Shown in pieces: positions 1-64,000 of a stretch of DNA of 64,000 nucleotides (within the stretch, counting starts at the first letter, position 1; every line of letters begins with the position of its first letter). Source of the stretch: Lama glama. Its lineage: Eukaryota. The position numbers were made by a program, and so were the translations under genes. The stretch lies in the NCBI GenBank assembly GCA_028534125.1, contig CM052816.1, forward strand, positions 26,538,001 through 26,602,000, read 5' to 3'. Below the pieces are notes generated by a model that searched no databases, was not told the DNA's origin, and worked only from the letters and a program-made list of their open reading frames with translations.

Positions 1-135
1 GTGTATGCAAGCCTGATTCAAAATTCAAAAACCAACTAATATAGTTCATCATGTCAACAGGCTACAGAAGATAGATGCAGAAAAAGCATTTCACAAAATC
101 CAACACTCATTCATTACAAAAACCCTCAGCATTAG
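1..135 (+). mobile_element. Old LINE-1 ORF2 (RT region) fragment
   Basis: Degenerate match to the L1 ORF2 segment encoding IDAEKAFDKIQH (atagatgcagaaaaagcatttcacaaaatccaacac); interrupted by a younger L1 5'UTR at ~136. Confidence 0.85.
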
Positions 136-1500
136 AGAAGATGGCGGAGTAGAAGGACGCTCACAGCTCACCCCTCTCCCACAAATGCACCGAGATTCAC
201 ATCCACAGACCCACTCAGCCAACCAGAGCACCTGAGGAACTCCGACAGAACATCGCCCTCTTCAAAAGATAAAGACACCAAAAATCTGGTAGGAGAAAAG
301 GAAAAAAGAAAGAACAAAAGGCAAAGCAGCGCAGGACGGGTCCCGCGGGGAGGGAGCGGCAAAGGAGGACTGGCGCTCGCTCGCTGGGTCTCCCCTCTCC
401 AACTGAGAGGCCAGCGGGACGGAGGGGGAGCCTCCGAGGCTCGGATCTGTACAGAGCAGCCCTTGTCTGCCAGAACTAAGTTAAACGGGCACAGAGCGTC
501 CCCCCGACACCCAGCCTGAGACGCGGGCCGGCAGCGGCGGGCAGGGCCAGGCTGCACAAGCCAGGCGGAGGACAGGGGCGGCTGCACGGAGGCAGCTCCG
601 GGGGACTGCAAGGGGCTGGACGCCGTGCCTGTGGGTGTACAGGATAGAACAACCTGGGCCCTCCATAAAACAGCAAGGTTGATGTGCTCTCGGGGGAAGG
701 GTGCATACCCCCATCTCTGAAAACCCGCGGAAACTTTTCAGGGGAAGAGAGGCGGGGCCCAGGCACAGCCGCCATATTCTCCAGCGCTTAGCACCCAGGC
801 GGGGGCAGAGACGAAACCTGCATCCGCACCGAAGGGCTCAGCAGCCTCAAGGGCCAGACTGAGGCGGGCCTACAGCCTGGGGCAGGTGGGATCCTTCCAT
901 CCTGGTCCCTCAGAGAACTTGCTCCACAGAGACAAACAAGGAGCTGGGTCTTGGCTCGGAGCAGGGACGAGGCTGCCCCTCGGTCTTCCCAGAGCCCACC
1001 CGCAGAGTGCTGACCAGGGCAGCGGAGCGCGCAGCCACACAGAGCAGCGGAGCTACCGCCGCAGGTAGAGGGAGAGCGGCCCCCCGCCTTTCGGGCAGGA
1101 ACGCAGCCCCTGACCTCCGTGCTGTGAGGGGGAACGACCCGCCCTCCTGCCTGGCCAGTCTGCAACATCTGACTGCGGCATCCGGAGGGGCAGTGACCCG
1201 CCCGCCCACAGCAGAGGAGAGCTGCACCTGACCCAGTGTTGGGAGGAGGCGCGATCTGCTTGCCGACAGGTGCTGGGAGCAGCACAGAAGAGGGCGCCAA
1301 TGGAGGGCCTCTGGAAACAGCAAGCTGAGCTTCCAAAACAGGACGAAGACAGAAAGACTTCACATTAAAGGCACACAGACTCCAGGAGAACACCGACACC
1401 CCCCACCATTTTTTTTTAAATCTGTTTTTACCTGTTCTATTTTCTATTACCCTCTTAATTTTTACCTCTTAATTCATTTCTATTTCTCTTGGGTTTTGAT
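136..1500 (+). mobile_element. Young LINE-1 5'UTR (CpG-rich internal promoter), truncated by assembly gap
   Basis: Starts with YY1-type AAGATGGCGG (138-147), CpG-rich ~1.25 kb, then T-rich tract; first ~150 nt homologous to 30901-31052. Confidence 0.85.
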
Positions 1501-2000
1501 NNNNNNNNNNNNNNNNNNNNNNNNNNNNNNNNNNNNNNNNNNNNNNNNNNNNNNNNNNNNNNNNNNNNNNNNNNNNNNNNNNNNNNNNNNNNNNNNNNNN
1601 NNNNNNNNNNNNNNNNNNNNNNNNNNNNNNNNNNNNNNNNNNNNNNNNNNNNNNNNNNNNNNNNNNNNNNNNNNNNNNNNNNNNNNNNNNNNNNNNNNNN
1701 NNNNNNNNNNNNNNNNNNNNNNNNNNNNNNNNNNNNNNNNNNNNNNNNNNNNNNNNNNNNNNNNNNNNNNNNNNNNNNNNNNNNNNNNNNNNNNNNNNNN
1801 NNNNNNNNNNNNNNNNNNNNNNNNNNNNNNNNNNNNNNNNNNNNNNNNNNNNNNNNNNNNNNNNNNNNNNNNNNNNNNNNNNNNNNNNNNNNNNNNNNNN
1901 NNNNNNNNNNNNNNNNNNNNNNNNNNNNNNNNNNNNNNNNNNNNNNNNNNNNNNNNNNNNNNNNNNNNNNNNNNNNNNNNNNNNNNNNNNNNNNNNNNNN
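1501..2000. other. Assembly gap (500 N)
   Basis: Run of n. Confidence 1.
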
Positions 2001-3235
2001 AAGACTTAAACATAAGACAAGATACAATAAGCCTCCTAGAAGAAAATATAGGCAAAAACATTATCTGACATACATCTCAAAAATGTTCTCCTAGGGCAGT
2101 CTACCCAAGCAATAGTAACAAAAGCAAGAATAAACAAATGGGACCTAATGAAACTTACAAGCTTCTGCACAGCAAAGGAAACCATAAGTAAAACAAAAAG
2201 ACAATGTACGGAATGGGAGAAAATTTTTGTAAATGAAACTGACAAAGGCTTGATCTCCAGAATATATAAGCAGCTCATATGACTTAATAAGAAAAAAACA
2301 AACAACCCAATCCAAAAATGGGCAGAAGACCTAAACAAGCAATTCTCCAAGGAAGACATCCAAATGATCAATAGGCACCTGAAAAACTGTTCAATATTAT
2401 CAGAGAAATGCAAATCAAAACTATAATGAGGTAGCATCTCACACCTGTCAGAATGGCCATCATTCAAAAGTCCACAAATGACAAATGTTGGAGAGGCTGT
2501 GGAGAAAAGGGAACCCTCCTACACTGCTAGTGGGAATGCAGTTTGGTGCAGCCACTGTGGAAAACAGTATGGAGATTCCTCAAAAGACCAGGAATAGACT
2601 TACCATATGACTGAAGAATCCCACTCCTGGGCATATATCCAGAAGGAACCCTACTTCAAAAAGACACCTGCACCCCAATGTTCATAGCAGCACTATTTAC
2701 AATAGCCAAGACATGGAAGCAGCCTAAATGTCCATCAACAGATGACTGGATAAAGATGTGGTATATTTATACAATGGAATACTATTCAGCCATAAAAACT
2801 GACAACATAATGCCATTTGCAGCAACATGGATGTTCCTGGAGAATGTCATTCTAAGTGAAGTAAGCCAGAAAGAGAAAGAAAAATACCATGTGAGATTGC
2901 TCATATGTGGAATCTAAAAACAAAACAAAAACAAAAACAAAAGAAACAGACTCATAGACAGAGAATACAAACTTGTGGTTGCGAAGAGGGCAGTGGGTGG
3001 AAAGGGATAGACTGAGATTTCAAAATGTAGAATAGATAAACAAGATTATACTGTATAGCACAGGGAAATATATACAAGATCTTATGGTAGCTCACAAGAG
3101 AAAAAAATGTGACAGCGAATACATATATGTTCATGTATAACTGAAAAATTGTGCTCTACATTGGAATTTGACACAACGTTGTAAAATGATTATAAATCAA
3201 AAAATGTTAAAAAAGAAGAAAAAAGAAAAGAAAAT
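2001..3235 (+). mobile_element. Young LINE-1 3' ORF2 + 3'UTR + A-rich tail
   Basis: ORF 2678-2917 [26 protein letters not shown]...EYYSAIK is the L1 ORF2 C-terminus; frameshifted; A-rich tail ~3200-3235. Confidence 0.92.
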
Positions 3236-3244
3236 TACTACATC

Positions 3245-3438
3245 TATAGACTAGATAAAAAAGATTATACTGTAGAGCACAGGGAAATATATACAAGATC
3301 TTGTGGTAGCTCACAGCAAAAAAATGTGACAATGAATATATATATGTTCATGTATAACTGAAAAATTGTGCTCTACACTGGAATTTGACACAACATTGTA
3401 AAATAACTATAACTCAATAAAAAATGTTAAAAAAAAAA
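3245..3438 (+). mobile_element. Second L1 3'-end copy (5'-truncated) directly after the first tail
   Basis: Near-duplicate of 3030-3215 ending AATAAAAAATGTT + poly(A). Confidence 0.85.
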
Positions 3439-3449
3439 GTTACAGCCTT

Positions 3450-4130
3450 TGAACAATAAGTACATAAATATATCCAATAAGTACATAAAAAGATGCTTAA
3501 TAGCAATAGTCATTAAAATGCAAATTAAATCCACAATGAGATATTACTACACAACAGTTAATACCGTTAAAATTAAATATACTTAATAGACTAAATAAAC
3601 TAAGTAGATCAATCAGCTTCTAGGTGTTTACTCAAGAAATAAAGCATATGTCCACACAAACACTTGTAAACAAAAGTTCATAGAAGCTTCATTTGTAGCC
3701 AAATGTTTATTAGCATGAGAATGGAGAAATTATGGCATATCCATACAGTGGAATACTATTCCCCAATTAAAAGGAATAAGTTAGTGATAGATGCAACAAG
3801 GATTAATCTCAAAGTAGAGTGTATGCACAGACTGAAAGAAGTCCAAACAAAAACAGAGAGTTCTTATAAGTTAAAATTAACCTATAGTGACAGAAAGCAG
3901 ATCACCAGTCGATTTGTATTAAGGTTAAGAAACATGAAAGAAAAGGAACAGAGTGGAGGAATTATAAAGTGATACAAGGAAACTTTTAGGGGTAACGGAT
4001 ATATTCATTATCTTGATTAAGGTGACGATTTCACTAGTTTATAACATATGTCAAAACTTCCTGAACTGTATACTTTAAATGTTTGCTGTTTATTTTATGT
4101 CAATTATACCTTAATAAAGCTGTTAAATTT
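3450..4130 (+). mobile_element. Old L1M (L1MC/ME-like) 3' end
   Basis: aaatgcaaattaaatccacaatgagatattac...; ends gtcaattataccttaataaagctg. Confidence 0.75.
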
Positions 4131-4256
4131 TTCAAAATAGCACTATTAGAACAACAGCTGCGAAGGTATTCTTGGTTGTTTCCTCAACCATATTAAGTTT
4201 TTAATATACTATTCAGTATAGTGATAATGTATCTATTGTCCATATTACGGCATATA

Positions 4257-4475
4257 TAGTTGACCCTTGAACAACATGGATTTGAACTGTGCAGATCCAC
4301 TTACATGTGGACTTTTTTCAATAAACACACACTACAGTACTACATGATGAATGGTTGGTGGATTCTACAGATGGTTGATTCCACAGCAGAACACTGGATA
4401 CAGACTGCCAACCATAAAGTTCAGTTGTGGGGAAGGTCAGGGCCTCTAATTCCTGCATTGCTCAAGGATCAACTG
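4257..4475. mobile_element. Tigger2-family MITE (TcMar DNA transposon)
   Basis: TIRs tagttgacccttgaacaac / cattgctcaaggatcaactg flanked by TA. Confidence 0.85.
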
Positions 4476-4610
4476 TACTTTTTTCCATCTAAGTGGATTT
4501 CCCAGATAACTGAGGCTTAGCGTTTACCACACTGAAAATTGCTTATTTTAACTATTTTAAAGATAAACATTTATTTAATGTATTACAGTCATCTTTGCTT
4601 TTTGAAACAG

Positions 4611-4650
4611 AGAATACAGAAACAAGTAGTTTATGACAGCTGTAGCAGAG
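4611..4650 (+). CDS. Candidate 40-nt penultimate exon of an unidentified + strand gene
   Basis: Acceptor atctttgctttttgaaacag, donor GAG|gtagaa, in a unique island among L1s; reads xNTETSSL* (TGA 4634-4636) or RIQKQVVYDSCSR. Confidence 0.35.
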
Positions 4651-5199
4651 GTAGAAAAGCACTATATTTGAAGTTATTTGCTATTATGTACTAGTTTATA
4701 TTTGCTGCCCTTTACAGGAAATTGCAGATGAGTTACAAAATTAAACTTAATTCAAAAGGAAGTAACAAATAACTGAAGGAATCAAGACGAGAGAAAAATA
4801 CAGAATGGCAAATACTAATGCCAGAGAAAATATTAGTGAGAAAGGACATAGTCATAATTAAGTGTCTTCCTGTTAAGTGACAGAAAATTCAGTTTTCAAA
4901 GTGCCTAGGCACTAAAGAGGCTATAACCACCACACTAACAACAATGGCAGTAATGAAATGGGAATGGTCTTGAGATTAACTTCATTAGTATTCTCTCTGT
5001 ATGTTGTTATCTTTGCTTCTGTGCACATGAAGACTCCTTCTTTCCACACATTAAGGGGTGAAAAAATAAGGATGTAGAAGATCTAAATATTATTAATAAG
5101 ATAGATATAATACACGTGTGCATTTTATATCCAGAAAACAGTAAATAAACCTTTACAAGTTCACTGGAAATAAGCAGAAAAACTGAGTGCATATTAAGC

Positions 5200-5683
5200 C
5201 ATAGAAAAGTTGCAGGACACAAAATTAACATAAAAATTCAGTAGTGTTTCTATACACTAGAAACTATCTGACATGAAGAAATTGATCCCATTTCCTACAG
5301 CATCACAAACAATAATATTCTTAGAAATAAATTTAACCAAAGAGGTCAGGTATCTTCTACAATGAAAACTACAAGGCAGTGATGAAAGAAATCAAAGAAG
5401 ACACAAATAATGGGAAGATATTTCATGCTCATGGATTGGAAGAATTAATATTTTTTAAATGTCAATATTACCAAAAGCTATCTATAGGTTCAATGTAATT
5501 CCTGTCAAGATTCCACTGGCAATTTTTACAGAAGTAGAAAACAACACTCCTAATATTTACATGGAACTACCCAAGACCCCAAATATCTGAAGCAATCCTG
5601 AGAAAGAACAAACTGGTAGGCATCTCACTTTTTGATTTCAAGCTATATTATAATGTTATATTAATTAGAACAGTATAGTACTC
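5200..5683 (+). mobile_element. L1 ORF2 fragment (left part; continues at ~6150)
   Basis: aaagttgcaggacacaaaattaac...catgctcatggattggaagaattaata (PCSWIGRIN-type motif). Confidence 0.85.
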
Positions 5684-5745
5684 TGTGAGCAACTAGCAAG
5701 TTCAGGCATATGTGTACCTCTCTTTCCCATGCTGAATTTTCAATT

Positions 5746-5757
5746 AAAAGGACTTGT

Positions 5758-5790
<33 letters not shown>

Positions 5791-5798
5791 ACTTGTCA
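5746..5798 (+). mobile_element. Poly(A)-only retrotransposition insertion with 14-bp TSD
   Basis: aaaaggacttgtca at 5746-5759 and 5785-5798 flanking a pure A run; TT/AAAA L1-EN site. Confidence 0.8.
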
Positions 5799-5989
5799 TT
5801 AGATCCATTAGCTTTGAAAATAGGTTTGCTGAACCCAACTCCCTGGCTTGATAGGCAATATTTTGCAAATTTAAATGTAATTTGCAGAATTGCAAGTATA
5901 CTTTTATTTCCTGAAGTCTGTAAAGAAAATAAATGTCCTTGTTCGAGGAAAGAATCATAAGGCACTATGAAGTTTCTTTTTTTTCTTAC

Positions 5990-6150
5990 TTATTCTCACC
6001 ACAGAAAACAAATGATAATTATCTGTCATGACAGAGATACATAACTAACATTATGGTGGCAATCATATTGCAATATACAAACTTATCAGATCAATGTGTT
6101 GTACACTCTATACTTACACAATGGTATATGTCAGGTATATCCCAATAAAA
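5990..6150 (+). mobile_element. L1MA9-like 3' end fragment
   Basis: ttctcaccac...ggtggcaatcatattgcaatatacaa...cccaataaaa. Confidence 0.75.
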
Positions 6151-6690
6151 TAGATACAAGATAGACAGATAATAACAAAACAACTTAATCCCTGGAATCT
6201 GTTAAGTGCCCATGCATATACAGTCAAATAATATTTGACAATGGATCCAAGCATACTCTGTGGAAAAAAGACAGTCCCTTCAGTAAATGGTGCTGGGGAA
6301 ACTGGATACTCATAGTTAAAAGAATGAAACTGTATCCTTATCTCACACTATTGACAAAAGTTAAATTGAAATGGATTAAAGACTTAAATTTAAGAGGGAA
6401 AACGATAAAACTTCTAGAGGAAATCATAAGGTAAAAGCTCTTTTACATGGGTCATATAATTTTTTCAACATAACACCTAAGGTCCAAGCATCAAAATGAA
6501 AAATAAGCAAGTGGGATGATATCAAACTAAAAAGCTTCTGAATAGCAAAAGAAATAATTAAAAAAAGAAAAGAGAACACAACCTAAGGAATGGGAAAAAT
6601 ATTTGCAGACCACATAAACCTGGTAAGGGGTTAATATCCAAAATACATAGAGAACTTATACAATTCAATAGCAAAAAACAATCAACCAAT
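6150..6690 (+). mobile_element. L1 ORF2 fragment (right part of 5200 element)
   Basis: cttcagtaaatggtgctggggaaactgg; aaactaaaaagcttctg. Confidence 0.85.
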
Positions 6691-6699
6691 GATTACAAG

Positions 6700-6845
6700 G
6701 AAAATAAGTTTTTCTTTTTTTTATCTATATGATAGATGATAACTAAACTTACTGTGATAATCATTTCACAATATACGTAAGTCAAATCATGCTGTATGTT
6801 TTAAACAGTGCTATGTTGATCAAATGTCTATACAACTATAAGAAA
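6700..6845 (+). mobile_element. L1MB-like 3' end fragment
   Basis: aactaaacttactgtgataatcatttcacaatatacgtaagtcaaatcat. Confidence 0.65.
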
Positions 6846-6849
6846 GCAA

Positions 6850-9800
6850 ATATTGAGTAAAAAATTCAAAATTATATTAAATATGCTTAAAAAGTTAAAG
6901 AACATGATCAAGGGACTAAAGGAAATCATGAAAGCCATAATCAACATGAGAATATCAACAAAGAGAAATAAAAAGAAACCAAAAAGAAATTCTGGTCCGA
7001 GAAATACAGTAACTGAATTAAGAAATACACTAGAAGTGTTCAACTGCCTACTCAAATGTATAAAAGAAAGAAAATCAGCAAATTTTAAGACAGGTCATTT
7101 GAAATGATCAATTCTGAGGAGGAAAAATATGTAGAAAGTAAACAGAGTCTAAGAAGTGTACAGGATATCATTAAGGAGATCAATATCCACATTTTAGGAG
7201 TTCAGACGAATAAGAGAACAGGACAATAATTTCATGTGAAGAAATAATAGCCGAATTTGAGGAAATACATGGAGACACATATAAAAAGATAAAAGACCTC
7301 TAAGTAGGAAAAACCTATTACAAACTATTGAAAATCAATGACAAAGAAAAAGTCTTCAAAGTAGCAAGAGAAGAGTGACAAATCACACACAAGGAATCCT
7401 CTGTAAGAGCCAAAGCAGAGCTCTTAACAGAAACCTTGGAGGCTAAAAGGCATTAGAATGACCAATTTAAAGTCCTGCAAGAAAGAGAAAACAGCCAACC
7501 AAGAATTCAATATGCAGTAAAACTATCCTCAAAAATCAAGGAGAAATGAACACTATTCTGAAATAATCAAAGCTAAGGGAGCTCATTACCACTAGAACTG
7601 CACTACAGAAAATGCTAAAGGGAATTCTTCAACTTGAAATGAAAGGACATCAGACAACAACTTGAAGACATAGGAAAATATAAAGTTCTCCAGTAAAGGC
7701 AAATACATGAACAAAGATAAAACCAGTATTTTTAAAAAGGATTTAAAAGATAAAAACATAAAAATTATATATCTATGTTAATGGGTAGTAATACATAAAT
7801 ATGCAATTTGTGATATCAATAACATAAAGCTGGGTGGGGGTAGCCATAAAGCAGAAATTTTTCCCCTTCAGCTTTATTGAGGTATAATTGGCAAAAAAAA
7901 GGAACAGAGTTTTTTATGTAACTGAAGTTATTATAACCACAAAGAAAATACCTACAGTATGTACACAAAAAGGAAATGAGAAGGGTACTAAAATGCATCA
8001 CTAGAAAGAAAATGAACAAAACACCAAAGAAGGCAATATGGAAACAAACAAACAAAAAACCTGTAAGATATACAGAAAACAAATAGCAAAATGGTAATAA
8101 TAAATCTTCCTACCAGTAATTACTTTAAATGTAAATAGGTTAGACTTCTCTATCAAAAGAACAGATTGGCAAAATGGGTTAAAGAAAAAGAAGCAACTGT
8201 GTTCTGTCTACAGGAGACTCAATTTAGATCTAAGGACACACACACATTGAAAGTTAAAGGATAAAAAAAAGATACTCTATGCGAACAGTAACTGAAAGAG
8301 AGTAAGTACAGATACTAACTAATATAATATAAAATAGATAAACAACAAGTTTATACTGTACAGCACAGGGAACTATATTCAATATCTTGTAGTAAGTTAT
8401 GGTGAAAAAGAATATGAAAATGAATATATGTATGTTCATGTACAACAAGCATTATGCTGTACATCAGAAATTGATACATTGTAAACTGACTATACTTTAA
8501 TAAAAATATACATATACAAAAATTTTTTTAATTAATGGGAGTTAGAATGGCTAAAATTATATCTGATAAAATAGACTTTAAGCCAAAATCTGTCATGAGA
8601 GTCAAAGAAAGGATTTACATATTAATAAAAGGATTAATTCACCAAGAAGATATAACAATCATAAATATTTACGCACTGAACCCTAGAGCTCCTAAAAACA
8701 TGAAGCAAACTTTGACAGAATCGAAGGGAGAAAATATAAATACAGTAATAGTATGAGACTTCAATAGTCCACTTTTGATAACAGATAGGAAAATGAGACA
8801 GGAGATCGATAAGGAAATAGATGACGTGACCAACACTGCAGGCCAATTTGATCTAACAGACAAACAGTGAACACTCCACTCAGACATATATTCTTCTCAA
8901 GTACACACGAAACATTCTACTAGGCTACAAATCAAATTTACCAAAACTGAGATTATACAAAGTCTTTTGCTATCACAATAAAATGAAACAGGAATCAATA
9001 ACAAAAGGAAATCTGGAAAACTCATTTATATGTGGAAATAATACTTTCTTAAACAACCAATAGGTCAAAGAAGAAATAATAAAATAAATTAGAAAACATC
9101 ATGAGACAAATGAAAATCAAAACAAAGCATACCAAAATTTACAGGATGCAGTAAAAGCAGTGCTAAGAGGAAATTTTATAGCTATAAACGCTTACATTTA
9201 AAAAGAAGATATCAAATCAGTAACCTAACTTTATACCCTAAGTAACTAAAAAAAGAGTAAACAAGAGCCAAAGCTAACAGAAAAAAGAAAATATTAGAGC
9301 AGATAAACAAAGGGAAGAAAAACAGTAGAGAAAAATCAATGAAATCAAGAGTTGATTCTTTATAATGATCAATAAAATTGGTAAACTTTTAGTTAGACTG
9401 ATGAAGAAAAAACACTCCAGACCTCCAGTGACCAAAGTCAGGAATGAAAGAGGGGACATTTCTACTTATTTTGCATAAATAAAAAAAACTATAGACATAA
9501 ACCATAGACAACTATAAAAATAAAACTGGATAACTTAAATGAAACAGATAAATTGCTAGAAATGGACAATTTACCAAGACTATATCACAAATAAAAGTAT
9601 GAATAAAACTTTAGCTAGTAAAGAACTGAACCAGTAATAAAAAAAATCTCTCCCACCAAAAAAAAAAGCCCAGGAAGCCCAGATGGCTTCCAAATATTTA
9701 AATTAAGACCAATCATCTGAAAACTCTTCCAAAAAAGTGAAGTGGGTAGAAAACTTCTAAACTCATTCTGTGAGACAGCATTAACCAAATAACAAAACCA

Positions 9801-9990
9801 GACAAAGGCACTACAAGAAAACTGCAAATTAATATCCTTGATGAGTAATAATGGAAAAATCCTCAATAAAATACTAGTGAACCTAATTCAACAACATGTT
9901 AAAAGGATTATAAGCTATGGCCACATGGGATTTATTCCTAAATGCAACGATAGTTCAATATACGAAAAATCAATGTAATACATTACTTTA
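6850..9990 (+). mobile_element. Older L1 spanning ORF1, inter-ORF region and ORF2 endonuclease to start of RT; degraded
   Basis: ORF1 motifs (~7150-7650); ORF2 start region taattactttaaatgtaaat ~8117; ORF 8535-8756 SDKIDFK...HQEDITIINIYA is the L1 endonuclease. Confidence 0.85.
8303..8535 (+). mobile_element. Young L1 3'UTR end nested in older L1 ORF2
   Basis: gatactaactaatataatataaaatagataaacaacaag...; closely similar to 31053-31243. Confidence 0.85.
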
Positions 9991-10259
9991 AAGAGAAGGA
10001 CACAAAGAAGGACAAAAACAGAAGTCTATCCCTTCCCCTTTAACTCTCTTGGCTCATCCAGCCAATGGGAAGAGCTAGAGCCAGGAAGAGGAAGGAGATA
10101 AAGCTTCCTAGAAACTAATATGGCCACAGTCTAAGGAGCTACTGGGTGGCTAAAGCCTGGAGTGAAAGTGCAACCAGGAAGACTCCCCTAGCTCACAGGC
10201 CTCGTCTGAGCTGGAAGCAGGCTGGAGACTTACCACCTGGTGAGTAACTGAGTCATTTT

Positions 10260-10500
10260 TAAAGTAATTTTATTTTTTCAAAATGTAATACATTTACATG
10301 TTTCAATATTCAAAGTAACTGAAGGTTACAGGAAGAAAAGTCTACCTCCCACACCAGTGTGCCAGCAAAACAGGGGCTCCCCAGTCCTCACCAAATAAAA
10401 CCCAGCATGTTCAGATTCTTTGCATCCTTCCAGAGGTATTATTCTGCACAGGTACAAGCAACAATGACTGTTAAGTGTGTGTGTTTTTTTTTTCCCATAT
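10260..10500 (-). mobile_element. Old L1ME-like 3' end fragment
   Basis: ttattttttcaaaatgtaatacatttacatg...gaaaagtctacctccc pattern. Confidence 0.5.
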
Positions 10501-10509
10501 AAAAAATAG

Positions 10510-11295
10510 GAAATGACCATAATAAGATACTTCTACCCACCTACCAGAAAGGATAAAATAAAAAAGATTGACTCCACAAAGTGTTGACATAAATGTGGTA
10601 ACTAGAGTCCTCATATACACTGGCTGAGAGTGTAAAATGTCACAACTACTTTCAAAGTGTCTGGCGGTTTTTAACAAAGTTAAACATATACAATCCTATG
10701 ACTCAGCAGTTTCACTTGTAGCCAGCCATCTACTCAAGAAAATTGAATGCAGATGTGCACAAAAGATTTGTACAAGTTGTTCATGGTCGCTTTATTCATA
10801 GTATCCCAAAATAAAAAATAACACAAACCCATCTACAGCAGACTGGACTAAATTACAAATACTCACACAACAGAATACCACTCAAAAACACCATAAAGAA
10901 AAAGAATGAACTGCTGATATATGAAACAACATGGACGGATTTCAGAAACATTAGGTGAGTGAAAGAAGCCAGACATTATATGGTATGATTCCATTTACAT
11001 GAAACATAAGAATAGGCAAAACTAATTGATGATGATAGAAGTCAGAACAGTGTTGATGTTTTGTTTCGAGAGGAGGGGAGCGAGGGATATCGCCTCGAGA
11101 GAAATTTCTGGGAGGAGGAATGTTCTAGTTCTTGTTCTGAGTGGTGATCACATGGGTAGGTACATAGGTACAAATGTATTTATACAATTTACACACTATA
11201 CTGTGTAATCCACTGTAGAGTTCTCAATTTTCTTGATGTAATCCCTAATATTTTTACATCTTACTGTATGTGAATTATATCTTAATAAAGTGCCA
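10510..11295 (+). mobile_element. Old L1ME/MC 3' end
   Basis: ctatgactcagcagtttcact; gagtgaaagaagccagaca; tgattccatttacatg; ends tatatcttaataaag. Confidence 0.8.
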
Positions 11296-12204
11296 TAAAA
11301 ACATACAAGTTTAGATTTAAATAGGATGACATTTGAATTTTAAACAGAATTTTAATAACCTGAAGTAACTGGAAAGTTCTGGCATTTGTTCAAGGATGTA
11401 GTTAAGCATTGGAGAGATTTAACAGAGTACAAGTAGTGAGTGAAGAAAAATTAAATGGATTCAGGCTTATATCCTATTGAGTAGAGACTGCTCAATTAAC
11501 CAACTATAATCCCATTATGGAACATTCAATTACACATAAAATGATGCAATCAGTTGCTTATGGAACACACATATATAATAAAAGTTAATAAAAGTTAAAA
11601 AAAGGACAGGAATATGAACATTAATGCAGACATTTAAGAGAATACTCAGAAAGGAAAAGGAAGTGCAGGGTGGTCAAAGGGATTAAGAAGGGTATGAAAG
11701 GGTCTCCAACTTTTTCTTAAAAGGCAAAGATTAAAAAATAATAAAATGTTAATATTTGTTAAATCTAGGTGGGGTCTTTAAGAGTATTTGCTAAATATTT
11801 GCCTGTAACCATTGTTTAAATATTTCATATTAAAAAGCAAGATAGGTCTTTATAGACTAATAGAAAATTCTTCATATATTAATAGAAAATTATCTCCAAG
11901 ATTTACTGCAAGCCATCACAATTTCATAGCTTGCTTGCATTGTATACAGAAAAATTCCTGAATACCCAGGAAACTGTTGCTAGTCATTGCCCCTGGAATA
12001 AGAAAGAAACTTAACTTCATTGTATAATCTTTAGGAACAACTGAATATTTCTTTTCAGTGATATTTACTAATAGATAATGTTATTAAATGAGTGATTTAG
12101 ATTATATGATCTTTAAGGTATTTATAGGTTCTAAAATGCTATATAATCATACAACTTTCCAGAAAGGACTTTATTCTGAGGTCTAAAGACAATTTTGAGA
12201 ACAC

Positions 12205-13310
12205 ATTTTTATAATTGAAGTATAGTTGATTTATAATATTTTGTTAGTTTCAGGTGTACAGCAAAGGAGTCAGTTATACATTTTTTCAGATTCTTTTCCA
12301 CTGTAGGTTATTACAAGATTTTGAATATAGTTCCCTGTGTTATACAGTAAATACTTACTGTTTACCTATTTTATGTATAGTAGTGTGTATCTGCTAATCC
12401 TAAGTCCCTAATTTATCCCTTCCCTGACTCCTTTCCCCTTTGGTACCCATAAGTTTATTTTCTATGTCTGTGAGTCTGTAGCTGTTTTGTAAATAAGTTA
12501 AGATGTACTTTTTTTTAGATTCCACATAAGTGACATCATATGTCTTTTTCTGTCTGACTTACTTCACTTAGTATGATAATCTTTAGAACCATCCATGTTG
12601 CTGCAAATGGCAATATTTTATTCTTTTTTATGGCTTAGTAATATATGTATGTATGTATACCACATCTTCTTTATCCATTCCTGCATGGGTGGACACTTAC
12701 GTTGCTACCACGTCTTGGCTATTGTAAATAGTGCTGCTATAAATATTGGGTTTTCAAATTAGAGTTTTAGTCTTTTCCAGTTAGATGGCCAGGAGTAAGA
12801 TTGCTAGGTCATATGGTGACTCTGTTTTTAGATTAAAAAAAACTCCATATTGTTTACCATAGTGGCTGCACCAGTTTACATTCCCATCAATAGTGTAGGA
12901 GGGTTCCCTTTTCTCCACATCCTCTCCACATTTATTATTTGTAGACTTTTTAATTATGGCCATTCTGACCAGTGTGAGGTGATTATAGTTTTGATTTGCA
13001 TTTCTCTAATAGTTAGCAATGTTGAGCATCTTTTCCTGTGCCTGTTGGCCATCTGGATGTCTTCTTTGGAGACATGTCTGTTTAGGTCTTCTGCCCATGT
13101 TTTTAATCAGTTTTGTTTTTTTGATATTGCATTGTATGAGATGTTTGTATATTTTGGAAATTAAGCCTTTGTTGGTCACATTGCAAATATTTTCTCCCAA
13201 TCTGTAGGTTGTCTGTTTTGTTTATGGCCTACTTTGCTGTGTAAAATCTTATAAGTTTGATTAGGTCCCATTTGTTTACTTTTGCTTTTATCTCTTTTGC
13301 CTTCGAGACT
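12205..13310 (-). mobile_element. Artiodactyl-type L1 3' end
   Basis: ttttataattgaagtatagttgatttataatat...; - strand [27 protein letters not shown] is the L1 ORF2 C-terminus. Confidence 0.9.
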
Positions 13311-13467
13311 GGAGATGACACATATTTTGAGTTGGGATACTTTATTAAAATTACCTTAGGGAAAAAGCATAAATATCTTCATCCTTCAACCAGCATTATG
13401 CTTGTACCACTTTAAAATTACTTAATACTAGTATATATGCATTGTGCTGCCATTGCACTGGATTTTT

Positions 13468-15481
13468 CCCCCAGTTTTATTGAGAAGTATTGAGATTCAT
13501 CACTGTATAATTTAAGGTGTGCAGCACAATGGTTTGACTTATATATTTACACTAAGTTCAGCTAACATCTATCATCTCATATAGATAAAATTAAAAAACA
13601 AAAATTTTCTCCTTGTGAGAACTTTTAGGATTTACTCTCTTAACAACTTTCCTGTACAGCAGTGTTAAATATAGTTATTGTGTTGTACATTACATTCCTA
13701 GCGCTTATTTTTCCTATAACTGGAAGTTTATACCTTTTAACCACCTTCATCCAATACCACCTCCTCTGCCCTCCACCTCTGCTTACCACCAGTTGTCTGA
13801 TCTATTTCTATGAGCTTTTCTGTTTGTTTGTTTGTTTGGTTGGTTTTTTTGGGGGGGATTTGTTTTTGTTTTTGCTTTTTAAGATTCCACATGTAAGTGA
13901 GATCATACAGTATTCTAAGTGATTTGTCCCACTTAGCATAATGCCTTCAAGGCCCAACCGTGTTGTTATAAATGGTAGCACTTCCTCATTTTTTTATGGC
14001 TGAATAATTACGTGTGTGTGTGTGTGTGTGTCCCCATCTGTCACAACTTCTTTATCCATTCACCCATTTGATGGACACTCAGGTTGTTTCTCTATCTTGG
14101 CTCTTGTAAATAAAGCTATGAAAAGAGAGGTGTAGATATATTTTTGAGTTAGTGTTTCATTTTCTTTGGATACTTTCCCAGAGGTGGAATTGCTAAATCT
14201 TACGATAATTCTATTTTCAATATTTTGAAGAACCTCCAAATTGCTTTCCATAGTGGCTTTACAATTTACAATCCCACCAGTAGTACACAGCAGTCTTATT
14301 TCTCCATTTCCATACCAGCATTTGTTAGCTCTTATCTTTTTGGTGACGGTCTTTCTAACAGGCATGAGGTGGTATCTCACTGAAGCTTAAATTTGCATTC
14401 CCCTAATAACTACATTGTTGAGCATCTTTTCATGTACCTGTTAGCCTTTCTTGTACCTTCTTTGGAAAATTATCTATTTAGAGCCTCTGCCCATAGTTCA
14501 ATGAGTGTTGTTTAATTTTCATGTGTTTGTGAACTTTCCAATTTTCCTCTTGTTATTAATTTCTAGTTTCATGCCATTGTGGTCAAAGAAGATTTTTGGT
14601 ATGATTTCAATTTTCCTGAATTTGCTAGGACTTGTTTTGTGGCCTAACATTTGGTGTGTCCTAGACCATGCTCCACTTGAGAGGAAGCACATTTTGCTAT
14701 TGTTCTGTATATGTCTATTAGATATATTTAGTCTATACTCTTGTTCAAATCTGTTTTTTTAAGTTGATTCTCTGATTTTTCCATTGTTGAGAGTGGGGTA
14801 TTAAAGTTCCCAAGTATTACTGTTTATTTCTCCTTTTAGCTCTGTTAGTTTGTTTTATTTATTTAGGAGCTCGGATGCTGGGCACACAAATATTTACATC
14901 ACCTTGATGGATTGACCATTTTATCATTGTGTAATGACCTTCTTTGTCTGTTTTTACCATTTATAGTTTAAAGTCTATTTGGTATGATATAAGAAAGCTA
15001 CCCATGCCTTTTTTAAATTTTTGGTTATCATTTGCTTGAAATGACTTTTTCCATCCCTTCACTCTTAGTCTATCTGTGTCTCAAAGGCTAAAGTGAGTCT
15101 CTTATAGGCAGCATATCATTGTATCTTGTTTTTATTCTTTCAGCCATTCTAAGTCTTTTGATTGGATAATTCTATCCATACTCCATTTACATTTACAGTA
15201 ATTATTGATAGGTAAGGACTTACTATCACCATTTTGTTATTTGTTTTTCTGGCTGTTTTGTAGCTCCATTGTTCCTTGCTTCTTATCCTACTTTTATCAT
15301 GTTTTGATGTCTTTTGGTATCAGTGTGCTTTGACTTCTCTACCACTTTCTTTTGCATCATCACTACAGGCTTTCTCCTTGTGGTTATGAAGCTTATGTAA
15401 AATATCTTAAAAGTATAACATCCTATTTTAAGCTGGTAACAATTTTACATCAACTTTACACTTTTACTGCTCCCCCTACAA
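13468..15481 (-). mobile_element. L1MA9-like L1 with large internal deletion, TSD tggattttt
   Basis: 3'UTR/ORF2 C-terminus at 13468-14490 joined to endonuclease/inter-ORF sequence at 14490-15481; TSD 13459-13467 and 15482-15490. Confidence 0.8.
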
Positions 15482-16097
15482 TGGATTTTTGTAAATAAAG
15501 TTATTGACCTTGGTTTCAACGTTTTAAAATCTTAAAATATCACCTGGGAGTATATACTAATTTGTCTACAGAAATTTCATATAATCAAAAGTTATAACAT
15601 ACATCCTGTTTCTACCATAACAGATTTAATATTCTGTTCTTAGTGATATTTAAAAATATTTAGGTTGTCCATTCTATTTTAGAACCAGCTTTAAGATAGC
15701 CTTGCATTCCTGTTAGGCATGCCTCATATTAATTATATAACTAGCAAAAGTCCTAAGATTATGCTTATATATATTCTTCATTATTTAAACTTTGATTAAC
15801 TGTTATTCAATTTAACATTTTTTAAACCAGGCAATTGTGCAGATATTGTGAGAGAAAGAAGACTAAGACATGGGGTTTGCAATCTAAATAGTCATGTGCA
15901 CAAATCACCTGTATAAGGTATACTGTGGGATTAGAGCTATAATGGAATTGAATGTTAAAAACTATTGTAATGACACTTAAAGGATACAAATACTTCAGAG
16001 CAGGAAGTTCATATAAGAGGTAGCATTTGAACAGGCCATAAAAGATGAAAAACTTAGAATTCCCTTATATTATTTCCTTTAAAATTACTCTTCTTTT

Positions 16098-16266
16098 AGT
16101 TGTGGTATATTTATACAATGGAATACTACTAAGTCATAAAAAAGAATAAAATATTGCCATTTGCAGCAACATGGTGGACCTAGAGATCGTCATTCTAAAT
16201 GAAGTAAGCCAGAAAGAGAAAGACAAATACCATATGGTAACAATCATATGTGGAATCTAAAAAAAA

Positions 16267-16342
<76 letters not shown>

Positions 16343-16657
16343 AAAAGGACACTATTAACTCATCTACAAAACAGAAACAGACTTGCAGACATAGTAAACA
16401 ATCTTATGGTTACCAGAGAAAGGGGATGAGAAGGGATAAATTTGGGAGTTCGAGATTTGCAAATGTTAGCCACTATATATAAAAATAGATTTTTTAAAAA
16501 GTTTCGTCTGTATAGCACAGGGAACTATGTTCAATATCTTATAATAACCTTTAATGAAAAAGAATATGAAAATGAATATATGTATGTATATGCATGACTG
16601 GGAGACTGTGCTGTTTATCAGAAATTGACACATTGTAACTGACTGTACTTCAATTTA
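16098..16657 (+). mobile_element. Young 5'-truncated L1 with 17-bp TSD
   Basis: TSD aaaattactcttctttt at 16081-16097 and 16658-16674; ORF2 end + 3'UTR. Confidence 0.92.
16259..16346 (+). repeat. (GAAA)n microsatellite inside L1 3'UTR
   Basis: Long perfect gaaa array. Confidence 0.95.
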
Positions 16658-16868
16658 AAAATTACTCTTCTTTTCTGTGAAGTGCTCAGAAGTCATTGTT
16701 TTCAATGCAGTTATTGAAAATTTTCTATATTTCTACATAAAGAAAAACTGTTTTTGTGTAAATGTATGCACTACCAAAAAAGAACGTAATTATAATGAAG
16801 TGTTAAAGTATCATATCCATAATGATACATTTATTAACAGCATGTAATTTTATTTTATGTCTTCTCAG

Positions 16869-16985
16869 GAGACATACTACACAGGAAAATCCAAACTGTA
16901 TCACTTATTCACTCAAGAATTTACTAGATAAAAGAACACCTATATTTCTTATTCAATATATATAATAAAGTATCAGATGGCCTAG
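16869..16985 (+). other. Candidate terminal exon of unidentified + strand gene
   Basis: Acceptor tttattttatgtcttctcag|, AATAAA at 16964-16969, non-repeat sequence. Confidence 0.4.
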
Positions 16986-17489
16986 ATCATTACAGTAATG
17001 AGAATTTAAAATACAGCATATTCATTGCTAAAAATGTCAGAGGTGGTCAGATAATAACAGCAACAACAACAACAAGTCCTAACACTTTGAGGTTTGGATC
17101 AAAAAAATTCCCGAAGAGAAACCTCCTAAACTTGCAGTGTGGAGGTCATGGGAAGCACTGATAGCAGCGATAGGAGTCCTGGTTTTAAATCCCAGCTCTG
17201 CTCCCTAACCTCTTAGCACCTCTACTTTCTGAGCTGTCCAAATGGTAACTCAAAGATTTATGCTGTAAGCATCACCTCTCTTAGGTAAATGTGCTTTATA
17301 AAATATAAATCATTATCAAATGTAGTAGTTTACCAGTCAGGGGTGACTTAAACTAGCTTATGACATCTTGCAGAAGGGAAGCTGGGGACCCCATATGGTG
17401 TATCCAATTAGGGCTTCCCCTTACAGTTTTATATTTACTATTGCACTGAGTAAATTTTGCTAAGAAATAGTTGAGGATACCTCTCTACA

Positions 17490-17665
17490 CAGTCAGCTAG
17501 CTGCATGATTATGTAATTTTTCTTCTACTCTACTCAGCTTTTGTTTCCTCATCGTAACAGTACCTCCTTTCTAGAGTATTTGGAGGATTAAATAAATAGC
17601 ACATGTGAACTACTTAGCACAATGCATACACTAAGTTCCGACTATATGACAGCTCTTATTATCAT
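17490..17665 (+). mobile_element. MIR SINE
   Basis: gtttcctcatc...gaggattaaataaatagcacatgtgaactacttagcacaatgc. Confidence 0.7.
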
Positions 17666-18079
17666 ATTCTCAGAGCAATGAGAGAGTATTTACTGATACA
17701 TTACGTAAGTCCTAATGAGAAAACCAACTTTCCAGCTTGTGAATCTACTCCTAAGGAGATATAAAAATGTGTTTTGAAGTTCACGGTTAAATTAAAAGAC
17801 TTTTTTTCTGGAATTATGCATTATTTCCTAGCATGTCTTATTGAAAATTTAAAATTCTTTTTACTTATTTGTTCTCTTTAAAACAATTCTTTCCCCTTTT
17901 CAATCCATCTTTTTCCTATTCTAAAGTATGTGCATACTTATAGAAGCACCTCCTTTGATCTTACAAATGGTTTGAAGGGGTATTCAGAACACAGTTCTGA
18001 CTGACACAATAATAAAGAAAAGAAAGGCCTATTAAAGGTTAACCAAGCCATAACTATTCCAAAAGAAATAAGGTTGGTT

Positions 18080-18700
18080 CACTAAATGTCATATCATAGG
18101 CCAAAATAAATCCCACCAGGGAAAAGTGTTTAAAAAAAAACCTCAGGGTGCTAAAGGATTTTTAAAACATAAGGCAAAGGAAGAATCCCTTATGGAAAGG
18201 ATTGATAGATTTAATTTCTTTCAGTCGAAAAGACAACATAAATAAAACTAAAAGGAAAACAACAAATTAGGAAAAATATGTGCAATATATATGACAGACT
18301 TATGCCTTTATTATAGAAGGAAATAATAAAGAGTTGTCAGCAAGGATGTATGTGAAAAGATTTTATAATTGTGATAAATTAAGCAAATAAAATGGGGATA
18401 GTTTATGGAACGGCTAAAAAATGAAGAGTATGCATTTATTAAAAATTACATTGTAAAAGAATACTTTAGAATGGTATACTTAAAATATACTTATAATACT
18501 TAATACTTAGAAAATGTTCACATTTAATTAAGTGAACATAATGTTTTAACACAGTGTGTTTAATATGGTACAAATTTTATGTAAGTGTGTATTTTCACAA
18601 AGTATGGTTAACTCTGGAAGACGTGATTATGGGTATTTTGAGTTTTCTTTTGCTTTTCTATGTTTTCCAAAATTTTAACAATGAATATATATTAACTGAA
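18080..18700 (+). mobile_element. Degraded old L1M fragments
   Basis: ggaaaaatatgtgcaatatatatgacaga; ttttctatgttttccaaaattttaacaatgaa. Confidence 0.5.
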
Positions 18701-20153
18701 ATCACAAATGATATTTTAAAAATACATCATAAATAGTTCAGAAGTAAATGACAACTGAGAAAACTATTTCAACATATTTAACACAAAGTTAACATTCTTA
18801 GTGCTGGGTCTCTTTTCTGAGCTAAATCTTACCTTTATCCTCTTAATTCCAATAATTAAACAGAGAAGTCATAAATGTTACATTTATGAATGTACCACAG
18901 AAAAAATTAGTGGACTTGATACAAAGGTCCAACCATGGAGTTAAAACAATTATGCTCACTCATAAGATAGAATGATGTGCATCCATTAAAAAATCACATT
19001 TTAAAGAATAATGTTATGATTAAATCAAATTGTAGAGCAGGCTGTTTGAAATCATCCCAATTAACATCAATTTTCCAATATCACCTTTCAATAAGGCCTC
19101 CCCTGACCCTAGGAGAAATGGATACATTTCTACAAACACACCAAGAGTAAATCATGAAAAAAAAGAAAATCTACACAGACTGATTAATACTAATAAGATT
19201 GACTCAGTTATCAAAAACTCACAACAAACAAAAGTCCAGGACTTAATGGTTTGCCTGGTGAATGCCACCAAACATTCAAAGAAGAATTAATATCAATCCT
19301 CAAATTTATCCAAAAAGAACACACTTTCAAACTCCTTTTACGAGGTCAGTATTATCCTGACACCAAAACCAGACAAGGATGTCACAAGAAAAGAAAAATT
19401 TAGGTCAATATCCCTGATAAGTATAGCAAAATTCTCAACAAAATGTTAGCAAATTGAATTCAACAATACACCAAAAGGATCACACAGCATGGTCAACTAG
19501 AATTTATTCCAGGGATGCAAGGATGTTGCAACATCTGCATAATGACCAGTGTGATACACATTAACAAAATGAAGGCTAAAAATCATATCATCACCTGAAT
19601 ATATGCAGAAAAAGCATTTGACGAAATTCATTATCCATTTATGACTAAAAACTCTCAAAGCGGGTATAGAGGGAAATTACCTCAATATAATAAAGGCCAT
19701 CTATGACAAGCCTGCAGCTAACACCATACTTAATGGTAAAAGCTAAAAGCTTTTCCTCTAAGATCAGGAACAAGACAAGGATACCCACTCTAACCATTTT
19801 CATTCAACATAGTATTGGAAGTCACAGCCAGAGTAATTATGGAAGAAAAAGAAACAAAATCATCTAAATCAGATAGGAAAAAATAAAACTGCCACTATTT
19901 GCAGATGATATAATATTATACATAGAAACACTGTAAAGATTCCATCAAAAGACCGTTAGGACTAATCAACAAATTCAGTAAAGTTGCAGAATACAAAATC
20001 AATATACAGAAATCTGTCACATTTCTAGAACTATAATGAACCATCAGAAAGAGGAATTAAGAAAATAATTCCATGTAAAGTATATCAAAAATAATAAAAT
20101 ACCTATCAAATTTAACCAAGGAAGTGAAAGGCTTATACACTAAAAATATAAGA

Positions 20154-20288
20154 CTTTTTTTTAACATTTTTTATTGAGTTATAATCATTTTAAAATGTTG
20201 TGTCAAATTCCAGTGTAGAGCACAATTTTTCAGTTATACATGAACATATATATAATCATTGTCACATTTTTTTGTCTGTGAGCTACCA
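20154..20288 (-). mobile_element. Young L1 3' end inserted antisense into L1 ORF2
   Basis: Reverse complement of 3300-3438-type end; imperfect TSD aaaatataagac / aaaatgtaagac. Confidence 0.85.
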
Positions 20289-21611
20289 AAAAAATGTAAG
20301 ACATTGATGAAAGAAATCAAAGAATACACAAATAAATGGAAAGATATTCCATGCTCATGGATTGGAAGAGTCAATATTGTAAAATGTCCATACTATATAA
20401 AGCAATCTACAGATTCAATGCAATCCCTGTCAAAATACCCATGGCATTTTTCACAGAAATAAAACAAACATCCCTAAAATTTGTATGTGACCACAAAGAC
20501 CCTCGAATAGCCAAAGTAATTCTGAGAAAGAAGAACAAACCTGGAGGCATTACACTCCCTGGTTTCAAACTGTATTACAAGGCTCTGGTAATCAAAATAG
20601 TATGGTATTGGCCTAAAAACACTAGATCAATGGGACAGAATAGAAAAGCTCAGAAATAAACTAATGCACATATGGTCAATGAATTTACAACAAAGGTGTC
20701 AAGAATATACAAGTGGAAAGGACAGTCTCTTGAATAAATGGTATTGGAAAAATTTGACAGCCACATGCAAAAAAAAAAAAGGGAACTGTACTATTTTCTT
20801 ACACCATACACAAAACTTAAAATGAATTCAAGACTTGAATGTAAGATCTGCAACCATAAAACTCCTCCAGAAAAACATAGATGGTAAACTTATCATTGGT
20901 CTTGGCAATGATTTTTTGGATTTGATACCAAAAGCAAAGGCAACAAAAGTAAAAACAAACAAGTGGGATGACATCGATCTAAACAGCTTCTGCACAGCAA
21001 AGCAAACTACCAACAACATGTAAATACAACCTACAGAACGGGAGTGGAAATCTGCAAATCACACATCTGAAAAGGGGCTAATTTCTAAAGTATATAAAGA
21101 ACTCATACACCTCAAAAGAAAAATCAAAAATCAAAAAATAAAACCTCAAACAATTCAAATTGAAAAATGGGCAGTGGATCAGAATAGACTTTTCCAAAGA
21201 CAGAGAGGGCCAATAGGTGCATGCAAGATGCTCAGCATCACTAATCATCAGGGAAATACAAATCAGAACTACAGTGAGTATCGTTTCCCATCTATTAGAA
21301 TGGTTATCTTCAAAATGACAAAAAATTACAAGTGTTCATGAGGATGTGGAAAAAGGGAACCCTTGTGTTGGTGGGAATGTACGCTGCTGCAATCACTAGG
21401 GAAAAAAATATGGAGCGTCCTCAGAAGATTTAAAAATAGAACTATCATACAATCCAGTAATTCTACTTTCAAGTATTTATCTGAAGAAAACAAAAACTCT
21501 TGCTTGAAAAGATACATGCACCCCCATGTTCAGTGCAGCATTATTTACAATAGCCAAGATATGGAAGCAACCTCAGTGTCCACTGACAAGATGAATAGAT
21601 AAAGAAACTTT

Positions 21612-21612
<1 letters not shown>

Positions 21613-21651
<39 letters not shown>
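21613..21651 (+). repeat. (CA)n microsatellite
   Basis: Perfect ca array. Confidence 0.95.
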
Positions 21652-21653
<2 letters not shown>

Positions 21654-22554
21654 TATTCTTTAGTCATTTAAATAAAAATGAAATCTTGCCATTTGGGACA
21701 ACATAGATGGACCTTGAGGGCACTATGCTAAGTAGAATTAAGTCAGAGAAAGACAAACACCATAAAAAATAAGAAGTATTCCACTGACGAAATAAAACTA
21801 TTTCTCTACCCTATTAAAAAAAAATTACAACCCCCCCTCTACTCTGTCCTAGCATCTCAGACCGCATTAATCAACCTGCATTATTTTTTTCTTTATACAC
21901 TTAATATCTTCTACCATTTCACTTCATTTTCCTTTTATTATGATGATTGTTTATTGTCCTTTTCTATATAGAACGTTAGTAGGTTCCTAATGAGAACTGG
22001 CTGAATGAACGAGTGACTGACTCTATGTGGACAGATACATTAAAAAAAAAAAATAGGAATACACCAAAATACTAACTCACTCTTTTTAGATGGTGTGATT
22101 ATTATTTTCTTTTTTGTACTTCCCAAATCGTACACATTTTTTGCAAAGAATGTGGATAACTTTTATAATAAGGGAAACTAGTGTGTGTACACATATATAA
22201 GTTTCTAGAATGTTAAATTAGATCTCCAGGGTAGATCTTTACCCCTGAGTCACTCTAGATATTGTACGTTTTCAAAGACTCCCTGGAGAAATGATTTTAC
22301 AATCTTTCTCATCAACCTATGCCAGGGTTTAACAACCCTGAGAGTCAAGAAATATTTCTATCTGACTTAGTTCTGCTTGCCACTGGCAAGGTTAAATGGT
22401 ACCTCTGGGTCTACTGTCAGGCATTAAACATGTGTTGAAGACAATAAAAAACGGAGCAGGAGAGAGAGAGACTTTTTTTTGAACAGTGAGTGAATAATGA
22501 CAATGAAAATAAACATAAGTAGGGGAGAGAAGAGGAGGAAACGCACAACAATTA

Positions 22555-22680
22555 TAAGTTGCAAACATTTACTGAGCATGCTTCATGTGCCAACACCCTA
22601 TACTGGATGCTACGGTTGCATAAAGTTGACTGTAACAGGGTGCCTGCCCTCAAGGAGTTTATAATGCAGCAGGAGAGCTC
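22555..22680 (-). mobile_element. L2 3' end fragment
   Basis: aaacatttactgagcatg...cctgccctcaaggagtttata. Confidence 0.65.
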
Positions 22681-24289
22681 AAGGTCTCATGTTTATGCTT
22701 TGTCTTCTCCCATAACCTCAGCGGGCATTTCTGACTATGGGCTTTCTGCTTCTTAGTAACTCTGTTAAAGAGGGCAGCTGCTGGGAATGCTGGACAGCTA
22801 AATGTAGTAACGCTGTTTGGACAGTGTAACAAGTGCTGGACTAATTTCAACCATCCTATGGATTATCTCCCATATGTATTATCTGCAGATTTTATTGGAC
22901 AGTGTCTTTTGTCTCATTTGAATCCTTGACTAGCTTTTCCTTAGCACAATTAGGACACAGGCTTGGCAGATTTCAAAATAACCCTAAGAATGGTCTAGGT
23001 GAAACAAACATGTAAATCTGGACTAGGAAAGAGAATTAGAATTCCAGAACTAAGCACAAGCAATTTCCAGATTTGTCATTTAGGTATGGATCCTAGGGTG
23101 TCTCTTTCTCTTGCCAGGAAATGGAGAGTAGTTTACAGGGCTGGTGTAAATCCTCCCTGCTTTCTACCTCCTGGGAGATGACAAAGAGTTAGCTGGTTAT
23201 TGTCTGTCACAGAATGTTTTTGATAAGCTACCTTTGATATTTTTCTTCAAAGAACCCAGTTTGACTTTCCCTCCTGAGTTTTTATTTTCTAGTTCTTCAC
23301 GCCCTCCTGAAGCTATGGGACCCTGAACCAACATCAGTGTTGCAAGGTTTGAATTTTATCAGATTTCAGAGTAATTGTACTTGGCTCTGATTTTGAATTT
23401 TACTTGCTTTTTACATCCTGATAAAATGTATTCCCTCAGGCACCAGTGTAACCAATATTACTGCTGATCTATACACCTTTGAGTCACGTAGACTCTGGTC
23501 CTTTCTGCCAGGCTCACACTGCCCTCCCCATGTCCAGCTTTGGTCCTCCTTTGGGCTGGCCAGCCATTGTGCTTTGGTGGAATAACTGTGGGAAATGAAG
23601 TCAGGAGACCTGGATTTGGGTCCCAGAATGACTATTTCCTGTCCCTGGCCTTGGTTAAACTGTTTCTCTCTAAATCCACCCATGGTGGTTGTGAGCATTC
23701 AACACAAGAGCAAAAGTGAAAATGCTTTGCAAACTGGAATCAAAATCATCAAGACCCACCTTCTGTTCTATCTTTTATTTTTGGTAGCAAATTTCTTGAA
23801 TTCCCCTTTCTCCTTCCCATTAAAAGGCATTTCCTTTGTTTAAAAGACTCCAGTGGCCCCATTTTACCTAGTTAATGTCCACTCTGCCTTCAGATGCATC
23901 CTAACTGTCTCTACACCAGCAAGCCTCCCCTGACTTCTTACGTGGGTAATTTCTTCTTAAAACATGCTTAATGATACCATGACTCTCTCCTCCTCAGCTC
24001 TTGGAACAGCTGTAATTTTAAAATGACTCTGAGTTTACTTTTCTTACCCTGTTCTGCCCTGTATTTGCTGTGTTTTCTCGTAATGGTTTGTTCTGAAGTT
24101 TTATAGATATAGGTGAGTTAACCTGAATTGTTGCCACAGTATCAACTTTTAGTCTGAAAACCAAAATATACTAATGACGGTAAATGTAATAAAAGCACAC
24201 AGTGAAAAAAGTAATTAGTTCATATAAAATACATCCTTTTTTGGTTTCAGATAATTGGGTCTCTGTTTCAGTGAAGTATAAACAGAAAT

Positions 24290-24742
24290 GCATATTCTGC
24301 AAAATGCCAAACTATGGAGAATGTAAAACAATCAGCAGTTGCCAGGGGTGGGATGAGAAGAGATGAACAGGCAGAACAGAGGATTCTTAGAGCAGGGAGG
24401 TACTGGTATGATATAACGATGATGGGTATGTGTCATTATATATTTGTACATATACATGTACATGTATGTATATGTACATGTATATGTATATGTATATGTA
24501 ATCTCCAAATCCACAGAACGTACACCAAGAGTAAGCCCTCAGGTAAACTATGGACCTTAGGTGATTACTATATGTTGATGTAGGTTCATCCCCAATTTTT
24601 AAAAAATGTACCTTTCTAGTGATGTTGACAATAGAGGAGGCTGTGTATCTGGAGACGGGGGGTATATGGGAAGTCTCCATCCCTCCGCTCTGTCAATTTT
24701 GTTGTAAGCCTAAAACTGCTCTAAAAAATAGTCTTTAAAAAA
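24290..24742 (+). mobile_element. L1MC-like 3' end with (TATATG)n/(TACATG)n expansion
   Basis: cattctgcaaaatgccaaactatggaga...gcctaaaactgctctaaaaaata. Confidence 0.8.
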
Positions 24743-24911
24743 ACTAGGGCATAAATCCTCATCTCCAGTTTCTGTTTAATAGTAGGCCACTTCACCTGGC
24801 TAGTTAAGTCTCCTAGATGAGGAACTATCTTAAAAGTGCTAATTAGATGATATTATACCCAATAAATACCTTTCCTTGGTTGAGGTGGTTTTAGAGGGTG
24901 GAAATTAACCT

Positions 24912-25190
24912 GATGTGGCAGTCACTGTGTTGCCTACCCAGTGACCTTTCACTCCTGCTCTCTTCCTTGTGAGCAGAACTCATCTCCCCAGAAAGGCCCA
25001 AATGTTCAACAGTTGGATACTCGGCCTTCCTCATAGCGGGAGCATGGGTGTAAGACCCAGGGGGATCTGAGGAGAGTGGCTTATGGGAAAGGCTTTTCTC
25101 CTTAATTACTACTACTCCTCCTGCTGCTGCCGCCACCTCTACTACTACTGCCACTTTTTTCTGCCTTGATGTTGTTATGTCAATAACATA
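24912..25190. mobile_element. Possible ancient ERVL-type LTR fragment (LTR16/LTR33-like)
   Basis: tgtggcagtcactgtgttgcctaccc...gaaaggcttttctcc; recognition is tentative. Confidence 0.35.
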
Positions 25191-25548
25191 CAGCCTGGCT
25201 CTTTGAGTTCAGTTCAAGGGCTTCTCATGGAGCCCTGAAGCAATACCTTCAGAACCACGAGTTTTCCTCCATCCCCTCTTTCACCCTGTAACAGCAAACC
25301 TAAATGTGTACAACTGCACTTCAGATGGGGGGCAATGGGTTCCATTACTAGCCAAGTTGATTAGGTTCCCACTGAGTAGTGTTTTGGCACCGATGCTCAG
25401 ATGAACAACGGCATTACTTGGCAAAGGATGATTTTGTGGTTTCCAAGGTCAGTAGATCCAGGTTTCAAAATATTTGTTTGTTTTAGCTATGCCACTGCTT
25501 TTCAAAGTGTTTTTCACATAATGGCTCTGTTCAATCATTCTCATTTCT

Positions 25549-25652
25549 TTTTTTTTTCCCAAATAATTTTTTTTAAATGGAGTTATTGGGAATTGAACCC
25601 AGAATCTTATGCATGCTAAGCATGCACTCTACCAGTGAGTTATACCTTCCCC
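25549..25652 (-). mobile_element. Short tRNA-derived SINE (camelid Vic-1-like) with 18-bp TSD
   Basis: Reverse complement ggggaaggtataactcactggtagagtgcatgcttagcatgcat...ctgggttcaattccc with A/B boxes and A tail; TSD tcaatcattctcatttct 25531-25548 and 25653-25670. Confidence 0.88.
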
Positions 25653-25714
25653 TCAATCATTCTCATTTCTATTGCCACAAAAGGGATGCCAGACTAAAAG
25701 GGAACACTAGCAAA

Positions 25715-26350
25715 TCCAGCAAGTGGTGTCAGGAAAACTGGACAGCAGCATGTAAATCAATGAAATTAGAACACTCCCTCACACTGTACACAAAAATAAA
25801 CTCAAAATGGCTTAAAGACTTAAACATAAGACAAGACATTATAAACCTCCTAGAAAACATACGCAAAATATTCTCTGACACAAATATTAGCAATGTTCTC
25901 CTAGGGCAGCTATCCAGGAAATAGAAATAAAAGCAAAAATAAACAAATGGGACCTAATTAAACTTACAAGCTTTTGCACATCAAAGGAAACCATAAGTAA
26001 AAGAAAACAACAACCTACAGAATGGGAGAAAATATTTGCAAATTGTCATGCTAAGTGAAGTACGCCAGAAAAAAAGAACAATACCATATGATACCACTCA
26101 TGTGGAATCTAAAAGAAAAGAAAAGGGGACACTAATGAACTTATGTACAAAACAGACTCACAGACATAGTAAACAATCTTATGGTTACCAGGGGAAAAGG
26201 GGTGAGAAGGGATAAATCTGGGAGTTTGAGATCTGCAAATGTTAACCACTATATATAAAAACAGATTAAACAAATCCCTTCTGGATAGCACAGGGAACTA
26301 TATTCAGTATCTTGTAATAACCTTTAATAAAAAAGATATGAAAACAAATA

Positions 26351-26387
<37 letters not shown>

Positions 26388-26480
26388 GCATGACTGGGAC
26401 ACTGTGCTGTACATCAGAAATTGACACATTGTAACTGACTATACTTCAATTTAAAAAAACAAAAGCAAACAAAAAAACCC
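25715..26480 (+). mobile_element. Young L1 3' fragment with ~0.6-kb internal deletion
   Basis: [30 protein letters not shown]; jumps at ~26043 from atatttgcaaat to gtcatgctaagtgaag; (TG)n in 3'UTR. Confidence 0.88.
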
Positions 26481-27334
26481 GAAGGTTTGATTCCTCTTAA
26501 AAGTCAACTGGAAGATATAGAAAGATAGACATGGTGGGAAAGTTCAGATTGAACCCATGTCTTGAACTACAGATTATCTTAGGAATTCACATGAGGGATC
26601 TGCTACTCACTTTTTTCCCTCAGAATGTGCATCTTTATCCCAGTGTTGTTTTCTTCCTTAGGGAAGCCTGACTGCAAAGCTAGACAAATATTTTTGAATT
26701 CTTAAGTGATTGTTGAGAGGCATGAAGGCCTGAGACACAATGGCTTTAGCCGAACCTTTATCCAGGAGCACAACATTTCGTCCCTATTTATGGAGTGCAC
26801 CCTGCTCTGTGGGCAGAGCACAGAGCATGCATACTAGAGCAGGACAGATGAGGACTAGAGACTGCAGGGTCTGCCCTAAAAAATCTTATGGTTCAATTTT
26901 GAGGAAAAGCCAAACGAGCATGGCAATCTAGTAAGAACAGTTATTTGGAAGCACAAAAATAAACTATTATATATGAGGATACAAAATCTGGAAGCTTCTT
27001 TATGGTTATAAATACTTAGGAACCTGTGAAAATTATTGTATCCCCATATATCATCTTCAGGAAGTCTAAGAAATTCAGGGGTTTTTTTTTCTCATACTGC
27101 ATGAAAAGTTGCTCATATAATGAATTTAAGGTTTAAAAGTCAAAGGATGCAGAATATACTTGGGGAGTGAAACACCAAGCTTATATCATGCTTCCAAGAT
27201 GCTCATAAAACACTTTTATTTGGAAGCATATGTTATAAGGTTACAAAGTGGAATATAATTTGAGTAACTCTTCTAAGGTTCAGTATCATTAAGACTGGAT
27301 AAAGACTGGTGAAATTATTTTCTAAGAAATAAAA

Positions 27335-29500
27335 CTTAAAACATTAGATGAAAAGTTCTAAGAAAAATATTAGCAGACCAAACCCAACAATGTAAAACAA
27401 GTTCTATATCATGCACAATCAAGTAGAGTTTTCCCCTAGCCTGGAAGGTTAATTTAACATTAGAAAATCTATTACAGACATTCATCACAGTAACAGAAAA
27501 ACCGTATCTCAATAATGAAAAAGTATTTGACAAAATTGAATATACATTCATAGAAAAAACCTCTTATCAACGAAAGAGAACTATACTGACTGAATACTGA
27601 TAAAGGGTATCTACTGCAACATCACATTTAATGGTGAAATGTGGAGAGTACTCCCTTAAAAGTTAGAAGTAAAACAAGTGTTGCCTGTTATTAAAAATTC
27701 AACCTTTCTCCAGTGAAGTTAAGGCAACAAAATAAAAGTACTGGAAAGTAACAAAAAACTACCTATATTCTCAGATAAAACCATTGTGTAAAAGAAAATC
27801 TACAGATGAAGAACTACAAGTTGCTAGATACAAAATCAATATATAAAAATCAATTACATTTATTCAGTGCTGAAGTACAGAAATGCCATTTTGAAAAGAT
27901 ACCATTAACACATTATCAAAAATATTAAGATTACAGGAATTAATTTAAGCCAAGATATGTAAAACTTCTAAGAATAAAATTATAAAGTTTTCTGAAATGT
28001 ATTAGAGAAAGCTTGACTCAAATCATGTACCATGCTCATGGACTGAAAAGTTCAACATCATTAAGGTGTCAGTGTTCTCCAAATTGATACTTAGATTCAA
28101 TATAATTCCAACAAAAATCGTCCTAAGGTTTTTTTTCCCTATGAAACTGACAAACTGATTCTAATATTTATAGCAAAAATCAGGATGTCAATGGGGAACT
28201 TAATTTTATCGATATCACCATTTACAATGAAACTATAACTGATTCAGTATAGTATCAATTTAGGGATAGACAAATTGATCAAAGAGACAGAGTCCAGAAA
28301 AAAAATACATACACACACACTTAGTTTATAACAATAGTATTGTATTTCAGGGACTTTTCAATACATGATGCTGGGACAATTGGATATCCATATTGTAAAA
28401 AATAAAACTGTCTGTACTTCATGCCACATATGAAAATCAATTCCAGGTGGATTAAAACTTAAATGTGCAGGTAAAATTGTAACACTTAGAAGACAACATA
28501 GGAGACTATCTTTATAACCAAGGATTACAGATGGGTTTCTTAAATAAGACACAAAACCCCCACGAACTATAGAGACAAAGTAATAAATTAAACTTCATTA
28601 AAACTAAGAACCTCAGTTCATCAAAATTTACCATAAAGACAGTTAAAGGACATGCCACAAATCAAGAGAAGATACTTGCAAAATACGTAACTAACAAGCG
28701 GAAATAGGCAATGGAAAAGAAAACAGACCCTTCACAGAAGAGGAAATCCAGATGGCCAATGAAAAGATGTGCAATCTCATTACTCACTGAAGAAATGTAA
28801 GTACAAATAACAGTAAGGATCCATTTTGTTATCACTAAATTGGAAAAAAAAACTGATACTATTAAACATTGGTGAAAGCATGCACAATTCCTCTCTATAC
28901 ATATGCTAGTGAGACAGTAAATCCATATTCAGTACAGAAAACGATTTGGCATTATCAGTAAATAAAGATGCACATACCCAGTAATTCCACTCCCAGTTAT
29001 ATACTCTAGGCCTAAAGAAATTCTAGAGTGAATACCAGGAAAAGGGTATAAAACATTTACAACAGCACTATTTGTAATAGAAGAAAGTGGAAATAACCCA
29101 AATGTCCACCAACAACAGAATGGATGAAAATAGCAGTGAACCTAAGTGCTACCATGCTCCATGCAACAAAACTACTCCGTGCAGCAAATGACTGCTCTTA
29201 TAAACAGTATTATCTGTAAGGAAGCCATAAACATATATGTAATGATTCCCTATGTATATAGGATTCAAAACCATGAAGAAATCTTAAAGTATTTTTACAG
29301 ACAGAAACACATAGTAAAATTACGTATTAAAATCATAAGGGACTGCTAATTGAAAATTCAGATGGAAGGAGATGGTGACACTGGATTAGAGAGGAGTTCA
29401 AAGATCTTAAAAGGAAAGAGCTGTGTTCCATACTACATATTCATTGTATCATTATTCTTTATACTTTACATATATTTTAAATATTCTTTTATATCAGGCT
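27335..29500 (+). mobile_element. Old L1M ORF2 + 3'UTR, degraded
   Basis: gaaaaagtatttgacaaaatt; ccatgctcatggactgaaaagttcaac; ggaaataacccaaatgtccacc. Confidence 0.8.
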
Positions 29501-29699
29501 AATAGCCAATGTTTTAAAAGAGAAATACTGACCTGTAGCCATCTTTACATTGATTAAATCTAGTTAAACACTTTCCTGTAGAAATACACTTCCTAACGTT
29601 AATATTGGAATAGAAGTAAAAAGTAAATCCTCATTATCCTAATAAGCATGACAGAAAAATCTTCAAAGAGGAACTTCAGGCAAAGGAGGAAAGAGAGAA

Positions 29700-30300
29700 T
29701 AAAATAACCACCCGCCTTCATGAAGCCAAAAGTCTCCTTTGGAAAAGAAGCAAGAGACCTCCTCCCCACCAGCCGACAGCGCCTTTAACTCCGTGATAAG
29801 GCTGTAAATTCTCTTTGCCGGCCTGGAACTTAGTGTAAACACTCCAAGAGCCTGAGGGACCACAGAGAGAGAAATGGCCTGGCTCTGGCTGCCTCTCCTC
29901 TGGGGGAATGCTCACTATCAACTGTTGAATCACAAAACCCAAGCTCCCCGCATCCATCAAGGGCAGTGAGCCCCTGCGGTGCGGAGCGTTTCTGGCGCAG
30001 GGCGAGGGGGCAGGGGGTGGAGGGCTGGGCCCCCGCCCAGCCACCAGAGCTGGCCGGGTCCTGGGATCCCCGGCAGGGCGCAGCGCCACAGGCCAGTCTC
30101 CCGCCCATCACCGCCTTTCCTCCATCTCTCCATCTGGCAGACTACACTTCGCACCTTCAGCTCCCACATCCAACTGGCCTCCGTGAGCGAACGCATAGCT
30201 AATACTCCAGAACTGCCACTTGTGGAATCAAAAAGCAAGATGTGCTGGGCACCAAGCTGATAGATACGTATTTCGACGTTCACGTGGCAGATTAAAGCAC
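29700..30300. promoter_or_regulatory. Non-repeat GC/CpG-rich patch; candidate promoter/enhancer
   Basis: Retained CpGs, GC boxes (cccccgccc 30030-30038, ccgccc ~30101), G-runs, E-box cacgtg 30281-30286. Confidence 0.55.
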
Positions 30301-30644
30301 ATCTTGCAAGTCGTTGGGGTATCTTGCGACCCCTTCCCTGAAATACAGCACCATGTGTATATAAGGCAAGGAAAACTGAGCCGCTTGTGGGAGAGCAGGC
30401 GGCCTGCCCTCCGGCAAGCCAGCCCGAAACTTCTCAGATAGCAGTTGGCAATAACAACTCAGCCTGTCCGCTACAGTACTTAAAGCTGATGGATATATTA
30501 TTTTTGTTTGGGGGTGGGGGGAGTCTGTTCTACCATTAATGACTCCTAGAGCATTAGCTCAACTATTTTCTTTTATATTAAAATAAAAGATGATTTAGGA
30601 AGGTTTCCCATGGCTTCTCAGTAACTTATGCCAGTGTACAGTAT

Positions 30645-31280
30645 TTAAATCAACTTTATTGAGGTGTAATTTACATACAATGAAGTGCACTCACTTTAAG
30701 TGTATAGTTCTAGGCATTTAATCTGTACAACTACTGCAGTGAAGATGCAGGGCATTTCCAATACCCGACCAAGCTCCCCTGGCTCCTTCCTGTCCGTGGT
30801 TCCTCTACCTGCACCCCTGGCCTCAGGCAATCTCTGATCTGTTTTCTGTCACTGGAGGTTAGTTTTGTCATTTCTAAAATTTCAGTTAGAGAGCAGAGCC
30901 AAGACGGCGGAGTAGAGAGACTCACAGCTCGCCACCTACCACAAATACACCAAGAATTACATCTACAAACCCATTGAATCACACAGAACACCTACTGAAC
31001 TCTGGCAAAGTGTCTCTCACTTCAAAATATAGGAGTATTCTCACAAAATCCGATAAACAACAAGTGTATACTGTATAGTACAGGGAACCATATTCAATAT
31101 CTTGTAGTAACTTATGGTGAAAAAGAATATGAAAAGGAATATAGGTATGTTCCTATACGACTGAAGTACTGTGCTGTACACCAGAAATTGACACAACATT
31201 GTAAACCGACTGTACTTCAATAAAAATATATTTAAAAATAAAATAAAATTTCAAATAAACGGAATCAGCCAATATATTTT
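30645..31280 (-). mobile_element. Old L1MB/ME 3' end hosting the spliced L1 insertion
   Basis: caactttattgaggtgtaatttacatacaatgaagtgcac...; resumes aataaacggaatca after 31253. Confidence 0.75.
30885..31243 (+). mobile_element. Spliced non-autonomous mini-L1 (5'UTR head fused to 3'UTR tail; SpIRE-like)
   Basis: 5'UTR head homologous to 136-288; junction aaaatccg|ataaacaacaag at 31052/31053; AATAAA 31219; TSD taaaatttca 30875-30884 and 31244-31253. Confidence 0.85.
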
Positions 31281-32849
31281 TAATTCAGATTTTCTGCATC
31301 CTGATAAACTTCTATTTTCTCAGGCATTTCTCTTGGTTTGTATTTTTCAAAATGGCATGACATTATTTTGCTTTGTTTTCCCCCCAAATGGTTTTTCCAA
31401 TTTTAGTACATGCAGTGCTGAAAGGAACACTTTCAGCCTGGTTTTTAAACTTATAAACCAGAAAAGTTAAAGATTTTTAAATTAAAGTGAAAATATGTAT
31501 GACTCACATCATGATATTTAAGAAAACACTTCCATCCTATCTGTGCCATATGAGTTAACTGGACAAGTTGTCCAACCCCATGACTGTGGCTGACGGCAAG
31601 TGTCGGCTTCTGAGGGCGTATGACAAGGTTCATTTACAATATCCATGAACAGAACAAGAAAGAAAATGCTGACAGATCAGCCAATTATCAAAGAGTGAAA
31701 AATAAAAAGCTGCCGATTGGAATTACCGAAGAGAATCTCATCTCTGTCCAGTCACTGGTGGTGGCCACAGAAGGTGGTTTCTCTCTCTACGTTTCTATAA
31801 TGCCTTCTGAGAGGCAGGAGAGTTTTAGGTAATATAATTGATTCCACGGATTGCCAGCTGTGCCCAGTCCAGGGAGACCAGAAGCCTCTCCAAAATGGGC
31901 AAGGCTGAGGTTCCCTCTCTTCTCAGTAATGTCTTCTTGGGCAGAAAGCTTCTTAACTCAGGACTGGACTTGCCCCTAGCAAAATTTTCACCTTTCTCCT
32001 TTATCTTCCAGGCCATTAACTTTGGGGACTGTTTGAGGCTGCAAGTCACACAGAGAGCTTCATCCACCAGAGCAGAAAAAAGGAGACTACAGTCTGTTTT
32101 CCAGCCTTCTATTTTTGTTACCCATCATATCTATTTTAATGGCAATTAAACTCTGGTGCCCTCTCTTATCTCTGCTGGCTAATGTATTTTATTCCACCAC
32201 TCCCAAAGGGAATAATCCCAAATCTAAAGCCTGTGCTGTATTAAAGACCCATGAATGCTTAATCAGAGCAAACAGAGGATTTGGTTTGTATAAACAGCAA
32301 AAGCTCATGTCTTTTATGTCCAGAGAGCAGGACTAAAAGAAGAAAATGACGATAAATCATTTCAAGAAACAGCGTAACGTAAATGTTGTATGTTTATTTA
32401 AAACTTCATACGGTCATTTGTCTAGAGCTACAGCCCAGCTTCACAAAATGACTTGCCATAGTGAGTTCGGAGGCAAGCAGCATTCAAGAGCCAAAAGACG
32501 AACTGCCTCCTTCCCAAACGGGCTATGGGGAAAACGATAAGCTCTTAAGCAGAACCAGAGAGTCTAAGAGGGTAATGCAGCAGTAACTCACACTTTGATA
32601 ACTGGGGTTTGTGTTTTGCTTTTTTAACAGTTCTTTTGTTAAGGTATCAAGTTACACAACGATCAAGATGGTTTTAAAAGAGTAAAAGGATGTGACTTTT
32701 AATCCAAGCTGATAACATCCTTAAGTTTACTTCCAAGAACGAACATAAGAAGAGTAAAGAACATGAGGCAGGGTGAGGGGGACCTGGTTGCCTGGGAGTG
32801 CACTGTGTGTTAGCTATTTATGAATAGAATGTTTTCAGGGATTTAGAGC

Positions 32850-33055
32850 TTGCGCTGGCTCTGCCTTCAGGCTGCCTTAGTGTGAATTCTGACTTGACTA
32901 CTTCTCAGCTGAATGGCTTGGGTAAGACTTCTTTACCCCTCAGTCTCCTCATCTGTAAAATGGAACGATGATAAAGGCACCAGCCTCAGAGAATTGTTGC
33001 AAAGATTAAACATACATGGAGTGTTTTAATAGTGTCTGGTGACTAATGAGTAAGA
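32850..33055 (+). mobile_element. MIR SINE
   Basis: cctcagtctcctcatctgtaaaatgg core. Confidence 0.8.
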
Positions 33056-33399
33056 GCTGGTTTTCGAGGGACAGACCTTCCACAAATCTCTGAACACAGC
33101 ATGAAAAAAACCTCCATTATGGTTTCACTAGGAGGTGGTGATGGGCAGGGATGGACAAGAAGACAGTTACCTGGCTCTGTAACCCTGAAGACCACCTTCC
33201 CTGGAGAGAGGGAGCAAAATCATCCTCAAATTGTTTCTAATGTGAATGGTAAATACAATTCTATTTCCACATCACCTCAAAACCACAACATTTGAGGTCA
33301 GAGTAAATCTTATTTCCTAAGTTTGTACAGTCTTTGAAGATGGGCATTCTTTTTTTTACTTAGAACACTACAGGACCAGCTAGACCACTGAGTTTTCTT

Positions 33400-33492
33400 C
33401 CTTTTTTTTTTTAAATGGAGGTAGTGAGGATTAAACCCAGGATGCACTCCACCACTGCACTATACCGTAGCCCCCGCCCTCATTCCCCGCCT
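33400..33492 (-). mobile_element. Vic-1-like tRNA SINE, internally deleted
   Basis: tttaaatggaggtagtgaggattaaacccagg|atgcactccaccactgcactatacc; TSD tgag(t/c)tttctt 33389-33399 and 33493-33503. Confidence 0.75.
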
Positions 33493-34224
33493 TGAGCTTT
33501 CTTAATATGCTGTGGGTTGTCACAATGGTAGCACACATGATCATATATAAAGCCTGATTTCCTTAAGAGACAGAACACTCCCAACATGGTATGCTATGGC
33601 CTCTTTAGTTAAGGGACTTTTTCTCTTAATTTTTTTTAGGTAAAGTCATAATGTATGTGTGTATCCTGGCACATTTCTCATTCAGATAAATAAGGACTCT
33701 TTAAAATATAAATTACGTTATTCAGTGAGATCAGTGTGTTATTTATGATAGATATTCTCATTTAATCCAGCACATTCCAATCCTGTTTTTGAGACCCTGA
33801 AGCAGTAAAATAATGTGGCTGGTGTCTGGGTTTTCTTGTTTGTCTTTAGTTTCCTTAAATTTAAAGATAAAGTTTTTTTTTTAAATAAAACCCTAATCAA
33901 TATTTTGTGTTACAAGCTTTGAGGAAGCTAAATTGTGAAGCCTCTATCTTTCCAAAGCTTATAATCCAGAGGCGGAGGTAAGATATAAACATATAAAACA
34001 CTTAACAGCAAAAGATACATAACTTTCCAACTAAATATTGAACTAGTTTCACTGTCTATATATGATAAATTCTTCGTAAAATTCATTGTAGAGATATTTG
34101 CTGCAGAAATTCAAAGGAGGAATTCACTTCCCAGGGATAGGGTGGGTGGGAGAGAGAAGGCAGAACTTTGCTTGAAGGATGGGAAGACAGGAGGGGGTGG
34201 GGGAAGAGCATGCTTCAAGACTTG

Positions 34225-34740
34225 TACATTCATCCACCCAACGAATGTTTATTGAGCTTCTATTACATGCCGGGCACTGTGCTCATTTATGAGGTGCTGG
34301 GGTATAGACTGAATGAACGGGTCCAGTCCCTGCCCTCTTAGAACTGTTAAAAATGAAACAATGAGCCCCCATATGGAGATGCTGATGCTAAGCCCCATGA
34401 CACCAAACTCAGACTCAAAACTCAGAGTTTCAGCTCTCCCAGAAATGGAAGCTTCAGTCAGTCAGGAATTGCCTCATTAGCACTAGTTATGTAAACTGCC
34501 TGACAGACCCCTGCCATCCCCTAACGGAAGGGAACGTTGCAATAACGGACTCATTCTTTTGCCTGGTGAACTTCCTGTCCCTGCTCCGTTCTGACTATAA
34601 AAGGTCTTTCATTTTGTGCAGCTCCTTGGAGCTCCTTTCTATCTGCTACATTGGATGCTGCCTGATACTAATTGACTTCTGCTCAAATAAACTCAAACTT
34701 TTTAATATGCCTCAGTTTCCCTTTTAACAGAGCTTACAAG
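34225..34740 (-). mobile_element. L2 3' end fragment interrupted by LTR
   Basis: gaatgtttattgagcttctattacatgccgggcactgtgct...ccctgccctc [LTR] gagcttaca. Confidence 0.7.
34345..34729 (+). mobile_element. Solo LTR, ERV1-like
   Basis: TGTTAAAA...TTTTAACA inverted termini, TATAAAA at 34596, AATAAA at 34686, 4-bp TSD gaac/gagc. Confidence 0.85.
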
Positions 34741-35519
34741 GAAAAACTTAATAGAAATAAGTACTTTCATTTTTTATTCCCAGGCTGATTTAAGCTCCCA
34801 CTTTAGATTGTGCCAAGTAGGGAGACAATGGCTAATTCATTTTCCCTCTTCTCCCCCTTTTCTTGATTCCTGTCCTCAGTCAGGAATGCAAGTCCTCATG
34901 TGCTCTCTACTTTGTCCCCTATTAAAAAGTTGTTTTCATGAACAACTGGATACATTCACATAAAAGACTGAGAAGACCCAAGGGCTGTCTCCTTCAGATG
35001 CGTAAGAGGCGATATATTCACAGCTAACACTGTAATTCCAGGTACCTGCAAGATTACCCAGGAGGCAATTTTGGAGTGAGGAGGTGGGGGCGGGGTACAT
35101 GCAGAGAGCCTTCCTCTCCTCTGACCTGTGCGATCACATCGCCAATCAAATATACCTACAAATGCTGATTTATCACACATCTAACATTTCTTTAAAATTG
35201 CTTGAGATTTTCAACGTGTCCACTAACATGTCCATTTCTCAGAAATCACTTAAACAAAAAGAAAAATAAGAAAATGAAACTCCTGGAGCAGTTTTACTCT
35301 GTTCATATACCTTGGAGGTCTTGTCATTGATTTCTTCTCACTCTTTGCTTCTTTGAGGATTTTAATTGTTATCCTTTTAATTGGGGGGCAATTCTTAAAT
35401 TAAAATATCACTAATAGATCATTTTAAATATTTTCCAGAAGTAAGGGCCCTACTATGGTTATCTTTAGTACAGATTCTGAGGAGGAGGGCTGGGAAGGTA
35501 CAATTTCACTGTGTAGGAA

Positions 35520-35750
35520 GTAAAGTGTGGTAAAGAATGACAGCCTGTGGTTACATTGTCCTCAGTTGTACTTATGTTTTACCACCTAATAAACTGTATG
35601 GCTTTGGATAAGTTCTTTAACCTCTCTCAGCAGGAGCTTTCTCATTTGTCAAATGGATAATCATAGCATCTGTCTTATTAGAGTGTATAAGAATTTGATG
35701 AATGAATTAATATAAAATGCCTAGCACTGATGAAGGCCTTACTAATTGTT
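35520..35750 (+). mobile_element. MIR SINE
   Basis: ctttggataagttctttaacctctctc...tttctcatttgtcaaatgg. Confidence 0.7.
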
Positions 35751-35754
35751 AGCA

Positions 35755-36080
35755 AGTAGTCATTCTTTTATCTACCAAGTGTTTATCTCCTATGACATGT
35801 CAGGCATTGTTTCCGGTGTTGGTATATAGCTGTGAAAAGAAAGCCCCTGTCTCACGAAGATTATGTCCTAGTTGGAGCTCACATGCAATCAATACATAAA
35901 TATGTAACGTGCCACATGGTGATAAGTGCTGTGAAGAAAACTGAAGCCGAGGAAGGAGGGAGAGAATGCTGGCTGAGAAGACGAGTTATTGCAAATAGGT
36001 CAAGGCAGGCAGGTATCTGTGATATTTAAGCAGAGTCCTGCCTGAGGGGGTTGGTAAGCCATGGGGTATCTGGGAGGAAG
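35755..36080 (-). mobile_element. L2 fragment
   Basis: tgtcaggcattgtt...ggtgataagtgctgtgaagaaaa. Confidence 0.7.
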
Positions 36081-38104
36081 CAAAGAAGCTGAGGTCAGTA
36101 TCACAGGATATAGTCTAGGAGCCCAGAATTTGCTTTCTCTTTGCTGGGTCCACTTTTGAGTTGTTCTGTATCTTTTAACATGCCTGTTTTTTTTTTTCCA
36201 CTGCTCTTTAATTTCCTAAGTTATAAAATACAGACACCTTCATGTGTTTCCTTGGAGCTGCTGGGAGGGCTGAAGAAAGCAACTGGGATGAGCTTGCAGG
36301 AAGGGGCCGTGGAAATGTGGGCGTGCTTAGAGGAGGACGCTATGGGGGGAGCTGAACGTCTTTCCCCCAGCCCCACTCCACACCTAGAGAAATCTCCACT
36401 TGCAAAATGATGCTTAAGCTAACCCTGAGACCCACCTCTGATGACAGGTATCTCCTCCAGACCCTGAACCTGGAAACATCTGGGTCATTTAAAACCCCAG
36501 TCAGCCTGCATCAGGAGCAGGCATTCTGAGTTCCATGGTGCCTCAGAGCAGACTAGAAAATGTTTTTCAACCTGGGCAGACTATTGCCGGAAAGAACTGA
36601 CAAATTTAGACAGGTCACTCATGTCAAATCACTCCACAGAGGTCAAAAACGATGACATCTGATTTATATGCAATCCAAATTGGATGCCAGTAATGCCTTC
36701 CAAGAAAACTCATTTTCTGGCTAAATCATAAGTATGTCAAAACCAGAGTCAGCTTCTGGTATTATAGCAAGTCTAAGCATGTTTAAACAAGAGAATGGAG
36801 TTCCTCTTAGCCAGACCATTATTCAATCTGCCCATCATTTATTGAGTTTCTCAAGGCTCCTCACAGGGGCCTTGAAGAAGAGGGACCTTACAATCACACA
36901 GCGTGGTCAGTAGAAAGTGCTTGATGCTTTGGAACACCTGGGACTGGGATGGGGACAGAGATCCCTGAGAATCAGGAGAGAAGTACATCATTATTTTATA
37001 CACAATGGTTCTGTCCACTATTATCTATGGCCTACTCAGTACCCCACAGTTTGTCCAGATGAACAGTACCTCCTCTCGAGAAGGGATGAAGCAGCAGATG
37101 AGCTGAGAAGAAAAGAGCGTCAAGTGCCTTGCACAGAGGAGGAAAGTGGAAAACTCAGCCCTCTACAACCACGGGGCAGCAAGCCCTGGGGAGAAGAAGC
37201 ATTGCATATACCACAGTCTTCTGGAGTTGTCCATGCCCCTCATACACAGCAACCTAAAGCAACATGATAGATGAGTCCTTGTCACATTGTGAGCTAGCAG
37301 TACATGTATTCCAGAACTTTCCACACACTGCTTTAACTTTGCCTGCAACGCAATTCCCTTACTATCTGCTCAGAATGCTTCCCCTTCCTGAAGCTCTACC
37401 TTGCCTTCCCTTCACGAGCCACCTGCTTTCCCATTTGGTCATCTTAGGACCAAGGTCACATTTCTCTGATGTTCTGGTCATTCCTGTAGTTATTACTCCA
37501 CAAGCCAGTCCTCCCCACAGATTTGGGAGTCCAGGAGGGGAGGCCCTGTTCTGGAGTGAGGTGTCTTTGAGTCAGGAGTTGGCATTAGAGTTTCCAACCT
37601 TCACTCCAGCACTGGAGGTAGATTTTATAGCTAACGGGTAGAGGTGTGGAGATTCACCCTTATTCTTCTGGGTTTAAAAAGGGAGCCTTTAATCATCATT
37701 CTGTGCTTACTGTCCTAACATTTTAGTATATGCTATGTCCCTTCCTTAACCCAAAAGAATCAATGAGGAGTTTGATCATCTACTAGAGAAAAGAACTGTA
37801 GGAAGATTCCCAGGTCCCACCACCCAGGTGTTTCCATACTTGGTCTGGGGATAGGATGGGCTCAGCTGTCAGAATAAAGGGCCCAATGGAGGGGAGGTCA
37901 GTGCCTCCAGGGTAATCCTGGGCATGTTATCTGAAGTCCTGGAGATCCCAGAAGTTTAGAAGCAGGAAGTACCTCCTTCAGTGGCCACAAGTCCTTGTCA
38001 CTGTGATGGGTGATGTTTGGGGCCCTGATATGTTTGTGATAACTACTTTGAAGTCTACCTGTTTTTTGTTTTTTCTACTCTATATGATGTGTGCTTACTG
38101 ATCA

Positions 38105-38165
38105 TTCTTTTTTTTTTCCCCAGAATATTTTTTTTTATTGAGTTATAGTCAGTTTACAATGTTGT
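38105..38165 (-). mobile_element. Very short young L1 3' terminus
   Basis: tttttttattgagttatagtcagtttacaatgttg with poly(T). Confidence 0.7.
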
Positions 38166-39739
38166 AAAGTTAAGTTTCCCCACAGCATGGATGCTCGAGG
38201 GTTACTAAAAGCAGTCAGTGATTATTTTCAAATCTGTAAACATACTTTTTCTGGACCACTTTATCAAGCTTCATAACTGGGACTGAGTTTTCCTGAATGG
38301 TTTTTACACAGTTTGAAAATGTCTTTCCACACACAGTGTAATGGAAAAAAAAATCCACACAAATAAGAAGTCCTGCTGGCAGGTGTTTTAACAGCTCTAA
38401 AATTATAAACCCAAGAGCTCATTCTCCTATCTTTAAAAATGACCAGGCCCTGGGGGCCCCTGTTATTGTTTTCTCAGTTCTATTAATAGACATCCTTAGC
38501 TGGTGCCCTGCAATGCATAGTACGTGGCATGTTTTATGGAAACAGTAACACAGACTATTTTGAAAGTTTTCCTTTCCTCCAGACTTGACATTACATGTTT
38601 GATCAGAAGTCATCATAATTTATACTTTTTTTTTTTAGTACAAGCTACTTGTTTTAGTTTCTCAAAGTGGGGAATGTCAGTGCAGAGAAAGGTCTACTTG
38701 TGAGTTAAAACCCTCTGAAACACAGAACATGTTTGATCCTTGAAAACGGTTCCAAAAGTCTGTTTGGTTTCCCTCTTCAAAGTGGTCAAATGCAAGCTGA
38801 ACATGTTTCCTGTGAAAACTCCACTGCTGTCTGTCATCTCCTGGGCTTGATAAACACAGACAAGAACTGAAAACTACTGACTCAGCTCAGACAACCAGTC
38901 AGTCCATCCCAATTTGCAGAGAATTAATTAATTTGTTGAAAAATTTCTACAAAGAGCTAAAAATTCAAAAAAAGCCACCTACCTTTTACACTAGCCCATT
39001 GGTCCTCCAACCTCCTAGTTTCTTATGTGTCCTTCTAATAATATTCCATGCATATAATAAACATTGGTAGCCTACTTTACATGCATTTTAAATCCCGCTT
39101 TCCTCACTACATGGTGTGTTTTGGAGATGGTGTCTTATTAGCACCTATAACTCTACAGAAACATTTTTTAAGGCTGCTTAGTATCTCACGTGTATTTAAC
39201 AAGCCTGCTTTTAATGGGCATGGAGGCCACTGCGTGTCTTCAGCTGCTGTAATCAGTGCTTAGCGAAGCCCGCTTCCCAGGGACAGGCAGACCTCTGGAA
39301 GAACGGAGGAGGAGGGTGGGTAAAGCATGAATACCACAGAGAAGCAGCGCTGCCTCCACGGGGAAGAGGAAGCCCTGCGAAGTGAAGGACAGGGTACACT
39401 TTTGTTTGGAGATTTTGTCTTTATAGCTATGCGGCTGCCACACTAACATGGTTTTAAAATCAGTGAGAAAAATACAGTAATTTCACTCTTTGTGACCTCA
39501 AAAGTATGCAGTAGTTGGTCCTGAAGCCAAGAAGTTCTGTTACAGGATTTTTAGTGAAAATAGTGACCTTTGCATATTCATTTATTTCTCATTTTCCTTT
39601 GTTTGGTGTTTAATACACAAAATCACCAACTCTACTAGTTACCCAGAGCCACTTTTTTGTGTTGTTCAGAGTATTTCAAACAGAAAACAAATCATTGTTT
39701 ATTTCAGCATTTTAAAATTCAAAATTATACCCCCAATAA

Positions 39740-40320
39740 AGCAAATATTGAACATGAATCTAATCAAACCTCTAAATCGAATTACTGAAATACAGAAGAT
39801 ATGGGGAGAAATGATTGAGTCTGCACCATGAAGAAGTACTCGGCTAAATCAGAACAGGAGGCATTCCACAAGACAAGTAATTCAGCTTTTTCCATAAATT
39901 TATACCACAGAAAAAGATAGCGAATCAGGTATGTTCTAGAATAAGAGACTTAGGAGAAGCAAAAACCCAAAACACAAACGGAATTTGAATTTTGATTCAA
40001 GTTATCTGTAAACAAACACCTTCTTTGAGACAATTGGGAAAACAATATGACCTGAGTATTAGATAATAAGAAATTGTTAGTTTCATCAGGAGAAATACTG
40101 CTCTGGTGAGTATGTTAAAAAAAAAAAGTGCTTAAACAGAGATGCATACTAAAATATTACAATATTTGTCAGGGAAAGGATATGAGGTCTGGGATTTGTT
40201 TTAGAATAGCCCAGGAAAAAACGCCAGAGGAGATACGTGAAACACGATTAAGAGGAATCACTGATAACTGCTGAAGCTGGGCGATGGGTACGTGAGATTT
40301 ATTACACTACCCTTTGAATT
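39740..40320 (+). mobile_element. L1MC4-like 3' end
   Basis: aatctaatcaaacctcta; gataactgctgaagctgggcgatgggtac. Confidence 0.65.
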
Positions 40321-40329
40321 TTAAGGTAC

Positions 40330-40727
40330 TGTGCGAGTTCACCAGGCCTGCTGTAATAGAGTACCATGGGTGGCTTAAGCAATTCAGTGGCTTAAACAAC
40401 AGAAATTTATTGCTTACAGTTCTGGAGATGGAAGTCCACGACCAAGGTGCCAGCAGGGTTGGTTTCATTCTGAGGCCTCTGTCCTTGGCTCGTAGGTGAC
40501 TGTCCTCTCTCTCCGCCTTCACATCGTCTTCCTTCTGGGTGTTTCCTCCTTCCTTATAAGCGTTTGGGTCAAACTGAAATAGACCCGCCCCAATGACCTG
40601 ATTTAACCTTAATTACCACCTTAAAGGCCCACTCTCAAAGTGCAGTCATACTCTAAGGTACTGAAAGTTAAGACTTCAACACATGAATTTGTTGAGGGGT
40701 ATGGGGGATACAGTTCAGCCCATAGTA
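40330..40727 (-). mobile_element. MaLR LTR (MLT1A/B-like)
   Basis: ggcttaaacaacagaaatttattgcttacagttctggag...cagttcagcccata; 5-bp TSD ggtac/ggtgc. Confidence 0.85.
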
Positions 40728-41136
40728 GGTGCCTGTGGACATTTCCACAGTGAAAAAGTTCTATAAGTAAAAGAAACGCTGGCTTGTATAAGAGGCAGTT
40801 TTTCACGGGCGGCTTTTCGGCTAATCCACAAGTAACGTCAGGTGAGCCAGATCTGCTCCCTGCTCCTCTCCAACAGAAGCACACAGCCGCTGACTACAAC
40901 CCAGATCAGCTGAGGTGTTTCAGTTATTTGATAAACACAACAGACCTCAAGCTCTAAGAACCCACTTTTGGAGGATTATGTGTTTTTTGGTTTGGAAAGG
41001 TCACTGCAAGGTTGGGAAGCGTTCGCACTCTGAGAGGAGCCCAGCTCTTCCCATAGAGCCTGGTGTATGAGGCAAACTGATGTATTAAAGGGATGGGTTG
41101 TATCTGTTTAGCTCCCGTTTTTAAAAAAACAAACCT

Positions 41137-41196
41137 TTATGCTGTACACCAGAAATTAACACATTATAACTAATTACACTTCAATTAAAAAAAAAT
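41137..41196 (+). mobile_element. Very short young L1 3' terminus
   Basis: atgctgtacaccagaaattaacacattataactaattacacttcaattaaaaaaaaa. Confidence 0.75.
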
Positions 41197-42454
41197 CTAA
41201 TTACCTCCCCCCCAAAATTTTTTTTTAAAAACCACAAAAACCAAAAAAAACTTAATGGACTTCTTTAACCCTACCACCCACTTTTTTTCCTTCCTGTACT
41301 TCTTGCCCCTCCCCCTCTTAAAAAGTAAACCCAATGGCCATTTGTATAAATTTTATATCACAAATAAATGTCAGACATCCAGGTGTCAGTCTTTTAGAAA
41401 CACATACAGTTTTCTTGATATTATATAAGACTTCTTTTGTGTAGCAAAAAGGTACATATGTTCATTTGTACCTGCAAATACTCAGGTGTGTGGAAAGAGG
41501 CACACTGGGCCCCAGGTGTTGGCTCTCTGGGGAATGAGATGTGATTGAAGGCAGGGAGAGTCAGATGGAAATCGCGTTTTGCTTTCTACAAATTTATACC
41601 CTGATATATACCCTACAATTTATACCCTGATAACTCCAGATAAGCAGGTGTTTATTCTTATAACACAAAGCATCAAAGTGACAGTTACGCAAATATTAGA
41701 CGATCACAGGAAATGTTCAAAATGCTGAGTGATAAACAGGAGACAAAACTGAATCCGCAAAATAGGAAAAATTCATATGACAAAAGGAACTGAATGCTCT
41801 CACATGACAATAGTTTGTGATTTGATGATGGTATTATAGGGGATTTTTTTTTCTCTGCTACCTAAATTCTCTGCCATCTGCTTGCATGGCTTTTCCATTT
41901 CAAAATGATTGCAACAAAATAAAGTAAGCATACCAATTTAGTTGACTTCAGCTAAAAATCCCAAATCCACATATACCCCAGCAGTGGGTGCATGACGAGC
42001 AAACCAGAGTGAGAAGGCGGCGGCTGACCCAGAAACCTGGACTCAAGAGGAAAAGGTTCTCAGAGGCTCGTACCTTGGCCACCCAGCCTCAGTGAGAGGT
42101 CTCAACTGAGCATCCAGAGAACCAGCTTTTTACCTTGACAGTTCTGAAAAACGACGTGATTTCTTCTTGTCTCAAGTCTATGTGTTCTCAGTGATTTCTC
42201 ATAAATCATGGCTCACTTATTTTCTCCTATAGTCCTGTTCCTCTCATTCTCTCTGGCCCTTAACACAGGCCATACTCCTCTCCATACCCCCTCAAATCCT
42301 TACACGTGTCATCTAGAACTGTCCCACCCTGATCTAAAGCCCTCCTGCATCCTCAGTCTTCTCTCATCAACCCATCTACTCTCTGCCTTCATCAAACCTG
42401 GCAATTTTGCCTGACTTCCCCATAGGGATCTCAAGGGGATGGTTTTTTTTCTCT

Positions 42455-42632
42455 TGAATGTTCATAACAGTGTTATTCACACAAAAAATGGAAACAATCC
42501 AAATGTTCATCACTTGGTGAATTAGTGGTGATAGCTGCACAACTTTGTGAATATAGTAAAAGCCACCAAATTGCACACTTAAAAGGGGTGAATATTTTAG
42601 TATACACATTACCGATATCTCAATTTTAAAAA
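42455..42632 (+). mobile_element. Old L1 3' fragments
   Basis: tggaaacaatccaaatgttcatca; gcacaactttgtgaatatagtaaaagccacc. Confidence 0.65.
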
Positions 42633-42729
42633 TCACATCAGGGGCCAGGAAGGGCGAGGTTTTTTATTCCCTAGTGTCCTACCCATTGGCCCTACCTTTG
42701 CCTCCCGTGACACTGCCACTCTCAAACCA

Positions 42730-44045
42730 CTATGCCTCCCAAATATGTTTGTCTTCCAGCCAGGACCCTCTTCTGAGTTCCAGATCTACATATCCCCCAG
42801 CCTCCTTAACAGATCTTCTACTGGGATGTTTCATAAGCACTGAGAACACAAAACATCCCAAATCTGATCCTTCATTTTCTTTCCATGAGCCCACTTTTCT
42901 AGTGCTTTCCGTCCTGGTAAAAGGATCTATTTGTGCCCCAAACCTGGAACTCCTTTTCCTTTATTCCCATATACAAAATATCACCAAGTTTGGTGGACTC
43001 ATTCTTGAATATCCCTGGGTCCAGCCACCATGCTTCCCTTTACTCCCCATCCCAGTCTAAGCCACTCTTACCTCTTACATAGACTATTGCAATCACCTCC
43101 AACCTGGTCTCCACACATCTTCTCATGCCTCTCTCCCAGCTGGTCCCCACAAAGCACTCCTACGTGCCTAACACAGAGAAATGGTCACATTCTCCTAGAG
43201 ATATCTCGTATGTAAGCCTTTTTGCTCACAGGCTGAAGCCCGAGTGCCTTAAAGCTCTATAAAGCTTTTTATAATCTGCCTACACTCCAGCCTCCATCCT
43301 ACCCCAAATATTTAATGAGAAGACTAAAACAGAAATGGAACCTGCCTTAGGGGAATAAACAAGTAAACAAACAGACATGACCATGACAAGGGCTAGGATA
43401 GAAATGAACAGATTCTGAGAACAGGGAAGAGCTGACCTCTCTGAGATGGTTGATAAGGAAAGACCTCTGGGAAGAGACAATAGTTAGGCTGATTCCAGAA
43501 GTATGAGGAGGTACTGGGCATTGGGAGACAAGAAGAAAGTATTTTAGCACCTGCAAAGTCTTAAGGTTAAAATACGAGACATGAGAAAGAGAGGGCACTG
43601 TGGCAGAAGTAGAGGGAGTCACAGGATGGCACAGGATGAAGCTGGGGATTTAGGCAGGGCCTCGTCTCCACGATCAGGGAAGGAGCTGGAATGTTATTCT
43701 AAGGACAACGGGAACCACACTCCTTTCACCGATTGTATTCCAGTCTCGCTGGGGCTCTCATTTCTTTGAAGGCTTCTACATCATTCCTAGTCAGGGCCAT
43801 CCAAACCTGATGCTCTCCTGCCTGTGAAGCCAGTTTCTTCTTTTGTCAACTGGCTGATGCCAAAGCAGTGGCCATGCCTGGCCTCTCAGCTGAGGTCAGA
43901 CTCTGAGGTCACAGAGTCACATCTACCTGCATTTCTCACTGGTGGCACTTATCATGACAGGAATGGATTCTGTGTCTGTTTATCTACCCCAAGGACTGAG
44001 TACAGGCTAGGTACTTTAAAAATATTTTTCAATAAATGAATAAAT
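42730..44045. mobile_element. Cluster of L2 fragments (+ 42730-43280, - 43320-43715, + 43890-44045)
   Basis: ctctttctgagttccaga-type and gactattgcaatcacctcc motifs; aataaatgaataaat tail. Confidence 0.6.
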
Positions 44046-44949
44046 ACACACATCTGTGAAAATTAAGGCAAACTTAGAGTTTGTTTGACCGAGGCTGACA
44101 ATGACCATAGACACTTGAAAGTTGGAAGAGATTCAGAACCCACTAAGTCAAGCCAGTTGGTTCGCTGATGAAGGGTGGGTCCAGAGAGAAGCTACACATC
44201 CAGAGTCACTGAGCTTCCCAGCATGACCCGCTTCTGGACCCAGAGATAAGCCCTCACATTTTTCTCACTGAACTCTGTGGGACTTGAATAAGGTCCTGGG
44301 GGAAGTGAATTCCTCGACACAAACTTTTTCTGGCTGCGAATAACTGACTAAGCAAGGAAAAATAATGTCGACAGCATTAGTATTTCACTGATGGATTTAG
44401 TTACAAAGATTAAAGTGTCAGCTTGGTCAGGTTTCAGCATGTCTGGTCTGACACTAGTTTTAGAGTGAAGGTAAATACGTACAGAGCTGGCTCCGTGACG
44501 AGTCGGGGAGTAGGGTCCCATGAGTCTCTCTCTCTCAGAACCTTGGTTCAGTTTGTCACGGTGGGTCTGATTGGCTCCAGAGAGGCCCCCAGCTAGAAAG
44601 AATAACAGGGGTGTGCAGTTTGGGCCTGAGACCTGTTGGCACCAAAGTGTGGGAAAAGCTCTCACAAGACCTGCCCACAGTTAGCCTGGTCCAGACCGAG
44701 GTTATTAATCTTTCATGTCCCCAAACACTCAAATCACAGAGTTTTGAAAAGGAAAAATAAAGTGGGATGGCAGGAAGGCAGTGTGGTAGAGTAGGAGAAA
44801 CAACAGAAGGTGACTTGGGAGCCTGGCCGCCTGGAGCTTCTCAACCAGAACCAGGTGATGGCCAAGCCATAGACCAGCTTGTTGACTAGATTTGAGGATT
44901 CTGAATTCTGCTCAAATCTGACAGATCTGAACATATTTTCAGGCAGTGG

Positions 44950-45150
44950 GGGTAGTTTTATGATCATGGAGTCAGACTGTCTAAATTCCAATCTGGGCTT
45001 TATCGTATATTTGCTGTCTGCGCTGAACCTCTTTGTGCCTCAGTTTCCTAATCTGTAAAATGGGCCTCATAGGGTTGTTTTGAAGTTACAGGGCTACTCT
45101 ATTAAAATGGCTAGATCATAGTAAGTGCTCAATAAATATTTGCTATCACT
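44950..45150 (+). mobile_element. MIR SINE
   Basis: ggagtcagactg...gcctcagtttccctaatctgtaaaatggg...agtaagtgctcaataaata. Confidence 0.85.
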
Positions 45151-47594
45151 GGTATTGTCTTCTGACATAGGGAAAGCACGCCCAGAAAAGAAGTAAACCA
45201 CAGAGAACCAAAGGCTCATGATCGCTTACCCAGAGTAGAAGAAAGATAGTCCCTCAGCTGCCATCTGTACTCAAATGATGTCAAGGGGTATGGTGCTCAG
45301 AACATACATAAATCAACAGTTCCCCAAGTGTTCATACACCACGATTTCAGTTTTGCAAAATTCCATACAAAACCCATCGTTATTGTATTGATAAGGAATG
45401 GCAAGGAGGCGCACAAAAGAATGTTAGCTCAGCTTATCTCTGGGGGGAGATGATGATATTACCTGTGGTTTCTGTTTTCTATTTTATTTCTTATTTGCCT
45501 GTTTGTGTTTTCTAAATTTGTTCAACAAACAAGTATTACTCCATGAAAACTATTTTTTTTTAATGTACAGGTCAGAGGAGAGGGGAAGACATGCATAAAT
45601 CAAATGTCTGTCAGTGACTTTATTATGTTTATAGATTTCTCATCGTCCAGGACGCTGAATCACTCTGATTTTGTACCTTTCCATTTGGAAGTTGTTTGTA
45701 GAACTGTTTCTGGGCTTCCAGTCACAGAACAAAACTAAAACTGAACAAGTGACATGTCAGTGGGAAACTGAAACATGGAAAGGGTGCTCGTGATAATAAT
45801 TACTTCTTAAATGAATGAATGAGATACTGTCAGTAGAATGTTCATGACATGGCAAATGACAGTACACAGTACAGAGAGCAAGACTCACTCTCCTTAACAT
45901 GACTCCCAGAGTGATTCCAGTGTTGCAGGAACACACGCAGACGCACATGCGCGCGTGCGCACGCACTTGCATGCTATGCCGCACTGTGAATTTCTCTGGG
46001 CCTTAACAGCCTGTAGGTACAAATGGAGTTACATTAATGGTAATAATTCAGATTGCACCCGTGCTTGTCCCTACCTGTTTAACTCAGAATCCCCTAAAAA
46101 TAATGAGGTCAACGGATAATGAGAAAGTAGAGGCAAATGCAAAAAGAAAATAATGTGCTGCTATCTTTAAAGTGGCTATTCTCAGGTGATTTTAAACATA
46201 TCAGACTTTCAACAAAACTTTCAAGATGTACTCTTTGGAAAGGCTATTACATTTCTCTGCTTCTTTGAAATCTAATAGTGGTGACCGTGCAGGTGTACAT
46301 GTCTCCTCTCCTGCACACTTTGTGTCCTTCAGCCAGTCTCTCCCTGGAAGGCAGTGGACAGTTAAATGTTTTCTATCTCCCATGGCCCTAGGTCAGCACT
46401 GGGCACATGTCACAGAATAAACAAATTTTCAGTCTGCAGAAAAGCTTCAAAATCTCTCCTGCCCTTTGGCCTCACGATGTGTCCTGGACTGTCCAAAGCC
46501 AGACTGTCATTTCATGGCGAGACCGGGACTCTTTTTGCTAATACTGGGCAATTTTTGTTTCTCTGCACAAAATACTTGTTCATTGAAACAGAAGCCAGGA
46601 GTGGTAGCTGGGGATGCACCAAATAATTTCACTCACAAACCCTCCATCCTTCTTCCCCTCAGTAATCTGAGAAATAGAGTGGATCGCACTGAACTGAAAG
46701 ATTTAATGAGTAAAAGAACTTCTGGCTTTCAACACCTTGTTTCTTCTGAAATATTTTAAGCAATGTTTTGGGACAAAGGAAGGGTGAAGACAGGTAAATA
46801 AAGAGTTGAATTCAGTTCTCCTGCTCCTATTCATGTGAAGCATTTTATTAAACTGCTGCAGCTGATCTAGAAAAGCCTAGAGCCCCCCAGGCTCACTCTT
46901 TGCTTTGTGATGGCTTCCCCGTGGCTTCCGCACTGACCCTCCAGTGCCAGCTCACCACCACTTATCCCTGGAAGAGGCCTGCCTCAGCGCATTAATGAAA
47001 TCACTAATGTCTGGCCATATACACACTAATACCACTGTTTCGAGAATGACATTTATATTATGCTCTGCCTCCTGTATCTTTCATGAGGTAGTTTTTAATG
47101 TGTCACTAAAACATACTGGATAACACTCTTTATTAGCCCCCAGATACCCCAGCCCATCAATACCTGTCCAGCCTGATGAGATCATACTATGGTTCTTAAT
47201 CAGAGTGAAAGAAAGCATGAAATACCTTTATTAAAAAATCAATTAAAAACCGGTTGCCCCAGGTAAACAAAAAGCATCATCAGGCCATGAAACAAGGACA
47301 AATAATGAAATAAAGTGACAGGAGGCACAGCTCAGGAGAAGGCCTGGAGATGACTGGTCACTTCTGTGCAGGGCGGTTTTCTTTTTGTTTTGTTTTAGAC
47401 AAAACTCTTTCATTCAGATATATACATGCAGCCACTTATTCTCATGTGCTCTGAATGGTTTCTCTGGGAGCAGGGATGGACTGGTACAGAATCTCTGACA
47501 GACACACCTGGACTTCAATATCCCTAGCCCCAGGGAGGAGGCCTGCCTGACTTTAGCAGGGTGGCACAAGCCTTGGATTTCTGCTTCAGCATCA

Positions 47595-47710
47595 GAGGAG
47601 GTGGTTTGAAGTCCAGATTTGAGGGTCCCATTCCCAGAGAGCCCATGAATCTGCATTTTTAAGCAAGCATTCCAATGGGTATCATGTAAAACTAAAGGCT
47701 GAGAAGCACT
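47595..47710. mobile_element. MER5-like hAT-Charlie MITE fragment
   Basis: gaatctgcatttttaagcaagc...gagaagcact. Confidence 0.55.
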
Positions 47711-47754
47711 CTTGTAAGAGGTGTAATCTCTGGGCCTAAAATCCTTCAGGAAGA

Positions 47755-48030
47755 GAGTTCAGATGCTTAGGTCTTTAAATGAATACACCCATGTAACAAC
47801 CCATTCCAACCAACACATGGAACATTTTCCTCCCCCCAGAAAAGATCTCTCAGCCCCACTGCAGTCCTGCCTCTCTGCCTGCCCAGGCAACCACTGATCT
47901 GATTCTAACCGCCAAATGTGGATTAGAGAGGTTCTAGAACTTTGTATAAAGTATGGAATCATATTCTTTTGTGTCTTCCTTCTGTTGAGCAATGACATGT
48001 CTTTGGGATTTCCTTATATAACAAATGTTA
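47755..48030 (-). mobile_element. L1ME-like 3' end fragment
   Basis: acacccatgtaacaacc; ggcaaccactgatctg; ttctagaactttgtataaagtatggaatcata. Confidence 0.7.
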
Positions 48031-48062
48031 GCAGTTCTGGGCCACATGTACCTGATTTCAGC

Positions 48063-48117
48063 TACTATCACCACCATCATCATTACCATCATCACCACCA
48101 CCACCACCATCATCATA
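48063..48117 (+). repeat. (CAC/CAT)n trinucleotide repeat
   Basis: catcaccaccatcatcattaccatcatcaccaccacc. Confidence 0.9.
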
Positions 48118-49679
48118 AATATCGTGCTATCCTCTGAAGACTTTTTATTATTATTTTGGTTTTCTTCGCTATTCAAAAATAACTGGAATAAATATGGTGA
48201 CCACACGCCTGGCAAGATACTTTTTTGGCAGGATGAAGTGTTGGAAGGTTCAACTACATTAGAGAAATCCTGAGACATCAGACACCAGATGGTTGATTCA
48301 CCTGACGGCGGCGTGGCTCCCCACAGACACTGACCACTGGCGCTCCATGACTCTGACCACAGCAATTTATCATGATTTCCCAGACAGCCAGGACACAATC
48401 GTTATACGAATATTCCTGCTTAAATCATACTCGTTCACAAAGCTCATGAGTAACGGAGCCAGATTCCCTCAGATATGGGGAGAAACCCTTAGTTTGAGAG
48501 CAGTTCTTCCCACATCTCAACTTCCAGAAGGTGGGCCATGGAGTTGCAAGCGTTCTCTTTAATTGCTTTCCAGGTCTAATTACGACCCTTAGGATACAGT
48601 TATTTAGACAAATAGGGAGAACAGGATAGGACACAAATACTCCTGTCTTCATTTCTTGTTCGGTTGGGATTCTTTATATGGAAATGTAGATAGAAACTTG
48701 TGTCAGATTTATTTTATTACTTACGTATTTATTTTTGTCGTGAAGGTTTTCAACCTGAAGTCCCTGCAGAGCAGAGCAGAAACTCTTTCCAGGAAAATTA
48801 AATCTAGGCCTAAAAAAATATGTGGCACTAAGCTCTATTTAGTAAGGTATTCCCCTGATAGAAAAGCCCAACATTAGACACTAGACATTATGCCTTGCTT
48901 GGAAAAATAACATTCATATTAAATAGTTTGCATTTGGAAGAAAAAAGGAGAGCAGGAAACAAGAAAAAAAAAAAAGCAGAAGTCCCGAGTAAGGGCAACT
49001 TTTCTCTGTCGTGTTGATGGCGACAGAACAAAGTGGTTCATGAGAAGGACATAATATTTCATTCCATGGCAACCAAGGTCTGAGACAGTGATGGAACAGA
49101 AAGAGAGCTGAGGAGTCAGAAACCTCTGTGTGAACTCTTGGAACAAGCACTCTGAGGTCCTGCCAGTCCCCTGCACTTATGGTTAGTTTGGAAGAATCTC
49201 TTTGCTTTGCTCTTAGTACATAATTTCGTGGCCATTTCTCTTCATTAATTTGTTCACTTACTATCTACTTGGTGCCAGTTTTGCGCCAGGTGCTGGGCAA
49301 GCTGCAGGCGTCTTCTGGCTATGTCTTGAAAAATAAAGAATCTCATTTTCCTGTGGAATGGTAGACATGCTGATTTCCCCAAAATTTTGTTTTGGCTCTA
49401 TTTTAAACTTTGTAGGATTATTTTTTTCTCTCCAAGAGATATAACTGTAGGGTTTGATTTGTGTCTAGTTCCTACGTGGTCCCCAGGACATTATGTTTAG
49501 TGTATCTTATTCCGTATCTTGTCTCCCTGTGATTTGATCTCTTTGATAGTAGGGGATGGGTTTTGTTTATCTTTATTTCCCCAGAGTTTAGCAGAGGGCC
49601 CAGGATCCAAAATTACTCAAAAAATTCTTTGATAGATGAATGAACAGAAACAGTGAATAAAAACTTTACACAAAGTAAT

Positions 49680-49835
49680 GCAATTAAGAATCACCTGGAG
49701 AGCTAATCTGAAATACTCATTCCGTGGTGGGCCCTCCAGGAAACCTGAATTAGGTCGGGATAGGTCTCAGGAAAGTAAGTATTAAATAAGCTCCCTAGGT
49801 TGCTGTATGATGGAGCACATTTGGGAAACACTGCT
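49680..49835. mobile_element. MER5A-like MITE
   Basis: agaatcacctggagagct...tttgggaaacactg. Confidence 0.6.
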
Positions 49836-50939
49836 GCAAAGTAAAACACAGCAATACAGATACAAGAGCAATTTAAAAATAAGGAATTGCGTTTTAGCCA
49901 GAGACCTTATTTGTACAGACAATAAGCACTGACACCTAAAACATACTTAAAAAAAAATAAGTTAATGCCAGTGTTCATTTACCTAGATGCTCTGTTTCAA
50001 AGCCAGCCTTCCTCTCCACAGTGAGTGATCACTAAATGATGTGACTCTGCCCCACAGTATCAGGCTGGCAGCCCCACCTCCTGAAATTGCTGGACCTCAG
50101 CAGTCCCACTGTTACTGCTTCCATTTCCCTGTTTCAATTCCTGATGTAAATGAGGGCCATTCTAAGGTTGTCTGAGAGGTAAATTTACTGCCCATTGATT
50201 TTCACAAATCCGGTGGGTCCTGTGAAATCCTCTTAAACGAGTATCAGATACTGGAACAAAACAGTGAAATTGAATAGGAAATGCCATAGCTCAGAGTGAA
50301 ACGCGAACGTTCATCTGTTCTGCTGAAAAACACAGGCCCAGTGTGATCCAGCGTAAGCCCAGGCTGATGTTGGTAAACACATATTTTAAAGAAAAGCCTC
50401 AAACATGCCCCAATTATTGTACAGATGTCTAGGTTAGAGCAGAACAAATGGGGCAGTGACTCTAATTGGCTCCTCAGACAAATTCAAATTTTGAATAAGC
50501 CAGAGAAAGGGTAAGGTTATTGTAGCACCTTTCAGTGGTAGTTTCCTGCAAAAGCATTACTTAGTTGACATCCTAAAACATAATACAGCTCCTCCTAGAA
50601 TCAGTCACGAAGTGCCACTTGCGAGCTTATGAATCCATAGTGATGAGCAATGATGCCTCTGCCAGTGAGAGCCTGGTAACACGAGTCAGTCACCTATTCT
50701 CTATCCCAGACTCAGATGCAACAGGCTTTCATGCAAATTCGCTCATTTGCATTTTAGTGTAAGTGAACTGATTGTGTATCTACTGTTAATGTCTCCTCTG
50801 CTAGGTGCTAGAAGTGTAAAGCAAAATGAAACTTGGTCTCCAACCATGCAGAGTTTATAATCTGATAGAGCAGTTGCCCAAAATAAAAATAAATAACATC
50901 ATCTGGGTAGAATACCCTACATCCCCAATCGTAATAGAG

Positions 50940-51080
50940 ACCAGTGCTTAATGTGCATACGAAACTGGGGGTCTCGTTATAATGCAGATTCTGATCAGTC
51001 TAAGATGGTGCCCCAAGATCCCACAGTTCTAACTAGCTCCCAGGTAACGCAATGGTGTTCTCAGAATCACACTGAGTCCT
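50940..51080. mobile_element. MER5-like MITE
   Basis: aatgcagattctga...ttctaactagctcccaggt. Confidence 0.6.
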
Positions 51081-51089
51081 AAGGCATCA

Positions 51090-51400
51090 GACATCAGAGC
51101 AGAGGTGTCAAATAGGCAAGCAGATATATGCCTTGAGAGCTCAGGAGAAAGATATAGATATAATTCGGGGAGTTAAAGACACATGGATGACATTTAAAGC
51201 CTTGAGAGTTGCTGAAGTCACCAAGAGAAGGAATGTGGGGAGGGAAGACCACACTGGTAATGTTGATAATGCATTTCATGTACGCAAATGTGGCTAGAGC
51301 ATAAGGCTTTCGAGGGTAGTAAAAACTAGTTAGGAGCTCAAAGCTGGAGTCTGGTTGTAGAGTGCCTCAAGAACCCCTTAAAAGAATCTGGACTTGAAGA
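51090..51400 (-). mobile_element. L2 fragment
   Basis: gagctcaggagaaag...catttaaagccttgaga. Confidence 0.55.
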
Positions 51401-52669
51401 AACAATTCTTGTTCTTGATGATCCTGCGGGAATGTGGCGGTTCATGTAGCTGATGGCAAGATGACATCAGCCTCATGTAGTCACATCACCCGGTACTTAT
51501 ACAAATAGTCATATTAAACAAGTTAGGCTAATATGCTACTCTGGGGCTCTAGTAATTCCGCAAAACATTTAAGAAAGTAATTTGGGGTAGCTTTCTCAAT
51601 GCTGCAAGCAAGTTATTCCTGTAACCCAGGGCAGACTATAAATATGACACATCTCTTTTTGGTAATTGCTTGATTTTGGATTAAGACTAGCAATTTTCTT
51701 GTCAGAGACAGGCATGCAGTAGAAACAGAGTGGGGACATTTGGACAGCTCAGGCAGTCTTTGCAATTTGAAAAGCCAACTACAGTTATTTTCTTTTAAAT
51801 TAACATGGCAGATTCAGCATTAGCACCAAATTTGTTTTCTCTTGTGGTCTCTTTGGTTTTATCCTCTTTAAAGCTAAAAACTTTATTAATCCTGTTAAGT
51901 GCAGATCTGTTGTGTCTTGTTCTTTCCCTCTAATCTGGACTGACTTTATCCCAAGAGTTCTGGGGGGAAGTGGTTGAGAAAGTTGGAAAAACTGGGTATT
52001 GGTAATGGGCACCCAGGTTCTCGAATCCCATCCGCCCTAGTTATTAAACTACATGTGCTCATTCTCGGGGCTGCATTTAGCTCTGTGTAGCCAGCCAGTC
52101 ACCGTATATTTATATGTCTTTTATATGTTCACATGTGTGTATTAATCCTGCCTTCCCAAGGGCACCAATTGTGGAGATACATACCCAGTAATTACTTGAT
52201 GAATGTGACTAACTCATTCCATTTACTGAAAAGAGCATTCATAATTTTCCCCACAATTTTTGGCCTATTTTTTTCTCAAAATCATTTTTGGAGATAGTAA
52301 AGCATGCCAGGAGAGGATAATAAAGCAGACTTCATCTCTATCAAGTTCTCCTTTACCTACATATGAAAATCTAATGTGGAAGCAACAAAATGTTAACATT
52401 CGTTAATTCTGGCTGGTGACTATCCTGGTGTGTGTTTGTTTTTTCGCCTACCATTTAAATGGTATTTTACCTTTTCTCAAAACAAACAAACAAAAATAAT
52501 AATAATAATAAGCTCTGATGAGAATTCAGGGTAAACAACCCTCAAGGCACCAAGTAGTTTTCCTCTGACTTGTCTTTCTTGCCTCCACTTGCTTTGAATC
52601 AGAAATCATGTCAAGAGATTTAAAAAGGAGTAGTAATATAATTTTGCACCTTAAAATTAACTTAAAAAT

Positions 52670-52905
52670 ACTTTTGGTTATGGTGATTGTTTCATACTGA
52701 AGTTTTGGCTAATTTACATCCATTGAAACTCACTCTTTGGGATGTACAGGTCAATGAGTTTTGACAAATGCAGAGTCTATAACCACCACCAGAGCCAAGA
52801 TACAAAATAGGACTATCACCTTTTGCAGCCGACCCCTGCCCCCACCTCAGCCCCTGGCAACCACCCATCTGTGTCAGCCTCTAGAGTTCTGCCTTTTCCA
52901 TTTAT
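52670..52905 (-). mobile_element. Old L1M 3' end fragment
   Basis: gtacaggtcaatgagttttgacaaatgca; cagcccctggcaaccac. Confidence 0.7.
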
Positions 52906-53219
52906 TTGCAGATGACTTCTCTTTCCTAGGTTCTAATTGTGAGAAGTTCTTATTGTTCAGTAAGCACAAGATGATTTTTTTATTTTCCAAAGCAGCTGGA
53001 GGCAAACAGTAACAGTAAAACAGTTTCTTATCATAGAGCTCTCACTTCATTTTCCAGTCCCAAAATATCAAGCCCAAATCTTCCGAAATTTACTTTTAAT
53101 TTCCTGATCTTTTTGTGTAAGTGGATTCCTATGGCTTTCCCATAGAGAGCTAATTGCAGCTCACATTTACTCATTAGAATCTCTCATTCAGTTTCTGTCA
53201 GCATCCTTGGGAAGGGTGC

Positions 53220-55469
53220 AGAATAAACCAACACCAAATTTATTTCACTCTCAAGGGCCACACAGTACTTCTTTTCCGGTCTCCATTTTGTGTCAGAGCC
53301 CACAATAAGCTGAATTGACATATAGGTGGCAGGGTTTCTTTTCTTCTTCTGTTTCATTTAATTAGTTTTAGCAGAGACATAAAGAAGTTTTAAAATGGCT
53401 TTCAGCACCTTCTTTTCAAATACTACATTCCAAGTTTAAGCTCAAACTTAAGCATAATGAGCCTGCTATCAACACCTGACAGAAAAGAGCATAAGGAATA
53501 AGTACGTATATTCAAACACCCTCTTGACAAGACCGCTTGTATCTTTCCTTATGAAAGCACGGTGTAGATTATTTCCGTCTGCTTTTCATGCATATCATTT
53601 TCCTAATCTACCTTGGTGCCTTAGCAATTCCAGGATTTTTTGAGAAAAAGTTTCACTCAGCAGACACTTTGGAGAAAAAAAAATGAAATAAATAAAAACA
53701 CCCATTCCACCTTTGTGCTCACTTCAAGAAGTAACCTTAAATTTTCACTCAAAACAAATAGAAGATATATTTCTACTTGGGAAATACATATGTTCTATCA
53801 ATGGAAGTCAGTAAGCAAGCATGATTATTTTCTTGCGTAATTTAAAGAGAAGACAATTTTATAACACGCATTAGGGAAAAAAATCTCAGAGATTCAGAGC
53901 CCATATGAAATGGCAAATAAATCTATAGATGAACAGATAGACACATAGGACTTTTGATGGACCATTTATCATTTTAGTGTTCATTATTTTAAAGTGCTTA
54001 ATGTATACATTTACATAGTAGTTTTAACTGACTATAATGTTTCTATGATATCAAATGAACAAAAACTGTCTTCTTTCATTAGGAACAAAACCAACACATA
54101 TGCATAAAAATTAGTTTTACAGCATAAAATGCTCCAAACAGTCAAGAGGTTTGTCATCTTTTAACTTAATACTTAACAGCTTTACATGGTTTTTCAATAT
54201 GAAAACTGTATTTATATGTATTCTATAGATAAAGCAAGGAGCTGTTTCATATATTTGAAAAACTAGCAGCCAAAATAATCAGCTCCCAATCTACATTACC
54301 ATTATAACACATTGGACATTTTAAATTTACGCATATGGTCCACTGAATACGCAAGCAAATACACCCTTGCAAAGAAAAGACAAATATTTATGTACAAATA
54401 AATAGTGTTTTAGCACTCAGGCACTCAGATGTGAGGGCTGATGTTTTATGATTTGACTCTTAGCCTCGATAAAACATGCTCACAAGGCAGCATTTTTCTT
54501 TGGGGATAAGTCATAACTTTGCCATGGAGGGCTATTAGGGGACCATTTACTGACATGGGACTGAACCTACAATTCCCATAGAGAAATGTTATTTAAAAAG
54601 GAAGACCGATAGAGGGGATTTTTGGGAAAATCCTCCCAGGGGACCTGACGTTCCCTGCCAGTGCCAGAAAGGCAACACAACATTCCTTATTGGAACAGAG
54701 ACGATGATGTTCCTGCAAGTGGTCCTGCGTGAGATATGGCAGGAGCACATCACTTCTCCTCGTAAGACATTTGTAGGTTTACACAACGGAAAACTAAGAG
54801 CATGAAAGCGCAGACTGTTTTAACTTTCACTGGCTTGCCTGAGAGATGTTTGTTTCCCTGTCTATGTATAGACATGTGTACTTTAGTTTAACGTCTAATA
54901 GTACCTCCTGGGGGAGGACCTGCCCAAAGATCTAATGGGATTGAGTCTTAGGAGGTACGAAATCGATTTCATCATAAAGCCACAACTTCAGTCCTCTGTT
55001 ATCCCAGAGTAGTTATAAAAAGTAGTCAGGGCTCTCTCCCCTCCAACAGCTGCTGGAGCTGTGGTGAGAACTTTGCAGCACAGATTCACCTGCAGGCATC
55101 CTTCATGAGCATTCCACCCAAAAGTGGAATCAGGCCCTGGGGAAATGTACCATCTTCTGTCAGAGGATCAAAAGCAATGTGGATAACAACTAAGCATTTG
55201 GGGGCCATTGTATTTAATAGAGAGTAAAGCAGTTAACACCCTTTGTCTCCTGCCTGTGTGTCTCTTGATCTCCTGAAATTTCTTTCTTGTGCAAAAACAG
55301 TCAAAGCACAGATGAAGTACAGAGAGGAATTAACCCTGATCTGGGGCAGGTCCTAAGGCAAACACCCAGTTTGTACATTCCCTTCTGCTCACCAGTGACT
55401 GGGTAAGAATGGTAGGCGGGTCCCCAACAGCAGGCAGAGCATCAATCATTCGATTCTTACTGAATTGGG
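53220..55469 (-). other. Candidate terminal exon / 3'UTR of unidentified - strand gene
   Basis: ~2.2 kb without recognisable repeats; on - strand: acceptor tttatattgtgacttcag, PUM site TGTACATA in TATTTATT context, GCACTTTA seed match, poly(A) hexamers at 53965, 53357 and 53239. Confidence 0.4.
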
Positions 55470-55559
55470 CTGAAGTCACAATATAAACATTTTGATTGCA
55501 TATAAGACATAATTCATGAATATTTTTGCATACAAGATTCTACTTTTCAAATTGCTACC

Positions 55560-56400
55560 ATCTTATCTTGTTTTATCCATCCATCAGCCCATCATGGGAA
55601 GAAGGAAGCTTAGTATTACTATTAATTTAAAAATCAGGACCCCAGAGAGGTTTCAGCTTTCTCCTCAAATTGACCAAGTTCCTGAAGAGTTCATCTCCTA
55701 CAACTGACACTCCAGAAACAAGAGCCAACATTTTCCCACTTAACTATGCAAAAGGTATTCTGCTGAGTTTTTAATATGCATTGATCTAATTTATTTATCC
55801 AAATCGATGAGCTATGCATATGATACATTATATATTTTTTATATATTTGCATCCATCTAATTTATTTATCCCGAACTATGAGGTATTTATATAATGGCAC
55901 AGAAGTGACAGATGAGAAAAATGATGTCCTTTAGTGTAAACAGCACTGGACTTTGAGTCTGATTAAAATTCTAATTCCATAGGTAGTACAGGTTCACGGT
56001 CAACTAGAGGAAGTGCTGAGTAGCCTGCTGGCCCTGAAAGCCCATTTCCACCTACCAGTTCTCTGGCCTTGGGCAAGTTACTTAGTCATTCTTCCCCTCC
56101 CTTTCCTCTGCAGTTTAAATGGGGATAAAACTTTGCTGAGTTGTGACTGGATTAAAGGAGTTGATATAGATAACCTGCTGAAAGCAGTGTCTAACATACA
56201 CAAAGCATTCCATAACTGTCAGTTCTTAACATTCTTTTTATCTCCTAGCTGAATGTCATCCAAGATGCCACATCATCTCTCTGAATCTCAAGGTTCTCAT
56301 CTAAGAAAATGCTTATGATGATACTTGCTTACCTCATAGGTTCAGAAGAGATAATATATATGAAATGCAAACTGTTTTTGCATTATAAGGTTCTAGACAA
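55560..56400. mobile_element. Cluster of MIR fragments (both strands)
   Basis: ccttgggcaagttactta; ttgtgactggattaaaggagttgata; acctcatagg. Confidence 0.65.
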
Positions 56401-56519
56401 AGGTGGTATCATTTTTATGACTTCTGAATTTATCACGAGCCCTGACCAATCCACTGAGATCCACTCCTGAACTTCCTACTGCCCATTTTTGTGTGTAATT
56501 AAGAGGCATTAATTCCTTG

Positions 56520-56780
56520 ATTCATTTTCTGAATACGTACTTACTACTAAGTATTTCCTCTGTGTTGAGAGATGGGATATGGAGAATATGTGGTGTATGC
56601 CTCAAGTTTGCAATCTGATTGCCGAGACAGACAAGAAAACCAATGTTAACCACACGGTATCCTAAGTGCTATGACTGATGGGTCTGAAGGAGGCAGTGTG
56701 GGGGCCTCTGACCAGGCTTACGGTGGACAGGGGGCTATGGAAGGACTCTGTGGGAGGTAAAATTTCATCATCACCAAGTC
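56520..56780 (-). mobile_element. L2 fragment
   Basis: ttcattttctgaatacgtacttactactaag...taagtgctatga. Confidence 0.5.
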
Positions 56781-57689
56781 TTAAAACAACTCACAGTTGA
56801 TATGTTCAATCTTGCTTTCCCCCTGTATCTTTTAAAAAGAGATGAATTTTTAACCAACTCAGGTTTCTTATGATGGTTTCCCGTACAGGAGGGACAATAA
56901 TCAAGGGCCTGTCAAACCATTTCTTTATGCTGTAACTCTATCAGAGTTGGAACTGAATGATACCAAGAATTATGGAACTCACTATAAACCTTCAGATACA
57001 ATTTCTTTGGCAGGGTAAAATCTGGATTTTCTGAAACATGATTCAGAAAGTGTTATCCATGATCATTCTTTCATTGAATATTTTAAGAATTTGATATTAG
57101 CCAGAAAGAGTTATGGAAACATAATCATTTTCACCACCCTAGATATCTAATTCCACTATTTCCACTCTTACCCCAATGCTTCTCAAACTCTTTCTCTAAA
57201 ATGCTCTTAGTTGCAACTGAGAGGAACCAAGGATCTGGGTATAGCTGGGGACCCCAAACAAATACATTTTTTTGAAGTTTTACCTTTTCCTAAAAACTAA
57301 TACCAATTTTGCAGTAGAAGCCATAAATGAAACATATTTATTTTAATATCAGATTATTGTTTATCATATACTATATAAGATTTTCTCTCCAAATTTTTTT
57401 GTTTAATTTCTTAATATTTCTACTTTTTCCAATCATAAAAGCAATGTCATTATAGGAAACTACATCAAATTATGAATTAAAAAACTAGGCTTACCTATAA
57501 TTCCCAAACTGCTAACCAGATGATGCTTTCCCTTCTAATTATTTTCATATATATACACAATATATAAATATACAATTATGTAAATACACATATAATTTGA
57601 GGTTATGATTTATACATATTCATCTTGAAGGCTATATCCTATTATCTTTACATAACAGTAATTATTTGATGAGAACATTTTTATGTAAC

Positions 57690-57835
57690 AGTTTGATGAG
57701 TGTAAAATTTTTAAGTACAGGATCTATAGCCTGGGTTTCAATTCAAACTCTGCTCCTATACTGGCCTCTAGTTCCTCATCTATAAATTGAGGTTAATAAT
57801 ACTACTTTCTTCAGAAGGTGGTTGTAAGGATTACT
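57690..57835 (+). mobile_element. MIR SINE
   Basis: agttcctcatctataaattgagg...ggttgtaaggatta. Confidence 0.7.
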
Positions 57836-58380
57836 GTTATTTCGTCCTACTAATTTGAGAGTATACTGTCTATATACTGAATGCGTATTTCAGTCTGGGA
57901 ACTTTTGGGTCTTCTATTTTCTTCAGTCTGTCTATGTGCCAAAGCTACCTTGTTTCACATGTTGTCTTTGTACAAACAGGTCAAACCGGCTAAGCTAATT
58001 CTTTTTATTACAGTTCTTTTTCAGAATTTTTCTGGTTATTTTTTCTTGTCCATTTTCCTACATGAATGTAGAAAAACTTGCTTAAATAAAATTGTTTTCT
58101 TATTATTTGCATTTAAATTGTATTTTTGCCAAATATTTGAATACATAACCCTTTACAATCCTTGTGTAATTTACTGCCCTTCATTTTCATGCATTTCATG
58201 CTTTATTTTTATCTTATTCTACTCTATTCTTAAGGCTTTCTTCTACCACAATCTCCCCCAGACCTGATACTTACTCAATTAATTTAAACAATTTTATCTC
58301 AATATAAAAAGAAAGGACAGGAAAGAGAAATAATACTCTGGCACTTCAAAAGCCGGGTCTATATAGCTAAGTACTTAGGT

Positions 58381-58682
58381 AGCATTCCCAAAGCATGTTC
58401 CTTGAAACGTGGGTGCTACAGGGTGTTAACAGGTTTTATTTCACAGGAAAAGAATAGTGGGCTGTATGGTTAAATGTGTTTCATAAATTCTAAGTTAAAC
58501 AATATTTTAAAAGTTTTATTCTGCAGGAACTCTCACAAACTTTAATATTGCCAATATACTTTCTGAATTTCCAAAAAGAGATATATTTTGCAGAAGTGCC
58601 CAATCTTTTGAACATAGGCCCTTTTCCAGTAGGAAAACCCTTAGGAATTAAACTCCTAGACACACCAGTTTGGGAAACTCTG
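58381..58682. mobile_element. hAT-Charlie-type MITE
   Basis: Imperfect TIRs agcattcccaaa / tttgggaaactctg. Confidence 0.55.
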
Positions 58683-59799
58683 CAAAAATGGGTTGCTTCC
58701 AAGATTTGGGGGTTGGTACCAAGGGAGAGTTTTTTTTTCCTTTTCCACAAGCATTGTTCAGGGAGGTAGACTATTCATTTTAAAATCAAGGATAATTGGT
58801 CTTGAATCTAAAGGAAATTCCTCTCAGATTTGGCCTGTGTGTTGCCTGTGAGTTCCACTTGTTGGCAGTGGTGTACAATTCACCTTTTCCAATGTCTTCA
58901 TGTGTGTTTTAGTGAAAAGTTGGGAGACTCTCAGCAAGCCAAATGGCATTCTAAAGGAGAAGCCTGGTCCAATATTCTATTGGTTACATGCTGAAGGGAC
59001 TCAACACTAAGTCAGAACTGTTGACTAACACAGAGCAAATGGCTCCTAAAATATTTACTAAATCTATTTCTAAAACTCTCCATTTGGAAGAAAATGATTG
59101 TTTTCTTTCAAGGATTTAAAACAAATTCTTATTTAAATAAAACAAGACTCTGCACAAGTATTAGGCTGCACACCAAAATAAAGGGTTTTTTTTTTTTTCC
59201 TTTTCCTTTTTGTTTTCTTTTTTGGCAGGCGGGAAATCATTTTCATGCAGTCATTTGTTGGACCTTGGGGTAAAATTATATTTCATAGTTCCCTTGTTCC
59301 CAGGCTTTGGTAAAAAAGAGATTGATGTCTGAAATTTCAACTGTATTTGTCTTACCAATTTGTTTGACTCTCTTGGGAATAATTATCTCATATCATTTGA
59401 AGGTTAGTAATTCCTTAGGAATGACCTCTCTCTCATAATTAAGGAAGGGTACTTACAAGCAGCTAGGAAAAGTGAAAGCTAATGGACTTGTTTTCTGGCA
59501 TTACTATTTTATTAAATTGTTGCTCTTTGAAATAAAAAGCAGGAGTCATAGGGACACTGCTCAGTTGAGTAATCAATTTTTCCCTTCATTTTCTGACAAC
59601 AGACAATGTTGAAACACATGGTAAAATAACATTCAGTGAGAAGTCTCTCATTGTACAATACTAAGTCTGTACAAACCAGGTGCATTGAATGGCTGTCAGG
59701 AGGAATTTCCCCAAGATTTCTTCTTTCCCAGTTTGGTACCAATAGTTTAGTGAGACCCAGACATTCGATTGAGGACTTCAGTGGAGCAGGAACAAATAA

Positions 59800-59975
59800 A
59801 GGGAGGGAGGAGGGAAGGAAAGAAGTAAATGAAGGAAAGAAAGGAAGGAAGGACTGGTCTTACAAATGGTGACTCCAAAAGTCACAACCTTTCAACAAAA
59901 GACAAAAAAAAAAAAAAAAGAAGAAGAAGAAAAGAAAAAGAAAAAGGAAAATCAAAGAAAAAGAAAAAAAAATAA
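59800..59975 (+). repeat. Purine-rich low-complexity tracts (GGAA/GAA/poly-A)
   Basis: Directly visible. Confidence 0.85.
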
Positions 59976-61049
59976 AGACTTAGCTTATACAAGCCACTCA
60001 GAACTTCGGTGAATATGTATGAACTGGCAAAAATGGCAAGAGAACTAAATTATCATAAGCCCTGGATAACTGTAATAGAACATTTGTTACAATTATAGTT
60101 CAAAACTAGAGGATGCATGTTTCATTAGCACTTAGTGAAGAATATCAGAATAAGACAGTCCTAATAGAACTTTAAGAACACAAGCTAAGACTAATTAGCC
60201 ATTAGTCTTAATTTAGACAAAGAAGGAGGTTATAAAACTGAGTTTCCTCAAACTCAGTTTAAAGAAAAGAACTTTCCTGTGATATGCAGAGGTTTTTTAG
60301 TATTTCCAAGGACTGCCCGAGACTTTAGTGCTTGTTTTAGGGACCTACATGTGTCAAATTGTTTTGTTGTAGAGAATTGTGTTTGTTCACTTTAAATTGT
60401 ATACTATGTCATAGGAGGTTGTGACTATGGCTTTAGGGATCTTGATATAAACCATTTTCTTATTAAGTTAGAAAAAGAAAAACACTTTTCCAAATAAAAT
60501 AAAATAATAGTTATTTCAAAGATCATTTAAAGTCATAAGAAAACTATCTCCTTCTTCCACAGCTGATATGGCTGAAAAGCTGGAGAATTTTCTGAAATTG
60601 AGGAAAGACATGAATCCTTATGTTAGAAAGCAAATCAGTCCATCAGGATAAATAAGAATTACTGTGTACCTAGACACACCTAAATATAGCAAAACAACAA
60701 AGATACAGAGGAAGTTTTAAAAATAACCAGAATTAAAAGATAGGTCACCTACCAAGGAACAATAATCACAGTGACTATCCATCCTTCAACACATTCCTCA
60801 AATAGTTATGAAACCACTACTGTATGCCAGACACCATTATAGGTGCTTGGGGGTAAATCTGCAAACAGAACAGACTGATAAGAGAGGAAAAAGGGAAGGT
60901 GGTAAGAAGATGGAATATTATCTTTAAATTGGAATAACCTTGTTATCTCATTAATAATTAACTTATTAATCATAGCCTCTGTGATCTCATTTTACTGGAC
61001 TCAATCTGCCTACTTTTGTTTTTACGATAATATAGTCCATAGTAATTAT

Positions 61050-61650
61050 ATGTCTCCTGTTGCAGCTATAACAGATCACCATCAACCTAGTGTCTTAAAA
61101 TAACACAAATTCATCTTACAGTTCTGGAGATCAGAAGTCCAAAATCAGTCTCACCAGGCTAAAGTCAAGGTGTCAGCAGGCTGGTTTCTGCCGGAGGCTC
61201 TAAGGGATGAATTCATTCCCTTGCCTTTTTCAGCTTCCGGAGGCTACTTGTATTCCTTGGCTCTTGGCCCCTCCTCCATGTTCAAAACAGGCAGGGTAGC
61301 ATCTTTAATTTTTTCTCTCTCTCTTCCCCTCTCTCTCCTTCCCTTCATTTCCTCCCTTCCATTCTCTCTCTGTCTCTGTCTCACACACACGCACACGCAC
61401 ACGCACACGCACACGTTTGCTTCTACCATCATATCTCCTGCCCTGTCTCTGACTCGTCTGCCTTCCTCTTAAAAGGACACTTGTGATTACATTGGGCCCA
61501 CCCAGGTACTCAGAGACTCTCCTGATCTCAATATCCTAGCAGTGTTTGCAAAGTCCTTTGTGCCATGGAAGGTAACATTCACAGGTTCCAAGGATTAGGA
61601 TGTGGACTTGGACACCCTTGGAGGGGGCCATTATTCTGTCTACCAGAGTA
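61050..61650 (-). mobile_element. MaLR LTR (MLT1D/E-like) with internal (CT)n/(CACACG)n
   Basis: cttacagttctggagatcagaagtccaaaatcagtctcaccaggctaaagtcaaggtgtcagcagg; ggttccaaggattaggatgtggac. Confidence 0.85.
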
Positions 61651-62451
61651 GTGGTTTCACCCTCATTTTTGAAAAGTAATCATCCTAAAACTCTGTATCC
61701 AGTTAAATAAAACATTCAAAGAGTGAAGGGAAAATAATAATGTTTCAGACCAGAATCAAGGGTTTAACCGTCATCAACACTTGCTGAGAGAACCCCCAGG
61801 TGCTTTTCTTCAGTAAGAAGAAAACTGAATACAGAAGGAATAATTGAGAAGCAATATGCCATAGTTTCTGAAGGCATATAAATGCATTAGCTATGTTACA
61901 AACAATGATATAAAGTCTAATTCTAAACGTTCGAAAAAAAGGGCAGCATACAGATTGTACAGAGGACGGCGGGGCCTGGGAGTGATATGAGTTATAAAAC
62001 CTCTCATGAAGTGTAGGAAGAAGGCAGCAATGCTGATTAACTTCAGAGGTCACATATTAACATCTTGAATAACCTCTAAAAGAACACCAATATTTAGAAA
62101 GGTAGAAGGAAAAAAAAATCACCCAAAAGATACAACCCTCAGGTTCAAAAAATGCACCTAACAAAACAGCCTCAAAATATCTCAGACAAAAATGGACAGA
62201 ATTACAAGACAAAATTAATAAATGCATTCTTCTGGTAGGAGGGTTTTAACACATCTCTCTTAGAATCTGATCGGCAAAAAAACAGTAAGGATGTAGGATG
62301 GATGAACAATTCAATTAACGAACATCTAACGAACATGTAGTCCTGTACCTACCAAAAGTCTGCATTCCTTTCAACTACATCTGAATATTTACAAAAATTG
62401 ACCAAACACTAAGCCACAAAGCTAGCGTCAAAAATACCATATAATCTATAC

Positions 62452-62703
62452 CAACGTTGTCCAATAGAAATAGAAAGTGAGCCATATAGGTAATTGTAGA
62501 GTTTCTAGTAGCCACATTTAAAAATGTGAAAAGAGGCAGGTGACGTTAATTTTAAGTGTATTTTATTTTGCCCAATATCTCCAAATACTATTTCTTTCTT
62601 ATACTAAGTCTTAGAAATACAGCACATCTCAGCTCGGAGTAGCCCCATTTCAAGTGCTCATCAACCACACGTCATTAATGAGGACTGTGATGGACAGAGC
62701 AGC
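62452..62703. mobile_element. MER33/MER3-like hAT-Charlie MITE
   Basis: gttgtccaatagaaat...ttctagtagccacatt...catttcaagtgctca...tggacagagcag. Confidence 0.8.
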
Positions 62704-64000
62704 ACCTTGTCATACTGACCACACTCTCATACCTCAATGTGATAAAATCAGAAATCAAAACCAAAGGATTGCTTACATGATAACAAATGCTGATGTTTGG
62801 AAATGTCAGTAACAAATTTAAACAAATTATAAATCTAGACATTTGTAAAATTAAGAAACTTACTTTGCCACTGTCAAAATCAAACGGAAATTTTGAAATA
62901 TTTAGAACTGGAATGAAAACACAAACACATATATCAAAATCTGGAGACAAACTGTGTAGCTTTAACTATCCAGAGACAGGTGTTTGACATATGGGAACTT
63001 GGTATTGGTGTCTGACAAAAGTGGCCCTTCAAGTTACTGGGGAAAGAACAGACTATTCATTCAAGGGTGCTGGATGACTGGTTTTCCTGTGGGGAAAACA
63101 TATAGAATTGGAATCTTGTCTCACACCATATACACAAACTGAATTTTTGTTAGTAGAAAATCTTTCCACTTGAAAAATGGGAAAATCTTACCAAATGGCT
63201 TAAATTATGATTCAATATTAAATCAGGACAAAAGAAACTATCTCTTGCCAAAACCCTTCAATGATTATATCCTCTTTTTCCACAAAATGATGTGAGATTA
63301 AGCAGATAGATAACAGGACCATAATTTATAGATGAGTTGGGGCACAGGGTGAGCCCCCCCAACTCTGTGAGAGAGCTGTGAGAGTGAGCATCTTTAAACA
63401 GTATTCATTAAATAGCCCTACGCACGGAGCACCAGGTTACCCAAGTAAGTAGAGCAGTCGCAGTCCACGTCCTTTGGGAGCTTACAATATCAAACAGGAA
63501 ATTTTTCAGAGCCTGGAGGCGCACTGGTGAGGTGTGGCACTAAAACAGTCATTCACATCACAGGGACCAGCTTTTCTCCCAGACAGTGGTTCACTCCGAT
63601 TGGCTTCCCAGGCTCTAGGCTATCATTTAGAAGCAGCTAAGCCTCGGCTCACTTAAAAGGTCCATTATTGGGAGAATTCACTGCAAATTCTTGCGCTAAA
63701 TCAGCCCTTGTACCAGAACCTGCACAAGCCTAGTCACTTCCCTTCCATAAGATCTATCGAGCCCCACGTGGATTACAAGGTGAATGCCACAGTGTCTCTT
63801 CTGTCCAGCCTGCTGCTCTTCCAGTGGGGTGAGGCACACCCAGTAACCCTGGACTATGGCAAAGGCCAGCCGGCATAATACAGCTCCCACCACACACATC
63901 CTAACACACAACGTAGGACATGCAAATAAGCACACAGACGAGGAGACCGATCATTCTGACATGCGCAGATCAGAGAAGGCTTCAAGGAGAGGAGAGTATT

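Follow-up and report, generated by a model that had tools for sequence, protein, structure and literature searches.

Short head-plus-tail L1 derivatives in the llama genome, very likely copied from spliced L1 transcripts

Introduction

L1 is regarded as being held back by the splicing of its RNA, and spliced integrated retrotransposed elements (SpIREs) are seen as rare dead ends that still carry ORF2. In humans, SpIREs make up 131 of the 6,609 annotated full-length L1PA1-6 elements (~2%), according to the portions of Larson et al. (2018, PMC5860796) used here. They were spliced either within the 5′UTR or into ORF1, and in the same portions their promoters are called weak and the elements themselves evolutionary dead ends. 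Cases described earlier by Belancio and colleagues are cited there. Spliced L1 RNAs that retain ORF2 are described for human tissues in the consulted part of PMC2896524.

Bipartite LINE derivatives lack ORFs and consist of the ends of a LINE. According to the excerpts of Kojima (2018, PMC5786205), reports of them had been confined to the RTE, Ingi, Vingi and R2 clades; they are attributed to internal deletion, for reasons given as unknown. RIME/Ingi, NARTc/L1Tc, RTE-N elements and Bov-A are the examples named. For the L1 clade, these excerpts refer to HAL1, the "half-L1" of Bao and Jurka (2010), a non-autonomous case that retains ORF1.

Here, we followed up a short element in a 64,000-nt stretch of the Lama glama genome (hereafter the window). 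A reading of the sequence alone, the original prediction, had proposed that this element is a spliced mini-L1, in which the head of an L1 5′UTR was joined to an L1 3′UTR tail at GT-AG sites. The element and its relatives, referred to as minis, were compared with the L1s in the window's own assembly (2.35 Gb).

Structure of the window element

The coordinates of the window element and of the two L1 copies used as comparators are collected in Table 1. Slashes mark breakpoints.

Table 1 Features of the window element and of the comparator L1 copies in the window.
Feature	Position	Strand	Remarks
Mini-L1, whole element	30885-31243	+	~360 nt, L1 5′UTR head fused to L1 3′UTR tail
5′ target-site duplication taaaatttca	30875-30884	+	Identical 10-mer again at 31244-31253
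Predicted exon 1 (5′ end of the L1 5′UTR, running from the start of L1 up to splice donor 1)	30885-31052 (168 nt)	+	Ends ..aaaatccg
Predicted exon-exon junction aaaatccg/ataaacaa	31045-31060, break between 31052 and 31053	+	
Predicted exon 2 (final ~170 nt of the L1 3′UTR, from the 3′ splice site to AATAAA)	31053-31224	+	
AATAAA	31219-31224	+	Inside exon 2
Degenerate A-rich (poly(A)) end	31225-31243	+	Direct reading of the letters
3′ target-site duplication taaaatttca	31244-31253	+	Directly after the A-rich end
Comparator L1 head, other subfamily	138-290	+	Donor ctg/GTAGGA; the L1 spans 138-3214
Comparator 5′-truncated L1 3′ end	8311-8527	+	Intron side of the acceptor: TACTAAC at 8313-8319, AG at 8336-8337

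All coordinates that were checked agreed with the original prediction. The head at 30901-31052 matched the L1 head at 138-288, with 112 of 152 letters identical and an alignment score of 63, compared with a mean of -12.6 for 500 shuffles (sd 5.8, max 7). Where the head of the mini ends, the longer copy reads on as aaaatctg/GTAGGA, with the GT at 289-290. The mini resumes at 31053 with ataaacaacaag, the start of an L1 3′ end. The same word is preceded by AG at 8336-8337, and a close variant by AG at 3034-3035. TACTAAC is present at 8313-8319, and the tail (31053-31243) is identical to 8338-8520 in 161 of 191 letters. AATAAA, the A-rich end and a single taaaatttca duplication around the element were likewise where they had been placed.

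Two comparators were misassigned in the original prediction. The long copy at 138 has a homologous donor, but it is not of the mini's parent subfamily: it belongs to a different L1 subfamily (74% identity), and the real parents carry a better donor, GTAAGA. What had been called an 8.3-kb copy does have the AG and the TACTAAC, but it is no long L1; it is a short, 5′-truncated L1 3′ end (~8311-8527) in the ORF2 of an older L1.

Against 50 full-length heads of the L1 subfamily that it matches, the predicted exon 1 of the window mini aligned at 75-92% identity. The window mini had no sense ORF of at least 20 aa, ARAGORN predicted 0 tRNA genes in it, and Rfam gave 0 matches at E values up to 1. Its head is L1 5′UTR, and not a Pol III head from a small RNA (tRNA, 7SL, 5S) as in SINEs. 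The mini comprises only the 5′ and 3′ parts of an autonomous LINE, with no ORF. The 5′ target-site duplication opens within tttct/aaaa, which fits the A-rich start of other copies, and a short A-rich stretch ahead of the 3′ repeat was also found in other mini copies.

The window copy had been credited with a YY1-type head. The box in question is kept in part of the family, but not in the window copy itself. The box AAGATGGC, presumably the YY1 core, was present at the 5′ terminus of 33 of the 70 minis retrieved (see below), and the window copy carries the mutated form AAGACGGC in its place.

Several observations concern the other L1 sequences in the window. The L1 at 138-3214 looks full-length and contains a 500-N assembly gap (1501-2000); most of its body lies outside the window sequence. 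Two similar L1 3′ ends (3036-3215 and 3255-3434) are arranged head to tail, ~40 nt apart and 90% identical, and go back to a tandem duplication or else to two insertions, one nested in the other. The truncated 3′ end at ~8311-8527 (~215 nt) sits at the start of the ORF2 of the older L1, and the ORF2 stretch around this insertion resembles the L1 3′UTR near TACTAAC. A homology-driven fusion of ORF2 and 3′UTR at 8100-8340 was considered and rejected, as ORF2 resumes at ~8531, after the inserted L1 3′ end.

Family size and integration marks

The junction 30-mer given with the original prediction had 135 matches with up to three mismatches, and its reversed-pattern control had 0. Two 24-letter patterns of equal length, sharing the last 18 head letters and differing in their continuation, were searched with up to two mismatches. 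The spliced pattern (..ATAAAC) had 279 matches (control 0) and the unspliced pattern (..GTAAGA) 264 (control 1). Mini copies were about as many as unspliced heads of the GTAAGA type, at a ratio that is approximate because the search scores only the best candidates and all genome counts are lower bounds. A known mini on contig C1, for example, was absent from the listing of tail starts. Compared with the 7,038 tail matches, minis accounted for ~4% of the insertions with these tails.

We fetched 70 mini copies: 8 loci from the 30-mer search, 2 junction variants from the search for parental heads (see below), and 60 further matches of the 30-mer in listing order, with 13 two-mismatch matches on small contigs and the later three-mismatch matches left out. 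The junction was spanned in all 70. Identity to the window copy ranged between 71 and 90%, and was mostly 82-90%. The median length between fixed reference points was 331 nt, and 65 of the 70 copies began at query position 14 or earlier, that is, at the L1 5′ end. AATAAA was found in 48. Exact repeats of 10-21 bp abutted the element in 29 copies, the cut-off being the 95th percentile (9 nt) of mismatched-flank pairs, and 22 of these 29 repeats began with A. The family carries the hallmarks of L1 integration, namely target-site duplications, poly(A) ends and A-rich targets.

The 70 copies lay at 69 separate sites. The expectation of further copies with the same junction, at separate loci and with their own duplications, was borne out.

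Some copies were multiplied after insertion. L064 and L065, ~96 kb apart on contig C23 of the assembly (G000), share their flanks and represent one insertion that was duplicated later. L126 and L127 on C81288 are identical in sequence; both pairs are segmental or inverted duplications and no separate insertions. A mini variant with an altered junction (..CCGGTCAACAAGTT) occurred at the same offsets on at least 8 very short contigs (C225449, C227625, C392726, C392926, C834068, C834679, C837693 and C838390 of G000), which suggests either assembly redundancy or a DNA-level duplication carrying one mini.

Sequencing runs were screened with words sampled from a 1,251-nt stretch, 29% of which is the window element. 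The 14 DNA runs, with five organism labels and from six studies, held 0.83-0.91 of these words, suggesting that the filled site may be common to the samples sequenced. RNA runs held 0.05-0.26 of the words and gave no evidence of expression. With pairwise head distances of ~0.14-0.17, the mini family is old, and it is probably inactive now.

Splice sites in the parental L1s

The pattern used to search for parental L1s consisted of the 18 letters that close the head, with Y permitted at the CpG site, and one further position open to every letter but A. Neither G nor T was forced by this pattern. The parents read on as ..CYG/GTAAGA(G)AAAAA, and a hand count among the matches listed found GT next in 53 of the 55 zero-mismatch unspliced rows. 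Fifty heads were fetched, 45 of them from the zero-mismatch unspliced rows on large contigs and 5 with one mismatch; ten rows on small contigs were left out. L112 was unanchorable. Among the remaining 49 full-length heads, the 5′ breakpoint was followed by GT in 47 and by GTAAGA in 30. This donor, a strong 5′ splice site, sits about 160 nt into the parental 5′UTR.

On the acceptor side, AG directly preceded the first 14 letters of the tail in 83 of 100 L1 3′UTR matches listed (hand count), typically as ..TACTAACTACTATATATAAAATAG. An acceptor script covered 20 non-mini L1 3′UTRs of the matching kind, and AG preceded the tail in 18 of them. TACTAAC, with up to one substitution, was found within 40 nt in 15, and in 13 of these the AG used was the first AG after the TACTAAC-like motif. 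The branch A was most often 18 nt from the end of the predicted intron. The acceptor context in the parents is accordingly TACTAAC, ~18 nt, and then ..AAAATAG/ATAAAC. The polypyrimidine tract ahead of the AG is poor (TACTATATATAAAATAG), which counts against splicing. The junction is ambiguous by one letter, the G. In L133, a full-length L1 of 6.8 kb with its own target-site duplication, the donor and the acceptor are ~6.5 kb apart.

GT after the 5′ break and AG before the 3′ break had both been predicted, and both were found in the parents. As in SpIREs, the segment that the minis lack begins with GT and ends with AG in the unspliced relatives, and the same junction occurs at independent loci. 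In our judgement, the element was very likely retrocopied from an L1 transcript that had been spliced.

A probable second spliced isoform

One copy, L111 (G000:C36:18275320-18276620, - strand), reads through the first donor. It continues for 268 nt further into the 5′UTR, to ..GGAGATGG, which is joined to ATAAAC. This isoform is ~600 nt long (~312-917 in element orientation) and ends in a poly(A) stretch. At the corresponding position, full-length L1s read ..GGAGATCG/GTGAGG, with GT in 29 of 37. The second junction had 8 matches with up to three mismatches; one of these was an unspliced L1, and four had at most one mismatch. Accordingly, the isoform is present at 4-7 loci in the genome, compared with 251 unspliced matches. 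Two GT donors joined to one AG are hard to explain except by splicing, and together with the GT and AG at the parental breakpoints they support the splicing origin that had been proposed.

The GTAGGA subfamily as a within-genome control

The subfamily of the comparator at 138 differs from the mini parents at both sites. Its donor is changed to GTAGGA, and its 3′UTR reads ..TTTCAAAATGTAGAATAG ahead of the tail, without TACTAAC. Five tails of this subfamily were 86-91% identical to the window tail, similar to minis. Its unspliced head pattern had 1,964 matches. The spliced pattern had 7, none of them convincing, compared with 10 in the control. Since the subfamily with the changed donor and no TACTAAC lacks convincing minis, mini formation tracks the quality of the splice sites.

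The 98-Mb contig C37 of G000 carries a large share of the full-length heads listed, for both subfamilies. Such an enrichment would be expected if the contig were an X chromosome.

Subtypes and their relation to L1 subfamilies

Three variants were linked in the minis: A/T at 30897 and T/C at 31020 in the head, and C/A at 31153 in the tail (Fisher p ~1e-5 per pair). The haplotype A-T-C was found in 25 copies, T-C-A in 15, A-C-A in 6, and A-C-C in another 6, including the window copy. Other combinations accounted for 18. In full-length heads, the two head sites were linked in the same way (13, 7, 1, 20; p = 5e-5), and each tail variant is also an ordinary L1 tail, with 2,063 matches for one and 4,975 for the other. 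Every head haplotype seen in full-length L1s, namely (A,T), (A,C) and (T,C), also occurred in minis, where the tail variants matched.

Heads and tails fell into two types, and full-length elements with both ends linked them. A type I head was accompanied by a type I tail in three elements and by a mixed tail in one. A type II head with a type II tail was found in one element, L155, which has a target-site duplication and an assembly gap inside. When tails were fetched at a fixed offset from 20 full-length L1s, 15 gave no tail and 2 only a tail of the other kind; 10-kb fetches around three full-length L1s gave no tail in two. In head and tail alike, the two subtypes of mini correspond to two L1 subfamilies, with the type II link coming from L155 only.

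A tree of 119 heads was star-like, with minis and full-length L1s interleaved (30 label changes, compared with a shuffled mean of 38). It had 0 well-supported branches, and is therefore compatible with a few mini source copies. Within type I or type II, no alignment column was specific to minis relative to full-length heads, except for the CpG site, which is biased by the search patterns. Mean pairwise K2P distances over non-CpG columns were 0.155 for type I minis and 0.139 for type II minis, compared with 0.180 and 0.206 for full-length heads of type I and type II. Type I minis were nearest to type I full-length heads, and type II minis to type II full-length heads. The lower divergence among minis than among full-length heads (0.14-0.155 vs 0.18-0.21) could reflect fewer sources. 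These data are read most simply as an L1 lineage that went on giving off minis while it evolved.

The suggestion that the window element belongs to a SINE-like non-autonomous family fared unevenly. The copy number agrees with a family, but the check for shared diagnostic changes found none specific to minis, and the subtypes mirror L1 subfamilies.

Origin of the minis

We consider it probable that the minis arose by repeated de novo splicing of L1 RNA, followed by copying in trans by L1 proteins. Pol II transcripts would start from the L1 promoter, and the host spliceosome would remove an intron of ~6.5 kb from them, consisting of the rest of the 5′UTR, ORF1, ORF2 and the start of the 3′UTR. 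A polyadenylated, non-coding RNA of ~340 nt would then be exported. Since this RNA encodes nothing, it would have to be reverse-transcribed in trans, after capture by the ORF2p of intact L1s. Target-primed reverse transcription at A-rich sites would produce the target-site duplications, and the shortness of the RNA would explain why almost all copies extend to the true 5′ end. Successive L1 subfamilies would have given rise to this one junction again and again, leading to ~280 copies. A mini share of ~4% is high for an RNA moved purely in trans, and is easier to account for if the head kept by the minis also drove their own transcription.

Such transcription is central to a different explanation, which we regard as possible but rather unlikely. 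Splicing would have made only the first mini or minis, and most of the ~280 copies would descend from mini sources with a promoter in the ~165-nt head, as a self-propagating, SINE-like non-autonomous L1. The parity of minis with unspliced heads (279 vs 264) points this way, being far above the ~2% of SpIREs in humans (131/6,609 in the consulted portions of PMC5860796). So do the box AAGATGGC kept in 33 of 70 minis, the greater likeness of minis to one another than of full-length heads, and an excess of type I in minis (32:18) relative to tails (2,063:4,975). However, no diagnostic change parts minis from full-length heads in either type, and a closed mini lineage would have had to gain all full-length haplotypes in parallel, each with its matching tail. 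The weak promoters of human SpIREs with 5′UTR deletions, as described in the same portions of PMC5860796, also speak against mini sources. Repeated splicing followed by copying in trans is the reading we prefer to such a lineage of mini sources.

Explanations that dispense with splicing fit the data poorly. Recurrent internal deletion, by a template switch of the reverse transcriptase from the 3′UTR to the 5′UTR or by short-homology DNA recombination, each followed by amplification, could draw on the 1-nt ambiguity (G) of the junction, on AAAAT located 3-5 nt upstream of both breakpoints, and on the internally deleted bipartite LINEs of other clades, whose cause is described as unknown in the excerpts of PMC5786205. 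But both breakpoints fall exactly at a parental GT and AG, where the donor match extends beyond the GT and a motif resembling a branch site is present, and another GT donor is linked to precisely this acceptor letter. A repeated switch to one point from different subfamilies would need more than a single nucleotide of homology, and no convincing mini came from the subfamily with the weakened donor and no TACTAAC. We consider such deletions highly improbable. A local deletion after insertion of a full-length L1 at the window locus, which the original prediction had itself raised, has practically no chance of being correct. Nothing beyond the structure of a single copy favours it, but the identical junction recurs at 69 separate sites among the 70 copies fetched, many with duplications of their own, and at hundreds of places genome-wide. 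Because different loci with their own target-site duplications share one junction, local deletion is refuted and the family is confirmed.

Comparison with known systems

An L1 head-tail mini of this kind was not described in the parts of the literature searched, including those of a camelid TE survey (PMC8605555). A more far-reaching reading, possible but rather unlikely, is that the L1 clade has here its first non-autonomous bipartite derivative without ORFs, and one made by GT-AG splicing. In an L1 lineage whose donor is near the consensus and whose branch site is perfect, about 1 in 25 insertions would be a mini; with their promoter-bearing head, the minis would temporarily have been Pol II-transcribed parasites of L1, and the GTAGGA subfamily, with its weakened donor and no TACTAAC, would have escaped this loss. 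If this reading is true, a LINE can be reduced to its head and tail by ordinary splicing rather than by random deletion. On the splicing origin that we consider very likely, one mammalian L1 lineage lost its whole coding region to a single 6.5-kb intron, with a product equal in copy number to the full-length copies that bear the head. The family provides a natural measure of what internal splice sites cost a LINE, with a control within the same genome, the subfamily with changed sites and no convincing minis. It also offers a concrete, testable mechanism for the origin of head-plus-tail non-autonomous LINE derivatives. For annotation, minis will be split into L1 5′ and 3′ fragments, inflating the counts of "full-length" L1 5′ ends.

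Minis share features with several other short retrotransposed sequences. Like processed pseudogenes and Pol III SINEs, they appear to be copies of a short polyadenylated RNA made in trans by L1 ORF2p, with target-site duplications. Their template, however, would be the spliced RNA of L1 itself, and they have no tRNA-, 7SL- or 5S-derived head. HAL1, as covered in the excerpts of PMC5786205, is also a non-autonomous mammalian L1 derivative without ORF2, but it encodes the ORF1 protein, whereas the mini has no sense ORF of at least 20 aa. With the bipartite LINEs in the same excerpts, the minis have in common that only the 5′ and 3′ ends of a LINE are present, with a true 5′ start, presumed Pol II transcription and dependence on the proteins of the parent. 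What sets them apart is a mammalian L1 as parent and a deleted part that is very likely a GT-AG intron.

The closest likeness is to SpIREs, as far as these are documented in the portions of the literature consulted. Both go back, the minis very likely so, to spliced L1 RNA with a GT donor near the start of the 5′UTR; the copies have target-site duplications and poly(A), and one junction is found at many loci, across successive L1 subfamilies. Changes in the 5′UTR alter the splice events of human SpIREs, a further parallel to the mini family. The differences lie in the extent of the loss and in abundance. Human SpIREs keep ORF2, and usually ORF1; the acceptor of the minis is in the 3′UTR, which leaves ~340 nt and no coding sequence, and their mobilisation would be wholly in trans. 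Minis are about equal in number to unspliced heads (279 vs 264), compared with ~2% in human. The mini family is SpIRE-like, but with all ORFs removed and far more abundant than its human counterparts.
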